Shown piece after piece: positions 1-64,000 of a stretch of DNA of 64,000 nt. Position 1 is the stretch's first letter; each line of letters opens with the position of its first letter. The notes below the pieces were generated by a model. That model was not told the origin of the DNA. It worked only from the letters and a program-made list of their open reading frames with translations, and ran no database searches. Source of the stretch: an uncultured Verrucomicrobiae bacterium (GTDB taxonomy: Bacteria; Chlamydiota; Chlamydiia; Chlamydiales; Rhabdochlamydiaceae); assembly GCA_963718565.1 (NCBI GenBank), contig OY970364.1, forward strand, positions 1,248,001 through 1,312,000, in the 5' to 3' direction. Both the position numbers and the translations under genes were made by a program.

Positions 1-231
1 TCGCAACCTCCTTTATTGCTTTCAAAATCTCAATGGGAGACGGTTGCAAGCACCAGTGTTAAAGAAAATTCAAAACCTCAAACCCCTTCCCCTACTCCCG
101 AAGCCAAGCTTCCGATTCCTCCCATAGAAAGCACTGCTTCAGTTCCAGGTGCTTCGCAAAGTCGTTATGACACATTGATGCGCTTTGCTGCAGTGGAACT
201 CGAGGGGATCATAAAAAAGGAGCAAAACTAA
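1..231 (+). CDS. dnaX: DNA polymerase III gamma/tau, C-terminal end (partial)
   Basis: Pro/Ser-rich linker ending DTLMRFAAVELEG, resembling the chlamydial DnaX tail; directly upstream of ybaB (conserved dnaX-ybaB order). Confidence 0.7.
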   Translation, partial: SQPPLLLSKSQWETVASTSVKENSKPQTPSPTPEAKLPIPPIESTASVPGASQSRYDTLMRFAAVELEGIIKKEQN

Positions 232-542
232 TGGGTAGCGGTTATTCCAAAATGAAAAAGCAAGCTAAGCTCATGGAGCAACAGCTTGAAATGATGCGTG
301 GTGAAATGAAAAACAAGCAAGCGTCCGGAAGTGCTGGAAACGGGCTTGTCACCGTTGTTGTCAATGGCGAGAAAGAACTTCTTGAAATCAAGATCAAGCC
401 AGAATGCGTCGATACGAGCGATCTCGAAGGACTCCAAGATCTCATTAAAGCTGCATGCGATGATGCTTATAGTAAGCTCTCCGATAACCCCATGAACAAT
501 TTCTCTCTTCCTGGAGGAATGAATCTTCCTCTTGGCTTTTAG
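231..542 (+). CDS. ybaB: YbaB/EbfC nucleoid-associated protein
   Basis: GSAGNGLVTVVVNG...IKIKPECVD..DLEGLQDLIKAA family motif. Confidence 0.92.
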   Translation: MGSGYSKMKKQAKLMEQQLEMMRGEMKNKQASGSAGNGLVTVVVNGEKELLEIKIKPECVDTSDLEGLQDLIKAACDDAYSKLSDNPMNNFSLPGGMNLPLGF

Positions 543-589
543 AAGCTGTCTTGAAACATAGTTATTTTGATTAATGAGGCTTCGTGAAT

Positions 590-2650
590 TTATCCTGATT
601 TTTGACAAGTCATTATGCGCCACTGCAAGTCGGATAAAAATTTTGCATTACTTGATAAATGCTTATCTTCAGAAATCTCTTTTCTATGAAAGCGAGTGTT
701 TTCAGGTTTTTGCGTAAAATACGATTCAAAAGTTTTGAAATCGATCAACTCACCATTTTTTTTCACAAAACTCCAAAAGTTAGCTCCATTTACATAAAAT
801 TGCTCCTTTTGTAGCTTCTCGTATTTTACTAACAGCTCTTCACGATTTCTTTCTGCGATTTTACAAGGAAGTGCAAATGATTCTCCATCATCTTCCTCTT
901 TAAAATCGATCAATTCTATTGTAGCGATAATTGGTAAATTGGGAGGTAAATAGGAGTCCTCGCCGTAGCCATATTCTGGGTGAATGTAGAGTTTTTTTAT
1001 TTCACCTCGTTTCATGCCTGTTAGGGCATGGGCAACGCCTGGAATAAACTGCTTGATGTTTTCGTTTTTTACTGTCCCCACATTCGATGTGCTCTCGCCT
1101 AAAACATGAAACGAATAATGCAATGTTGCATATTTAATTTTGGAAGTAGCCGGAGCTGCTTTACCCTGCCGCAAAACTTTAAAATATAATTTATCGTCAA
1201 CTAGTGCGATAATCGCTTTATGGGTGCGGAGCTGATGGAAATATTGTTTTGATTTTTCAAGATTGTCTACCCGCTCTAAATCTTTTTCAGTAACATAAAT
1301 TTCCCATTTCCGCTTGTGCATTTCTTGAGAAAGCTCGGGGCAATAGATACCGCTTTCTTCATCGCATGCTCCTTGCAAAAATGCTTTTGTTAAACATTCA
1401 TGAACATATTTCTCAGTTTTTATCTCTTGATGAATGATGTCTACCAGCCTATTTGCTATTGCTTCCTTATCTTCAGGTAAAGAAAGTGGAAGCGTTGTTG
1501 GTCGAGGTGGCAGATCTAGTTGGCCGGAGGACGTCGTTAATAATTTAAGCAGCGTTTTTTCCAAAAAGTCATTTGCATTAACAGTCTTTATAATCTCCTT
1601 ACGATTCACTTCATACATAGCAAGGAGAGCCTTGCTCTCTTGCGAGCTAGGTTCACAGCCAAAGTGGGGGAGTTTATAGGAATTAAATGGTTTTAACTTC
1701 CGCGATACAGCAACCCGTTTTCTTATTTCCTGATACTCATCAGCTAAACAATTAAAGCCGATAGAAGGGGGATGAAGGGTTTTCGGCGAAGGGAGAAGAT
1801 GCATACGTGTCATTTTGGAGAGAAATGGGAATTCCTCATTTCGATCTGATGCAAAAGCATTGGAAATCAACTCTTCTCTGGAAATGAGAAGAGCATTTTG
1901 CGTCCCATAACCCAATAAAACTCCCAATAGAACATTGTCATTTTTCAGAACATCATAAAATTGATCTTTTGCTTTCATTAGATCTTGTAATAAACTGTCA
2001 GCAGTAAGCGTGGGCCCTAATGCATATCGAAACAATGAAAGGTTTTCATTTACTACCTTTAAAAACGCTTGACGATTGATGCAGATGAGGTGCTGATAGC
2101 CATTTTTTGCGTCGAGGATTAAAAAAAAATAAGCCTTGTCTTCTGAAGATATGTTCAACGCTTGCCAAAACTCTACCCCCTTAAGAATACAAAGGGCTTT
2201 TTCATCGATTCCTGATAGGGCCTCGACTTCTAGAGGATACCCTTCTATGGACATGGGCTTATCGCCATAGAGAACATAACCGCTGAACGAATCCTTGATT
2301 AAAGCATTGAAGAATTCTTTGAGGATGATACTCTGCTCTCCGGACAAAGAATGCACAAATGATTTTATCTCTTTTTTTGAATCCCCCCAGAGAGATGCCG
2401 AAAATAAGAGCAAAACTCCGAAAATATAGAGGGAATTGCAAAACTCCTTGCCAGCAGAAAATCGATGATTTTGGCACCTGTTGCCAGAACCCGCATAGCG
2501 GGTTCGGTTGGCGGCGGCGAAAGCATACTTGGATAAGTAGGAGAGCCGCCGCCAAGGCGATAGGTGCCAACTGCATAGCCAACGCAGCCAAAAAACCAAC
2601 TTTTGAATCACTTCCGGTATAAACGCTTGCATAAATAGGTTCCTACTCAA
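590..2650 (-). CDS. Large exported protein: uncharacterised N-terminal domain plus C-terminal FKBP/Mip-type PPIase domain
   Basis: FKBP motif IPGVAHALTGMKRGEIKKLYIHPEYGYG..LPPN; N-domain motifs GYVLYGDKPMS and LLGVLLGYG shared with 28880..30736; N-terminus contains a palindromic insert. Confidence 0.75.
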   Translation of the reverse strand: MSRNLFMQAFIPEVIQKLVFWLRWLCSWHLSPWRRLSYLSKYAFAAANRTRYAGSGNRCQNHRFSAGKEFCNSLYIFGVLLLFSASLWGDSKKEIKSFVHSLSGEQSIILKEFFNALIKDSFSGYVLYGDKPMSIEGYPLEVEALSGIDEKALCILKGVEFWQALNISSEDKAYFFLILDAKNGYQHLICINRQAFLKVVNENLSLFRYALGPTLTADSLLQDLMKAKDQFYDVLKNDNVLLGVLLGYGTQNALLISREELISNAFASDRNEEFPFLSKMTRMHLLPSPKTLHPPSIGFNCLADEYQEIRKRVAVSRKLKPFNSYKLPHFGCEPSSQESKALLAMYEVNRKEIIKTVNANDFLEKTLLKLLTTSSGQLDLPPRPTTLPLSLPEDKEAIANRLVDIIHQEIKTEKYVHECLTKAFLQGACDEESGIYCPELSQEMHKRKWEIYVTEKDLERVDNLEKSKQYFHQLRTHKAIIALVDDKLYFKVLRQGKAAPATSKIKYATLHYSFHVLGESTSNVGTVKNENIKQFIPGVAHALTGMKRGEIKKLYIHPEYGYGEDSYLPPNLPIIATIELIDFKEEDDGESFALPCKIAERNREELLVKYEKLQKEQFYVNGANFWSFVKKNGELIDFKTFESYFTQKPENTRFHRKEISEDKHLSSNAKFLSDLQWRIMTCQKSG
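2429..2621. repeat. Composite palindromic element (family C end plus family B body) inside the FKBP-protein ORF
   Basis: 2429-2448 gagggaattgcaaaactcct is the exact reverse complement of 46230-46249; the rest shares atttTGGCA, acttg.ataagt and cgcagccaaaaa...cggtata with 30940-31112. Confidence 0.75.
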
Positions 2651-2675
2651 CTTAATTTATACGGCGCGCCGTATA

Positions 2676-2847
2676 TATACTGCGCCCGTTTAGGTTTTGC
2701 GAATTTTGACAGGCTGCGACTTTGCCAAATCGATCCTTCTCGCTCGCCTTGCTATTCAGCAATGGTCTCGCTCGTTCGGCCGCTTCGCTTCGATTTTGCT
2801 TCGTCTCGCAGAGTCGAAATTCGCAAAACCTAAGCGGGCGCAGTATA
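2676..2847. repeat. Palindromic element family A (172 bp, MITE/RPE-like)
   Basis: 35-bp terminal inverted repeats tatactgcgcccg...cgggcgcagtata with 2 mismatches; internal motifs shared with 42331-42576. Confidence 0.9.
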
Positions 2848-2850
2848 CAA

Positions 2851-3228
2851 TTAATGTGCAAAATTTTCCCCTATAAAATAGGGACACCCATCTTCATTAC
2901 AATACCAAGTTCCCTTTACTCTATAAATACCAATATGGCCATTCGGACATGTAGGATCTCGTGCATCGATATAATACCTTTCGCCATTCCAGTATACCCT
3001 CTCTAGGGAAATCCATTGCGACATGTCATTTTGTATATAGGGCTGATTTTTATAAAAGCAGAGTTTTTCAGGGAGTAAATATGCTTTCCCATCTTCTATC
3101 TTCGAAATGCTGTTACTACACGCATCTAACAATTCGTTTGAGACTTGAACCCGATAAGCGGACTCATGTGCAACCAAAGCAAAGTTCAAAGAAAGGAGCA
3201 CTGTCGTTAGAAACATCAAATATTTCAT
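2851..3228 (-). CDS. Small exported protein with C-terminal Cys/His cluster (CPNGH...CNEDGCP)
   Basis: Signal-peptide-like N-terminus, RBS gagg upstream; paralog-like to 28548..28898. Confidence 0.75.
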   Translation of the reverse strand: MKYLMFLTTVLLSLNFALVAHESAYRVQVSNELLDACSNSISKIEDGKAYLLPEKLCFYKNQPYIQNDMSQWISLERVYWNGERYYIDARDPTCPNGHIGIYRVKGTWYCNEDGCPYFIGENFAH

Positions 3229-3523
3229 AAAAAAACCTCATTGTTGTTGATCTCCAGCCATTTTTCAATTGAGAGTGGTAGAAAGAGTTTTAATCCATTT
3301 ATCTAGTTTTAGCCAATCAAAAGTTCACCAACTTCTTGCTCAAAAACTAGCTTTCCCTCTAAAGTGGCCGAGCTAGGTTTTGACGTCAGTCGTATTGATC
3401 AGAAATGGAAGTTCACATTTATCAAGGCTATCAAAACGGAAAGGGAGTTAAACCAACCAGGTCTGGATTCGTTGATTCCTTCATCGCTTTTAAATTGATT
3501 TGCATTTGCCAGGATTATGAATG

Positions 3524-3728
3524 TTAGAGCACGGTATGCTGCATACTTTTATGAATCTCTTTTGCGTGCTGATGTAGACTGCGATCGAGATACATGGTTT
3601 TTCCAGTTATTTCCAGAGATAGCTTGTTAAAGTAGTTAAATATTTCGGTAAAAATCGTATCAAATATTTCTTGAGTGATTACTATCCTGTCTCCTTCTTG
3701 GAATTTAACGATGATGCCTTTGGTTGAT
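3524..3728 (-). pseudogene. Start-less gene fragment truncated by a family C element
   Basis: About 66 open codons (KGIIVKFQEGDRIV...SMQHTVL*) with no start codon before the hairpin at 3729. Confidence 0.35.
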
Positions 3729-3841
3729 GAGGGAATTGCAAAACTAACAAAACGGGGTGATTTTCTGGGGGAAATTATTTAGCTAATCAGCTTAATCTCC
3801 CCCAGGAAATCACCCCGTTTTGTCAATCTCGCAATTCGCTC
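3729..3841. repeat. Palindromic element family C
   Basis: gagggaattgcaaaactaacaaaacggggtgatt...aatcaccccgttttgtcaatctcgcaattcgctc forms a long hairpin. Confidence 0.8.
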
Positions 3842-4248
3842 GAAAAATGGCTGCGATTCTGCCTCCATTTACCAATGCAAAAATCCTCATGGCTGATATG
3901 ATATCTTCTTGGAAAACACACCAAATCAGCCAAAGGAACAGCCCAATAGCAAGATCGTTGGCAGCACAGGAAGTGGAGTTCGTTGTGAAACCCAAGAAGA
4001 AGGGCCATCCCAAGAAGGGTGAGGAAAAGCCAACGTCGGAGCTCACACGGATAGAAAAACAAAAGAGGATGACATTGGAAGAAATGTTAAATGACCTGCC
4101 CAAAGCGTGTGATAAAGGAGCAAAGAAAGATAGCAAGGGTAATATCATGTATTGGACCGGGTACAAACTGCACTTGGACACCATAGACGGTGGTATCCCT
4201 GTAAGTTGTAAATTTTCGAGAGTTTTTTATATAAAATTACAAAGCTGA
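3820..4248 (+). pseudogene. DDE transposase fragment (IS4/IS5/IS1182-like)
   Basis: KKKGHPKKGE...DLPKACDKGAKKDSKG..YWTGYKLHLDTIDGGIPVS; truncated at both ends. Confidence 0.7.
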
Positions 4249-4310
4249 TGCGAAAAGGATGGTTTTTCGGGTCTGAAACAGGTTTTAGCAAATAAGACCC
4301 CGAAAAAATG

Positions 4311-6285
4311 GTACGTCCTTAAAAACTCATGGCAAAAGTTGAAGACCATTTTGATCCATGCCAAACTTACCACTTATCGATCTTGATTGGGCACGGATCG
4401 AAATGGTCTTCAACTTTTGCCAGAGTCTTCAAGGAAGTTAATGTACGTGCTACCAGTCAAGGTGTGGCCGGAGAGGCTGTTTGATAACGCTCATGAACAA
4501 ATTGTGCTAAATCGATCGGATCCCATCGAAACCACCGACTCAAATACTCCCAAAAGCTCACGCCAAGTCTGGCGCATGTCTGCTTGAGCGTCAATAGGCC
4601 GTCTCGAAATTGTCTGCCCTCTACGCTTTTGGTAGTGCCAGAGATATTTCTTCGTTTAGCCACACCTCGGATATCTTGCTCACTGTCATTATTGTGCAGG
4701 GGAAGGCCGGGATGATCAAGCGCTTTTAGCATTTCTTCGCGGTATTTGGAAAATGAAGCAATGACTTCATTAATCCCTGGGCTTGTGCTTTTCATTGCAA
4801 CCAGTTGGTCATATAGTTCATGCACCCCTGCCTTACCAACATGCTTCCAAGCTGCTTCTTTCACTTTTTCATACAGGATCCAAATCGCCTCGCGCACTTT
4901 TGCAAGTTCTTTCTCCGCTTCAGCAGTGGCGCACTTTAATTTACGCAAGGGCCGTTCCATATGCACCCAACATGCTGCGTGGTCAAACACTGCAAATTGT
5001 CCAGCTCGGTCTGACAATAGGATCTGACCTGGCTTTAGGATTGTTTCACTGATAAAACCAACCAATCCCGCTTCAATGCATTGCTGTCGCAGCTGTTTGC
5101 CTTCAACCCTTAAGCTATTCAGCAGTTGGTTAAGCCCCTTCTTTTTTCGGTACTTTTTCCCCATATGTTCTTCAAGCCGGTTGAGCCAATCATCCTTAAC
5201 GCCACATTGGAAGAGATGCCATATGAATGCTTCATTGATCGCATAACCCTCTTTACCTTGGAGTAAAATTCTCAGGAAGTTTTTCCGTGATTTGCTGGAG
5301 GCTGTTGTGTAATAAGCAAAATACTCACCTCCTATATGCGTGCAATATACATTTTTGTGTTGATGCTTTTCACCAGTATCATCTGTTCGGATGTAGGGAG
5401 CTTCTTTAAGCCCAGCGGTTAAGATTTTTTCGCTCTCTTGGTGGTATGCGTCGGATTCATTGATGAGAATGTTGTGAACTTGCCCTTCAGAAATTTCGAT
5501 TCCAGTTCCTCTTAGAAGGTCAAAAAGCCCCGGTTCTGTCATCCCAAGAGCGTAGAGATTGTGAGCAAGAGCGCGCAATTGATGACCAAAGTGGGATCCT
5601 TGAACTTCTGGAGGCAGAGATGCACGCACTATACTACCATCGGGAGATTGCCAGACCTCGAGCTTATAGGTTATGTCCTTAGGCACAGTCTCTAGTTCTT
5701 GAACGACATAGGTCTGGTAGCCCTTAAAGCGAGATCCTTTTGGGATTCCTGTGGCTACAATGCGCACTTCCTGTTGTACTTTCTGTGGAACCATTCCTCT
5801 TGCAGTAGTCGAGTTGATCCTACCAGTATTATTACCAGGAGCTCCGCTCCTCGCCTTGGGGTTTCCTCCTCCTGGCCTGAATTTAGGTCTTTTAGGCGTT
5901 TTTGTTAGACGTGTGATTTCATCTTTGAGTTCTTGCACTGTCTTCTTCAAAGAGACTATTTCCTCGCTCTGCTCCTGAACAAGGACGACGATTGTCTGAA
6001 GCCAAGGAACAGCGTGCAGTTCTGAAGGGATCTTAGAAAGGCATTTGTTTGAGTTCATGCCAGAGCAGTCTAAATATAGGGCGCTCTGTTATCAAGCGAA
6101 AGTTTTATTAATGGGTCTGGGCGTTTTGTTCTGACTTTACAAGCCGCTCAATTCATACCTCCTCGGAGACCTGTGGCAAGCACTGAATGTCATTTGGATC
6201 CATGCCTGATTGAGATCGATAAATGCAAAGCCTGGCATGGATCCAAATGACATTCAGTGCTTGCCACAGGTTTTTGAGGACGTAC
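4311..6285 (-). mobile_element. IS66-family element (single-ORF, ISBst12-type), 1975 bp
   Basis: Imperfect IRs gtacgtcct(t/c)aaaaac..tggcaa; 8-bp target duplication aaaaaatg at 4303-4310 and 6286-6293. Confidence 0.92.
4457..6058 (-). CDS. IS66-family transposase
   Basis: N-terminal coiled coil, TDDTG, LLSDRA, CWVHMER and HNNDSEQDIR motifs. Confidence 0.9.
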   Translation of the reverse strand: MNSNKCLSKIPSELHAVPWLQTIVVLVQEQSEEIVSLKKTVQELKDEITRLTKTPKRPKFRPGGGNPKARSGAPGNNTGRINSTTARGMVPQKVQQEVRIVATGIPKGSRFKGYQTYVVQELETVPKDITYKLEVWQSPDGSIVRASLPPEVQGSHFGHQLRALAHNLYALGMTEPGLFDLLRGTGIEISEGQVHNILINESDAYHQESEKILTAGLKEAPYIRTDDTGEKHQHKNVYCTHIGGEYFAYYTTASSKSRKNFLRILLQGKEGYAINEAFIWHLFQCGVKDDWLNRLEEHMGKKYRKKKGLNQLLNSLRVEGKQLRQQCIEAGLVGFISETILKPGQILLSDRAGQFAVFDHAACWVHMERPLRKLKCATAEAEKELAKVREAIWILYEKVKEAAWKHVGKAGVHELYDQLVAMKSTSPGINEVIASFSKYREEMLKALDHPGLPLHNNDSEQDIRGVAKRRNISGTTKSVEGRQFRDGLLTLKQTCARLGVSFWEYLSRWFRWDPIDLAQFVHERYQTASPATP

Positions 6286-6444
6286 AAAAAATGTCCTTTT
6301 CGCGTTAGTTTTGCAATTCCCTCTATCGTTTCGGACTTTATTTACATGTTCGGTATAAAACGCATCTTACTTATAATTAAGTAATTGCGAATTTAATTAA
6401 GTCAAACAACAATTAACAACAACAATCAAGCCCTGTACAAGCCC

Positions 6445-6473
6445 TTGACATTTTTAAAAATTCTTATTACAAT
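6445..6473 (+). promoter_or_regulatory. sigma70/sigma66-type promoter
   Basis: TTGACA-N17-TACAAT; RBS aaggag before ATG 6509. Confidence 0.7.
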
Positions 6474-6508
6474 CTTTAATAGGAGAACTGTAAATAAAGG
6501 AGTTTTTT

Positions 6509-6922
6509 ATGAATACACCGCCGATTGACCCAACTGCCCCAACTTCTGGAGCCCCAGCAGGCGAAGACCCTTCCCAACAAGCACAAAATGACCTCGATCA
6601 AATCCAACAGATCAATCAACAGATCGAGCAAGCTTTGGCCGACGGAGCAAGTCCAGCAACTATCGAAGCTTTAGTTAAAAAGTTGCAAAAACCGATGAAT
6701 GATCTGGGAAACCTTGCTCCTCAATTGCCGCCAAGTGAACGCCAAATGATTAATAACGCTTACGAACAGTATCAATCTTTTTCGCAAGAAATAGAATTGA
6801 CCACTCCTTCTGCGATTGCGTTATTTCAAGGCGCTTGTGACACTGTCTCTCAATTAATCTCTGCGCCTTCAGGAGCAAATATCAATGCACAGGCGCTTTA
6901 TGGATCAAAATCAACTCTCTGA
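6509..6922 (+). CDS. Hypothetical helical protein (possibly 5' half of a frameshifted gene)
   Basis: Strong promoter and RBS; Pro/Ala/Gln-rich N-terminus; repeat homology with the downstream ORF. Confidence 0.65.
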   Translation: MNTPPIDPTAPTSGAPAGEDPSQQAQNDLDQIQQINQQIEQALADGASPATIEALVKKLQKPMNDLGNLAPQLPPSERQMINNAYEQYQSFSQEIELTTPSAIALFQGACDTVSQLISAPSGANINAQALYGSKSTL

Positions 6923-7196
6923 GCTTGCCAATGCTTTGAAATTGCAAATGCAGGCCCATGGTGGATCTGGGAACAAAGCTTGTGAGGACATCCTCACTGC
7001 TATGCAAGGTCCTCTTAATGACCTTCAGAAACAGTCAAATTCAGGAAAGTTGACTCCTGATCAAGCGGCATTCGTGAACGAGATCACGCTATTTTATCAA
7101 GACAATTTCCAAAAATATCAAACCATAACTCCCACTACCGTTGGTCAATTTCAACACCTTCTTGATGGCTTGAATGCTTTGTTGATTGAAGAATAA
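6885..7196 (+). CDS. Hypothetical helical protein (possibly 3' half of the same gene)
   Basis: MQGPLNDL..LTPDQ..TPTTVGQFQ parallels LQKPMNDL..LPPSE..TPSAIALFQ. Confidence 0.55.
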   Translation: MHRRFMDQNQLSELANALKLQMQAHGGSGNKACEDILTAMQGPLNDLQKQSNSGKLTPDQAAFVNEITLFYQDNFQKYQTITPTTVGQFQHLLDGLNALLIEE

Positions 7197-7247
7197 ATCT
7201 TCGAAGAACTCCTCCTTAGAAAAAGGGGTTAGACTGGACGCAATATA

Positions 7248-9002
7248 TTATGTGGAACTTGAATTGTTATACGCTTCGAGAAGAACTTGAGAAACTTCCC
7301 TTGTCGAATTGAGGCGCAAGACACGCCCCGCAAGCTCATAAGCGCTCAAAAGGCTTGTTTGCCGAATGGATCGTTTGACAATGGGAATATAACGGGGTGA
7401 ACAGGAAAGCTGGTCGACGCCAAGGCCGAGAAGTAGAGGCACGAAAAGTGGATTAGAGGCAATTTCGCCACAAATCGTGACGCTTTTGCCATAGCGCTTG
7501 GCCTCAGTGTTGACCATCTTGATCATCCTTAATACGCTGGGATGCGCTGGGTAGCAAAAATCGCTCATTGCCGGATTGCTGCGGTCGATGCCGAGGGTGT
7601 ATTGAACAAGATCGTTGGTGCCAATGGAAAGAAAGTCGCTTCTTTTTGCAAGGGCATCACAAATCAATACGGCGGAAGGAACCTCGATCATACAGCCGAC
7701 AGGAATGTTTGATTTAAATGGAATTCCTTGTACAGACAAGGATTGTTCCACTTCATGAATAAGTGTTCGCGTCGTTTCCAGTTCGCTAAGGTCAGAAATC
7801 AAAGGGAGTAGAATGCGGACATCGCCATGGGTTGCAGCTCGCAAAACTGCTCGAAGCTGGATTCTAAAAATTTCCAGATGGCAGAGCAAAAAACGAATCC
7901 CTCGACAGCCTAGCACGGGATTCGGCTCTCTTTCTGCTTCGGGAAAAAGTTCAGGGTTTTTGTCGCCCCCCACATCGAAGACGCGAATGACAATCGGTAA
8001 GTTGCCAACACTCTGGATCAACTTGACGTAAGCAAGATATTGGCCTTCTTCTGAAGAGATTAAATCCCGATTTTGAAAAAAAAGATACTCTGTACGAAAT
8101 AAACCCACTCCTTCAGCACCGATCTGTTGGATGTTTTCTAAATCGTTGATATTGCCTATGTTAGCGTGAACTTGAATCGAACACCCATCGATTGTTTCTG
8201 CATTGTACTGCAACTCTTTTTGAAGCAGTTGTAAAGAAGTCTTCAGGCAAGTTTTGCGTTGCTTATATTTTTTTATAGTCGCAGGTTTCGGATTGAAAAT
8301 CAGATCACCTGTCTGCCCATCGACAATGACAGAGCGCGATGAGATGTTCTGAAGCGCTGTAATATCAATGCAAGCAACATAAGGAATTCCCTTAGCACGA
8401 GCAATTAAAGCGGCATGAGAATTTCCTCCACCCGATTGTGTGACAAAAGCACTGACAAGACAGTGCTCTGCGGAGGCAGTATGTGAGGGGATCAGTTCTT
8501 TAGCAAAAACAATAGAATTGAAAGGAACATGGGAAAGGGAATTTCCTTTGCAGGGGCATAGGTGACCAAGAACGCGTTTGGCCAGGTCCATGACATCGAC
8601 AAGCCGCTCATGAAAAAATGGATTTGTCGTTTGCGAAAAACGCTTTTCATAATCTGTGATAACAGATTGAAATACGGACTCCGTGTTTTGTAGCATTTGA
8701 CGGATTTTCTCTTCCATGTGCACTGTCATGAGCGGATCATCGAGCATGGAAATATGAGAATCGATGATCGTTGCTGCATCTTCGGAGGCCTCCATGGCTA
8801 AGTGATTGCGCAACTCGGTTAAATCCTCACGGCTGGAAAATAGGGCGCTTCGGTAACGAGCGATCTCACGATCAACTTCTTTCAAAGTAATGGGAAATTC
8901 GGGAATTTCTTTTTCAACAGATTCCAGGAAAAAAGGGATACCGATAGCAATTCCATCGCTGACCGGGAATCCACGGATCAATATTTCTTCCTGGTTCGTC
9001 AT
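7248..9002 (-). CDS. ptsI: PTS enzyme I
   Basis: GGGNSHAALIAR phospho-His motif, GLFRTEY, SIGTNDL; start placed at MTNQEE. Confidence 0.95.
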   Translation of the reverse strand: MTNQEEILIRGFPVSDGIAIGIPFFLESVEKEIPEFPITLKEVDREIARYRSALFSSREDLTELRNHLAMEASEDAATIIDSHISMLDDPLMTVHMEEKIRQMLQNTESVFQSVITDYEKRFSQTTNPFFHERLVDVMDLAKRVLGHLCPCKGNSLSHVPFNSIVFAKELIPSHTASAEHCLVSAFVTQSGGGNSHAALIARAKGIPYVACIDITALQNISSRSVIVDGQTGDLIFNPKPATIKKYKQRKTCLKTSLQLLQKELQYNAETIDGCSIQVHANIGNINDLENIQQIGAEGVGLFRTEYLFFQNRDLISSEEGQYLAYVKLIQSVGNLPIVIRVFDVGGDKNPELFPEAEREPNPVLGCRGIRFLLCHLEIFRIQLRAVLRAATHGDVRILLPLISDLSELETTRTLIHEVEQSLSVQGIPFKSNIPVGCMIEVPSAVLICDALAKRSDFLSIGTNDLVQYTLGIDRSNPAMSDFCYPAHPSVLRMIKMVNTEAKRYGKSVTICGEIASNPLFVPLLLGLGVDQLSCSPRYIPIVKRSIRQTSLLSAYELAGRVLRLNSTREVSQVLLEAYNNSSST

Positions 9003-9003
9003 G

Positions 9004-9270
9004 TTATTCCCCGAACTGACTTTCAAAAGCATCGACGATTTTTTGCATGATCATTTCAGCGTCATCGCCATCGACAACAATCGTAATCAGCGAATTCTTA
9101 GTCGCTGCAAGCATCAGTATGCTCATAATGCTTTTGGCGTTGATCGTCTCTTTACGATGGGTAAAAGAAACGTCAGATGCCGTTCCTTGCAACAGCCTCA
9201 CAATGACCGTGGCTGGACGAGCATGCAACCCGAGAGCATTTTTAATGCGAACTTTGCGCAGAAGTTTCAC
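9004..9270 (-). CDS. ptsH: Phosphocarrier HPr
   Basis: GLHARPA (His15) and NAKSIMSIL (Ser46). Confidence 0.95.
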   Translation of the reverse strand: MKLLRKVRIKNALGLHARPATVIVRLLQGTASDVSFTHRKETINAKSIMSILMLAATKNSLITIVVDGDDAEMIMQKIVDAFESQFGE

Positions 9271-10216
9271 GAATCTTCTTCCTTTCCTTTTGCTTTTTTG
9301 AGATCGTCTCCAGTAATTTTATATTGAATTCCTTCGCAGAATTGTAGCCCATTTCTTTTAAGCGATGATTCAATACGATTGTCTCTATCAAGAGGACAAC
9401 ATCGCGTCCTGGTTTGACCGGCAAAACATGATAAGGGACATTGACACCAAGAATGTCGCAATATTTTTCATCCAAGCCAATTCTATCGTAGAATCGGCGA
9501 TCGTCCCATTCTTCTAGTTTCACGATCAACTCAACAGTTTTGTGATCGCGCACGCAGACTGCTCCATAAAGATGAGCGACATTGATAATTCCAATTCCCC
9601 GAATCTCCATTAAGTGACGAGTCAACTCAGGGCCCGAACCTTCTAAGCTGGCACCTTCTCTCAACCGTATTTTGACGACATCGTCCGAAATGAGCCGATG
9701 CCCTCTTTCGATTAATCCTAGAGCGGCCTCGCTTTTTCCAATCGATGAATCTCCCTGAATGAGAACACCCACTCCAAATGCTTCCACAAGAGTTCCATGA
9801 CAAGTCATTGTTGGAGAAAACTCTTCATTGAGAAGCAAGGTCATCTTACTGAGCAGGTTCATCGTCGTCATACTTGCACGGAATAGAGGAATTCCATCTT
9901 GCTCACAACATTGAATCAACTCTTGTGCAGGCTGAAAACGCCCAGCGACGATCACTGCAGGAGTCTGTGGTGTCAGAAGATTTCTCAATCTCTCCAAGCG
10001 TGTTTCTTTACTCAAATCTTTTAAGTATAAAGTCTCGACGTTGCCAAAAATGAGAATGCGCTGGCTGACATAACCTTTCAAGTAGCCGGAAAGGGAAAGA
10101 CCAGGCCGATGCACTTCCGGAACTTTGATACGCCGTTTCATCCCCTTCTTTCCAGCAACCAGCTGTAGCCCGAGGTGCTCCCCATATTTGCCTAGTAAAT
10201 TCTGGACCGAGTACAT
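9242..10216 (-). CDS. hprK: HPr kinase/phosphorylase
   Basis: HGTLV..GVGVLIQGDSSIGKSEAAL, LISDD, MEIRGIGIIN; start placed at MYSVQ. Confidence 0.95.
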   Translation of the reverse strand: MYSVQNLLGKYGEHLGLQLVAGKKGMKRRIKVPEVHRPGLSLSGYLKGYVSQRILIFGNVETLYLKDLSKETRLERLRNLLTPQTPAVIVAGRFQPAQELIQCCEQDGIPLFRASMTTMNLLSKMTLLLNEEFSPTMTCHGTLVEAFGVGVLIQGDSSIGKSEAALGLIERGHRLISDDVVKIRLREGASLEGSGPELTRHLMEIRGIGIINVAHLYGAVCVRDHKTVELIVKLEEWDDRRFYDRIGLDEKYCDILGVNVPYHVLPVKPGRDVVLLIETIVLNHRLKEMGYNSAKEFNIKLLETISKKQKERKKIRETSAQSSH

Positions 10217-10381
10217 GCCATCTCTTACGTTAGAGGGGATTGTAAAACATCCTCTTGAGGAGTTTATCAGCTCTAACCTTTTTTGAAAGTCAAAAAACAA
10301 CAGTTGCATTTTAATCGTATTTGGAAAAAATTCTTGGTAATTGCGTTTTGTTTACAATTACCCGTGTTCGTTGAGAACTAT

Positions 10382-11650
10382 ATGGCTTATACGAAAGTTG
10401 TGATTATTGGAGGAGGGTTCGGAGGATTAAATGTTGCAAAATCTCTTAATCACGCCAAGCTCGACGTCCTTTTAATCGATAAGACTAATCACCATCTCTT
10501 TCAACCACTGCTTTACGAAGTGGCTACGGCTGCCCTTTCCCCCGGAGAAATTGCGACGCCATTACGAGAAATTCTTCGGCATCAAGGAAATACCACAGTG
10601 ATCATGGGAGAGGTCATCAAAATCGACAAAAACAATAAGCAGATCACGATCGCAAATGGCGATATTTACGGCTATGATTATCTCATCATTTCCATTGGGG
10701 CCCGCCACTCCTATTTTGGCAGAGAAGACTGGGAACGATTTGCCCCAGGCCTAAAAACAATTAACGATGCATTAAAGATCCGTGAACAAGTCTTAATTTC
10801 TTTCGAAAAAGCTGAAAGACTCGACAGCATTTCTGAGGCAGCTAAATACTTAAACTTTGTGGTGATCGGCGGTGGACCAACAGGAGTGGAAATGGCCGGA
10901 GCCATCGCTGAAATTGCGTACAAAACGATGTTCAAAAACTTTCGGAGGATAAAACCTGAAGAGTCAAAGATCTACCTCATCGAGGCCCTCCCTCAAATCC
11001 TTCCCATGTATTCGGGCAAGCTTGCAAGCAGCGCGGTAAAAATTTTAGAAAAAATGGGAGTCAAAGTCCTTACCGGAAAAAAGGTGACAGACATCAATGA
11101 AAGTGGAGTCAAAACCGAGGACCTATTTATAGAATCAAAGAATATTATTTGGGCCGCTGGCAACCAAGTTTCTCCGATGCTCGCAACTCTCGATGTCCCT
11201 CTGGATCGCGCTGGTCGTGTGATCGTCGGCCCGGATTTAAGTATCCCTGATCATCCTGAAGTCTTCGTCATCGGCGATGCAGCACACTTCGTTGGCAAAG
11301 AAGGGAAACCGCTTCCTGGCGTTGCTCCAGTTGCAATTCAAGAAGGCAACTATGTTGCAAAGCTCATCAAAAATGCGATCCCAAAAGAAAAACGCCAACC
11401 CTTTGTCTATTTCGATAAGGGAAACTTGGCCACCATAGGAAAGGCTAAGGCAATCGCAATGATCGGCAAATTGGAGATTAGCGGCTTTTTGGCATGGCTA
11501 ATGTGGACTTTTGTGCATATCCTTTACCTGATCGGCTTCAGAAATCGCCTCGGGGTCATGATCGAATGGGCAGCAACAATGTTTACTGGCGAAAGAGGAG
11601 TGCGCCTCATTACTCGTCCTATCGATCGAGAAATCCCTAAAACCAAATGA
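10382..11650 (+). CDS. ndh: Type II NADH dehydrogenase
   Basis: GGGFGG and GGGPTGVEMAG motifs, FQPLLYEVAT, IGDAA. Confidence 0.9.
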   Translation: MAYTKVVIIGGGFGGLNVAKSLNHAKLDVLLIDKTNHHLFQPLLYEVATAALSPGEIATPLREILRHQGNTTVIMGEVIKIDKNNKQITIANGDIYGYDYLIISIGARHSYFGREDWERFAPGLKTINDALKIREQVLISFEKAERLDSISEAAKYLNFVVIGGGPTGVEMAGAIAEIAYKTMFKNFRRIKPEESKIYLIEALPQILPMYSGKLASSAVKILEKMGVKVLTGKKVTDINESGVKTEDLFIESKNIIWAAGNQVSPMLATLDVPLDRAGRVIVGPDLSIPDHPEVFVIGDAAHFVGKEGKPLPGVAPVAIQEGNYVAKLIKNAIPKEKRQPFVYFDKGNLATIGKAKAIAMIGKLEISGFLAWLMWTFVHILYLIGFRNRLGVMIEWAATMFTGERGVRLITRPIDREIPKTK

Positions 11651-13176
11651 CAGATGCCAAGGCCCATTTCATGGAGGGAATTAGAGAAGCCTTTTCCACT
11701 TTCTGGAGAAGAAATCCCGCACTTTTTTTCAGTCTTTGCCTTCTTCTCGGCATAGCAGCCAGTTTTCGCTCTTATTGGCTCTTATTTCTATTCTTTGTCG
11801 TGTTATGCAGCTCCACGCAGCAAAAACGGACCTGGATTATAGCATCGCTCTGTTTTTTTGGAGCCTATGCGACAACGCTCCACCGTTATCCCAAAGTTGT
11901 CCTACCGCAAGAGAAAATCTCAGGAAAAGGAATTTTTCATATTGACCAAGTCAAAATACAGTCATCGCCATTCTATAAGTCGATTCTCTATAAAGGGACC
12001 CTGAAGAACTTTGAGGCAAGTGAAAAAAAAGTTTACCGCGATCTTCCTTGCCATGTTTATCTTCCTTTCTATGGTCATCGCCCACCTGCAAATACCGATT
12101 ATGAAATTTGCGGTACACTCTCCCAAAAGGCTGATTACGTCTTTATTTTAAAGCCGGAAAAGAAAAGTAGATGGAATGCTGTTCCCTCTTTTTTTAATAT
12201 CTCTGAGTGGAGATTCTCTCTTAAGCAAGATGTTTCCGCTTATTTAAAAAAAGAAATTCCCGCCCCTGAGGTCCGATCCTTTCTCAATGCTCTAACTACA
12301 GGAGATATTGACGAACGCATTTTAAGTATGGAATTCGGAAAAGTCGGACTTCAGCATATTTTGGCGATTTCGGGCTTTCACTTTGCTTTAATCGCCTGGT
12401 TTTTAAATTGTATTTTACGCTTATTTTTTTCCTTTCGCATGACCATTACATTGCTGCTGATCGCATTAACACTTTATTATTTTTTTTTAGGAAACGCTCC
12501 TTCCATTCAAAGAGCCTACATCGCAATTGCCTTAGTTGCCTTCGGCCAGATTTTTTCTTTACGAACTTCAGGGTTAAATGCTTTGGGAACCGGACTCATC
12601 ATTGAACTGCTTTTGAATCCCCTCGTCGTCACGCAGCTTAGTTTTCAATTGACGTTCCTGTGTACACTGGGAATCCTTCTTTTTTATCCATCCATGCATC
12701 GGTTGATGTCCATTCTTCTCCCAGAAAGATCCTACAAAGATGTTCTTCGATTCGGCCTGCTCGACCGCCACGGCTATTTAGTATCCGCACTTTTGCGCCG
12801 CGCTATAGCACTTAATCTTGCTGTTCATTTGATCTCTCTTCCAGTGCTTCTATTTTTGTTCCACTCCTTCCCTTTATTAAGTATCGCCTATAATCTTTTC
12901 TTTCCTGCCTGTGTCACATTGTCCATGCTTCTGCTCTTCGCAGCTTTTTTCTTTGCTCTGTGGCTGCCTATGCTCAGCCATGCGATTCATTGGCTAAACA
13001 ATTTCTGGACTTCGATGATGATCACTCTGACATCCCATCCTCCAGCTTTTCTAGATTTTTCGCTGCGCACAAAATCGCTCTCTTTTTCCTTTGTCATCTG
13101 CTTTCTTTTCTTCAGTTTTTTTCTAGGAGTCTTCTTCTATGAAAAAGAGCGGAATACAAAATTATCTTATCAATGA
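11647..13176 (+). CDS. comEC: ComEC/Rec2 competence-family membrane protein
   Basis: GLQHILAISGFH, PSIQRA, SFQLTF. Confidence 0.85.
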   Translation: MTDAKAHFMEGIREAFSTFWRRNPALFFSLCLLLGIAASFRSYWLLFLFFVVLCSSTQQKRTWIIASLCFFGAYATTLHRYPKVVLPQEKISGKGIFHIDQVKIQSSPFYKSILYKGTLKNFEASEKKVYRDLPCHVYLPFYGHRPPANTDYEICGTLSQKADYVFILKPEKKSRWNAVPSFFNISEWRFSLKQDVSAYLKKEIPAPEVRSFLNALTTGDIDERILSMEFGKVGLQHILAISGFHFALIAWFLNCILRLFFSFRMTITLLLIALTLYYFFLGNAPSIQRAYIAIALVAFGQIFSLRTSGLNALGTGLIIELLLNPLVVTQLSFQLTFLCTLGILLFYPSMHRLMSILLPERSYKDVLRFGLLDRHGYLVSALLRRAIALNLAVHLISLPVLLFLFHSFPLLSIAYNLFFPACVTLSMLLLFAAFFFALWLPMLSHAIHWLNNFWTSMMITLTSHPPAFLDFSLRTKSLSFSFVICFLFFSFFLGVFFYEKERNTKLSYQ

Positions 13177-13276
13177 CTTGAAAAAAATGTAGCTTACATC
13201 GATGATCGGCATAATTTTTTTTACTTGAGGGCAATTCCCTCACTTGATCTTCGCTAAAGGAAAATGGAATGGACTC

Positions 13277-14341
13277 ATGAAAAAACGAAATATAGGAATA
13301 GCTGGAATCGTTCTAGCAGCATCTTCTAGCTTATGTGCGGATGAATATCCCTCCTCTACCCAAGGCAAAGAAGCGGGAGGCCTCGTTAATCCTTCCAGTC
13401 GTTTTCAAGTAGACAATGGTTGGAATCTCTTTCTGGATGGCGAATTCTTATGGTGGGTAGCCAAGGAAGACGGACTTTATTATGCCCAAAATGGATTCAC
13501 AAATTTAGAAACGACAGCGGTTCCGCCAGATGGAACGGTGGATTTTGATGGTCATTTAGAAAAAGTCCATCCCCATTGGCATCCTGGATTTAGGATTGGT
13601 TTTGGAGGAAACATGTCCTATGATGAATGGGATATCTTCCTTAATTGGACATGGTTCAGATCCCATGCGGAAACAGAGAGACGAGGACTTCTGCTCGTTC
13701 TTTGGGGACACCCTGACGTCAATAGCGATGGGAACACGGCAAAAGGCGCTCTGACAGCCAAAGGTAATTGGCGTTTACACTATAACATCCTTGATTTGGA
13801 AATGGGGCGCGCATTTTGGGTAGGGAAGCATTTTGCACTCCGACCCTTCTTTTGTATCCGCGGCGCTTGGATCGATCAGAGTTTTAAAATTAAATACGAT
13901 TTGACGACAACTCCCATTACCGATGTTCGCCTCAAAGCAGAATCTGAATTCGAGGGAGGTGGCATCCGTGCAGGTTTTGATACGCGCTTTACTCTTTGGG
14001 GAGGCTGGAGTTTTTATGGTATTGCTTCCGCTTCCATGCTTTATGGGCATTACGATTGCGATTTTCGCGAAAAGTGGGAATCTGTAAAGATCGCTGTCTC
14101 CAAAGATGGATTTCATCAAGCTGCATCTACAGCTCAACTTGCGCTGGGAGTTCGCTGGGATGGTTATGTCCATGCCGACAGATACCATGTTGGGCTTTAT
14201 GCAGGATGGGAACAAAATATCTGGTTCGGCATCAACAAAATGAATCGTTTTTTTTCTAACTTTAACGATGGCGATTTGCAGCAAATGAATAACGATCTCA
14301 CACTACAAGGCGGCACATTTGGTATACGCTTTGACTTCTAA
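13277..14341 (+). CDS. MOMP-like (Lpg1974-type) outer membrane beta-barrel
   Basis: Signal peptide, EFLWW..EDGL, PGFRIG, LRPFF, GWEQNIW, C-terminal RFDF. Confidence 0.85.
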   Translation: MKKRNIGIAGIVLAASSSLCADEYPSSTQGKEAGGLVNPSSRFQVDNGWNLFLDGEFLWWVAKEDGLYYAQNGFTNLETTAVPPDGTVDFDGHLEKVHPHWHPGFRIGFGGNMSYDEWDIFLNWTWFRSHAETERRGLLLVLWGHPDVNSDGNTAKGALTAKGNWRLHYNILDLEMGRAFWVGKHFALRPFFCIRGAWIDQSFKIKYDLTTTPITDVRLKAESEFEGGGIRAGFDTRFTLWGGWSFYGIASASMLYGHYDCDFREKWESVKIAVSKDGFHQAASTAQLALGVRWDGYVHADRYHVGLYAGWEQNIWFGINKMNRFFSNFNDGDLQQMNNDLTLQGGTFGIRFDF

Positions 14342-14357
14342 CTCTAGGAAATAAGAC

Positions 14358-15455
14358 ATGTGTAACAGAAACTTTCCCAGTGTGATCAGAAAAAAAATGA
14401 TTCATTTTGCAACTGCCTCACTCCTGTCAAGCCTAGTTTTTATTCCCTGTCCAAAGAGCCAATGCCTAGAAAAAACACCCATCAGCCAAACCCCCGATGA
14501 CCACGTCAATTATCCAAGTAATTTTCAAGTTGAAGGCGGAGTAAATCTATTGATTTATGGAGATTATCTTTATTGGATTGCTCAAGAAGATAGTCTGTAC
14601 TATGCGCATACCGGACTCGGGTCTGGGACGGCTGCGTTCCCGCCCGATGGCAGCGACAATTTTAAAGGGCATCTCAAAAAAGTCAAGCCTGAATGGGATA
14701 GCGGCACCCGCATAGGATTAGGCTTAAATTTTCCCAAAGCAGGTTATGATCTTGTCGCCTACTGGACCTGGTTTTCAACAGATGCTTCTAATTCAGTTTC
14801 CACATCCCATGGAACATTATTTTCAATCTGGGCTCACCCCGACAGCACCTCTACTTCTTCTGATACATTTGCTAAAGGCAAATGGGATCTCAATATGAAC
14901 CTCTTTGATCTAGAATGGGGGCGCTCTTCTTGGTTTGGGGGTCATTTTTCTTTACGCCCCTTTTTTGGGCTGCGCGGTCTATTGCTTGAACAGGAGCTGA
15001 AAAACAAATACGCTTATCACACTTCTCCAGAGGTTTTCAGTAGACTGCATTCCGCATCCGACTTTCACGGAGCAGGCATGCGCACCGGCGCGGATGTTCG
15101 TTTTGCAATGGGATATGGATTCTCAATCTATGGAATTGCTTCGGGCTCGCTTCTTTACGGACAATTTGATTGCGATTTTCGCCTCAAAGAAAATTCGTTC
15201 ACTATCGCCCATTCGAAAGATCGTTTTTGGCGAGGGATCTCCTCTTTACAGCTCGCTTTAGGTCTTGGCTGGGACACCCACTTCGCTAAAGACCGCCTAC
15301 ATATCGAATTTCATGCAGGCTGGGAACAAAATCAATGGTTCAGCGTCAACCAAATGAACCATTTTATACAAGAGATCGGAAATGGGATCTTCTTTCAAGA
15401 AAATAGCAACTTATCTCTGCAAGGGCTTGTCGCTGGCGGCCGCTTTGATTTTTAA
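14358..15455 (+). CDS. MOMP-like (Lpg1974-type) outer membrane beta-barrel
   Basis: Tandem paralog of the preceding gene; ends RFDF. Confidence 0.85.
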   Translation: MCNRNFPSVIRKKMIHFATASLLSSLVFIPCPKSQCLEKTPISQTPDDHVNYPSNFQVEGGVNLLIYGDYLYWIAQEDSLYYAHTGLGSGTAAFPPDGSDNFKGHLKKVKPEWDSGTRIGLGLNFPKAGYDLVAYWTWFSTDASNSVSTSHGTLFSIWAHPDSTSTSSDTFAKGKWDLNMNLFDLEWGRSSWFGGHFSLRPFFGLRGLLLEQELKNKYAYHTSPEVFSRLHSASDFHGAGMRTGADVRFAMGYGFSIYGIASGSLLYGQFDCDFRLKENSFTIAHSKDRFWRGISSLQLALGLGWDTHFAKDRLHIEFHAGWEQNQWFSVNQMNHFIQEIGNGIFFQENSNLSLQGLVAGGRFDF

Positions 15456-15458
15456 TAT

Positions 15459-15513
15459 CTGAAGTTTGGACTGATTTCACTCGCTTCGCTCACGAAATCA
15501 GTCCAAACTCCAG
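15459..15513. repeat. Palindromic element family D
   Basis: ctgaagtttggactgatttc...gaaatcagtccaaactccag hairpin; related copy at 43917-44152. Confidence 0.75.
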
Positions 15514-16100
15514 AATATAATAACTTGACTCACCTTACTCACCTTACGCAAATCGGTAAAAATTTCTTGACAAGGCCTGTCTTTTTTTCGTAGTCTTGTT
15601 CAATTTTTTGGAGAAAAAATGAACAGACTACTCGATATCTATTCGGATTACTTGATTGCTCAGAATCAATATGCAACAGCAGTTGGTCTCTCAGATCTCT
15701 TAGAAGGCCGGATTAGTCATGACAAAATTACTAGATTTTTGAACAGCAATGAATTTTCATCCAAAGAGCTATGGGAATACATCAAGCCGGAAATTCGCAA
15801 GATTGAACAAGATGTAGAAGGAGTGCTTATTTTTGATGACACGATTGAAGAGAAGACCTACACGGACGAAAATGAGATTATTTGTTGGCATTACTCGCAT
15901 GCCAAGGGAAGATGTGTGAAGGGGGTCAACCTTTTATCATGTCTTGCTCGCTACGGAGATATTGCCTTACCCATTGCTTATGAGCCTATTTATAAAGACG
16001 TGCTTTTTTGTGATGTCGCCAGCAAAAAAGTAAAAAGACAGTCTTCAGTCAGTAAAAATCAAATGTTTCGATCTATGATTGCCCAAGCTGTAACCAATAA

Positions 16101-16948
16101 TGGGGTGTAAACTTTGATCCATATTTGAAATTTTCTCTGAGCAACAATTCCGGCAAGAAACGGTAACATCCCCCCTCTGATATTAAACCCTCTGACTCGT
16201 CCCAGTTATATTCCCAGCGTCCTACGGCGCTGTTCCGATACATCGAGATCGGCTCAGGAAGAGCCGCTCTCGATGTATCGGGCTTTATTGATGCAATACT
16301 TTGTAGGGGGATATTGAAAATTCTCTTCTAAGGAAATTTTTTTGACTCTGTTAAAACAATCATGCAAAATGGCTCGTCTTAATTTTAGGAGAGCAGCTCT
16401 ATGAATGTTCCATCACGAGATTGGCGTAAGCGAAGCCATCGTCTTTGCGAGAGTCGCGATGAATTCAAAGCGAGAAATCGCGAGAAAGCAGAAAAAATTA
16501 AGGCACTAGAGGGTAAAGCATTAGATCTTGAGCACAGTAGAGCCCAGTGGAAAAAGAAGTGTGAAGAAAAAACTCAAGAAAATAAAGCCTTAAAAAATGA
16601 AATCGCAGAAAAAGAGGCTTTGATCGAGGCAGAAAGAAAATTACGCGAACAAGAGGCTGTTACCCATGCTAAAGAGTTCGAAGAACTTAAAAAAAAATGG
16701 CAGATGCAGCAACAAGCCTCCCGGGGGAACAAGACAAAAAAATCCCTCGTCGGCGCTATTCGGCAACTGTTATCCTGATATCGCTGAATATTGGCGAGAC
16801 AATTTATTCGCAAAGGCGTCAGCTCTTTAATCCTTTTAGGAAACGGAAGAAAAAACGAGGGCAGCTGCCTCTAGATAATGGGGGACTGGATCATACTGGA
16901 TTTTTTACTGGTAATGTTGTGAATTTCTGAAAGAAAGTTTACACCCCA
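16101..16948 (+). mobile_element. 848-bp non-autonomous IS derivative
   Basis: 15-bp IRs tggggtgtaaacttt / aaagtttacacccca; 9-bp TSD aaccaataa at 16092-16100 and 16949-16957. Confidence 0.88.
16401..16778 (+). CDS. Coiled-coil ORF of the 848-bp element (probable transposase N-terminal part)
   Basis: RBS aggag; SRDEFKARNREK..LEHSRAQWK coiled coil; A9 run leading into a -1 frame ORF (16697-16930). Confidence 0.5.
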   Translation: MNVPSRDWRKRSHRLCESRDEFKARNREKAEKIKALEGKALDLEHSRAQWKKKCEEKTQENKALKNEIAEKEALIEAERKLREQEAVTHAKEFEELKKKWQMQQQASRGNKTKKSLVGAIRQLLS

Positions 16949-17688
16949 AACCAATAAGGTTAAATTTGACTATATATTGTCTGATAATTGGTTCGGAGCG
17001 AAAAAAAATATGGAGTTTATTCATTATGATATGAAAAAGAAGTTTGTAATTGGGATCAAAGCTAATCGATTGGTCGCTCTTTCTGAAGAGGACAGAAAAA
17101 ATGGTCAGTACCAAAATCTAAATGCATTACCACTCAAGGATGGAGAAAAAAGAATAGTCTGGCTAAAAGACATGTCTTTTTCTGTAGCACTCATTACAAA
17201 GATCTTCAAAAACGAAGACGGCTCTACAGGCACTCTATACCTTGTTACAAATGACTTAGAAAGTAGTGCTGACCGAATCTACGAAATCTACCAAAAACGG
17301 TGGCGCATAGAAGAATATCACAAATCGATCAAGCAGAACGCTAGCCTTGAAAAATCGCCGACTAAGGTTCTGCGCTCTCAAAAGAATCATATTTTTGCAT
17401 CAATCATCGCTTATTGCAAGTTGGAATTTCTCCGAACTCAAACTTTTTTGAATCATTTTGCTCTGAAATATCAATTACTGATGAAGGCAAATCGAATGGC
17501 ATTTTTAGAACTTGAACGGCTGCGGTTCAGAACTGGTTGCGATATGGTTGGAGCCCATTTTGCGTAAGGTGAGTTAGATACGATAGCGGCGGGAATCTCC
17601 ACCACTATTATGGAGCGGATGGCCTTCTGCAAGTGTTTGCTTATGATTACAAAGGAAGGTTAAACAAGCTCGAACACTTTAAGAGGGG

Positions 17689-18357
17689 TTGGTATTACAA
17701 GATGAACGCACATATAAGGCACACATGAAAAAGGTTTGCGATCCTGGCGAAGAACCCGTGCCTTACCAGCAGATGCTCGACTTTCATCAAAGCGACGCAT
17801 TCACCTTAAAGCACGATCCCATGTGGGTATTAGAAACAATATTAAAAAACGCCGCCACGGTCACAGATCTTCTGCATCTAAGGAATTGGATGGTGGTAGA
17901 AGCTCCCGCTCCTCTTTTGATCACTTCTAGCAAGCCGGTCAATCCTTTTTGGACGATAAGCCTTCCACCACACGAACAAGGTAAAGGACCTCTATTCTAT
18001 CCGGAATCCTTAGCCAATACGCATCCTACAATTGTACCATTGTATTCGCGTTATAACGAAGTTAGCGGGCGCTTTCCAGTAGTTCTTCCAGGATTTGGGA
18101 TTCCCACAAGCATGGTGGTCTTCCCGCTCACCCCATCTTTAGCATTGATCGGGTCTTGGTCGCCTTTACCGCTTTACGCAAAGATAGACTACTGCACAGT
18201 CCAGGCGATCAACTGGGTCACTGCCAATTCCGGCGCTGATTATGTGTACTCCCCTCAAAAGCTATTTTCCATCCCATGGAATTCCAATCTGGCTCCTTAT
18301 CTGCAAGATTATCATAATCAGCTGGGATCACGGCTAATTACCTTTAAAACCAGCTGA
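17689..18357 (+). pseudogene. DUF4238-like protein, N-terminally truncated
   Basis: LITSSKPV...VFPLTPSLALIG...VQAIN...ADYVYS pattern; weak TTG start. Confidence 0.5.
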
Positions 18358-18468
18358 AGTATGAGGTCACTCATGACAGTTAGGACAAAACGATTGGTTT
18401 TACGCCCTTGGCAAGAAGCTGACAATTTAATTGAAGTCTATGCTTCTAAATCGTGGGAGAAAGCTTTT

Positions 18469-19518
18469 TTAGAAACTATAGGCCACTTTGAAGGTCACAC
18501 CTTGAAAATAAAGATCGAGGCTTCCAGATGAAACTCCTGCCACATATTCATCCATAAGAGAACGCATCATGTTCTGTCCCCAAAAATAGGTAAAATCGTA
18601 ACTAGCCATGAGTTCCAAATGTTGCCTATGACCAATATCCTTTTTCCAACCAAATCCCAGGCTTACATCAACCTCTGGACGCACACAGTTGTAAGACATA
18701 TGCAAAGGCGCGGGCGTTTCATAATAAATAACAGCCGCTTCTTCGCTGTGCTTGACTCTAAACCAGTTAAAGAAAAGAGTCGTTCCAATTACCCCATCAA
18801 AATTAAATCCCATCGGAAGATTATATTTCCCATTTACGCCAATACGGGGACCAATACCCCAAACATGAGATTGATTATGGGATGCAACTGGCTGTGAACC
18901 AAGGAAACTGCTTCCTCCAAAAGAGGCGCCCGCCACGTTTAACTGAAGGTTCATCTGTTGCCGAATCCAAATGGTTCTTAAACCGCCAAAAGGAGCAAAA
19001 ACAAAACCTGCTTCTTTATTGAGAGGATAAGACAAAAGAAGATCGCCCATATCCATTGCAAGTTTCCAGATAGAAGAAAGCTTTGTGCCAGTTAACGATT
19101 GCTGAGAAAAGAATGTCTCTTGCAGATACCAACTGTCGAGATTCCAAACTCCAGTTCCTATAGTACCCGCTGGAGCGCTTTTGCTTGTTTTATTTTCCCC
19201 TCGATAGTACGTATATTCAGCATTAACTTTCCAATCCTCTGAAGACGAAATCCCCAATCCAACTTTAAATCCTGGATGATATCCAAATTTTTGCTGAAAC
19301 ACTTTTGGAGAACTTGCAAAAACCGTTGTTGCTGCATCATTCACTTGGGCGCTCTCAGCAATGTTCAACCCATCTTCCTTAGCAAACCAGTAGGTAAAGG
19401 AAGAATCTGCCCAATACCTAAGATTGCTGGAATTTGAGCAGACCGTGGGCTGCTGGTCATTTGCAAATAGATGTATGGTTGCAATCACGGCTATCGCAGG
19501 AATACAAGTATATTTCAT
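18469..19518 (-). CDS. MOMP-like (Lpg1974-type) outer membrane beta-barrel
   Basis: FTYWFAKEDGL, HPGFKVGLG, PFGGLR, GIGPRIG, C-terminal YSF. Confidence 0.85.
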   Translation of the reverse strand: MKYTCIPAIAVIATIHLFANDQQPTVCSNSSNLRYWADSSFTYWFAKEDGLNIAESAQVNDAATTVFASSPKVFQQKFGYHPGFKVGLGISSSEDWKVNAEYTYYRGENKTSKSAPAGTIGTGVWNLDSWYLQETFFSQQSLTGTKLSSIWKLAMDMGDLLLSYPLNKEAGFVFAPFGGLRTIWIRQQMNLQLNVAGASFGGSSFLGSQPVASHNQSHVWGIGPRIGVNGKYNLPMGFNFDGVIGTTLFFNWFRVKHSEEAAVIYYETPAPLHMSYNCVRPEVDVSLGFGWKKDIGHRQHLELMASYDFTYFWGQNMMRSLMDEYVAGVSSGSLDLYFQGVTFKVAYSF

Positions 19519-19617
19519 AGATTTCTTTTTGTTGCTATCTGAAGTTAAATGCCTTATCCTAAGAGTTAGTTTTTTTTTTAATCAACAGCTAAAGTTTACC
19601 CTGTCTGAGGAGTTTCC

Positions 19618-21009
19618 ATGCTTAAGCACGTCCTTTATCTCTCGTTTATGCTTAATACACTCTCTGCCCAGACGCTCCCGCATCGTCCAGAGTCTATATT
19701 GACTTCAGAAGCGCCCGCGCAGCGTGAAGTGGCAGGCATTATTTATAATTTGGACAATTTTGTCAATCTCGCCCAATACTTTGGGCTACAGCTTGACCAA
19801 TACGGAGCTAACTCGACCGTCGATTATCTTGTCCCAGTCTTTCCCGATAAGATCACCACGTTTGCCAACAGCCTTCCTCAAATAGTAATGAATAAAAACG
19901 ATGCCATACTCATTGAAGTGACTGTGCCCGATGAAAGCTGGTTAGATACCCATTCTTTATTCAATATCACTCCTTATTTTTATTTTTACGAAGCAGATGG
20001 TATCGAAACCCCTGTCTATGCAAGCGAAAACATCACAATCCAATTTTTCGAACTATTTGATACCCCCGGCAATACGATCCGAATCTGCATCACTCCAAAC
20101 GCAACGATTGCCAGCGAATATCAAGCCAAAGGATACATGATTTCCTCTATGCCTGAAGAATACCTGGATTCTACTACGTTTCAAATCCTTTTCCGTGTAG
20201 GAACAATCAATGGCGAGCACCAATTATCAATCAATAGCTTTGTAAAGACAACCTTCTTAAAAGCAACAAACGATGCAGAATTTGCAGGATCTGCCTATTA
20301 TGATGCAGCAGAAGTTATCGCTTCTTTCCCGACTGAGCTATTTCCGGCAAACACGCCACAGTACATGACAAACATCGCTAACTACAATGACATTGTAACT
20401 TATTTAAATGGACAGGGGTATACCACCCATCAATGCTTAAAATATCTCTCAAACATTTACAATACGAATTATGCTTTTAATAATTTCTACAAGGCGATCA
20501 CCGTCAGTCCTGCGGCTGAAATGCAGGCGAATAATACCGGTGAAAACTACTATAATTCAGAAGGGATCCCTGACTATAGCAACCCATTCATTGACCTGAG
20601 AGCAATCAGCGACACATATCTCTACATTCTATCCCTAAATCAAAATACGATGGGAAGCGGCTTAACCTCAAACGTACAAACCTATAACGCACAGAATCTG
20701 GCAATCATTCCAAATGGGCTGATCATCACAAGCCCCGATTTGCCTGCTTTTTCTGCTCCAGATTATCCCTATACCTCAGACAATCCCTATCCTTTATTTC
20801 AAATCAATGCATATAAAATTTCAGATCTGATTGCGAGCGGAATAACGCAAGCTATTATCACTGAGCGAATTTCATATAATCCGGTGAACTTCTATCAATC
20901 TTCGAATGAATATGAGGGAAAAGCCTACTTCTTTTTTGGAGATACTCTCACACCAACACAAACCAATTATTTAGAGACAAATTACGACATCACAATCAAC
21001 TTCGAATGA
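19618..21009 (+). CDS. Exported hypothetical protein, Asn/Tyr/Thr/Ile-rich
   Basis: 463-aa ORF, RBS gaggag, signal-peptide-like N-terminus; no family recognised. Confidence 0.75.
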   Translation: MLKHVLYLSFMLNTLSAQTLPHRPESILTSEAPAQREVAGIIYNLDNFVNLAQYFGLQLDQYGANSTVDYLVPVFPDKITTFANSLPQIVMNKNDAILIEVTVPDESWLDTHSLFNITPYFYFYEADGIETPVYASENITIQFFELFDTPGNTIRICITPNATIASEYQAKGYMISSMPEEYLDSTTFQILFRVGTINGEHQLSINSFVKTTFLKATNDAEFAGSAYYDAAEVIASFPTELFPANTPQYMTNIANYNDIVTYLNGQGYTTHQCLKYLSNIYNTNYAFNNFYKAITVSPAAEMQANNTGENYYNSEGIPDYSNPFIDLRAISDTYLYILSLNQNTMGSGLTSNVQTYNAQNLAIIPNGLIITSPDLPAFSAPDYPYTSDNPYPLFQINAYKISDLIASGITQAIITERISYNPVNFYQSSNEYEGKAYFFFGDTLTPTQTNYLETNYDITINFE

Positions 21010-21226
21010 TCCATCCAAGCTTGGTCGCTCCCAGTCGGGGAATTAGGATTAGATGATGGGGATATCCTAAAGGTAGCGCTTGTGCAAAAAATATTTTCAA
21101 CTTTTTAAACGCTCAGTTTTTATTTGCATTCGCGCGTTTGCGAAGCTTAGCGGGAATCGCAGTCGTTTCTGGGCATTGACGCAAAATCCATCTCTATATT
21201 ACGCTTTTTACCTCATCCCACTTTGT

Positions 21227-21301
21227 GGCGGTCGTAGCTCAGCTGGTTAGAGCATTGGATTGTGGATCCAAATGTCGCGGGTTCGAGCCCCGTCGATCGC
21301 C
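21227..21301 (+). tRNA. tRNA-His(GUG)
   Basis: G-1, acceptor gcggtcg/cgatcgc, anticodon arm ttgga-ttGTGga-tccaa, T loop gttcgag; CCA not encoded. Confidence 0.95.
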
Positions 21302-21390
21302 CTTCTTCTCCGATAAATATCTTCTGTGTTATGACTAGGAAAAATAATTGAAAAAAGTCGATGTTCTAACGATGATCGAGGCTGGCTAAG

Positions 21391-22188
21391 ATGTCCCTTC
21401 TTGAGGCGTTTATTTTTGGACTGTTGCAGGGATTGACGGAATTTCTTCCCATCAGTTCTTCAGCACACGTCAAACTTGCCAAGCTTATTTTCAATATTGA
21501 AAGTTCTGAATCCCAGGTCATCTTCGATCTTGTCTGCCATCTGGGGACGTTGTTTGCTCTTCTGATTTTTTTAAGAGAGGAAATCGGCCTAATCTTGCGG
21601 CGCGATCGACAAAAACTGTTTCTTCTCCTGATCGCGATGCTACCTCTCATCCCCTGTTATTTTTTACTCAAGCCCTTAAGAGACTTTGCTTCACAACCTC
21701 AATGTTTAGGAGTCTGCCTCATAGGTACCGCACTGATTTTGTTTATTGGTCAACGCTGGAAAATCCATCGCACCCATGAGGTGGCCTTAAAACGGCACAT
21801 CAAAGATGCTCTCTGGATTGGAGCCATGCAATCCGCTGCGCTTATTCCCGGGATCTCCCGCAGCGCCTCGACAATTTCTTGTGCAAAAGTCCTCGGCTGG
21901 GAAGCTCAGAAAGCCGTCCGATTTTCATTTCTTCTTTCCATTCCCACAATCATTGGCGGAAATTGTTTAGAGTTGTTCAAAATCTATCTCTCGCATGAAA
22001 GTCTTCACCCTGTGTCTATTCCCGCTTGTGCTGTCGGATGTGTCACGTCTTTTATTTTTGGGTTCTTGATCATCCGTTTCGCTCTTTCCTATTTAGAACG
22101 AGGAAATCTTAAACCCTTTGCTTGGTATTGCCTGAGCATTGGAATCATCGTCACCTTATTGCTGAACTTCTTGCATGGAGCAAACTAA
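21391..22188 (+). CDS. uppP: Undecaprenyl-diphosphate phosphatase
   Basis: QGLTEFLPISSSAH and PGISRS motifs. Confidence 0.93.
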   Translation: MSLLEAFIFGLLQGLTEFLPISSSAHVKLAKLIFNIESSESQVIFDLVCHLGTLFALLIFLREEIGLILRRDRQKLFLLLIAMLPLIPCYFLLKPLRDFASQPQCLGVCLIGTALILFIGQRWKIHRTHEVALKRHIKDALWIGAMQSAALIPGISRSASTISCAKVLGWEAQKAVRFSFLLSIPTIIGGNCLELFKIYLSHESLHPVSIPACAVGCVTSFIFGFLIIRFALSYLERGNLKPFAWYCLSIGIIVTLLLNFLHGAN

Positions 22189-24566
22189 TGGGAAAGGACG
22201 TAGCAATCCCTAAGAAAAAATCGGGAATGCCAGCAGAAGCAAAGGCGCTGATTCTTCTCGGATTTTCTTTGATCGCCTTACTGAGCCTGCTCAGCTTCCA
22301 CATCAACGATCCTACTAAAAACTGGCTCGGGCTTGTTGGCTGGGGAATCGGGTTAGGATTTAACTTCCTTTTTGGGCTGACCAGCTATTTGGTAATTATT
22401 TTTTTAGGCTGGCTGGGCTGGCAATCACTTTTGGGACGTGAAATTGCTTCGCTAATCTCTAAAACTGTTTACTTTGGAATTTTACTGCTTTCGAGTTCTC
22501 TATTATTAAATCTGTTTGCTGAATTGGGTTTGTCATTGGGAAGTTTCCTTGAGAATAAAATCTATTCAGAGACATGTCTTTTCGATTTTCCCTACCCCCA
22601 TCGCACGACTCGTTACAATTTAGGCGGGGTGCCACTCTATTATCTTTATCGCGACTTGCCTACGTTTAATTTGCAACGCATGCTCAGCGACGTCGGTGTT
22701 GGACTCACTTTTTCGATTACAGCAATCGTCTCTTTTCTATTGCTGACCGAGACTCGAATCGGTCCCCTTTTAGCAATGCTCAAAGAAAAATTACGGTCGG
22801 GACTTTTCCATAAAACTGCAAGCGAAAAGGAGATTGAAAAGATCCCTTTGCTTTCGACTAAGACAGCAGAAGAAATTGAAAACACGCTTTCAAAACGTCT
22901 TCCTCAGCCCATTTATCAGCCTCGTCAAGAAAAAGATAACGAGATGAGGATCCGCACGATGAACGATAAAATGGAAACGGAAAAAAAAACAGCAGTAGAT
23001 TTAAAATCGATCTCCATCAATAAACGCCAAGCTGCAATTAATGCCCAAAAGGTCGTCAATGGAGATTTTACCACTTATCAACTTCCTCCGCCTTCCCTGT
23101 TGAATAATCCTAAAAAAGTCGATCAGCCCTCACTAAAAAAAGAGCTCAAGCGTCAAGCTGAGATCCTCGAAGAAACATTAATGAGCTTTGGCATCGAGGC
23201 TAAAGTAGGAGAGATCAACTGCGGTCCAACAATTACCTCATTTGAAGTTCATCCTGCAATCGGTGTAAAAGTGCAAAAGATCAAAACGTTAGAAAATGAC
23301 ATTGCACTCAATCTCCAAGCCAAATCGATCCGCATCATTGCTCCCATTCCTGGAAAAGCCGCTGTGGGCGTTGAAGTCCCTTCCCTCTATCCACAAGAGG
23401 TTAATTTTAAAGAGTTACACCTCAATTACCATCTGATCCCACGCAAAATGATGGTCCCTCTGCTACTGGGGAAAACGGTCTCTGGCGAGAATGTCATTAG
23501 CGACTTAAGTAAAATGCCTCACTGTCTTATTGCTGGAGCAACAGGATCGGGAAAATCTGTCTGCATCAATACCGTCATCATGTCGATCCTCATGAATGCT
23601 CGACCAGATGAGATCAAGCTTGTGATGATCGACCCTAAAAAAGTGGAATTGACACCCTACACAAACCTTCCCCATATGATTGCGCCTGTGATCACCGAGG
23701 CGCATGGTGCTTATGCCGCGCTCAGTTGGCTCGTCAAGGAAATGCAAACACGCTATGATATTTTAAAACAGCTCGGCGTCCGCAACATTACCGCCTTCAA
23801 CAATCGACACATTAACAAAGAGCTCGAATCCTCTTTAAGCCTGCCTATCCCTGTCAAAATGCATGTCATCGTCGCTATCATCGATGAATTCGCTGACTTG
23901 ATGATGGCCTCCAGTTCGGACCTTGAAACTCCCATTGCCCGCATTGCACAGATGGCCCGAGCTGTAGGCATCCATCTCATCCTCGCCACACAACGTCCAT
24001 CCCGAGAAGTCATTACGGGATTGATCAAAGCCAACTTTCCAACACGCCTCGCCTTTAAGGTTGCCAGCCGTGTCAACTCACAAATTATCCTTGACGATGT
24101 TGGCGCAGAGAGTTTACTAGGCAACGGCGACATGCTTTTCTTGCCACCGGGCACTTCAACGCTGATTAGAGCCCAAGGCGCTTACATTAGCGATGAAGAA
24201 ATCAATCGCGTTGTCTCATTCATCTGTGAACAGGCTCCTCCCAATTATCTTATCCAATCTTTTGATAAAATGCGCATTGAGGACTCTTCATCCAGTGAGG
24301 GTGGAGACGACAGTCCGCGTGACACGCTTTACGATCAAGCATTGGCCATCGTCGTTGGAACCCAAACAGCTTCAACGACCTTCTTGCAACGTAAACTTAA
24401 AATTGGTTACGCTAGAGCTGCATCACTCATGGACGAATTAGAGTCCAAAGGTGTGATCGGCCCTCAAGAAGGTGCAAAACCGCGGCGGATTTTAATCGAC
24501 GCTAAACACCCCATCCCCTCTTCAAAACCTGGAAACTCTGATGAAGAACAAGAGCCTTTTGAGTAA
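22188..24566 (+). CDS. ftsK: DNA translocase FtsK
   Basis: N-terminal TMs, AGATGSGKS, IDPKKVEL, ATQRPS, gamma domain LQRKLKIGYARAA. Confidence 0.95.
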   Translation: MGKDVAIPKKKSGMPAEAKALILLGFSLIALLSLLSFHINDPTKNWLGLVGWGIGLGFNFLFGLTSYLVIIFLGWLGWQSLLGREIASLISKTVYFGILLLSSSLLLNLFAELGLSLGSFLENKIYSETCLFDFPYPHRTTRYNLGGVPLYYLYRDLPTFNLQRMLSDVGVGLTFSITAIVSFLLLTETRIGPLLAMLKEKLRSGLFHKTASEKEIEKIPLLSTKTAEEIENTLSKRLPQPIYQPRQEKDNEMRIRTMNDKMETEKKTAVDLKSISINKRQAAINAQKVVNGDFTTYQLPPPSLLNNPKKVDQPSLKKELKRQAEILEETLMSFGIEAKVGEINCGPTITSFEVHPAIGVKVQKIKTLENDIALNLQAKSIRIIAPIPGKAAVGVEVPSLYPQEVNFKELHLNYHLIPRKMMVPLLLGKTVSGENVISDLSKMPHCLIAGATGSGKSVCINTVIMSILMNARPDEIKLVMIDPKKVELTPYTNLPHMIAPVITEAHGAYAALSWLVKEMQTRYDILKQLGVRNITAFNNRHINKELESSLSLPIPVKMHVIVAIIDEFADLMMASSSDLETPIARIAQMARAVGIHLILATQRPSREVITGLIKANFPTRLAFKVASRVNSQIILDDVGAESLLGNGDMLFLPPGTSTLIRAQGAYISDEEINRVVSFICEQAPPNYLIQSFDKMRIEDSSSSEGGDDSPRDTLYDQALAIVVGTQTASTTFLQRKLKIGYARAASLMDELESKGVIGPQEGAKPRRILIDAKHPIPSSKPGNSDEEQEPFE

Positions 24567-24939
24567 ACTTGAAGAACTTAAACCGAATATTCCCATCCAT
24601 CTCGACGTCGAGAGGAAGCTATTGCCTCGTCTTAAATTTATGGGATATGTGATGTTCGCATTTTGTTTAGCAGCATTCACATTCGCCCTGGCGATAAAAG
24701 ACGAAGCTGAAGTGATCGGTCCACCACCCCAAGAAGGGTTTACAGAACCCGACCGAATAGAAGCAGTTGCTCGAGCTGAACTCTTATTGGAAGATGGCGA
24801 ACTCGAATTAAGTCCAACGGAAGTCCTCAATTTCTACCTCGTCGCTGTTATTTTTGCTGTCATGGGCGCCACTTGCTTTGTGATTGCTTGGAAAAAAAAG
24901 AAGAAGCTTTTTTCAGAATCTCAAGCTACTAAAGAGTAA
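24541..24939 (+). CDS. Hypothetical two-TM membrane protein
   Basis: Two hydrophobic segments, basic tail; overlaps the ftsK end. Confidence 0.6.
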   Translation: MKNKSLLSKLEELKPNIPIHLDVERKLLPRLKFMGYVMFAFCLAAFTFALAIKDEAEVIGPPPQEGFTEPDRIEAVARAELLLEDGELELSPTEVLNFYLVAVIFAVMGATCFVIAWKKKKKLFSESQATKE

Positions 24940-24956
24940 TTAGGAACAAAATCTTC

Positions 24957-25124
24957 TTAAGAGATCAAAAAGTGGTAGATGTCTGTAAAGTCAAAATAAT
25001 TCGTGTAAACAACAGGCTTATCTCCAAAAAGGACATAAGCCCCCTCTTCTTGAAACATTGATTTCATTAACACACCGGTCACAATTTCTGCAGGGTTGAT
25101 ATCCGTCTCTGCATCCACGTCCAT
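24957..25124 (-). pseudogene. Relic of the 'YVLxGDKP' protein family
   Basis: 55-codon frame ...LMKSMFQEEGAYVLFGDKPVV..., not in the ORF track. Confidence 0.55.
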
Positions 25125-25280
25125 TTGGATTCAGCGAACGAATGAAAATGCCTTTCTCATATGATCCTTGGCAGAATTTTTTGCAAAATGTATTTTAAAT
25201 CTAATCCTTCATAAATTCGAATGCGCCCGACGTTAAGAAAAATTTGCAAAATTCACTAATTAGGCCTAACATGCAAAAAA

Positions 25281-26636
25281 GTGAAGAAGCTCATGTCGCC
25301 GGGTATGCATAAAGTCAGAAAGAAAATTCTCATTGCTGATCCTGATGAGCAAATTCTCAAAACCCTTAAGAAAAATAAAAGCGCCTCTTTTTATACTTTT
25401 GAACACGCAAAAACGGGCTTTGAATGCTTGTCGAAGCTAGAGACCTTCAAGCCCGACTTGCTCCTCGTCGATCTCATGCTTCCTCATATCCATGGGATGG
25501 AAATCCTTCGCAAAATCAAGACCGATCCTCGAACACACGATATCGGGGTGATTTTAACTTCAGCACATGCCATGATTCAAAACTATCGAGCTGCGCTGAT
25601 CTTGCATTGCGATTATTTTCTCGAGAAGCCTTTTGAAACCTCTCTTGTTTTTTCACTGTTTAAATTGTTTTTCAAAAGCAAACTTCGTCCCGATCCATTT
25701 ACTGGGAAGGAATCTTCGGTCGAAGGAAAACATTGCTACCTTCCAAAAATGCATTCCCCCAATTCCTACATCAAATTCTGGGGGACTCGCGGCTCTAATC
25801 CCGTTTCAGGTCCTGATTATGTGCGTTTTGGTGGCAATACATGCTGCCTTGAAATTCGTCACGGCCATGATCTTGTTATCATCGATTGCGGCACTGGCAT
25901 CCGCCCTTTAGGGGCGATGATTTCAGAATCGAAGCCAAAACATGTCCATCTCCTCTTAAGCCATACTCATTGGGATCATCTCGCTGGCTTTCCCTTTTTT
26001 GCTCCGATCTATGATCCGAATTGCCAAGTCGACATTTGGACACCGATCGGCTTTGAGAAAACAACGCGTGAGCTATTCACCGAGATGCTTGCCTATGCTT
26101 ATTTTCCCGTGCGCCTCGATGATATCCAAGCCAACCTTGTCTTCAAAGATATTCCAGAGAGGGTGCCCTTTCATATCGGCAATATTGAAATTAATTCCCA
26201 TTATTCCTTCCATCCTGGAGCAACAGTCTGTTTCAAATTCAAGGTCAATAAACTTAAATTCGGATATGCAACAGATAACGAGTTTTTAATGGGCTATCAT
26301 GGCAATCCTAATGCGATCGGCAAAAATCACCTTCTTCTCAATCCTTATCGAAGCATGATCGAATTTTTCAAAGGTTGTGATTTCCTCATTCACGAAGCTC
26401 AATATACCCCCGTCGAATACCAGACCAAAGTCGGATGGGGACATTCCTCCGTAAACAATGCCACTGTTTTACTCAAGCATACCGAGATCCCTGAATGGAC
26501 CTTGACACATCATGATCCCAAACATACCGATTCAGAAATGCTCAAAAAACTCCAACTGCAGTTCGATATTTTAGACGATATGCATATGAAATGCCGTCCC
26601 CGTATCGCTTTCGACGGAATGACAATCCCTTTATAA
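25281..26636 (+). CDS. Response-regulator receiver fused to an MBL-fold metallohydrolase
   Basis: REC: DLLLVDLMLP, LEKPF; MBL: WGTRGS, DCGTG, SHTHWDH, HEAQY, WGHS, THHDP. Confidence 0.85.
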   Translation: MKKLMSPGMHKVRKKILIADPDEQILKTLKKNKSASFYTFEHAKTGFECLSKLETFKPDLLLVDLMLPHIHGMEILRKIKTDPRTHDIGVILTSAHAMIQNYRAALILHCDYFLEKPFETSLVFSLFKLFFKSKLRPDPFTGKESSVEGKHCYLPKMHSPNSYIKFWGTRGSNPVSGPDYVRFGGNTCCLEIRHGHDLVIIDCGTGIRPLGAMISESKPKHVHLLLSHTHWDHLAGFPFFAPIYDPNCQVDIWTPIGFEKTTRELFTEMLAYAYFPVRLDDIQANLVFKDIPERVPFHIGNIEINSHYSFHPGATVCFKFKVNKLKFGYATDNEFLMGYHGNPNAIGKNHLLLNPYRSMIEFFKGCDFLIHEAQYTPVEYQTKVGWGHSSVNNATVLLKHTEIPEWTLTHHDPKHTDSEMLKKLQLQFDILDDMHMKCRPRIAFDGMTIPL

Positions 26637-26639
26637 AAC

Positions 26640-26927
26640 ATGGATCTCGAAAAAATTCAGAAACTCTCTCTCGAAGAGAAAAAAAACCTGCTAGAGCGCA
26701 CGATCAAACTTCAAGAAGAGACAGGAGAACTCGCTGAGCAGGTCCTCATCGCGCACAAATCCTCTGGCTCCCAATATAAGAAGTCAAGCAAGGACGCGAT
26801 CAAAGAAGAAGCCGCGGATGTTACCTTAGTCGCTCTTTCCATTTTTTTTCTGGAAGGAGGAACCCCTAAAGAGCTCGAGAAAATCCTTAAAGCTAAAATT
26901 GCCAAGTGGAAAAAATTTAAAAAATAA
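26640..26927 (+). CDS. MazG-like nucleotide pyrophosphohydrolase
   Basis: KLQEETGELAE...EEAADV acidic motif. Confidence 0.75.
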   Translation: MDLEKIQKLSLEEKKNLLERTIKLQEETGELAEQVLIAHKSSGSQYKKSSKDAIKEEAADVTLVALSIFFLEGGTPKELEKILKAKIAKWKKFKK

Positions 26928-27690
26928 TCGGTTTGCTGATCATGCTTTGAAAGGCAATGGAAACCTCTGCATTCGACTGCAACAACTGCAGCTTTTCTGA
27001 AATGGTCTTTAATGCTAATTCCGGCGCGTTGCATTCACTAGATAAATGCGCGAGATGAATATGTCTTAAATCACTGTGATGAACAAGCTCAATCAATTGT
27101 GCACATTCTCTATTCGAAAGATGTCCTTGACGGCTTAAAACTCGCTGCTTGTAAATTTGGGGCCGCCTTGAGGCATGGACCATAGAAGGTTCATGATTTG
27201 CTTCGACATACAAATAATTGCAGCATTGTAATTGCCCAGTGACAAGCGTTGTCACAAATCCAAGGTCGGTGCAAAAGCCAAGTTTTACACCGCTGGTTTT
27301 AATCGTGAAGGCGACCGGGTCCACAGCATCATGTTGAACGCTAAAAGGATGTATTTCTAAGTCGCCAAATTCGAATGTCTCACCCGTTGAGAAGATTTTG
27401 AATTTAGGACATTCGTTCAGAATCGCATAAATGGCTTTTGCAGTATCGCTATTTGCAAATATGGGGATTCCCATCCTGCAGCCCAAAACATCGAGTGCCT
27501 GAATATGGTCGGTGTGTTCATGTGTAATCAATACAGCATCGATCTCTTCTAAAGCCACACCGATTGCTTTAAGGCGCTCGCGAATCGATTTAGCACTCAT
27601 TCCAGCATCGATCAATATTTTTGTCGTCGACGTCCCCAAATAAATGCAATTTCCTTTAGATCCCGACGCTAGAGGGCAAAATCCATTCAT
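26917..27690 (-). CDS. MBL-fold hydrolase, YycJ/WalJ-like
   Basis: LASGSKGN, THEHTDH, HDA, TDLG, EANH, GHLSN, AHLSSECN. Confidence 0.88.
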   Translation of the reverse strand: MNGFCPLASGSKGNCIYLGTSTTKILIDAGMSAKSIRERLKAIGVALEEIDAVLITHEHTDHIQALDVLGCRMGIPIFANSDTAKAIYAILNECPKFKIFSTGETFEFGDLEIHPFSVQHDAVDPVAFTIKTSGVKLGFCTDLGFVTTLVTGQLQCCNYLYVEANHEPSMVHASRRPQIYKQRVLSRQGHLSNRECAQLIELVHHSDLRHIHLAHLSSECNAPELALKTISEKLQLLQSNAEVSIAFQSMISKPIIF

Positions 27691-27850
27691 TGATCTACTC
27701 AAAATTGTTAGCGTTCTTCTTTTATCAGTAAGCAGGATTCTTCTCAACAATCCCAACTATAACACAGCAGCAGCTCCCGCTAGAAGCGGGAGCTAAGAGA
27801 AATGCGGCTTCGCCGCAGATATGAGAATGTTTTTGACAAAACAACACCGC

Positions 27851-28121
27851 ATCGATCGGATCCCCTCGAAACCACCGACTCAAATACTTCCAAAAGCTCA
27901 CGCCAAGTCTGGCGCATGTCTGCTTGAGCGTCAATAGGCCGTCTCGAAATTGTCTGCCTTCTACGCTTTTGGTAGTGCCAGAGATATTTCTTCGTTTAGC
28001 CACACCTCGGATATCTTGCTCACTGTCATTTGGATCCATGCCTGATTGAGATCGATAAATGCAAAGCCTAGCATGGATCCAAATGACATTCAGTGCTTGC
28101 CATAGGTTTTTGAGGACGTAC
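27851..28121 (-). mobile_element. Internally deleted remnant of the IS66 at 4311-6285
   Basis: 27851-28030 matches 4511-4690 and 28024-28121 matches 6188-6285, joined at the microhomology tgtcatt. Confidence 0.88.
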
Positions 28122-28470
28122 CTTTAAAGCTCGGTGTTAGAGCTCCGAATAAATCCGTCCAAGATTTAACGTAATGATGACGGCGCCCAACATTTGGTGA
28201 TGATATGTAACACGGCCGTCTTTGTGTTCTTTTTACAGCAATGCCTGCAATGGATTTTTTCCGAATTAAAAATCTCCGTCCCATCTACAAGACACAAATA
28301 GCCGTTTTGAAATTTGTATCGCTCCAAGAGTTTACCTCTCTGAGCTTCATGGAATAATGCTTTTTTTTCTTTTTGGTGAGGATGGTGCTTCATAAACTGC
28401 TCTTTACGAAAATTTTTCCGGAAAAAGCAGTATACTAGTCTATACGAAAAAATTTAAGCGGGAATTACTG
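28122..28470 (-). pseudogene. Transposase relic (ISNCY-like)
   Basis: LVDGTEIFNSEKIHCRHCC motif; possible end cagtaattcccgc at about 28458-28470. Confidence 0.55.
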
Positions 28471-28490
28471 ACTATAACATGAATTTTTGT

Positions 28491-28519
28491 TTGACAATGA
28501 AAACATTGCGCACTAAAGT
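28491..28519 (+). promoter_or_regulatory. sigma70/sigma66-type promoter
   Basis: TTGACA-N17-TAAAGT upstream of 28548. Confidence 0.5.
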
Positions 28520-28547
28520 TTCCTATGTTTTTTAACTACAGGTATGT

Positions 28548-28898
28548 ATGTTGCAAAAATTATTCAGGATCGGCTTAATCTGCATGGCATTCTTCAATGT
28601 GCAAAAAATTATCGGTTCGGAATCTAAACTTTCAGAGGAATTTTTGGAAGAGCATTGCCATATGGTTTCTCAGGAAGATTTATATCTTGATGATCAAGGA
28701 ATCCAGGTAAATATAAATGGGACCTTTTATCCTGTGTCCTCCCTAAAAAGAATGGGTAATCAATGGTTAGCAAGTCTTAATCCATATAACGATCCACGTT
28801 ATCAATGTCCATGGGGTCATTCTCTTTGTGGACACTGTCACATGTGTCACAAAACCATTTGCCCTGACTATATACCAAGATGTGCAGCATCAAAATAA
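28548..28898 (+). CDS. Small exported protein with C-terminal Cys/His cluster (CPWGHSLCGHCHMCHKTICP)
   Basis: Hydrophobic N-terminus; paralog-like to 2851..3228. Confidence 0.75.
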   Translation: MLQKLFRIGLICMAFFNVQKIIGSESKLSEEFLEEHCHMVSQEDLYLDDQGIQVNINGTFYPVSSLKRMGNQWLASLNPYNDPRYQCPWGHSLCGHCHMCHKTICPDYIPRCAASK

Positions 28899-30736
28899 AC
28901 TCCGTCCTTTCAAAGGTGTGGATAGGTTGTATTTTAATGTGCATCTCTTGTCATGCAAAATCAATTTGCATTGATAATATTCAAGAATATGCAATTTTAG
29001 ACCAATTTTTTAGAATGACATTTTCATCTGAAGAATATGGTTATGTATTCGAAGGTTCCAAACCTATTTCTATAAGAAACTTTCTCGCTCTCGATTCTTT
29101 CCCAATATCAAAAGATTTGAAGTATGGGGAGAAACAATTCAATAATGCAGTCTTGGTCCGGCTAGCGATCCCCCTCTGGGATAAGTTTTGCGGTCAGCAG
29201 AAAAGTTTTGTTCTTAAGGTTATTACTTTAAATGGTCAAGTGTCGTCTTTTTTATCTCCTTTAGAAGTTGCCTTTATCAATGTTTCTCAACTTCAAGAAG
29301 TTGTTGAGAAAAATATCGATTTGTTTCGTTATATCCTTGGACCTACAAATACAATTCAAGGCATTGTGGATTCAATTGTTAATTCTAATCAATCTCTCAC
29401 CCACATTTTGAATCATGATCTTACTTTAATGGGCATAGTCCTTGGGTTCGGGTCTCATAATAGTATTGTGGGCGGAAGACAAGAAACAATTTATGCTCTA
29501 TCTATTTCTAAAGATTACCCCCCTTTTTCCCCTCAAAGTTATTTAATGCAAGATAGAAGCGAACACAGCCTAGACTTTCTCACTCCGGAAAGGTATGGCG
29601 CTTATTATTTAGAACTAGCAGGAGGAAATGATATTAATTTTAGAGTAGATTTTCCTCGACTCCAACCCCAAGCGGGATTTATTAATTTAATAGATGAACT
29701 GCATAGCATAGATCAACTAGAGGAACAAATCCTTCCTACTCTTTGGCAAGAACCTAAGTTCGTTTTCGGTGCCTTTAAAGGGGGGGCACCAAATCAACCA
29801 TTCTTTAAACAGCTGTGCGAAACACAAAAGAAAATTCGTTCTCTTCTTAACCATTCTCATTTTCTTGAATATGTATTGGAAAAAATTAATAAAGAACGTC
29901 CTGTGATTCGAATAAAAAAAGCAATTTCTAACAATTCATTTTCAATATCTTCAGAACTGTCCTCAGATATCTGGAATGAAATTCTACATAGCGTTGCCAA
30001 TCAATTTTCAGATAAAGAAAAGAAATCTGCTTTTATTAAAGCATTTAATCATCCAAGCAACAGTTATTGCAATCCCCCAACTATGATGGGCGTTTCAAAG
30101 GCTGCTTTAGAAGGATTAAAAAAAGCCAGAAGTAATCTCGCAAAGGCAGATCTGCAATTTGAGAAATTGTCACAAGACAGTGCATTGAAGGAACTTGTCT
30201 TTAAGCAGTTATATTTTAAAACTATTCTTCCAGGTAATGAAGAAAAATTGGGAAAAGAAGATCGAGTCCGCATCGGATTTGTAATTGAAGATATGGAAGA
30301 GAATATTCTTTTTGCCAACCATGATACTTGGGTACATCTTTCAGAAACTTTTCCCGGATTTGCCCATGGATTACAAGAAATGCATGTGCAAGAAAAGCGC
30401 ATTCTTTTTATTCATCCAGCATTAGCATATGGCGCTTTAACAAGCCTGCCTCCTTGTTCATCTCTTATGATCAAAGTGCAATTATTAGATATCGATTCAC
30501 AAAGTTTAGGAACGCTACTTCCCTTGAAGCCTCTTAACTTAAATTGGGTGCAAGACTCCTCTTTTTATAACAACATTGAAGAATCGCTTATTCAACAACC
30601 CTACTTTTCTGGCTTTTTTTACCGTCAAATGTTTAATAAAATGAATCAATCAAATTCATTGTCTCGAAAAGATAATTCAAAGTTCAAGTTATTTTCAGAA
30701 GAAGACCCCTTGAATGAAACTGTATACCAGAAGTGA
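28880..30736 (+). CDS. Large exported protein: uncharacterised N-domain plus FKBP/Mip-type domain
   Basis: GYVFEGSKPIS, NIDLFRYILGPT, MGIVLGFG; FKBP motif PGFAHGLQEM..EKRILFIHPALAYG..LPP. Confidence 0.78.
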   Translation: MCSIKINSVLSKVWIGCILMCISCHAKSICIDNIQEYAILDQFFRMTFSSEEYGYVFEGSKPISIRNFLALDSFPISKDLKYGEKQFNNAVLVRLAIPLWDKFCGQQKSFVLKVITLNGQVSSFLSPLEVAFINVSQLQEVVEKNIDLFRYILGPTNTIQGIVDSIVNSNQSLTHILNHDLTLMGIVLGFGSHNSIVGGRQETIYALSISKDYPPFSPQSYLMQDRSEHSLDFLTPERYGAYYLELAGGNDINFRVDFPRLQPQAGFINLIDELHSIDQLEEQILPTLWQEPKFVFGAFKGGAPNQPFFKQLCETQKKIRSLLNHSHFLEYVLEKINKERPVIRIKKAISNNSFSISSELSSDIWNEILHSVANQFSDKEKKSAFIKAFNHPSNSYCNPPTMMGVSKAALEGLKKARSNLAKADLQFEKLSQDSALKELVFKQLYFKTILPGNEEKLGKEDRVRIGFVIEDMEENILFANHDTWVHLSETFPGFAHGLQEMHVQEKRILFIHPALAYGALTSLPPCSSLMIKVQLLDIDSQSLGTLLPLKPLNLNWVQDSSFYNNIEESLIQQPYFSGFFYRQMFNKMNQSNSLSRKDNSKFKLFSEEDPLNETVYQK

Positions 30737-30939
30737 TTAAGAAAAAATTCATATTTTAAATCGATGAATACATATCATTCGTTTAAACAATCGAAGTCCA
30801 GAACAAAACTCATTTGTTTTTCTAAAAGAAAAAATAAAATTTTGACAAAATACGTAAAAAATGTTTTAAACATTTAATATAGGTTCTTATATTTCAAGAA
30901 TCTTGAGTTAATAAATTTATAATAGGTAAGAAAAGAAAT

Positions 30940-31112
30940 TATACCGAAACAATATGAAGAATCGAAATTTTGGCAAAGCTGGCGCCCAGAGTTTGAACCA
31001 GCGAAGCGACGTCGAAGCAGCGCAACTTGAATAAGTTGTGCGATGCAGGCGGGTTCAAAATCTGGGATGTCCAGCGCAGCCAAAAACCGATTCTTCATGT
31101 TGTTTCGGTATA
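30940..31112. repeat. Palindromic element family B (173 bp)
   Basis: IRs tataccgaaacaatatgaagaatcg / cgattcttcatgttgtttcggtata; half copy at 42003-42098. Confidence 0.9.
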
Positions 31113-31125
31113 AAGGAGATAAGAT

Positions 31126-31518
31126 ATGATTAGATCAGGTGAAGAAATATTAGCGGACATCGATGGAACTCTTGACCAGCTCATTGAAAATGCTGACGTG
31201 CTTAAGCAGATCTCGCTAACCACGTTGTATGTAAACGAGGTCGAAGCTCTGCAAAAAACGCAGGAAAGCTTGCTCGCGCGCCTCGTTCATATGAACGATT
31301 TTTTAAAAAGTCAAAAGCTGGAAGAAAGTCAAGAACCGTTTGAAAGCATTGAGAAGAAGATCCTGCGTTTTGGCAAATTAAATGCGCAGATTATCCACCA
31401 TGCCGCTGCTAAAATGAGACGCGCGAAAAAAAGCCGACAGCCCCATGTGCGGCCGCATCGCAGAAAAGTTAAAGTCCGTTCTCTAAAAACTGAGGAGACT
31501 GCGAATCCCCTCTTCTAG
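31126..31518 (+). CDS. Hypothetical helical protein
   Basis: RBS aaggag; 130-aa ORF with LQKTQESLLARL. Confidence 0.65.
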   Translation: MIRSGEEILADIDGTLDQLIENADVLKQISLTTLYVNEVEALQKTQESLLARLVHMNDFLKSQKLEESQEPFESIEKKILRFGKLNAQIIHHAAAKMRRAKKSRQPHVRPHRRKVKVRSLKTEETANPLF

Positions 31519-33534
31519 GTCCTTGAGCTGTGGGAGTATTTCGTCCTCGAGATCTTTACAATAGGGAACTGGACAATCTTTTCCTGTCACGCGCTTCACA
31601 GGCGCATCTAAATATAGAAAGGCCTCTTCCACAATTTGCGCAGAGATCTCCGCACCGAAACCGCAATTCCGCGGTGCTTCATGTGCGACAAGGAGCTTCC
31701 CAGTTTTACGGATCGACTGCAAAACCGTTTGCAAATCCAATGGCACGATGGTGCGAAGATCGATGACCTCTACTGACATTCCCTCTTTAGCAAGCGTTTC
31801 GGCTATTTGTGAGGCCATGAAGACCATCATGCCCCAGCAAACAACGGTGATATCGTCGCCGCTGCGAACGATTTTAGCTTTTCCGAATGGCTGCAATTCA
31901 TTTTCTTTCGGTTCTTTTCGGGCGCAAAAGACACGCTGGCGATAAAGAGCTTTATGCTCCAGAAAAACAACAGGGTTTGGATCGCGGATAGCTGCTTTGA
32001 GGAGGCGTTTGGCATCAGCAGCATTGCTTGGGATGACGACTTTAAGGCCTGGGGCATGAGCTAAAAAAGCTTCGATACTTTGCGAATGATAAGGACCACC
32101 CTGGATATAACCTCCATAGGGCATGCGAAGAACAACGGGACAATGCCACTCGCCGTTCGCGCGATAATATAGGCTAGCAAGCTCATTGAACAATTGATTG
32201 ACACCTGTCCACATGTAATCTGCAAATTGAATTTCTGCGACAGGTTTACAGCCAGCCATCGACATGCCCATGGCAATTCCGATAATACTTGATTCGGCAA
32301 GCGGTGAGTTAAAACAACGAGAAACCCCATATTTTGCTGTCAAATGGCGCGTGATTCCAAAGACACCGCCTTTTTCATGAGCCACGTCCTGGCCGAACAC
32401 GACGACTTGGGAATCGCGTTTCATCTCTTCATCTAAAGCATGGTTAAGCGCGTCCATCATGACAATGCCATCTACTGCTGAGGGAGAATCTTCTTCTGGG
32501 AAAGGAACGAATAGAGAAGGGTCGACCTCTTTAAAGACGCCTTTTGTTGCAGTTGCTTTTTCGGGAAATGGAATCTGTTCTGCTTCTAAAGAGGCCGTTT
32601 CCACTTGATGCAGGCACCGCTCTTTCATCGTTTCCATTTCTTCTTCAGTGATGAGACCCATATTGATCAGCCATGCTTCAAAACGCGGGATAGGATCCCT
32701 TGCTTTTTCTTCTTCAATGCATGTCTTTTCTTTGTATTTTGATGGGTCGTCGCTACTACTGTGTGCTCCAATACGGGGTACCTTAGCGATGATCAGACTA
32801 GGTCCGGCCTTGGCACGTCCTTTTTCTACAGCAGTTGTAAAGGCTCTTGAAAGTTCTTCATAACTGCACCCATCGACATCAAAAACTGAAAGTCCCTCGT
32901 AGCCTTGCGCCATTTTGACGACTGTGCCACCGGCTGTTTGTTCTTTTACTGGCACCGAAATCGCCCAACCGTTGTCTTGAATGACAAAGATCACGCTTAA
33001 AGCGTGAAGACAAGAAAAATTGAGTGCTTCATGAAAATCTCCTTGAGATGTGGCTCCGTCGCCTGCGGAAACGTAGACGATTTCATCTTTACCGGAAAGC
33101 TGAATCCCTTTGGCAACGCCAACTGCTTGTAAAAACTGCGATCCGACACAGCTCGACTGACACGGAATACGCAACCCCTTATGCGTAAAATGTTCGGGCA
33201 TCATTCTCCCTCCTGAATGATGGGGAACTGCGCGTGCTAGGCAAGCGCCGATAATATCCCGGAGAGAACAACCCAATCCAATAGCAAAAGCACGGTCGCG
33301 GTAATAAGGAAGGCCCCAATCTTTGCCAGGAATCAACGAAAGCGCGCAAACAGCACCGACCATTTCATGACCGGAAACGCTGAGATGAAAAGTTCCTCCT
33401 TTATTCTGGCGAATCAGCTTCTGCATCTTTTCATCAGCAAAGCGCGTCCAATACATCACCTCGAGAGCTTTGAGACACTTCTCTTTGCCGTTTAACTGCT
33501 GTTCTTCGATCACTTCGAGATCTGGATATCTCAT
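31483..33534 (-). CDS. 2-oxoacid dehydrogenase E1 alpha/beta fusion (chlamydial pdhA/B, branched-chain type)
   Basis: PYYRD, GDGATSQGDFHE..N TPP motif, HSSSDD; beta part FGQDV, EIQFADY, HSQS. Confidence 0.92.
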   Translation of the reverse strand: MRYPDLEVIEEQQLNGKEKCLKALEVMYWTRFADEKMQKLIRQNKGGTFHLSVSGHEMVGAVCALSLIPGKDWGLPYYRDRAFAIGLGCSLRDIIGACLARAVPHHSGGRMMPEHFTHKGLRIPCQSSCVGSQFLQAVGVAKGIQLSGKDEIVYVSAGDGATSQGDFHEALNFSCLHALSVIFVIQDNGWAISVPVKEQTAGGTVVKMAQGYEGLSVFDVDGCSYEELSRAFTTAVEKGRAKAGPSLIIAKVPRIGAHSSSDDPSKYKEKTCIEEEKARDPIPRFEAWLINMGLITEEEMETMKERCLHQVETASLEAEQIPFPEKATATKGVFKEVDPSLFVPFPEEDSPSAVDGIVMMDALNHALDEEMKRDSQVVVFGQDVAHEKGGVFGITRHLTAKYGVSRCFNSPLAESSIIGIAMGMSMAGCKPVAEIQFADYMWTGVNQLFNELASLYYRANGEWHCPVVLRMPYGGYIQGGPYHSQSIEAFLAHAPGLKVVIPSNAADAKRLLKAAIRDPNPVVFLEHKALYRQRVFCARKEPKENELQPFGKAKIVRSGDDITVVCWGMMVFMASQIAETLAKEGMSVEVIDLRTIVPLDLQTVLQSIRKTGKLLVAHEAPRNCGFGAEISAQIVEEAFLYLDAPVKRVTGKDCPVPYCKDLEDEILPQLKDLEEGIRSLLSF

Positions 33535-34673
33535 GATTTCTTCTTGGGTTTTTTAGATTCGATCTTGGTCACCATCTTGACGCCAGGTTTCTTAGCTTCC
33601 GTCTCAGGTTTTGCTGGCGGTTTTTCTTTTTTCTTGCCGCCTGGAAGAAATCCTTTAACCACTTCCATAATTCCACGCTTCTTAGCAGGATGTTCGGCCT
33701 CTTCCAACTCCTCCTCTGGCTCCTTCACTTCTTCCGTTTTCTTGCTGACAGCTTTAATTAAACGCCCTTCTACGCCGCCAGTAAGATCTTCCAGTCCAGC
33801 CAATCTGCTTGAAAGAGTTCTCAGCGATTCCAGCCGCTCTGAGAGTGCTTGCAGCCTCGTGTCAATTTTAACACGCGTGCTTCCGCGCAGGCTGGCAAGA
33901 AGTTGCGCTTCAGTATCAAATTTAGCCGAAAATGTCACGCTGGCTGCGCTCGTAATTTCAGGCAAATAGAGAAACAGGCGGCACGCAGGCGGAACGGTGG
34001 TATACATATCGACAGTGACTTGTGGCTCTACTTCGACTTTGGCGACTTGTTTGGGCGGCCTTCCTCGTTTGGGTCGTGGATTTAACGCTTCGTTGGAATA
34101 ATACGTCTTTGCTTTTGCAACCAATGCTTCTCGGACAGTTACGATCTCTTTAGGCACTTTGGAGTCGAAGAGATGCCGCTTAAGCTTCTCCATCATGTTT
34201 TTGTTGACGTCGAGATCTTCTTCAAAAACAAACTGAACACTTTGAGAACGCAACCATTCGATGATGCGGATCCGCGAGCGTTCCACGTAATACTGTTGCC
34301 ACTTTTCAAGTTCGGTCAAATGATCGTAAATAAATTCTAAGAAATTTTCCCGCGCTTCTTTTGATTGGATGATATCGAGAAGCTTTTCCTTGGTATCGAT
34401 GTCGTACACTTTTTCATTAACAAAACCCTCCATGAATTTTTTTGTTTCATAGAAAGTCATTTTTGGAAGCAGGTAATAGCGCTCGGCATTGGCCGTTAGT
34501 TCTGCGTCTAAATCGTCGAGTTCCTTTTGCCCCTTGTCCAAATCCACATACACAATAAACCCTTCGATCTTATCAAGATAAAAATCACGTTCGTCATCGG
34601 ATTTGGCAAATGCATCCATGAGGCGATGATAGCGAAGAAGAAGGGGGTTTTGTGCGACTGGAAATTTAGACAT
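33531..34673 (-). CDS. UPF0158-family chlamydial protein
   Basis: AFAKSDDERDFYLD...NPRPKRGRPPK. Confidence 0.8.
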   Translation of the reverse strand: MSKFPVAQNPLLLRYHRLMDAFAKSDDERDFYLDKIEGFIVYVDLDKGQKELDDLDAELTANAERYYLLPKMTFYETKKFMEGFVNEKVYDIDTKEKLLDIIQSKEARENFLEFIYDHLTELEKWQQYYVERSRIRIIEWLRSQSVQFVFEEDLDVNKNMMEKLKRHLFDSKVPKEIVTVREALVAKAKTYYSNEALNPRPKRGRPPKQVAKVEVEPQVTVDMYTTVPPACRLFLYLPEITSAASVTFSAKFDTEAQLLASLRGSTRVKIDTRLQALSERLESLRTLSSRLAGLEDLTGGVEGRLIKAVSKKTEEVKEPEEELEEAEHPAKKRGIMEVVKGFLPGGKKKEKPPAKPETEAKKPGVKMVTKIESKKPKKKS

Positions 34674-34746
34674 AGATGATCCTTAGTTTTAGGTGAGGTT
34701 AACATAGAATCCCCCTCAATTCAAGGACAAAAGCCATAGATGTAAA

Positions 34747-35976
34747 TTATTTATTATATTGAATAATTTCTTTGCTCTTTTTAAATACCCTTAAAAACAC
34801 AATAAACGCCCCAAGCATAGTTGCAACTGCGACAGTGATGGGCAGGTGCGGAAAAATGGCAACTGCGGACCCCGAAAACAGGGGGATAAACCCAATCGCA
34901 GCCCATTGGATGGAGTTATGGATGCCTAAAACCTCGCCTTGAGCTTCTTTTGAACTCAAATTGGAAACTAGCGTCGAAGCGGCGGGGAAAATCATCGATT
35001 CGAAGAATGCTAAAGCGGGTAGTAGAGCAAACAGCATCCAGGCTTCATGAATAAAGAGCATCCAGGGCATCACGAGAGCCATCCCGAGTAATGCACACGG
35101 AAGGAGGACCTGGGGCGGAAAACGATTTAAAAAGGGACGGATTAATAGCCCTTGGCAAATGGCGATCCACAAACCAACCCAAGCAAAAAAATTGGCGATT
35201 TCTCCCAATTCAAGCCCAAGGTGCTCCATCAGAAAAACAGGACAAAATTCCGTAAAAAAACCCCATCCCAAACTAAAAATAAACATGACGGTAAATATCC
35301 CTCGAAGCTTTGGGGTCGTAAAGGCTTTTTTAAGATGTTCAAAGCCGGCGGCCCAATTGACTTTTGCCATCAAATTCCTCGGAAGTGACTCCTCAAGGCG
35401 CCATAGCAATAAGACAAAGTTGATCAAACATAAAGCGCTAGCGACCCAAAAAGGCGTAGCCAAATCCCCTCCTAATGAAAACTGCGGATCGGATAGCTTT
35501 CCTCCTAGAAACGGGCCGATAATAAAACCTGTTCCCCATGCCATGCCGAGCAAACCAAAATTTTTAGTTTTTTCTTCATCTGAACTGCGATCGACGATAA
35601 TCGATTGAGCAATGGACCAATTGGCTGCAGCCCACCCGCTGATGAGCCTCGCCCCAAGAATCAGCCATACATTTTTCACTAGGATGCCCACACCGATCAA
35701 TGAATAGGCAATGACTGCAAGCAAAAGAGTCGCTAATAGAATTTTCTTTCTACCTTTACGGTCGGACAAAGCCCCTAAAACGGGTCCTCCAAAAAATTGT
35801 CCCAAGCAAAAAGATGAGATCAACAAACCGAAAATCCAACCGCGCATCGAAAGCGACGTATCTCCCCATAAAATGCTGAGCTCAGGGTTCATGATCAACG
35901 CAGAAAAAATCGGAAATGCCAACCCAAAGCCGAGGCTGTCGATAAACACTGTCATCAAGAGAGGTAAAAAGCGCAT
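34747..35976 (-). CDS. MFS transporter (TetA/DHA1-like)
   Basis: GALSDRKGRK motif A; GFIIGPFLGG motif C; about 12 TMs. Confidence 0.9.
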   Translation of the reverse strand: MRFLPLLMTVFIDSLGFGLAFPIFSALIMNPELSILWGDTSLSMRGWIFGLLISSFCLGQFFGGPVLGALSDRKGRKKILLATLLLAVIAYSLIGVGILVKNVWLILGARLISGWAAANWSIAQSIIVDRSSDEEKTKNFGLLGMAWGTGFIIGPFLGGKLSDPQFSLGGDLATPFWVASALCLINFVLLLWRLEESLPRNLMAKVNWAAGFEHLKKAFTTPKLRGIFTVMFIFSLGWGFFTEFCPVFLMEHLGLELGEIANFFAWVGLWIAICQGLLIRPFLNRFPPQVLLPCALLGMALVMPWMLFIHEAWMLFALLPALAFFESMIFPAASTLVSNLSSKEAQGEVLGIHNSIQWAAIGFIPLFSGSAVAIFPHLPITVAVATMLGAFIVFLRVFKKSKEIIQYNK

Positions 35977-36088
35977 AAAAAAAGTCAGAAATTTTTACCA
36001 TCTTACCCTAAAAACCAACAAAAGACAATATCTTGCTTTATCTAGGGTGTAAATAAAAGTGTTGTACGTCCAGCATTTATCTGATGCA

Positions 36089-36395
36089 ATCTCAAGGTTT
36101 TTTAGACGGGCTCTGTGAGTCGACGCGAAAAGGGACCCGCCAATCGAGACGAAGTCCGGGCGGGAGTGAACGCACGAACAGCCAATGGAATCAGATCGCA
36201 CAGCAAAATCGCAGCGCAGGAGAGCGCGGTCAGCGCATGGGGGGGATCAGTGCTTTGCACGGCCCCCCGACGAGCACGCGATTTGGCACAGCGAGATGAT
36301 TCTCAAAGGGGCCAGCAGGGGGTTCCGAGAGCGACACGTGAGTGCTCTCCTGAACCCCCGACATGTGAAAAAGAGAGCGCATTCAAGATTTTAGA
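36089..36395. other. GC-rich, multi-hairpin intergenic element (ncRNA or MITE, unassigned)
   Basis: Nested stems aatca/tgatt, aaatcgc/gcgattt, ggggg..gtgc-ttt-gcac..ccccc, ggggttc.gagagc/gctctc..gaacccc. Confidence 0.45.
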
Positions 36396-36431
36396 AAAAT
36401 TATAATGTCTTGTACCTTGCTCTCCATTCAA

Positions 36432-36460
36432 TTGACATTTAGAAATTAAGCTTTTATATT
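36432..36460 (+). promoter_or_regulatory. serS promoter
   Basis: TTGACA-N17-TATATT. Confidence 0.65.
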
Positions 36461-36490
36461 CGGTGGCTATTAGATTGAGGGGTTCATCGC

Positions 36491-37768
36491 ATGATCGATA
36501 TCAGGCTGATTCGCGCGGATAAAGCGGCCGTGGAAAAAAAATTAAAAACCAAAGATCCCGAGATCGATCTTTCATCCATCGTCGCTCTGGATGAGCGCAT
36601 CCGCATGATCAAGATGAACGTCGAAGAACTGAAAGCAGCTCGCAATCACCTCTCTAAAGAAATTGGAGAAAAAAAACGCCAAAAGCAGGACGTTTCTGAG
36701 TGGATGAAAGAAGTGGCTGGGCTTGGAGACAAAATCGCCCTCTTAGACCAAGAACTTTCTACGCTTGAGCAGGAATGGAATCAAACATTGGCAAATTTGC
36801 CCAATTTACCCCGAGATGAGATCAAAGTTTCTTTTGATCCCAAAGATAATGTTTGCATCAAGACATTCGGTCAAAAAAGAGAATTTCCATTTCCTTTCAA
36901 AAATCATGTTGAACTCAATGAACGTCTTTGTCTGTTCGATTTTAAACGCGGCGCTAAAGTTGCCGGTAGCGGTTGGCCTGTTTATCGCGACATGGGAGCC
37001 CGTCTTGAGTGGGCATTGATCAATTACATGCTCGACATCCATCTGGAAAATGGATTTCAGATGTGGATGCCTCCTCATCTTGTTCGTCCAGAAATCATGT
37101 TCGGCTCCGGACAACTTCCAAAATTCGAAAAGCAGCTGTTCAAAATCTCTGACGAAGACTACCAACTCTATCTGATTCCGACATCTGAGGTCGCGCTGAA
37201 TGGATTGTTCTACGATGAAATCTTCAAAGAGGAAGAACTCCCAAAGAGATTTGTCGCCTATACGCCTTGTTTTAGAAGAGAAGCAGGTGCAGCCGGTTCG
37301 CAAGAACGCGGTCTGATCCGCGTGCATCAGTTCAACAAAGTAGAAATGTTTGCATTTACCAAGCCAGATCAAAGTGATCAAGTCTTTGATCAAATGATGG
37401 CAAGCGCTGAAATGATCCTGCAAGGGCTTAACATGCATTACCGCAACATGCTGCTAGTCACTGGGGACATGTCATTTGCTGCTGCCAAAACCGTCGACAT
37501 CGAAGTCTACTTGCCCGGTCAAAACCGCTATTATGAAGTCTCTTCTGTTTCCAATTGCACCGACTACCAAGCGCGGCGCTCTCATATCCGCTATCGCCAT
37601 AAAGAAGAGAAGCCGGAACTTGTTCATACTTTGAATGGATCAGGCCTTGCGACATCGCGTCTCATGGTGGCATTGCTTGAGAATAATCAAAATGAAGATG
37701 GTTCAGTAACTCTGCCTGTGGTATTACACAAATATATGAATGGAATTAAAGAGCTGCGTCCTTCATGA
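36491..37768 (+). CDS. serS: Seryl-tRNA synthetase
   Basis: LIPTSEV, FRREAG, RVHQFNKVE, HTLNGSGLA. Confidence 0.97.
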   Translation: MIDIRLIRADKAAVEKKLKTKDPEIDLSSIVALDERIRMIKMNVEELKAARNHLSKEIGEKKRQKQDVSEWMKEVAGLGDKIALLDQELSTLEQEWNQTLANLPNLPRDEIKVSFDPKDNVCIKTFGQKREFPFPFKNHVELNERLCLFDFKRGAKVAGSGWPVYRDMGARLEWALINYMLDIHLENGFQMWMPPHLVRPEIMFGSGQLPKFEKQLFKISDEDYQLYLIPTSEVALNGLFYDEIFKEEELPKRFVAYTPCFRREAGAAGSQERGLIRVHQFNKVEMFAFTKPDQSDQVFDQMMASAEMILQGLNMHYRNMLLVTGDMSFAAAKTVDIEVYLPGQNRYYEVSSVSNCTDYQARRSHIRYRHKEEKPELVHTLNGSGLATSRLMVALLENNQNEDGSVTLPVVLHKYMNGIKELRPS

Positions 37769-39048
37769 GTCATCTATTGACTGATTTCAAAACGTTCCTC
37801 GATTCTTCCCCGACCTCTTGGCATGCGGTTAAAGAGATCGGAAACCGTTTGGCGCTTCGAGAATTTCATCCGTTGGGTGAAGAAGAAAGATGGCCTCTCG
37901 AATTGGGGAAAAAATATTTCGTGACAAGAGGCGGAGCGCTGTGCGCATTTGCTTTGCCTTCAGTGAAACCGATTCAGGCGATCATTTTAGCTTCTCACAC
38001 GGATAGTCCCGCGCTTAAACTGAAACCCATTCCCGCTTACCAAAAAGCCAATATGACCCAATTCGGGGTCGAAGTTTACGGAAGTCCTCTACTGACTTCT
38101 TGGCTAAACCGTGACTTGGCGCTGGCAGGCAGGGTTGTGACCACAACTGGCTCTGGCAAACTCGAGGAACGGCTCGTCTATTTAGACGATGCTCTATTCT
38201 TTATCCCGCAGCTTGCGGTCCATCTTGACCGCGAGGTCAATGAAAAAGGACTTCATCTGAATAAACAGGATCATTTGAGCCCGATTGTTGGATTGACAGA
38301 AGATTCCAAAATGCCACTCGAAGTTTTAGAGAAGTTATTGAGGCGCCATCTTTCTTTCCACTCTTTGCTTTCCTTTGAGCTTTTTCTTGTTCCTCATGAG
38401 CCGTCACGATTTGTCGGAATCGAAAATGAAATGCTCGCCTCTTATCGTATCGACAATCTCGCAAGTGTCCACGCGGTGCTAAGTGCCATGGGATTTTTAG
38501 ATAAACCGGCGCATCAAAGGCTGCAACTTTCTCTGTTTTGGGACAACGAAGAAATTGGCTCGCGCACCAAAGAAGGAGCGGCTTCTCCCTTTTTAAACCA
38601 TGTTTTAGAAAGAATTGCCTATTCACTGAACATCAATCCTGAAGAACAGCTCCTTTTAAAAAACCATTCCCTTTGTGTCTCCATCGATATGGCGCATGCT
38701 TTAAACCCCAATTATCCTAAAAAATACGAGCCTCATCATACTCCTCTTCTTGGAAAAGGAATTGTGATCAAGTACAATGCCGATCAAAAATATGCCTCCA
38801 ATGCTCTTTCCGCAGCAATCATCGTCCAAGCCTGCCAAACGCTGAACCTCTCTTATCAATCTTATGTGTGTCGATCCGATTTGCCTTGTGGGAGCACTGT
38901 GGGGCCAATTGTCGCACAAAGCACGGGGATTAATACTGTGGATATTGGCTGCCCGCAACTTTCCATGCATTCTGCCCGCGAAGTGATGGCAACTCAAGAC
39001 CATCTCGACATGGTAAGACTTCTCACTCATCTTCTCCAGGAAGGTTAG
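37765..39048 (+). CDS. M18-family aminopeptidase
   Basis: SHTDSP, RIDNL, DNEEIGS, DMAHA, LSMHSARE. Confidence 0.92.
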   Translation: MSHLLTDFKTFLDSSPTSWHAVKEIGNRLALREFHPLGEEERWPLELGKKYFVTRGGALCAFALPSVKPIQAIILASHTDSPALKLKPIPAYQKANMTQFGVEVYGSPLLTSWLNRDLALAGRVVTTTGSGKLEERLVYLDDALFFIPQLAVHLDREVNEKGLHLNKQDHLSPIVGLTEDSKMPLEVLEKLLRRHLSFHSLLSFELFLVPHEPSRFVGIENEMLASYRIDNLASVHAVLSAMGFLDKPAHQRLQLSLFWDNEEIGSRTKEGAASPFLNHVLERIAYSLNINPEEQLLLKNHSLCVSIDMAHALNPNYPKKYEPHHTPLLGKGIVIKYNADQKYASNALSAAIIVQACQTLNLSYQSYVCRSDLPCGSTVGPIVAQSTGINTVDIGCPQLSMHSAREVMATQDHLDMVRLLTHLLQEG

Positions 39049-39051
39049 ATC

Positions 39052-39807
39052 ATGACCCTCCCTCCTCCTTCCGAACATTTTCAAGGCAAAACAGTTGTCG
39101 AGCATCTGAAAGAAGCGCGTACCCGCGGCACTATCGCCTCTTCAGAGGTTCACGGCACGGAAATGCCTGGACATGTTTCCGCAGGTGCCGATGCCGGAAA
39201 AGAAATGGCAATCATCCTTCTGATTCTTTGGATTGTCCTTCCCCATTTTCTGACACTGCAGAAGACAGGGCTGCTGATGCTGCTCTTTTCAATAGGTTGG
39301 GTGATTTGGAAAACAGCGCGCAGTGCTCTGCTGGGATGGACGCGCATTGAGCGATTGCATCGTGTCATTGAAGAAGAGCGCTGGGAAATCGAACATCATC
39401 GCACGCAAGAAAAAGAAGAACTCACCGAAATGTATCTGGCCAAAGGATTAACTGGGAAACTTCTTGAAGAGGTGATTGAAGTGTTGATGGCCGATGACAA
39501 TCGCCTGCTACGCGTGATGCTTGAAGAAGAGCTTGGTTTGACACTCGAAGCTTATGAACATCCCCTTAAACAAGCATCTGGAGCGCTCTGCGGATCACTG
39601 GTTAGCGCTGCGCTCTGTTTGTTGGGATTTTGGTCGCATTCCACTTTTGGACTCCCTCTTCTTTCTGCTTTGATTGTCATTGTATGTACGGTCATTTCTG
39701 CAAAATTAGAGAGGAACCGGGTGTGGAATTCCCTCATCTGGAACTTAGCTGTTTTTGGCCTCGTCGCAGGCACTGTCTATTTTTTAATCCCTCTTCTTGC
39801 AACTTAA
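39052..39807 (+). CDS. VIT1/CCC1-family membrane protein
   Basis: EEERWEIE..EKEEL..Y..KG...MLEEELG acidic loop between TMs. Confidence 0.8.
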   Translation: MTLPPPSEHFQGKTVVEHLKEARTRGTIASSEVHGTEMPGHVSAGADAGKEMAIILLILWIVLPHFLTLQKTGLLMLLFSIGWVIWKTARSALLGWTRIERLHRVIEEERWEIEHHRTQEKEELTEMYLAKGLTGKLLEEVIEVLMADDNRLLRVMLEEELGLTLEAYEHPLKQASGALCGSLVSAALCLLGFWSHSTFGLPLLSALIVIVCTVISAKLERNRVWNSLIWNLAVFGLVAGTVYFLIPLLAT

Positions 39808-41793
39808 ATGAATCTATCGGCACCGTTTATCTTTGATGAGTTCTTCGCTTCTGGGAAAGAAGAGAGCATTAGCCCTTTTCTCACGCCTAAATCAAGAATT
39901 TGGGGTAAAAATTTACCCCTGAAAACTGCTCTCTTTTCCGGCATTCTGCTCTTCACATCATTCACGACTGCATTCTTTATTCCCCCGCTTTCCAATCTTT
40001 TATTGCTATTCGTCTATTTTTTTTCGGGGACTCCAGCGCTTCTGGGCTCTATTCAGGACATTAGAAATCTCCAGATCAATATCGATGTCTTGATGACGAT
40101 GGCCGCTCTTCTTTCAGTCATTATTGGCAGCGGAATGGAAGGCGCTCTTTTACTCGTTCTCTTCGAGCTATCTGCTGCGATGGAGTATATGGTCTCGGAA
40201 AAGACCAAAGGCACTTTGCTGAGCCTTCATCAGCTTTCTCCCCGATTTGCCTGTGTGATTTCTTCTGACGGCACGCTTTACGATAGAGCCATCAGAGAAA
40301 TTCCTACTAGCACACGCCTTTTGATCAAAGCAGGTGAAATTGTTCCACTCGATGGGATAGTGACGGACGGGAGTTCATTTGTCAATCTCTTCCATTTGAC
40401 CGGTGAAAGCCATCCTGTCCCTAAAAAAAAAGGAGACGAAATCCAGGCAGGTGCCAGAAATCTCGATGGGACTTTAACCATTGAAGTGACACGGACAAGT
40501 AGCGATTCTACCCTTTCACGGATCATCCAGCTCATTACGCAAGCCCAAGAATCCAAACCCCAACTGCAACGGTTCTTAGACCGTTTTGGCAAATGGTATG
40601 CCATGATCGTCATGTCACTATTTTTTATTTTCGCCTTCACCCTTCCTTTACTTTTTCCGATTCCCTACCTTGGTCCAGAAGGAGGGATTTATCGGGCTTT
40701 GGCATTTCTGATTGCGGCATCCCCTTGTGCTTTGATTATCGCCACACCCACTGCGTATTTAAGCGCGATCAGCAGTTGCGCCCGCAAAGGAATCCTCCTG
40801 AAAGGAGGCGTCGTTCTCGATGCCCTTGCAAGTTGCAAGAGAATCGCTTTTGACAAAACAGGAACTCTGACCACAGGCAAACTCTCTTGCGTTTCTATGG
40901 AACCCGCTCTCTCAAAAACGCCTCTATGCAACCATGATGAAGCTCTTGCGATTGCCTACGGACTTGAACGCAATGCCGTCCACCCTATCGCAGATGCCAT
41001 TGTGGCCTTTGCTAAAGAAAAGTCCATCAAACCAAAGGAACTCATCGATTTTAAAGCTGTTCATGGCTTCGGATTGGAAGGAAAAGTCGATCTTAAGGGA
41101 AAAATGATTGATGTGTGTATCGGCCATCGAGAATTCATCGAGAAAAAAATCCCGGAAACATTGAAGAAAAATTGGGAATCTTTGCAAAGTTCGATGAATC
41201 GAGAAGGCCATCTCAGCACTTTGCTGCTTGTCGAAGACGCCTTATTTCTCTTTCATTTCCTCGATACAGTGCGTCCAGAATCTGCCTCTGTCATTCAGCA
41301 TTTAAAGAATCAAGAGCGTTTAAGACCGATGATGCTCACAGGTGATCACTTAGATATTGCTCAGGGCGTTGCCGCGAAAGTGGGGATCGAGGATGTCTTT
41401 GCCAATTTGCGCCCTGAAGACAAACTCCATAAAGTGACCGAATTTTCTCAAGAAGCCGGTCTGATCATGGTCGGCGATGGAATCAACGATGCGCCGGCTC
41501 TTGCACGCTCCACGGTGGGCATTTCTCTTGGAAAGATCGGAAGTGCAACTGCCATTGATGCCTCAGATATCGTCTTTCTCAATGACGATCTGTCCTCGCT
41601 CAATTGGCTCATAAGTAAAGCAAAACAGACGCTTTCCATCATCAAACAAAACATCTCTCTTGCTCTTTGCGTGATCGTCTTTGCGACAACCCCCGCCCTG
41701 CTTGGACTTGTCCCCTTATGGATCGCAGTCATTTTGCACGAAGGCGGCACAGTCATCGTCGGCTTAAATAGCTTGCGCCTGCTTAAAAAATAA
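39808..41793 (+). CDS. zntA: P1B heavy-metal P-type ATPase (SPC type)
   Basis: LTGES, ASPCAL, DKTGT, HP, GDGINDAP, HEGGT. Confidence 0.92.
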   Translation: MNLSAPFIFDEFFASGKEESISPFLTPKSRIWGKNLPLKTALFSGILLFTSFTTAFFIPPLSNLLLLFVYFFSGTPALLGSIQDIRNLQINIDVLMTMAALLSVIIGSGMEGALLLVLFELSAAMEYMVSEKTKGTLLSLHQLSPRFACVISSDGTLYDRAIREIPTSTRLLIKAGEIVPLDGIVTDGSSFVNLFHLTGESHPVPKKKGDEIQAGARNLDGTLTIEVTRTSSDSTLSRIIQLITQAQESKPQLQRFLDRFGKWYAMIVMSLFFIFAFTLPLLFPIPYLGPEGGIYRALAFLIAASPCALIIATPTAYLSAISSCARKGILLKGGVVLDALASCKRIAFDKTGTLTTGKLSCVSMEPALSKTPLCNHDEALAIAYGLERNAVHPIADAIVAFAKEKSIKPKELIDFKAVHGFGLEGKVDLKGKMIDVCIGHREFIEKKIPETLKKNWESLQSSMNREGHLSTLLLVEDALFLFHFLDTVRPESASVIQHLKNQERLRPMMLTGDHLDIAQGVAAKVGIEDVFANLRPEDKLHKVTEFSQEAGLIMVGDGINDAPALARSTVGISLGKIGSATAIDASDIVFLNDDLSSLNWLISKAKQTLSIIKQNISLALCVIVFATTPALLGLVPLWIAVILHEGGTVIVGLNSLRLLKK

Positions 41794-42002
41794 CTCGAAT
41801 CTGGTCTTCCAGAGTCTCGATAGTTTCCCAAATCTGACGCATCTGCGAAGAAATCCCATGCGCATCTAAGCTGTGCGCCGGAGAAGAAAGCGAGGCGATC
41901 GCAAAATTGGATAGTAGCATCCCGATGTCAAAGAAAATCGGGGCATAAATGGCAAATTCGGTGTCGAAGTAACGTCTGTATTATTTAAATTTTCAATTAG
42001 CA

Positions 42003-42098
42003 TTATTCAAGTTGTGCTGCTTCGGGCGCCGCTTCGCTGGTTTAAACTCTAGGCGCCAGCTTTGCCAAAATCCCAATTCTTCATGTTGTTTCGGTATA
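42003..42098 (-). repeat. Family B half copy supplying the 3' end of the PTP gene
   Basis: Reverse complement closely matches 30940-31034; encodes YTETT-stop. Confidence 0.85.
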
Positions 42099-43889
42099 GG
42101 TCGAATCAGGCGCTAATTTCGCCAATAGACGCAATGTGCGATAGCAAAAGAGGTATTGGTCCCGCGATTGCATCATGCTGTTGCACCGCCCCTCTTCTGG
42201 AGAACGTTGGCGTTGAAGACACCGCTTAACATCGACCTTTCCGGTAGGAAGATATTCAAACTGATCGATGAGCGTGATCAAGGCGCTCGTCCGCCCTACA
42301 CCCGCATGGCAATGCACGACGATGGGAGATATACTGCACTCGGCCTGAAACTTTGAATTTTGACTGGCTGCGACTTTGTCAAATCGATCCTCCCTTCGGG
42401 CTGGTTCATTTTCGTTCACCTGCTTTGCACTACGAAAGTCCACCGGACTTTCTCGTGTCTCCGCAGTCTCCTCACCCTGCCTGCTTGGGGCAGGGCTTCG
42501 TCGGTCGGAACGCTCTGCTTCGATTTGACTTTGTCTCGCTGAGTCAAAATTCAAAGTTTCAGGCCGAGTGCAGTATGCTGTATTCTCAGTGCGAAGCCCA
42601 TGGACTGTTTTTACGAGGTAAGCCGCCGCACGCTCATTGCCTGGTGAGAAATCACGCCAATTTTGATATTGGAAATGATTCACAATGCGCGCCTCTTTAC
42701 CCTCTTGCCAGATTCTCACTTTTCGATGAATAACGGCATGAGGTTCTTCTTCATGGGGGGCTTGACGCCAGCTAGGATCGGTTTTGAAAAAGGGCTTCTC
42801 GATTAATTCGAGATGGATTTTTCCATAGTTTTTTTTGTCCGATAATGAGAAAGGAAAATAGATATCATCGCCTGGATCAGTAAGACGATTCAGCATAATC
42901 ACAATCGATGCATTTTGCTCGAGGACCATCGACCAAAAATCTTCAGTAGTATGCGGCATAGGAGATTGTGTCCCAATGAACTTTTTGCCTAAGACAAAAC
43001 TCGCATTAATATAGCGGCCCGAATTCAATGGCACCAAGGTAGCATCGTAAGGAAAATTATTAAATGGGAAACGCGTAAACGGGTGATTGTCTTCACGCCG
43101 AGTAGTTTGCGAGTGAAGTTTGTAAACATCCTCATTGATCTGCGCATTCAAATCATTAATCTCAGAAAAAACATCTGCATCCGACTTGTCGAGTGCCACC
43201 AATGTTTTTTTCATTTCTTCCTTAGGAAGCAATTGAGGATAATTTTTTAGAAGCGAAATCCCTTCCATCCCTCCGTATCCTTTGCGGACCGACATCAAAA
43301 GATGGCCTAAACGATTGCACCCAGTTCCATCACTATCATCTGTCCAAAAAGGGTCCATTCTTTTTAAAGGGGTATGGAAAGAAAGGTAGGAGTCCATTGT
43401 CAAAAGAAGAAGGCGTTGAAGAGTGTAATTTTGACCAAACTTAGCGCGCAGAACATCAAGCATGACTATTTCTCGCTTCTCATACCATTCCCGGTTTTTT
43501 TCGAGATGCTTTTCCGCTGAAAAAGCCAAAGCTTTTTTTGCATCCAGAGTTTTGATCTGATTCGTCAGCTCACCATTTGGGGCAAACTTTTGAGCTTCGT
43601 AGACGGTTGTTGCGCATGTGTAATAGGTTCCTCCAAATTCAAAAGGAGCTGGACAGTCATTATCGAGAAAAGCGAAATAGGGATCGCAATTCTGGCCAAA
43701 CAAAATACAGCGGCCTCTAAGAGCTTTTGCAATCGTCTGTTCGAGATTTGTGGGCTGATACGGAGGTGGCGCACTTAAGACGTTTTCTTCAACTTTAGGC
43801 TCTTCTTTGTGCTCTTCCAAAATTTGGACTTCCAATGTTTTTGGCCCTGTATAAATGATGGAAGAGTCTACGATTCCTTTTACTGTCAT
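42081..43889 (-). CDS. NADAR (YbiA-like) domain fused to a classical protein tyrosine phosphatase
   Basis: NADAR: AQKF..W...VM..VLRAKFGQN..L..LL..T...DPFW...G.NRLGHLLM.VR; PTP: YINAS, TQSP..T.EDFW.MV, WRD, HCHAGVGRT, QSRDQY. Confidence 0.85.
   Translation of the reverse strand: MTVKGIVDSSIIYTGPKTLEVQILEEHKEEPKVEENVLSAPPPYQPTNLEQTIAKALRGRCILFGQNCDPYFAFLDNDCPAPFEFGGTYYTCATTVYEAQKFAPNGELTNQIKTLDAKKALAFSAEKHLEKNREWYEKREIVMLDVLRAKFGQNYTLQRLLLLTMDSYLSFHTPLKRMDPFWTDDSDGTGCNRLGHLLMSVRKGYGGMEGISLLKNYPQLLPKEEMKKTLVALDKSDADVFSEINDLNAQINEDVYKLHSQTTRREDNHPFTRFPFNNFPYDATLVPLNSGRYINASFVLGKKFIGTQSPMPHTTEDFWSMVLEQNASIVIMLNRLTDPGDDIYFPFSLSDKKNYGKIHLELIEKPFFKTDPSWRQAPHEEEPHAVIHRKVRIWQEGKEARIVNHFQYQNWRDFSPGNERAAAYLVKTVHGLRTENTAYCTRPETLNFDSARQSQIEAERSDRRSPAPSRQGEETAETRESPVDFRSAKQVNENEPARREDRFDKVAASQNSKFQAECSISPIVVHCHAGVGRTSALITLIDQFEYLPTGKVDVKRCLQRQRSPEEGRCNSMMQSRDQYLFCYRTLRLLAKLAPDSTYTETT
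42331..42576. repeat. Palindromic element family A (246 bp), in frame within the PTP domain
   Basis: Perfect 35-bp IR atactgcactcggcctgaaactttgaattttgact at 42331-42365 and 42542-42576. Confidence 0.93.
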
Positions 43890-43916
43890 AAAAACCCCTC
43901 AATTAACCTTTTCAAG

Positions 43917-44152
43917 CTGGAGTTTGGACTAATTTCGTACGTCCTTAAAAACTCATGGCAAAAGTTGAAGACCATTTTGATCCATGCCAAACTTACCACT
44001 TATCGATAAATGCAAAGCCTGGCATGGATCCAAATGACATTCAGTGCTTGCCATAGGTTTTTGAGGACGTACCTAATTTCACTCGCTTCACTAAGCCCAA
44101 GATTTGAACTGATTTCGCGAGCATCAACGAGTGAAATCAGTTCAAGCACCAG
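43917..44152. repeat. Family D palindrome interrupted by the IS66 MITE
   Basis: ctggagtttggactaatttc|actcgcttc...gaaatcagttcaagcaccag matches 15459-15513. Confidence 0.75.
43937..44072. mobile_element. 136-bp MITE derived from the IS66
   Basis: Both IS ends joined at atcgat; 8-bp TSD ctaatttc at 43929-43936 and 44073-44080. Confidence 0.93.
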
Positions 44153-44154
44153 TT

Positions 44155-46086
44155 TCAAGGTAAATCTGGTGCGTAAAGCTCTCTCATATTTCTGCCGACA
44201 AGAGTTTTTTCGCCTTCATCGCTTGTATACCACCACAAGCCCTTTCCCTCATTCGCAAGATGGAACTCAAAAATTTCAATGGGCGAGATGCGGACCCCCT
44301 CTTCGCTATATGACTTGTCGTTGTTGAAACGGCTTTTGATATTAATGAATTCTTCTTTTCCACCAAACATTTTAAAAAACAGTTCCCGCGGAGTTAGTGT
44401 GATCTTTTCTTTGCTGAGCTCTTCTGCGAAGATCGCTTTAAGTTTCTCCAAGCGATGGATCTGTGCTCCATAAGCAGCTTTAGAGATCTGAAGAGATGTT
44501 TGTTGTCTCTTGAATTTTTCTGTAAGGCGAGGATCTAAAAACATGAGAAGGATTGCTCGATCAAACGGCTGTGCGTTTTGAGGCATGCCCATGTGCCACA
44601 TGCGAAATTCTCCGACATCATTCGAGATCGGCATTGACTTCTCATCATCAAAGTCCCAAAAATTGACAACTCTTCCCAATTCGGGACGATAATCCACAAA
44701 GGTATTGTCAGAGGAACAATCTACAGAGCCCTTAATGATTCCCAAAAGTGCATAAAAATGGACTAAGGCTTTAGGAGCCGTCTTCAGTTTTTCTCCTCCT
44801 CCAGTGGGGTCTTTCCTGATCAAATCAACAGCGCGTCTACAGTCGTGAATCCAAGGCTGTACTGAACCTTGAACATTAAAAACAGCGACATGATTTTTGA
44901 ACGCCTCAGAATTGAGATAATTTTGAATCGCAATACATTTTTCTCGATCCGATGTACTGCATCCACCGGTACTATAAAATAGTTTCTCGCCCAAACTATC
45001 GATTTCTCGACGATCTCCACATAATGTGTACATTTCTCCAAAAATGCAGTTTCTAACCTCTTGAGGAATGTGCGATTCATGGAATAATTCAAATGCGTGT
45101 TGCCTAAGGAGTGCTGCCTTTTCCCCGTTTTCTTGTCGACTAGAAGCCTCGAACAACTTCTTAACCTCGTAAACAGCGCTAAAAATATTTTTATTCCTGA
45201 GCAGTCCAGTAGGAGCCGACATCCCCAAACCACAAAGTCTATCACATTGTGCTGCATAAACCTCTTTCATTGCGGAATGGATATCCAGAGGTTTAAATTT
45301 CCCTTGCTTATCTTCATCCGAAGGAATGACATAGATCGGTTTCCACGCAGATTGATCTGAAGTTTGAAGGGAATGATTGTGGATCTGCTGAATCGTCATT
45401 TTGTGAATAGACCTGAGTCGAAGGTCATTGGAGAGATCTGTAGAAGTGGGATGAAAAAATTCCTTTCTCAACAGTCGCTCGAGAATGATCTCCGCAGCGA
45501 TTTCATCGTAATCACCTTTCACTACTTCCTCGATAACAGAGGTCAAATATTCAAACTGTTCCATCTCTTTTGAACCTAAGGATTCAGGTAGGGAAAGATA
45601 ATGCATCTCTTTTACCTTCCAAGCAGACTGAATTGAGCTTGAGTCAGCAAATAACTGGGGGTATTTGGTACAAAGATTGTGATTTAGACTACGGAGCCGA
45701 GCTATAATGCGCACTCTTTGGGTGAGCGCCGGATCTGCTTGTGTTGAGAGGAGATTTTTTAAGAACAAAGGACAGGGGTAAGCAATAAATTTAGCTGCTC
45801 CATCTGGGCAATCCTGACCAAATGCATGGAATAAACCTACACACTTTTTTTTGAAAATGGTATGAACCAATCGGGTAGTGCTATCAAACAGATGATATCT
45901 TCCCCAGTCCCTATTCCAATCTTCGATGGTGACGCCATCCGTTAGGGCTTTAAAATAGACCTCTCGTTGGAGATCGTTAACTTCTGCAGCATTCAGAGTG
46001 GAGACATAAGTCTCTAACTGTTCTCTTGTAAACATCTGATGATAAAGTGAGGAATCGGGCAATGCTTTAATACTCATTATTTCCAC
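44155..46086 (-). CDS. Effector-like protein with an atypical (PI3/PI4-kinase/HipA-like) kinase fold
   Basis: FKP....KEVYA...DRLCGLGMSAPT, QGSVQPW, DCSSDN, DFDDEKSMP. Confidence 0.6.
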   Translation of the reverse strand: MEIMSIKALPDSSLYHQMFTREQLETYVSTLNAAEVNDLQREVYFKALTDGVTIEDWNRDWGRYHLFDSTTRLVHTIFKKKCVGLFHAFGQDCPDGAAKFIAYPCPLFLKNLLSTQADPALTQRVRIIARLRSLNHNLCTKYPQLFADSSSIQSAWKVKEMHYLSLPESLGSKEMEQFEYLTSVIEEVVKGDYDEIAAEIILERLLRKEFFHPTSTDLSNDLRLRSIHKMTIQQIHNHSLQTSDQSAWKPIYVIPSDEDKQGKFKPLDIHSAMKEVYAAQCDRLCGLGMSAPTGLLRNKNIFSAVYEVKKLFEASSRQENGEKAALLRQHAFELFHESHIPQEVRNCIFGEMYTLCGDRREIDSLGEKLFYSTGGCSTSDREKCIAIQNYLNSEAFKNHVAVFNVQGSVQPWIHDCRRAVDLIRKDPTGGGEKLKTAPKALVHFYALLGIIKGSVDCSSDNTFVDYRPELGRVVNFWDFDDEKSMPISNDVGEFRMWHMGMPQNAQPFDRAILLMFLDPRLTEKFKRQQTSLQISKAAYGAQIHRLEKLKAIFAEELSKEKITLTPRELFFKMFGGKEEFINIKSRFNNDKSYSEEGVRISPIEIFEFHLANEGKGLWWYTSDEGEKTLVGRNMRELYAPDLP

Positions 46087-46268
46087 CTAAGTTTTTTAAT
46101 TTTAAAATATACTGTTAATTGTAATAGTTTAACATAATAAATACAAAGACAAATAATAAATAAATTTTTTTTACATTTTCCTCGCGTTTGCGTGCGAAAA
46201 AATATTTGAAGATGCTATGGATTTAAATTAGGAGTTTTGCAATTCCCTCATTAGACCAGGAGAGATTC

Positions 46269-49200
46269 ATGAGTAGTTCAGCGCGTCCTTCTCAAAGGCT
46301 ATCCAAACAAGAGCTCCAGCAAGCCATTGCCAAAGAAAGCAAAACATTTGAAGAGAATTATTCTTGGATTGATCAACATATGCCAGCCAGCTTTTTTGAG
46401 GAAGTCGACCAGGAAAGCATTATCCTCATCGTCCATAGCCTGGAAAATCTCAACCTAAACGACTTTTTCTCTCACCTCCATCTCAAAAACATGGCCTACG
46501 TCATATGCTTAGATAGCCCCGACGCCGATTTGCGTATCCTCAAGCATTATAAAAGATATGGAATTAAAAACTATCGCTCCTACGTTTCCAATAAACCTCC
46601 TCCTTTTCCTGGGATCAAGACTCCCTTGCGCATTGCGAGAATCCTCTTCAGCGACTATGTGGAAAAAATCCCCCTAGATCTTTTTTCCGAGGAAAGAGAA
46701 AAAGAAATTGTTGAGCAGGTGAAAGCCCGGAATCCCCAAGTCACAGAAAGCGATGTCCGTAGACTGATTGGACAACTCAGTCAGATGTTTATCAAAGCGA
46801 TGACCAAAGAACGGTTGATTATGGCGCTCGACATGTTTTTCCGTGCCAAATCGCGTGATAATTGCCAGTACGAGATCCGCTTCAATGAAGATTGGAAGGA
46901 AAAAAAAGAAACCCCTTCGCTCCAAATCGTCTTTGCCTGGAGAAATGTCCCCAAGTATAATTTTCTTTATCGACTCTCCAAAGTCATCCATCGGCATGGG
47001 CTCGCCTTGAAGCGAGTCAATGCCACTTACATCGACCCCTATAGCCGGCAAAATATTTTATTAATGTCCTTAGGTCTTCACGGAAGCGAAGGGGGTGCTG
47101 CCTGGGAAGAGGCGGATTTACCCGATTTCCTCAAAGAACTGGTGACCTTGAAGTACTTTGAAGGCTTGGAATCGATCGAAAATCTGTTTGTCGATACGGA
47201 ATTATTAACAGGCAATCAAGGAAACCTCCTCAAATCGATCGTTTATTTTATCCATCAAGTTCTTGTCCATGCCGATGTCAATATGTATGCTTTAAATCAC
47301 ATTGAAGAAGGGATTTGCCGGCATCCCGAGCTCACCGTCAAGCTAGTTCAAGCCTTTGATGCCAAATTTAATCCCGACAAGGCAAGCCTCGAAGAATATC
47401 TGAAAATTCGCGGAGATTATTTCCACCTCGTCGACCATCTCGATACAGGTAACGAGCCCAATGACACTCGAAGAAAAAACATCCTCAAGCAAGGGATGAA
47501 CATGGTCGACTACACTTTAAAAACGAATTATTATCGAAAGAATAAAACAGCATTTTGCTTTCGCCTCGACCCCATTTATCTCGACCAAGTTCCCTATGAA
47601 CGCAAAGAAAAATTTCCAGAGATTCCTTTTGCTATTTTCTTCATGAAGGGACTTTACTTCATCGGCTTTCATATCCGCTTCCGCGACCTTTCACGCGGAG
47701 GGCTGCGCACTGTCTTCCCAGATCGGATGGAGCAAATGATCGCGGAGAGGAACAATGTCTTTTCCGAATGCTACAACCTCGCTAATACGCAAAATAAAAA
47801 GAATAAAGACATTCCCGAAGGCGGCGCCAAAGGTGTCATTTTCCTCGAGCCTTATGAGAGACTGTACGCTGAAGAAGAGATTTATCAGCGCGAGCTCGAA
47901 GAATCAGAACTTGGTCCCGATGAGATCAAAGAAAAACTGACAGCTTTTCATAAAGAGCAAAAACTAGAATATCTCTATCAGACACAACGATCCTATATTG
48001 AAAGTTTTTTATCGATCATCAACTGCGATCCTGATGGCACATTGCGTCCAAAAGGGATCATCGATTATTACAAGAAGCCCGAATATATTTATCTCGGCCC
48101 CGATGAGAACATGCATAACGCGATGATCGAATGGATTGCAGTCTACAGCAAATACTATGGCTACAAGCCTGGCGGCGCTTTTATTTCTAGCAAACCAGGG
48201 GCAGGGATCAACCACAAGGACTTTGGCGTGACATCCCTTGGCGTTAATGTTTATATGGAAGAAGTTCTCAAGTTTCTGAGGATCGATCCCACCACTCACC
48301 CATTTACGGTAAAAATGTCCGGAGGGCCAGATGGGGATGTCGCGGGCAATCAAATGTACAATTTGTATCGCTTTTATCCTAAAACTGCCAAATTGCTGGC
48401 CACCATTGATGTCTCGGGAACAATTTTTGACCCTATCGGACTTGATTTAGAAATCATCGCCCAGCTTTTCAAAGATGCAAAGCCGATCCGTTTCTATCCG
48501 CCAGAAAAGCTGAATGAAGGAGGTTTTTTACTCGATACGCGCACAAAACGCGAACAGACAGCTTATGCCCAACAAACTCTGTGTTGGAGAAAGACAGATG
48601 GGAAGCTGATTGAGGATTGGTTGTCCGGAAATGAGATGAACAACCTGCTGCGCCACAATGTTCATCAAATCAAAGCTGATATCTTTATCCCTGGAGGCGG
48701 ACGCCCTAGAACACTCAATGAAAATAATGTTAAAGATTTTCTCGATGAGATGGGAAAACCCACATCGCTAGCCATTGTCGAAGGGGCTAATCTCTATATA
48801 ACGCCATGGGCACGGCGCTCCTTAGAAAAATTAGGCGTGCTCATTATCAAAGATAGTTCTGCAAACAAGGGTGGCGTGACTTGCTCTTCTTTTGAGGTCC
48901 TCTCGAGTTTGGCCTTGTCCGAGGAAGAATTTTTAAAAGAAAAGCCTACGCTAGTTTCTGAAATTCTTGAGATTATTAAAATGAGGGCGCGTGAAGAAGC
49001 GAAATTGCTGCTAAAGACTCATTTGGAAACTCAGGCCTTGCTCACAGATATTTCCGAGTGGATTTCTGAGCGGATCAATATGTATAAAGATCAGCTCATC
49101 GCTTATCTGCAGACCATGACTTTAAGCAATGATCCTAGCGATCCATTTATCCGCTGCCTATTGAATTATTGCCCCCCATTATTACGGACAAAGTATCAAA

Positions 49201-49367
49201 AGAGGATTTTACTCGAAGTTCCCGATGTCCACAAAAAGGCGATCATCGCTTGCCATATCGCCTCCCGAATCGTCTATTATCGAGGATTGGATTGGTCCCC
49301 CTCCCTGGTCGACGTCCTCCCCTTGATCGTCCAAGATCCACTTGTTGTCGGAAACGAAAATTATTGA
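46269..49367 (+). CDS. Large NAD-specific glutamate dehydrogenase
   Basis: SRGGLR, KNKDIPEGGAKG, LGPDENM, GGPDGDVAGN, VEGAN, SANKGGV. Confidence 0.92.
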   Translation: MSSSARPSQRLSKQELQQAIAKESKTFEENYSWIDQHMPASFFEEVDQESIILIVHSLENLNLNDFFSHLHLKNMAYVICLDSPDADLRILKHYKRYGIKNYRSYVSNKPPPFPGIKTPLRIARILFSDYVEKIPLDLFSEEREKEIVEQVKARNPQVTESDVRRLIGQLSQMFIKAMTKERLIMALDMFFRAKSRDNCQYEIRFNEDWKEKKETPSLQIVFAWRNVPKYNFLYRLSKVIHRHGLALKRVNATYIDPYSRQNILLMSLGLHGSEGGAAWEEADLPDFLKELVTLKYFEGLESIENLFVDTELLTGNQGNLLKSIVYFIHQVLVHADVNMYALNHIEEGICRHPELTVKLVQAFDAKFNPDKASLEEYLKIRGDYFHLVDHLDTGNEPNDTRRKNILKQGMNMVDYTLKTNYYRKNKTAFCFRLDPIYLDQVPYERKEKFPEIPFAIFFMKGLYFIGFHIRFRDLSRGGLRTVFPDRMEQMIAERNNVFSECYNLANTQNKKNKDIPEGGAKGVIFLEPYERLYAEEEIYQRELEESELGPDEIKEKLTAFHKEQKLEYLYQTQRSYIESFLSIINCDPDGTLRPKGIIDYYKKPEYIYLGPDENMHNAMIEWIAVYSKYYGYKPGGAFISSKPGAGINHKDFGVTSLGVNVYMEEVLKFLRIDPTTHPFTVKMSGGPDGDVAGNQMYNLYRFYPKTAKLLATIDVSGTIFDPIGLDLEIIAQLFKDAKPIRFYPPEKLNEGGFLLDTRTKREQTAYAQQTLCWRKTDGKLIEDWLSGNEMNNLLRHNVHQIKADIFIPGGGRPRTLNENNVKDFLDEMGKPTSLAIVEGANLYITPWARRSLEKLGVLIIKDSSANKGGVTCSSFEVLSSLALSEEEFLKEKPTLVSEILEIIKMRAREEAKLLLKTHLETQALLTDISEWISERINMYKDQLIAYLQTMTLSNDPSDPFIRCLLNYCPPLLRTKYQKRILLEVPDVHKKAIIACHIASRIVYYRGLDWSPSLVDVLPLIVQDPLVVGNENY

Positions 49368-49390
49368 TTACAAACAGCTTATGAAAATAA

Positions 49391-49417
49391 TAAGCAGTCG
49401 ATGCTCTTGACTGCTAA
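49391..49417 (+). promoter_or_regulatory. CIRCE operator (variant)
   Basis: TAAGCAGTC-N9-GACTGCTAA directly upstream of the hrcA promoter. Confidence 0.75.
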
Positions 49418-49424
49418 TTTCCCC

Positions 49425-49453
49425 TTGCCATAGAGGCGCTTCTTTGTTATAGT
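49425..49453 (+). promoter_or_regulatory. hrcA operon promoter
   Basis: TTGCCA-N17-TATAGT. Confidence 0.65.
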
Positions 49454-49467
49454 TAACGTAATAAAGA

Positions 49468-50655
49468 ATGAATCTTATGAAATCATTGACACCCAAAAAG
49501 CCTGCTAAAGACCAGCGAGAAAAGCTCATCCTTTTCGGCCTTGTCGAACTCTACCTCCAAACGGGGAAGCCGATTGGTTCCAGTACCTTACGTGAAAATG
49601 GGTTTGAATCCTTAAGCTCCGCGACTATCCGCAACTACTTCGCTAAGTTAGAAGAAGAAGGCTATGTCAAACAGCAGCATTCCTCAGGAGGAAGAGTCCC
49701 TACAGTCCTTGCTTACAAAGCCTTTGCCCATGAGTTCCTCGACCAGCCGCGCATCTCCTTAGAGAAAATCAAGGAAATTGAACATGCGCTGAGCAAAGAG
49801 ACGCGCGAAGTTGCTGCCTATTTGTTACAGGCTACTGAAAAAGTGAGTGAAATCACACGCTGCGCTGCTTTTCTCTCGGCACCACGGTTTGACCAGGACT
49901 TCATTCTCGAAATCAAGCTCGTGCCTATCGATCATAGTCGTCTGCTTTCTGTTTTCGTCACCGATTTTGGGCTCATTCGCACAGAAGTTCTTTATACGGA
50001 AAAAAGACTTTCCAGCTTCATGATGAAACGCCTCGAAGCTTATTTTAATTGGCGCCTCAACGGAATCGAAAAACCTAACCTTGATCCTGAAGAAGAGACC
50101 TTCGGAGCCAGGCTTTACAAGGAGCTCATGCTGCGCCACATTGTCAGTTATACGAATTTCAGTGCAGAAGATCTTTTTCAAGCAGGGTTTTCCAAATTAC
50201 TCGCCTATCCTGATTTCAATGACGCTGCTGCACTTGCCAGCGGACTTTCCCTTTTTGAGAATAAACAGATGCTGCGAAAACTTCTGACAACAACAAGCAG
50301 TGAAGGAAAACTCACTTGCTGGATTGCAGAAGATCTTCTTCCATTTGCCCCTGAAGCATCAGCTTGTTCCGTGATCGCCATCCCCTATCGGATCCATCAA
50401 ACAGTCTGCGGAGCCTTTGGAATTTTAGGACCCAACCGCATCCCCTATCGTGAGCTCTTTGGCCAGCTTCAACACATTGCCGATGCGATTTCCGCTTCTT
50501 TAACCAAGAGCGTTTACAAATTTAAAATCTCTTTCCGCAATCCCAAACCCTCCAATCTTGAATTCCAACAAAATCACCCAGGATTTCTCGATCAAAGCCA
50601 GACCTTTTTATTAGAAGATCAAACAACATACTTAAGTAGGAGAAGAAATGACTGA
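49468..50655 (+). CDS. hrcA: Heat-inducible transcription repressor
   Basis: PIGS, SSATIRN, HSSGGRVPT, GILGP.RI.Y. Confidence 0.95.
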   Translation: MNLMKSLTPKKPAKDQREKLILFGLVELYLQTGKPIGSSTLRENGFESLSSATIRNYFAKLEEEGYVKQQHSSGGRVPTVLAYKAFAHEFLDQPRISLEKIKEIEHALSKETREVAAYLLQATEKVSEITRCAAFLSAPRFDQDFILEIKLVPIDHSRLLSVFVTDFGLIRTEVLYTEKRLSSFMMKRLEAYFNWRLNGIEKPNLDPEEETFGARLYKELMLRHIVSYTNFSAEDLFQAGFSKLLAYPDFNDAAALASGLSLFENKQMLRKLLTTTSSEGKLTCWIAEDLLPFAPEASACSVIAIPYRIHQTVCGAFGILGPNRIPYRELFGQLQHIADAISASLTKSVYKFKISFRNPKPSNLEFQQNHPGFLDQSQTFLLEDQTTYLSRRRND

Positions 50656-51184
50656 AGAAAAAGAACCGATAATAACTCCCACTTCCGAATCTCAACAACC
50701 CAAAGCGACACCCGAAGAGGAATGGAAAGAGTATAAAGAAAAATACCTTCGACTTCTTGCTGAAATCGACAATACACGCAAACGGATGCAAAAAGAAAAA
50801 CAGGAGATGACTCGTTTTGCTGTAGACAATGTGATCGCCGAAATGTTAGGCCCGATTGACAACTTGGAAAATGCCTTGCAATTCACTCAAGGCCTGTCAG
50901 AGGAAATGCGCAATTGGGCACAAGGGTTTTTGATGATTTTAGGGCAATTTAAGGATGTGCTCGCTAACCATGGAGTCATCGCATTTCATTCCGAAGGAAC
51001 GCTGTTCAACCCGCAAATACATCATGCCATTGAAACGGAATCAACAACAGAAAAGCCCGAAGGCACGATTTTGAAAGAATACATTAAAGGCTACCGCAGT
51101 GGAGATCATATCATCCGACCTGCCAGTGTCAAGGTCGCGGTCGCACCGGGTTCTGAAACCAAACATGAACTTAAGGAAACATAA
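50648..51184 (+). CDS. grpE: Nucleotide exchange factor GrpE
   Basis: LRLLAEIDNTRKR, FNPQIHHA, KGY...IRPASVKV. Confidence 0.95.
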   Translation: MTEEKEPIITPTSESQQPKATPEEEWKEYKEKYLRLLAEIDNTRKRMQKEKQEMTRFAVDNVIAEMLGPIDNLENALQFTQGLSEEMRNWAQGFLMILGQFKDVLANHGVIAFHSEGTLFNPQIHHAIETESTTEKPEGTILKEYIKGYRSGDHIIRPASVKVAVAPGSETKHELKET

Positions 51185-51205
51185 AATATTGAGGAGAAAT
51201 TAACT

Positions 51206-53137
51206 ATGGCAGAGCAAAAGAAGAAAAGTAAAATCATAGGCATCGACTTAGGAACGACCAACTCTTGCGTCGCCATCATGGAAGGAGGCTCTCCGAAAGT
51301 GATCGCGAATGCAGAAGGCGGCCGTACAACCCCTTCAGTTGTTGGCTACAAAGGAAGCGAACGCCTAGTCGGCGTCGCTGCTAAACGTCAGGCTGTCACT
51401 AACCCTGAGCGTACCGTCTATTCCGCAAAGCGTTTCATCGGCCGCAAATATCACGAAGTGCAATCGGAGACCAAGACTGTTCCTTATAAAGTCACAAAAA
51501 ACAATAACGGGGATGCTGTCTTTGAGGTAGAAGGCAAGATGATCACCCCAGAAGAGGTCGGCGCACAGGTCTTGATGAAAATGAAAGAAACCGCAGAGGC
51601 TTATTTAGGAGAAGAGATCACCGAAGCCGTCATTACCGTTCCCGCCTACTTCAACGATTCTCAACGCCAATCGACAAAAGATGCAGGACGCATTGCTGGC
51701 CTCGATGTCAAACGCATTATTCCTGAGCCCACAGCAGCAGCCCTTGCCTATGGACTCGATAAGCAGCACGATAAAAAAATCGCAGTCTTCGACCTCGGCG
51801 GTGGAACATTTGATATCTCAATTCTCGAAATCGGCGACGGCGTCTTTGAAGTTCTCTCTACCAATGGCGATACGCACCTGGGTGGCGATGACTTTGACAA
51901 TGCCATTTTGCATTGGATGCTCGATGAATTCAAAAAAGAGCATGGAATCGATTTAAGCAAAGATAAGATGGCGCTGCAACGCTTGCGCGATGCTGCTGAA
52001 AAAGCTAAAATCGAGTTATCCGGCACTCAGACGACCGACATCAATCAGCCATTCATCACAATGGACACCACAGGTCCAAAGCATCTTTCCCTGGCACTCA
52101 CCCGCGCAAAACTGGAAAGCCTCGTCCATGATCTGATCGAAAGAACAGTGGATCCTTGCAACAAAGCACTCAAAGATTCTGGTCTTGCAAAAGATAAAAT
52201 CGATGAAGTGATCCTCGTCGGCGGAATGACCCGCATGCCCTCTGTTGAAAAAAAAGTTAAGGAGATCTTTGGGCGAGAACCTCATAAAGGGGTCAATCCC
52301 GATGAGGTCGTCGCCGTTGGAGCTGCGATCCAAGGTGCGGTCCTCACCGGAGATGTGAAAGACGTTCTGTTGCTCGACGTTATCCCGCTAACGCTTGGGA
52401 TTGAAACATTAGGCGGGGTCATGACTCCGATTGTTGAGCGCAACACGACAATCCCCACTCAGAAAAAACAAGTTTTCTCGACAGCTGCGGATAACCAACC
52501 CGCAGTGACAATCGTTATTCTTCAGGGCGAGCGCAAAATGGCCAAAGACAACAAAGAGGTCGGACGATTTGATCTGACAGAGATTCCGCCAGCACCTCGC
52601 GGCATCCCTCAAATTGAAGTCTCCTTCGATATTGATGCCGATGGGATTTTGCATGTTTCTGCAAAAGATATGCAAAGTGGAAAACAGCAGAAGATCCGCA
52701 TTGAAGCCAAATCAGGCCTCACGGAATCCGAGATCAAGCGCATGCTCAATGATGCGGAGGAGCACAAGGAAGAAGATAAGAAACGCAAAGAAGAGATCGA
52801 AACGCGCAATGAAGCGGACTCTCTTGCCTTTCGTGCCCAAAAAGCACTCAATGAATACAAAGACAAGCTCCCTAAAGATGTCGTCGATGACATTCAAGGC
52901 AAAATCGATGCTGTCAAGAAAGCGCTCGAGCAAAACCATCCCGAGATGATTAAAAAGGCGCATGACGAACTCAACACAAGTATGCAAAAGATTGGCGAGG
53001 CCATGCAACGCGCCTCCGGCGCCGAAGGAGCATCGCAACCTCCTCCTGGAAGCGGCGGCCCTCAAGAAAAAAAAGGTAAAAAAGAAGATATCGAAGAAGC
53101 TGAGGTGGAAATCCTCGACGACGATCAGAAGCCGTAA
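51206..53137 (+). CDS. dnaK: Chaperone DnaK
   Basis: [26 protein letters not shown]. Confidence 0.98.
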
Positions 53138-54876
53138 AACGGCTCAAGCATTTCTCGCTTCAATTTTCCACACCCTCTAGATTCTTTAGAGGGTGTATCC
53201 AATCCTGTTCCTAAGCCAAAGTGTGGCAATACGCTAACGGGAAGCCGTCCCTTTGGAGATATCCGCCCTAAAAGAACATCTGCGGCTGCTTCCTGGGCTT
53301 CATCCTGGTTTTCATAGGCGACGATAATTCCCTCATAAAGCGGAATCTTGGAAAGACTATACGGTGTCCCAAAAACAACGGCCACTGTCGGAAGCCTTAG
53401 TTCCGACAACATCTGTAAAATCCTCTCTTTATGTTCATCGAGTCCAAAATTTGGCCAAGCATTTGACAATTGAGCAAGAGAAACAACTAAGCAAGAATAT
53501 TCTTTCACTTTTTCAAAAAGCTCAGGGTCATCTAAGGAGAATCGATCCACATCGATCTTATCTGCAAATATGGGAGATGCGCCCCACTCAATCAAAGCGA
53601 TATTTTTTTCTTTGAGAGGCAATAACCCTTCGTTGCGTACCACAGTGATCGCTTCCTGAAACAATCTTTTCTTTAGAGCATATGCTTCAGGAGAGTTGAT
53701 TTTTTCCGCTAAATTTTCAATATTCGGTATAGGTCTATCCTGTGTGTCTTCGAATAGCCCGATTTCTTCTTTGACTTTTAGAATCTTGCCGACCTTTGCA
53801 TCAATCAATTCTTCGGAGATTTCTCCACTTTCGACTCTACTTTTTATCGCCGCTATTGCTTTTAGGACATCATTACGAAGAATTTGATCCACATTCGGAG
53901 CAATATGACTCCCATACAACAGCAGATCATGGCCAGCAAGTAATGCTTTGATCGCAATCTGCTCAGGAGAATAATCCTTGGAAAGCGCTTTCATGTTCAA
54001 TGCATCGGTAATCACTAGGCCCTTGAATCCAAACTTTTGTTGTAAAAGATCCGTAATGACTCGATGAGAAAAAGTTGCAGGCAGCAATGTTTCTTCCACA
54101 ATAGCTTCTGCGCAAAGATGTGCAGACATCACCGCTTTTACCCCAGCCTGAATCAAAGAGTTAAATGGCAATAACTCAACACGGCTCAAGCGCTGCCAAT
54201 CATGTTCGACAACAGGTAAACCCACATGCGAATCGATGAGGGTATCCCCATGTCCTGGAAAATGTTTTGCACAAGCAAGCACGCCCATCGATTGGATTCC
54301 GCTCATTACTAAGCGGCTTCGAATGGCCACTTGAAAAGGATCTTCACCAAACGATCGCATATGGATGATGGGATTTCGAACAGTGCAATTCACATCGCAG
54401 ACAGGCGCTAAATTGAGATGAGCTTCCACCAGGCGGCATTGTTTGCCAATTTCCTGGCCGAGTCGGAATAAAAGAGCAACGTCTTGTACCGCACCTAAGG
54501 TAAGATTGTGTGGAAAAACAATCACATTGCTGAGGCGCATGCCCACGCCCCACTCTCCATCCTGGACGCAAAGCAAAGGCAAACGCGAAAGTTCTTGGAG
54601 CTGATTCACAAAATTTACCTGGCCTTCAGCTGTCCCTTGACTCATGATGACCCCGCCGATTTTTCTCTCGCAAATGAGGTTCTGCAGATCTTCACAATGG
54701 TCTTTCCCTCTGAGTTGACAAGCAGGAACGATAAACAGTTGGCCGATCTTTTCGTCTAAGGTCATAGAATTCAAGAACTGTTCAGCAACTCCTTGAATAG
54801 GAAAGGTAAATAAAAAAAAATTTAAAATTAAAACTTTGTAGAAGTTAATTAATAAATAGATTATAATCTTTATCAT
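53125..54876 (-). CDS. GH3 beta-N-acetylhexosaminidase (NagZ-like)
   Basis: [14 protein letters not shown] signature, ITDALNM. Confidence 0.88.
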
Positions 54877-54920
54877 AAAGTTACTAAAATAACCAAATTA
54901 CAAATTCTCGGTGTTTAAGT

Positions 54921-57431
54921 ATGTCAAAACAAGTCAATTATTCTCATATTTCAATTTTTAAAACGGAGTTCGATCTCCTCTATGGAAACTACATCAAGAG
55001 CACAGAACCTCTAAAGGTTCAACATGCTGTCGAAAGAATGACACAATTACAAGATAAAATCACGAGCGCACTTGACCGCGCCCCTGTTAATGTTTCTAGG
55101 TATTTTACATGGAAAGCAACATCAACAGCTCCAGATGTTACCGTCGATGTGGAAAAAACAAAACTAGACCTTCAAGAGAAACTTGCCTCAATGCTAAGCC
55201 ATAATACGGATGTCTCATCACTTGTGAACCGTGTAGATCTTATCACGATACCCGCATCGACATCCGATACTCCGACTTCTAAAACAAGCGATGTTCAAGA
55301 CCCTAAAGCAACAGATTTTGCTGTTGGCTTTGGAAATTCAGGGGCTAATTGCTGGGCAAATTCCCTGCTTTCGATGATCCTTTCCATGCCTAATTTCAGG
55401 CGCGCCTATGAAACAATCGCCAATCACTACGCTCAAGATCGTACAAATCCCCAAAATCAACTTCATGGAAGAGCGCTCTTGAATGCGTTGCAAGCCTATG
55501 AGACTGCGTTGACGTGGAAACAACCTGTCCCCACTTCCATCTCTCAAGATGTCCGACTTGCTTTCCATCACTTTTTCGGTCACAAGAACCTGCGCACTTC
55601 TCATGAAATCTTCTCTGACCAATCCTATCGTCAGGAAGATGCTTGGGAAGGGATGCAAGTGTTGATGGGACTCTATGAACAAATCATGCGGCAAGATGGC
55701 AATGCACATCCTCTCCCTAAGCCATATTCTCTCCTAGGAACAAAGCGACACTACCGCCCGATCGGAGAACCGCAACCTGCCGATCAGAACAAGTTACGTA
55801 AAGAGGATTATTCCCGCTTGACGATGGACAATGTTTCTTCTATGGTCCACGACGATTATCAAATCATCTTAGATTTACAAAACAATGGACATCTTTGCTT
55901 TCGGCAATTGCTCTCTGAATATTTCCGTAACACTCATTTACAAGGCCACGACACGAGCACATATCTGCTTCCCGACGGACAACAGGTTCAACAATTCGAA
56001 CTGATCGGCGAAGGCCGTCAATTTGTCCAAGCGCCCGAAGAGCTATTGTTAACGATTAAACGTTTTGGCGCCAGCATGGATGGAGTCGGTTTTAAAATCG
56101 CCACTCCTTTAGCCATTCACCAAACGCTTGTCCTCCCTATAGACGCGACTAACGCCAATGTTCCAGTTGCCTATGAACTGGATACATTCAATGTCCACAG
56201 CGGTGATTTTGGCGGCGGACATTACATCGCGTATCGAAAAATTAATCATCAATGGATTGAAGCGAATGACAGCAGCGTTCGTTTTGTCAGCCAGCAGGAG
56301 ATCGACCAGATTCTCTTCGGACAAAAAGGGCCTACTTTCACAAGCTATATGCACCATTATACGCGCATTTCTGAAGCAGGGCAACAAGAAGCGATTGCAT
56401 CTGCACACATTGCGCCATCCGTTATCAGAAACGCTGTCTCTGTTATCGAGAACACTTCGCAAGAAATGTTAGCTTGCGAGCAAACAATTAAGCAGCTCGA
56501 GACGTTTAACAGCATTCTATCAAGAACAAATGACCCATCCCATCTGTCTGCTGCGTTGCAAGAATTGGAAAAAGCGGCTCCAAAGGTTATTGATCGATTC
56601 CGTTACTCGATTTGGGTAAATGACAAAACTCGTGATGCCCATGATTACGGCACAAACACTCTCCGAGGCAATCCAAAAAAACTTCAAGAGATTACACTTC
56701 CTTGGCTTATTTCTCCTACTGGAACCAATCTGATTGAACAGATGCTCATCGTGCACAGAAAAAAGCTAGAGATCGCCACTGCGAAGTTTAAAGAAGCTCA
56801 ATTACGCGCCTTTTTGGAAAAAGTACAATCCTCTGCCATTTCAAATGAAGAACTGCTCACCGCCTTGCAGGCTTTGCCGGAAAGCGTCCAAAATTCTCTT
56901 CAAGGCCTTGTTTACCACTCGCATTTGAAAAAATTTGGCAAAGAGCACGTTACTAAAGAAGAATACCACAAAGAATATGGAAAAATCGCTTTAGAAGCAG
57001 ACAATATCCGAAAAACGCTTACCGAGGCAACAGAGTCTGTCTTAAATCTCTGGGGTAAAAACATCATCGAACAGCTCATCTCAGAATATTCTATCAAGAC
57101 AGCAAAATTACAATACGCCTATGAAAAAGACCAACTCCAAGGACTCCACGACCTTATGCTACACTCTCTTGACGACGTTTCGAATCTTCAACTCTCCAAA
57201 GCTTTTGAACGTTTCGACATACGCGATGAAATCAAAGAAAAGCTCTATTGGCATATTTGGTATGGTCACCGCATGCCGCAAATAGGTGACTATGGCACTA
57301 ACACTTTCAAAGACAATCCGCGCACTCTACTTGGCATTTGCCAACCGAACCTCGCAAAACCTCCCATCTGCGCTACCGGCTCCAACATTCTCTACCAAAT
57401 GATCAGGCTCCTCGAAAAAGAGTCCCGCTGA
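54921..57431 (+). CDS. USP (peptidase C19) deubiquitinase-like effector with C-terminal repeats
   Basis: Cys box GFGNSGANCWANS, QEDAWE, IKRF, His box HSGDFGGGHY...W...ND. Confidence 0.85.
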   Translation: MSKQVNYSHISIFKTEFDLLYGNYIKSTEPLKVQHAVERMTQLQDKITSALDRAPVNVSRYFTWKATSTAPDVTVDVEKTKLDLQEKLASMLSHNTDVSSLVNRVDLITIPASTSDTPTSKTSDVQDPKATDFAVGFGNSGANCWANSLLSMILSMPNFRRAYETIANHYAQDRTNPQNQLHGRALLNALQAYETALTWKQPVPTSISQDVRLAFHHFFGHKNLRTSHEIFSDQSYRQEDAWEGMQVLMGLYEQIMRQDGNAHPLPKPYSLLGTKRHYRPIGEPQPADQNKLRKEDYSRLTMDNVSSMVHDDYQIILDLQNNGHLCFRQLLSEYFRNTHLQGHDTSTYLLPDGQQVQQFELIGEGRQFVQAPEELLLTIKRFGASMDGVGFKIATPLAIHQTLVLPIDATNANVPVAYELDTFNVHSGDFGGGHYIAYRKINHQWIEANDSSVRFVSQQEIDQILFGQKGPTFTSYMHHYTRISEAGQQEAIASAHIAPSVIRNAVSVIENTSQEMLACEQTIKQLETFNSILSRTNDPSHLSAALQELEKAAPKVIDRFRYSIWVNDKTRDAHDYGTNTLRGNPKKLQEITLPWLISPTGTNLIEQMLIVHRKKLEIATAKFKEAQLRAFLEKVQSSAISNEELLTALQALPESVQNSLQGLVYHSHLKKFGKEHVTKEEYHKEYGKIALEADNIRKTLTEATESVLNLWGKNIIEQLISEYSIKTAKLQYAYEKDQLQGLHDLMLHSLDDVSNLQLSKAFERFDIRDEIKEKLYWHIWYGHRMPQIGDYGTNTFKDNPRTLLGICQPNLAKPPICATGSNILYQMIRLLEKESR

Positions 57432-57435
57432 ACAG

Positions 57436-59382
57436 TTACTTAAAAAACCCAGAGAACAGTCTCATGAGGTCGTTGTAGGTCATGTAGACGAAAAGTGCAA
57501 CGAGGAGAATGATAAAGGGGATAATGAGCCGCTCCATCGTCTTCGCTTTGATGGGCTTCTTGGTGATCCATTCCCACAAAGAGAAGCAAATGTGCCCCCC
57601 GTCGAGGACAGGAATCGGAAGAAGATTCAAGACCCCAAGGTTCAAGCTGATCATCCCGAGCCAGAAGAGGGCTTCTTTAAATCCATACCCCCAACTCTGC
57701 TGCATGACGTGGACGATGCCGACAGGGCCAGTCATATATTTTGGGCTGACGTTGCCAGTAAACAGCGCAACGATCGTCTTCCAAGTTTCTTGAAATACAT
57801 TGTGGAAGAGCACAAATGGGGAAGGATTGTAGATCACATTGCGATTGACAGGTAGAATGCCCAATTTGACTTGGTTTTGTCCCGCTTCAAATAAACGTTC
57901 TGCTTGCGCTTTTTGCTTAGGGTCTTTGATCTGTTCAATTTCTTTGCGTTGCGCGGCCATCACGGCTTCCATCTGCTCTCTTTTTTCTTCAGGGATCGGT
58001 AGCTCGCTCATCGGTTTTGGAGAGACGGGATTCAGCAACCTAAGGCTCACCCTTTGTTTGATCGGCTCTTTTGTCCCAATCGATTGGATCATCGCTTCCA
58101 AATCATTCCAATGAATTCCAGCAACAAAAGCACTATCCGCTTCTTTCCAAGAAACCGGAACAACATCGGAGGGCTCAGAATGGACAATAATTTGAATATG
58201 TCGGCTCTGAAGCAGGTTGATCAATTCATACGCAGAAGAAACAGCAAGACCGTCGACAGCGATCACATGGTCTCCTGGTTGCAAAGGGACCTCTAAAGGT
58301 GAACGAGCTTCTCCCATAGGTTGCTGTTCAATGGTTTCTACATTCAGATAAGAAAAGGCACTTTCGATGTGACAATCTGAAGAAAGATTATAGGGAATAA
58401 AGAAAAGATCAGAGGATTTTCCTTTAATTTTGGCCTCATGCTGCCAATCTTCAAGCTCCGCTTTTTGAGCTGGAGTCAAGCGCAGATCGGAAATCTTCAA
58501 CCGAGGAACGCGAGCCAAAAAGAATTGCTCTCCTCTTTGAATCGTCAATAATGCTTTTGGTTCATTAATTGTTTCGATGAGTTCCTGGACAGAAAAAAGA
58601 AATTTTCCATCCGCCCACAGAATCCGGTCCCCGTCTTGAATTCCGCTGCCTTTCATCGGAGAGTTTGCAAGGGGGAGACTGCTATTTCGCTTATAAATCA
58701 AATAAGCAGCAGGCTGTATGGTACTGAAAATCGTGCGAATATGCTCGCCAATGGAAGCATCTTTTTCAATGGGAAACCGATATCGGAAAGGAGTTTTTTC
58801 TCCTTTAACGTAATCCACCTCTTGACCACTGATCTGAGTGGAGTTTCCCTCAAAGATTGCGGCATAGATGAAATCTTGAAAATTGCGAAATGGCTTATTG
58901 TTTATCTGGATAATTTCATCTCCAGGCCGCACTCCACTATGATAAACTTCCGAGCAGGGATCGACCCAGCCAAGCAAACGCGTGTATTCGGAAAAGGGTT
59001 TAGAGCGGCCTCCACAAACCCATAAGAGGCAAAATGCGAAGAAAGCAAAGGCAATGTTGACAATCGGACCCATGAAGGCGACTTTAATCCTAGACCAGGG
59101 CTTCTTTCCATAAAATCCATCGGGAATCTGATAGGGCTCCAAAGCGCCTTTTTTTTCCATTCCCGCGATACGGACAAATCCCCCAAAGGGCAACCAGCAG
59201 ACTTGCCATTTGACACCCTTTCTCTCCCAACTATAAACAGGCTTGCCAAATCCAATGGAAAAAGCTTCGACAGCCATTCCCTCTCGTCTAGCCATCCAAT
59301 AATGGCCAAGCTCGTGGATAAAGATGAGAAAACCCAGGCCAAACGCTGCCAAAATCACATAGAGAAAACTGATGATCATCAT
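57436..59382 (-). CDS. rseP: RseP-like site-2 protease with PDZ regions
   Basis: HELGH, GGFVRI, NLLPIPVLDGG. Confidence 0.9.
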   Translation of the reverse strand: MMIISFLYVILAAFGLGFLIFIHELGHYWMARREGMAVEAFSIGFGKPVYSWERKGVKWQVCWLPFGGFVRIAGMEKKGALEPYQIPDGFYGKKPWSRIKVAFMGPIVNIAFAFFAFCLLWVCGGRSKPFSEYTRLLGWVDPCSEVYHSGVRPGDEIIQINNKPFRNFQDFIYAAIFEGNSTQISGQEVDYVKGEKTPFRYRFPIEKDASIGEHIRTIFSTIQPAAYLIYKRNSSLPLANSPMKGSGIQDGDRILWADGKFLFSVQELIETINEPKALLTIQRGEQFFLARVPRLKISDLRLTPAQKAELEDWQHEAKIKGKSSDLFFIPYNLSSDCHIESAFSYLNVETIEQQPMGEARSPLEVPLQPGDHVIAVDGLAVSSAYELINLLQSRHIQIIVHSEPSDVVPVSWKEADSAFVAGIHWNDLEAMIQSIGTKEPIKQRVSLRLLNPVSPKPMSELPIPEEKREQMEAVMAAQRKEIEQIKDPKQKAQAERLFEAGQNQVKLGILPVNRNVIYNPSPFVLFHNVFQETWKTIVALFTGNVSPKYMTGPVGIVHVMQQSWGYGFKEALFWLGMISLNLGVLNLLPIPVLDGGHICFSLWEWITKKPIKAKTMERLIIPFIILLVALFVYMTYNDLMRLFSGFFK

Positions 59383-59652
59383 TTGAAATTATTTAAAAAA
59401 ATTAGACAGAGCCAATTGACTCTACAATTTATCATTTATTATTACCCAAAGTCAACTGTCATTCTCAGAGAGGGTGCAAATAAAAGCCCCATAAGGCCTA
59501 CCGGCCTTCAAATTTTTCAAGTTGTTTAGGTATATCCTGCTTTTTTTGCACATTCGTTTAGTCGTTCACATGTTGATGATTCTCAAGAAGGCTAGCGGGA
59601 AACGCGGACACGCCAGTGCCGTGTTTCCGACATATGAAATGGAGGCATTACT

Positions 59653-60654
59653 TCAATGCCTAGCCTCAACACTTTTATTTGCACCTATTCCTAAATGCTC
59701 TCTTAGAGTGTAATTGGCTAGCAGACAGATAAAATAGATCAGCCCTAAAACAGTGGTTGCGAGGCCCGAAGTAGAGAGTGGAAGATCGTAGATAGAAAAA
59801 AGATGTCGAGAAAAGGCGACGCTGATTAGGGATGCGCCGATTCCGATCCCCATTGCCAGTAAAATGAGCTTCTTGAGCCGATGAGTAAATAGGCGCGCTG
59901 TCAGCACAGGCCCCACTAAAAAAGCGAGAACAAGAAGAACTCCAACAGCTCGAAAAGCACCGATTACAGTAGCAGATGTCAGAACCATTAACAAATGATT
60001 AAAAAATGACCTGGAAATTCCCTGGGAACCAGCAAATGCACCATCAAAAGTGACTAGCTTAAATTCTTTAAAAAAAATAGAAATGATCGCAAAGTCAAAC
60101 AACGCGATCCATAAGATCAATTTCAAATCATCCATATGCAAGGCATCGACATTGCCCATAATTGCCTCTGTGCCAAGGTGAGTATTACGCGTAAAAACAG
60201 TGACGAGGACAATGCCTAAGGCAAATAAGGTCGTAAAAACAAGACCCGTGCTTGCATCTTCTGGAAGTTTGAGAACATTTGTAAGCAGTTGTGTCAGCAT
60301 TGTTGTGATCAGTCCTGTGATCAGAGAGGCGATCAAAAGCACTTCGATGCTGATCGCATGCGCACGACTTTCAGGAATGAATGGAACGAGAATTAAGTAA
60401 GCAACGACAATCCCAAGCAAAACCGTATGCGATAATGAATTAGCGAGCATCGTCATTTTTTTTAAAACCAAAAACGTTCCTATAAGGGATGAGCAACAAG
60501 CGACCAGCGATAAAACCAGCACCTGAACTTCATCCGATGCTAAATCTCCAACGCCGATTTTTCCCATGCACAATTCCCCCATTCTCTGCAAAAACAGCAA
60601 GATGAATTCGATAAAATTCCTGCCAGAGTAAGGATTGACCCCCAAAATGATCAT
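59653..60654 (-). CDS. ytgD: Metal ABC permease YtgD/TroD
   Basis: ANSLSHTVLLG; operon position. Confidence 0.85.
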   Translation of the reverse strand: MIILGVNPYSGRNFIEFILLFLQRMGELCMGKIGVGDLASDEVQVLVLSLVACCSSLIGTFLVLKKMTMLANSLSHTVLLGIVVAYLILVPFIPESRAHAISIEVLLIASLITGLITTMLTQLLTNVLKLPEDASTGLVFTTLFALGIVLVTVFTRNTHLGTEAIMGNVDALHMDDLKLILWIALFDFAIISIFFKEFKLVTFDGAFAGSQGISRSFFNHLLMVLTSATVIGAFRAVGVLLVLAFLVGPVLTARLFTHRLKKLILLAMGIGIGASLISVAFSRHLFSIYDLPLSTSGLATTVLGLIYFICLLANYTLREHLGIGANKSVEARH

Positions 60655-61988
60655 GTCACCCTCTTAGGGGGAATTGGCTGGGCATGAGGATCTTCCTTAG
60701 GATCGCTAAGTAATTCCGATAACTCTTTTTCTAGCTCAGGTGTAATAATATGCTCCATCTCTTCAGCACTTCGATGGACTTTTTCAGCTCCTTGGCCCAG
60801 GAAAACAAGATAGGCCTCCCATAATCGGTGCAGCCGAATGATGTGAGTGGCACGCACATTACCCTCTTTTGTCAAATGAAGAATCTGTTCGCTGCTTTCC
60901 TCAATCCAACCCTGGCGCTTTAGTCTCCATAAAAGAAGCCGCATCTGGAGAAAAGAAAGCGCCTGCCATTTCTTGATATCCGGCAATGATACATTTCCAT
61001 CCGATCCATGTCGCCAAAGATATTTCAGCAAGTTTTCCGCAATGCATTGCCTGCGGAAACGAAGAATCCGCAATAAACGGCTGACAAGTCCATTTTTAGG
61101 CGCAAACAAAAGAGAAAAAAGACAAAGGGTCGAAGCCGAGAGTAAAATCATTGGGCCTGTGGGTAAAGAAAATTTCCAATCCCAACCTTGTCGAGTCCCC
61201 CACTGCGGGATTTCCACAGATAAATAGTTGCCTAGAAACCCGCTGAAAGCGCCAATGGAAGCAGCAAATAAAAATACAGCCCACAACCGATGACTTAAAG
61301 ATCGTGCAGCTACAGCCGGAGCAATTAGCATACCGGCCATTAAGACAACTCCGACACTTCGAATGCCGATCACGATGGCAAGCACGAGAAGAACAAAGAG
61401 TAATTGATCGAGCATATGGATCGGAACTCCCACAGTCCTAGAAAAATCACGGTCGAAAACGACCATCTGGATCTGTCGGTATAGCAGGATCAATACAACG
61501 GCCAGCAGCAGGGCAAGAAGAGCATAAATCAGAACATGCACATCGGTCATGGTCGCGGCTTGCCCATACAAAAAAATTTGCACAGTCTTATACCACAAAG
61601 CATGGGTGAATTGGATTCGGCTTGCGACGAGAACGCCGACTCCAAAAAAAATAGAGAGGACAAAACACAACGCAGCATCATCTTTGACATGAAATCGACG
61701 TTCCATTTTTTCTATTACCCATAAACCCAGAAAAGATGTCAAAAATGCTCCGATTAAAATCGCAAGAGGCATTAAATCAGAGGAGAGTGGAAAAAAGACT
61801 GCCATAAACAGCACACTGAGGACAACACCCGGATAAGCCGCGTGGGAAAGAGATTCGCCGAGCAAGGAGCGTTTCCGCAAAAATACAATCACACCGACAA
61901 GAGCCGATGAAAGACACATCAACATACTCCCAATCGTGGGCGCCTGAAGGACGGGATCAGTAAAATATTGCCAAGGAGAAGAGAACAT
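60651..61988 (-). CDS. ytgC: Metal ABC permease YtgC fused to a DtxR-like repressor (YtgR)
   Basis: ESLSHAAYPG; C-terminal RLHRLWEAYL..AEEMEH..DPH..PIP. Confidence 0.9.
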   Translation of the reverse strand: MFSSPWQYFTDPVLQAPTIGSMLMCLSSALVGVIVFLRKRSLLGESLSHAAYPGVVLSVLFMAVFFPLSSDLMPLAILIGAFLTSFLGLWVIEKMERRFHVKDDAALCFVLSIFFGVGVLVASRIQFTHALWYKTVQIFLYGQAATMTDVHVLIYALLALLLAVVLILLYRQIQMVVFDRDFSRTVGVPIHMLDQLLFVLLVLAIVIGIRSVGVVLMAGMLIAPAVAARSLSHRLWAVFLFAASIGAFSGFLGNYLSVEIPQWGTRQGWDWKFSLPTGPMILLSASTLCLFSLLFAPKNGLVSRLLRILRFRRQCIAENLLKYLWRHGSDGNVSLPDIKKWQALSFLQMRLLLWRLKRQGWIEESSEQILHLTKEGNVRATHIIRLHRLWEAYLVFLGQGAEKVHRSAEEMEHIITPELEKELSELLSDPKEDPHAQPIPPKRVT

Positions 61989-61998
61989 GAATGATCGA

Positions 61999-62778
61999 TT
62001 ATTTAATTCCAGAGGTTTTGTTCTGGGTTAATTTAGCTGCTTCATCGAGCAGAGCGCTGCCGCGTCCATAAGTGCGCATCACACTATCCGTATTGAAGAC
62101 TTCAGAAACAGGACCGCACGCGATCAGACAGGTATTCAACATGATCACCCAATCAAAATAATTATCGACTGTTGTCAAATCATGATGCACGATAAGCAGT
62201 GTTTTTCCCTGAACTTTCCATTTATCCATAAGTGCAATCATTGCCTTTTCAGTCGCCATATCGACCCCGGCAAAAGGCTCGTCCATTAAATAGATATCGG
62301 CATCTTGCAAAAGTGCGCGTGCGATAAACAGCCGTTGCTGTTGTCCGCCAGACAGTTGGCTGATTTGCCTGTCGGCAAAAGCCAGCATTCCGACAATATC
62401 GAGTGCATGACGAGCAGCCTCTTTATCCGCTGCCTTTGGCCATTTGAGCAGTCCAAGTTTGCCATATCGGCCCATCAAAACCAGTTCAAAAGCTGTAATC
62501 GGAAAGTCCCAATCCACTGAAGAGCGTTGCGGGACATAGGCTACTTTATGGCGAACTTCCTTGTAAGGCTGCCCAAAAAATTCGATCCGACCTGAAAGGG
62601 GGCGAGTCATTCCCAGCAACGACTTTAACAAAGTGCTTTTTCCTGCTCCATTAGGACCAATGACGCCCACGAGTTTTCCTTCTGGAATTTTGCAATGGAC
62701 ATCCCAGAGGACAGGGGTCTTATCGTAGTTGACACTAAGCTGCTCAACAGTAATCGCTGGAACTTTTTCACGATGCAT
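61999..62778 (-). CDS. ytgB: Metal ABC ATPase YtgB/TroB
   Basis: GPNGAGKS, LSGGQQQR, MDEP, VHHD. Confidence 0.92.
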   Translation of the reverse strand: MHREKVPAITVEQLSVNYDKTPVLWDVHCKIPEGKLVGVIGPNGAGKSTLLKSLLGMTRPLSGRIEFFGQPYKEVRHKVAYVPQRSSVDWDFPITAFELVLMGRYGKLGLLKWPKAADKEAARHALDIVGMLAFADRQISQLSGGQQQRLFIARALLQDADIYLMDEPFAGVDMATEKAMIALMDKWKVQGKTLLIVHHDLTTVDNYFDWVIMLNTCLIACGPVSEVFNTDSVMRTYGRGSALLDEAAKLTQNKTSGIK

Positions 62779-62780
62779 AC

Positions 62781-63791
62781 TTATTTCCAAGCTTCGATGA
62801 GTACATGGGCATCGTGGCGAATCATCTTAAGGTAAGTATTGGCATCGCTATCCAACGGTCCCATAGCGTCACCATAAAGAGCCTCATTAGAAATGGTGAC
62901 TTTAAGTCCTTTTTGTGCGCAGGCGTGTACGACTTTTTTCAAAGAGTCACGGCTGATATTGGATTCTGGAAACACAATGGGAATGTGAAATTCGATCAGA
63001 TGATCAACGATCTTTTGAATATCCACAGCGCTAAGCTGTCCATCAGGGGCAAGACCTTCAGGGGCGTCGCAGCGTCGTTGCCACTGCTCACGAGCTGTCT
63101 CTTCTGAAAGAGCGAGGTAAGCTCGAGTAAAATAATTGAAGGCATCATGGCTGGTCACAAGAAAACGCTTTTCCCTGGGAATATTCTGGAAGTCTTCATA
63201 AATATTTCGATGTTCCTGCAACATTTTTTCCAAGAGTTGCTCTCCATTTGCCTGATAAAATTCTTTTCCAGAGGGATCTGCTTGAGAAAGGACTTCGACG
63301 ATCGGTTCAATAATGCGACCCCATAAAGAAATATCCATCCAGATATGAGGATCGATTTCTTTGTTAGAGCGTAAAATCAATTCAGGCTGCCTTTCCAAGA
63401 CGACATTCCCCACCCCACATGCATTGCGGTGATGTTCAATTTGATAACGCAGGCTAGCTCCATGTTCGAGTCCAAGTCCATTGTAAAAAATGATTGTCGC
63501 TAAAGACAGTTTTTCGTCATCGCCTTTGACTAGTTCATAGCTATGCGGATCAATTTCACCTGTAATCAAAGGGATATGATCAATCCTTTCTTTGCCGATT
63601 TGTCCAACAATGTCATCAATCATTGCTGTCGTCGAAAGCACTTTTAACCGCCCATTTTGCGTTGCCCATGCTTCTGTTTTAGAGGGAGTTATTGCGCTCG
63701 AGCACCCTGAGAGAAGAAGTGAGCTGAAGAAGCAAAGAAGAAATATACCGATGAAAACAAATTTTGAATCACTTTTCGATAGATGTTTCAT
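62781..63791 (-). CDS. ytgA: Metal-binding lipoprotein YtgA/TroA
   Basis: Lipobox LSGC; DPHSY, DPHIW, SHDAF. Confidence 0.92.
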   Translation of the reverse strand: MKHLSKSDSKFVFIGIFLLCFFSSLLLSGCSSAITPSKTEAWATQNGRLKVLSTTAMIDDIVGQIGKERIDHIPLITGEIDPHSYELVKGDDEKLSLATIIFYNGLGLEHGASLRYQIEHHRNACGVGNVVLERQPELILRSNKEIDPHIWMDISLWGRIIEPIVEVLSQADPSGKEFYQANGEQLLEKMLQEHRNIYEDFQNIPREKRFLVTSHDAFNYFTRAYLALSEETAREQWQRRCDAPEGLAPDGQLSAVDIQKIVDHLIEFHIPIVFPESNISRDSLKKVVHACAQKGLKVTISNEALYGDAMGPLDSDANTYLKMIRHDAHVLIEAWK

Positions 63792-64000
63792 AAAGCAGCC
63801 TTGCAATCTTCACAAATAGACTCTTAAAGACCACTCAATAGTAAACCAATGATCATTATTTATTCTACGATTACTCTGATGGTAATCATCTTATAATGTT
63901 TCTCACTGGGCTGACTCTAAACTTAAGTTTCGTTCATTAAAAAATTTGTTGAAAAATATATGAATAATTTTTAAAATCAAAAATACATTATTTTTAAGAT

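Follow-up and report, generated by a model that had tools for sequence, protein, structure and literature searches.

We predict, with a probability of about 80%, that the palindrome found inside a tyrosine-phosphatase gene of an uncultured member of the Rhabdochlamydiaceae is a non-autonomous, TA-flanked, MITE-like element that was inserted, with the reading frame kept, into a surface loop of the enzyme and has left the gene open. The palindrome occupies 42331-42576 of the window, the 64,000-nucleotide stretch of DNA analyzed here, and its 246 bp correspond to 82 codons (aa 439-520, YCTRPE...AECSI); in the reading frame, the 246-nt insert runs from the third base of codon 438 to the second base of codon 520. 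The original prediction, made from the sequence alone, described a 246-bp palindrome with perfect 35-bp arms that forms exactly 82 codons between the motifs WRD and HCHAGVGRT, and its coordinates agree with ours.

The host gene (42081-43889, minus strand) is a single intact open reading frame (ORF) of 602 aa, with a NADAR domain at aa 77-203 and a classical protein-tyrosine-phosphatase (PTP) domain at aa ~279-600. By its profile, its modelled fold, and its P-loop, acid-loop, and Q-loop motifs, the protein is a classical PTP with predicted activity. The Pfam family PF00102 matches it in two stretches that flank the insert (E 6.1e-38), receptor-type PTPs in the PDB match it with E 4e-36, PDB phosphatases align on both flanks of the insert, and a Foldseek comparison of the AF2 model with AtPTP1, PTPRB, and PTP1B gave TM scores of 0.65-0.71. 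The C(X)5R P-loop HCHAGVGRT (42288-42314, minus strand, aa 526-534) lies five codons downstream of the insert, and WRD, the counterpart of the WPD loop (42651-42659, minus strand, aa 411-413), lies 25 codons upstream and contains the acid-loop Asp; QSRDQY forms the Q-loop. These motifs have catalytic roles that are well established for the PTP family. The original prediction also held that the catalytic motifs are intact, and this is what we find: the P-loop, WRD, and Q-loop residues are unchanged, and the H, C, R, W, D, and Q of the motifs are invariant columns in an alignment of nine orthologues.

According to the family consensus, the element extends from 42330 to 42577 (TATAC...GTATA, with TA at each end and one tip base altered). 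Its left outer arm (35 nt, 42331-42365) is the perfect complement of the right outer arm (35 nt, 42542-42576), with imperfect extensions reaching to 42387 on the left and starting at 42520 on the right. An inverted-repeat search recovered this structure as one repeat with 57-nt arms at 42331-42387 and 42520-42576, 86% complementary (49/57 positions) and separated by a 132-nt spacer. Two small hairpins are nested inside: one at 42434-42452, part of a ~57-77-nt module shared with a 227-bp subfamily and with an independent family of ~96-bp repeats in this genome, and a G+C-rich one at 42475-42495 (CCCTGCC...GGCAGGG). The predicted RNA fold of the element has an energy of -124.6 kcal/mol (z -11.5), and none of 200 shuffled sequences was as stable. 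No terminator-like site was found inside the element on the coding strand, and the one promoter-like match, on the opposite strand, is within chance expectation.

Comparison with relatives provides the empty site. Orthologues in nine congeners are open frames of 488-587 aa in which the protein matches to query residues ~26-436 and ~519-592 fall on abutting DNA, and site alignments of protein and DNA show a clean gap of 82 codons (246 nt) in 8/8 orthologues. The expectation that excision would restore a normal PTP sequence was confirmed, as ...ENTA-SPIVVHCHAGVGRT aligns gap-free to all eight in the site alignment. We propose that the insertion into the phosphatase gene postdates the divergence of this lineage from the congeners sampled; with protein identity to the closest insert-less orthologue at only 78%, a date cannot be assigned to it. 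Misplacement of a repeat into the gene during assembly could imitate such an insertion, given that the element is multi-copy and the genome was assembled from an uncultured organism. We regard this as exceedingly improbable, since the phosphatase copy is unique, with a next best match in the genome of 73% identity that is no source for a copy from another locus, and since the reading frame is exactly kept. In addition, a 314-nt contig from a public run, possibly one belonging to the source study and hence not independent evidence, equals 42363-42676 with 0 differences and crosses the junction at 42576/42577. At the other junction (42330/42331), contigs of the four DNA runs searched, which give thin coverage, cover only 5 nt of flank. 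No insert-less allele was seen in the contigs of these runs, whose coverage is too thin for this to be informative. None of the seven sequencing runs listed as containing this sequence is recorded as RNA.

The insertion point is the loop that joins the helix following the WRD loop to the P-loop strand; the insert begins at the end of that helix and stops five residues ahead of the strand bearing the catalytic cysteine. The peptide is very hydrophilic (GRAVY -1.40, 37% charged residues). In the AF2 model (mean pLDDT 69, from a shallow alignment of nine sequences), the core reaches pLDDT values of 70-90, and most of the insert scores under 50. Transcription and translation of the element are most likely, which would give an otherwise intact PTP fold with an excursion of 82 residues, for the most part disordered or helical, and we infer that phosphatase activity is retained. 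Three properties would account for the gene having stayed open: a net length that is a multiple of three, an open frame within the element, and insertion at a surface loop. Given its closeness to the catalytic strand, the insert may nevertheless affect catalysis, and cleavage of the perfect 35-bp stem by RNase III could possibly destabilize the mRNA.

The phosphatase copy is one member of a family scattered through the 2.28-Mb genome. In total, iterated nhmmer searches found 99 merged repeat loci, 44 of which are full-length copies of 93-248 bp bounded by TATAC...GTATA that carry no long ORF of their own. Arms are 32-36/36 identical across all subfamilies, and 35/36 in the phosphatase copy, which differs by ~27-29% from the rest of the copies in this genome. 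Its nearest full-length relative is in another species (90.3% identical over 247 nt). The related intergenic element that the original prediction pointed to at 2676-2847 is real and is a 172-bp copy of a different subfamily, located outside ORFs and with copies elsewhere that are 98.8% identical. It is abutted by an 18-bp palindrome, TATACGGCGCGCCGTATA (2658-2675), that consists of two element tips joined. The net length of this 172-bp subfamily is not a multiple of three, it has stops in every frame, and it is never found in an ORF. For in-gene copies, the net length (L-2) is always a multiple of three (168, 225, or 246 nt). Only subfamilies that are both 3n in net length and open-framed occur in genes.

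The host frame continues through five copies, each time in the same element frame (LYRAQEGFVNLDSARQ...NSQNLTERGI). Four are internal, in the PTP gene, an FtsX-like permease, a DUF455 protein, and, as a candidate, a 328-aa protein; the fifth forms the C-terminus of a TPS-domain protein, and two further ORFs carry an in-frame copy at the 5' end. The DUF455 insertion is missing from 13 congeners and the FtsX insertion from 14, in which the gene halves abut, and the reconstructed DUF455 empty site, AAA T-TA-AAA (KLK), equals the orthologues in length and residues. For the 328-aa protein, no orthologue was found among the congeners, and its paralogues align upstream of the element only. When the copies were excised in silico, long frames ran across only the four coding junctions; two cases close to the limit (33/363 and 43/93 codons) are at gene ends. 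Both flanks are open at 5/44 copies, three of them coding and two between separate genes. The copies at positions 906957 and 2234083 of the genome were considered as gene splitters and rejected, each being situated between two separate complete genes. Although ORFs in a crude map take up 84.6% of the genome, only 8/44 copies are inside them. The scan of coding copies proposed along with the original prediction returned in-gene copies that are all 3n and open-framed, and the concern that coding insertions elsewhere might mostly be disruptive was not borne out, as none of the 44 full-length copies in the genome splits a gene.

In-frame use of the element extends to related genomes. The peptide profile has matches in 15/19 genomes of the genus and, at the family level, in 24/121 genomes and 7/40 sampled genera. 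In relatives, ten full-length, stop-free matches fall within open frames that are 300 aa or longer. For example, judging the genes by eye from their motifs, internal copies are present in an isochorismate synthase-like (menF-type) enzyme and in a 1869-aa open frame, a PP-loop ATPase has a copy at its C-terminus, and another copy lies close to the N-terminus of a priA-like frame. An exact search for the core pattern, by which distant kinship would be undetectable, found it in 49 stretches of public records whose titles name Chlamydiae and Rhabdochlamydiaceae, as expected from the original prediction's guess of Chlamydiota, and in none titled Rickettsia.

These host genes bear on whether the phosphatase still works. 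A recent insertion could have silenced or crippled the enzyme, either through RNase III cutting the stem or through 82 residues disturbing catalysis, with the ORF not yet decayed. The very stable predicted RNA hairpin in a genome that has an RNase III gene, the near-identical arms, which are compatible with a young copy, and the proximity of the insert to the catalytic strand are all consistent with this scenario, and we consider it unlikely. However, the catalytic motifs are unaltered, and a copy with this divergence from others in the genome, which also differs by 10% from its closest relative, gives no obvious sign of being new. Hosts that have intact frames and read the insert in the same frame, namely the FtsX-like, DUF455, and TPS-domain proteins here and the menF-type and priA-like frames in relatives, likewise argue against gene death, and the lack of frame-breaking copies (0/44) points to a filter for tolerated insertions. 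The first proposal of the original prediction, a mobile repeat whose donated peptide is tolerated at a surface loop, is supported by the dispersed family and the empty orthologues, as well as by same-frame copies in other genes, none disruptive, and by a model with a folded core and a low-confidence insert.

The other proposal of the original prediction, that the element is removed at the DNA or RNA level, found no support. Removal before the protein is made could take the form of RNA processing (intron-like, or cleavage at the hairpin base followed by religation), protein splicing, or programmed DNA excision, and it would fit the observations that exact excision gives a normal phosphatase sequence and that the perfect stem juxtaposes both junctions in the RNA. 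An Rfam search of 42000-42900, introns included, returned 0 matches at E values up to 1. Known inteins have a minimum size of ~130 aa, which is far above the 82 aa of the insert, and the junctions (A|YCT...CSI|S) are without the terminal His-Asn and nucleophile pattern. No joint was present in the thin-coverage DNA contigs of the four public runs. Moreover, the rule that in-gene copies are open, 3n, and in the same frame would be needless if the element were removed, and we judge this mechanism very improbable.

Members of the family have the features of MITEs, being small, multi-copy, and transposase-free with inverted arms. A TA target-site duplication is suggested indirectly by sequence, in that every copy is bounded by TA-TAC...GTA-TA, in-gene copies are in frame only if the gain is L-2, and the reconstructed DUF455 site agrees with its orthologues. 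The genome also contains a resident IS630-family element (DDE_3, HTH_33, and HTH_23 domains) whose 12 full-length copies are ≥99.8% identical and end in TA-TACT...GTA-TA; a 6-nt tip and the TA geometry are all that it has in common with the palindrome family. Candidates for an autonomous element with family arms were rejected because tip pairs spaced by 260-5000 bp either arose by chance or surround ordinary genes, and no transposase between family arms and no autonomous long-armed element were found in this genome. On the basis of the common TA-TAC tip, the resident IS630-family element is the likely mobilizer, and its transposase would act on the palindromes in trans.

The palindrome may also be a selected device rather than a merely tolerated insertion, either a common RNase III-type control hairpin or a common surface peptide for interaction or localization in the host. 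This interpretation draws on the co-variation of arms between subfamilies, with at least two compensated states in 21/36 columns (nine representatives, phylogeny uncontrolled), and on the occurrence of one hydrophilic module on many unrelated proteins in at least seven genera. We consider it doubtful; if the hairpin version were true, several genes, among them that of a eukaryote-like phosphatase, would share one form of post-transcriptional control.

If the element is a MITE-like insertion, as we favor, selfish DNA in coding genes, best known from Rickettsia, also shapes the proteins of environmental Chlamydia-like bacteria, and in the phosphatase that shaping adjoins the catalytic loop of a eukaryote-like enzyme. 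The existence of insert-bearing and insert-less orthologues for at least three genes offers a natural experiment on the tolerance of an 82-residue loop, and the TA geometry together with the resident IS630 element provides a testable mechanism of mobilization. For annotation, such elements account for odd additional segments, for extensions at the N or C terminus, and for "orphan" peptides among the proteins of chlamydial MAGs. The original prediction knew of no earlier account in Chlamydiota, and our search of open-access papers and bioRxiv likewise turned up no chlamydial elements of this kind.

Several short repeats of other bacteria invite comparison. Correia elements (CREE/NEMIS) of Neisseria, which are TA-flanked MITEs of the IS630/Tc1-mariner type, are short and transposase-free, with long arms, TA-TA(C/G) tips, a TA duplication, and RNA hairpins that are processed by RNase III. 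On these features, the chlamydial element resembles them in being short, in lacking a transposase, and in having long arms, TA-type tips, a TA-duplication geometry, and a long predicted RNA hairpin, but it differs in being a modular palindrome with nested hairpin modules, some subfamilies of which are open and 3n. To our knowledge, in-frame coding use is not a hallmark of Correia elements, nor do we know of an established mechanism that mobilizes the Rickettsia palindromic elements (RPEs).

QMITE1 and QMITE2 of Coxiella burnetii are described in PMC5896051 as MITEs that overlap annotated genes, sometimes in frame in the middle of an ORF or at its 3' end. Like the chlamydial element, they are MITEs of an intracellular bacterium that add residues in frame. 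The reported cases are mostly hypothetical proteins or gene ends (PMC5896051), whereas the chlamydial insert is inside a defined catalytic domain and has empty-site orthologues. In Rickettsia, RPE-1 to RPE-10 are palindromic, and a subset of copies interrupts unrelated genes without loss of frame (Ogata et al. 2000, as summarized in PMC10969869). RPEs and the chlamydial element are both dispersed palindromes of ~100-250 bp in lineages of obligate-intracellular type, many copies of both are intergenic, and in-gene copies of both donate one conserved hydrophilic peptide at fold-compatible places. The in-gene share is 5-7/44 for the chlamydial copies, compared to nearly half in some RPE families (PMC10969869). 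The chlamydial element is also set apart by its different phylum and by TA tips and a TA-duplication geometry that point to IS630-type transposition. By analogy of behavior, and with no claim to membership in the Rickettsia families, the chlamydial element works like an RPE.

The phosphatase gene is a single long open reading frame (ORF) of 602 aa on the minus strand (window 42081..43889), in which Pfam finds a NADAR domain at aa 77-203 (E 2.7e-14) and, in two separate segments, a classical tyrosine-phosphatase domain (PF00102, E 6.1e-38). A repeat search located one inverted repeat inside this ORF, with 57-nt arms at 42331-42387 and 42520-42576 that are 86% complementary, pairing at 49 of 57 positions and perfectly over the outer 35 nt. 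The element they bound, 42331-42576, is 246 nt long, starts at base 3 of codon 438, ends at base 2 of codon 520 and adds exactly 82 codons between the WRD acid loop (aa 411-413) and the P-loop HCHAGVGRT (aa 526-534). The original prediction of a perfect 35-bp inverted repeat bounding exactly 82 codons between these motifs is correct in every particular, and the related element that it named at 2676-2847 is a true family member of 172 bp with 98.8% identical copies elsewhere in the genome.

When the host protein was searched against 31 related genomes, nine congeners (G001-G006, G014, G015 and G018) matched residues ~26-436 and then ~519-592, with the DNA of the two matches abutting. The orthologous frames in these congeners are 488-587 aa long, compared to 605 aa here, and when the site is aligned, as protein or as DNA, eight of eight orthologues leave a clean gap of 82 residues (246 nt). 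As predicted, excision restores a normal phosphatase sequence: the remaining ...TENTA-SPIVVHCHAG matches the orthologues residue for residue. On these sequence comparisons we conclude that the 246-bp stretch is an insertion in the phosphatase gene, and an in-frame palindromic insertion there is real and well supported. An assembly artefact is highly improbable, as a short-read contig from a public soil run, possibly from the source study, covers 42363-42676 without difference and bridges one junction. A misplaced repeat can be ruled out because the phosphatase copy is unique in the genome, its next best match being 73% identical.

The site of insertion lies near the catalytic strand and the helix coupled to the acid loop. 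In an AlphaFold2 model of aa 237-602, built on an alignment of 9 sequences (mean pLDDT 69, pTM 0.70, core 70-90), the WRD loop is followed by a helix at model residues 180-204, the insert at 203-284, and a strand at 287-291 leading into the P-loop. The model resembles AtPTP1, PTPRB and PTP1B at TM 0.65-0.71, and alignments with solved classical phosphatases cover model residues 39-201 and resume at 284 (ISPIVVHCHAGVGRT). The insert is modeled mostly at pLDDT <50, with two predicted helices, and the inserted peptide is very hydrophilic (GRAVY -1.40, 37% charged, 66% polar or charged); by eye, the other open frame of the element is more hydrophobic. At the insertion site some orthologues are one residue longer or shorter, which suits a loop, and the catalytic motifs are intact in the window gene and invariant among orthologues. 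It is plausible that the phosphatase tolerates the 82-residue insert. The RNA fold of the element, at -124.6 kcal/mol (z -11.5), was equaled by none of 200 shuffles, and no intrinsic terminator was found on the coding strand within it. Silencing is an unlikely outcome, though the phosphatase mRNA would carry a 35-bp perfect stem and the genome has an RNase III gene, which together could destabilise the message.

The phosphatase copy belongs to a dispersed family. Searching the single-contig, 2,284,058-bp genome (G000) with BLAST and three nhmmer rounds gave 99 merged repeat loci, a second, unrelated-looking family counted in; 44 of these loci are full-length family copies with ends TATAC(N)GCGC...GCGC(N)GTATA. 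Subfamilies of 170-173, 227-230 and 241-248 bp can be distinguished, with some shorter forms. In this genome no other copy shares the subfamily of the phosphatase copy, which has 71-73% identity to the 227-bp copies, and a full-length copy 90.3% identical to it is present in another species of the genus. The build is modular: a 57-nt hairpin module added to the 170-bp form gives the 227-bp form, and the module also occurs in a separate repeat family of ~96 bp. This second family has a ~96-bp core open in four of six frames, encoding a peptide ...GNCKTPRRIKSRFWHLSPWRRLPS-APVRSFAHLLCTAKVPRTFSCLRS...; an oligopeptide-type ABC ATPase (G000:C1:790230-791441) carries one copy in frame close to its N-terminus, after the first strand and before the Walker A region, and others are inside or at the 5' ends of several further long open frames (genome positions 556779, 590649, 1018979, 1182988 and 2058422). 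Short palindromes of two joined element tips, for example TATACGGCGCGCCGTATA (6 identical copies), were observed at 22 places in the genome, including window 2658-2675, and could be minimal family members or footprints.

Long open frames run across four copies: those in the phosphatase, an FtsX-like permease (761 aa, element at aa 386-461), a DUF455 protein (314 aa, element at aa 208-264) and a 328-aa protein that belongs to no known family. A fifth copy supplies the C-terminus of a TPS-domain protein, whose frame reads on into it; at two further sites, upstream of TsaE and at 611939, the element continues in frame into the 5' end of the ORF that follows. All coding copies use the same element frame, LYRAQEGFVNLDSARQ...NSQNLTERGI, which in the phosphatase copy reads YCTRPETLNFDSARQ...NSKFQAECSI. 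The DUF455 insertion is missing in 13 congeners and the FtsX insertion in 14, and both gene halves abut there; the copy in the 328-aa protein is a candidate internal insertion, as no orthologues of this protein were found and its paralogues match solely upstream of the element. The original prediction would have been weakened by mostly disruptive coding insertions elsewhere, and none of the 44 full-length copies splits a gene. Both flanks are open on one strand, in any frame combination, for 5 of the 44, three of them coding cases named above and two lying between separate complete genes. Excising each element in silico yielded no further junction spanned by a long frame, with two borderline cases at gene ends.

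Although ORFs make up 84.6% of the genome by a crude map, only 8 of the 44 copies lie inside one, and one of these ORFs is little more than the element itself. Gene insertions are therefore strongly filtered, the survivors being those that are open and a multiple of three in net length. The net lengths (L-2) of the in-gene copies are 168, 225 and 246 nt; the 172-bp subfamily, with a net length of 170 and stops in all six frames, has no copies in ORFs. Such a rule would serve no purpose for an element that is taken out of the RNA or the protein, and since the phosphatase copy also has no Rfam match and no intein features, removal of this kind is very unlikely. Near-identical 170-bp copies (531486, 611939, 998667, 1144615 and 1416093) and 171-bp copies (26828, 119468 and 1409584) differ by one base; the former are open, with three of five read through in genes and a fourth in frame with an ORF that lies downstream, and the latter carry TGA stops, with none of three in genes. 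We also observed a 169-bp element between adjacent paralogous genes of 340 and 330 aa with no family assigned (G000:C1:905960-908048), where the stop codon of the upstream gene falls within the first 23 nt of the element.

The two arms of the element vary together. Among nine subfamily representatives with 36-nt arms, the two arms of each agree at 32-36 of 36 positions while arm sequences differ across subfamilies, and 21 of 36 columns show at least two different symmetric states, a count that ignores kinship of copies. The phosphatase copy differs from the other representatives at 9-13 compensated positions and by 1-3 changes in one arm only, and all three of its arm differences from the 90% relative are compensated in the opposite arm. 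This covariation suggests either that the hairpin is needed, as DNA or RNA, or that one arm is copied to the other during propagation.

In-gene copies are in frame only when the net gain is the TATAC-to-GTATA length minus 2, which is what TA duplication gives. Consistent with this, the reconstructed DUF455 empty site, AAA-T[TA]-AAA-CAG (K-L-K-Q), fits the orthologues' K-L-K-K or K-F-K-S in length and position. In G000, the arms of the family enclose no transposase. An IS630-family element of ~1125 bp with DDE_3, HTH_33 and HTH_23 domains (G000:C1:1322007-1323131 and 11 further full-length copies) has ends TA-TACT...GTA-TA, a tip shared with the palindromic family; its 12 copies are at least 99.8% identical, so it was probably active recently. 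Two IS630 copies are located in the TA tips of palindromic family members (353769 and 1532312). From the common 6-nt tip and the TA geometry, we infer that the resident IS630 transposase may mobilise the family in trans. G000 is IS-rich for 2.28 Mb, with multi-copy ORF families of 23, 20, 16, 13, 13, 12 and 11 members; these include, by eye, TnpB-like, IS607-type serine recombinase and IS3-type proteins, the Pfam check covering the IS630 family.

The family extends beyond this genome. Its peptide profile matches 15 of 19 genomes of the genus and, among the matches listed outside G000, at least 24 are full-length and stop-free, and at least 10 of those sit in open frames of 300 aa or more. Five of these loci in relatives were inspected, with genes named by eye from motifs: copies are internal in an isochorismate-synthase-like enzyme and a 1869-aa open frame, C-terminal in a PP-loop ATPase, and near the N-terminus in a priA-like frame and another protein. 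The copy in the priA-like frame (G003:C1:515688-518834) holds a nested insertion, its profile match being split into 2-28 and 28-76. A family-level draw matched 24 of 121 genomes and 7 of 40 genera (E up to 1e-6), again with some copies inside open frames (354-3318 aa). Across public genomes, 49 stretches contain a 24-nt core pattern; they are in records titled Chlamydiae, Rhabdochlamydiaceae, Candidatus Rhabdochlamydia, Parachlamydiales and Candidatus Acheromyda, and some metagenome-assembled genomes titled Verrucomicrobia, Acidobacteria or just "bacterium".

Full-text searches of open-access papers and bioRxiv found no description of such elements in Chlamydiae. A 2024 MITE review and a 2024 MITE census do not mention Chlamydiae, and a survey of REP elements does so three times, only in naming the PVC superphylum. 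Correia elements are IS630/Tc1-type MITEs with TA flanks, TA-TAC tips and a long hairpin, and this is the anatomy of the family described here. As described in PMC10969869 and PMC5896051, Rickettsia palindromic elements (RPEs) show the same in-frame behavior in genes, and so do some copies of Coxiella QMITE and enterobacterial ERIC. Of note are the position beside the catalytic loop of a eukaryote-like phosphatase, the covariation of the arms and a testable mobiliser. We file the family as one that works like an RPE and is built like a TA-flanked MITE, a likeness of behavior and anatomy.
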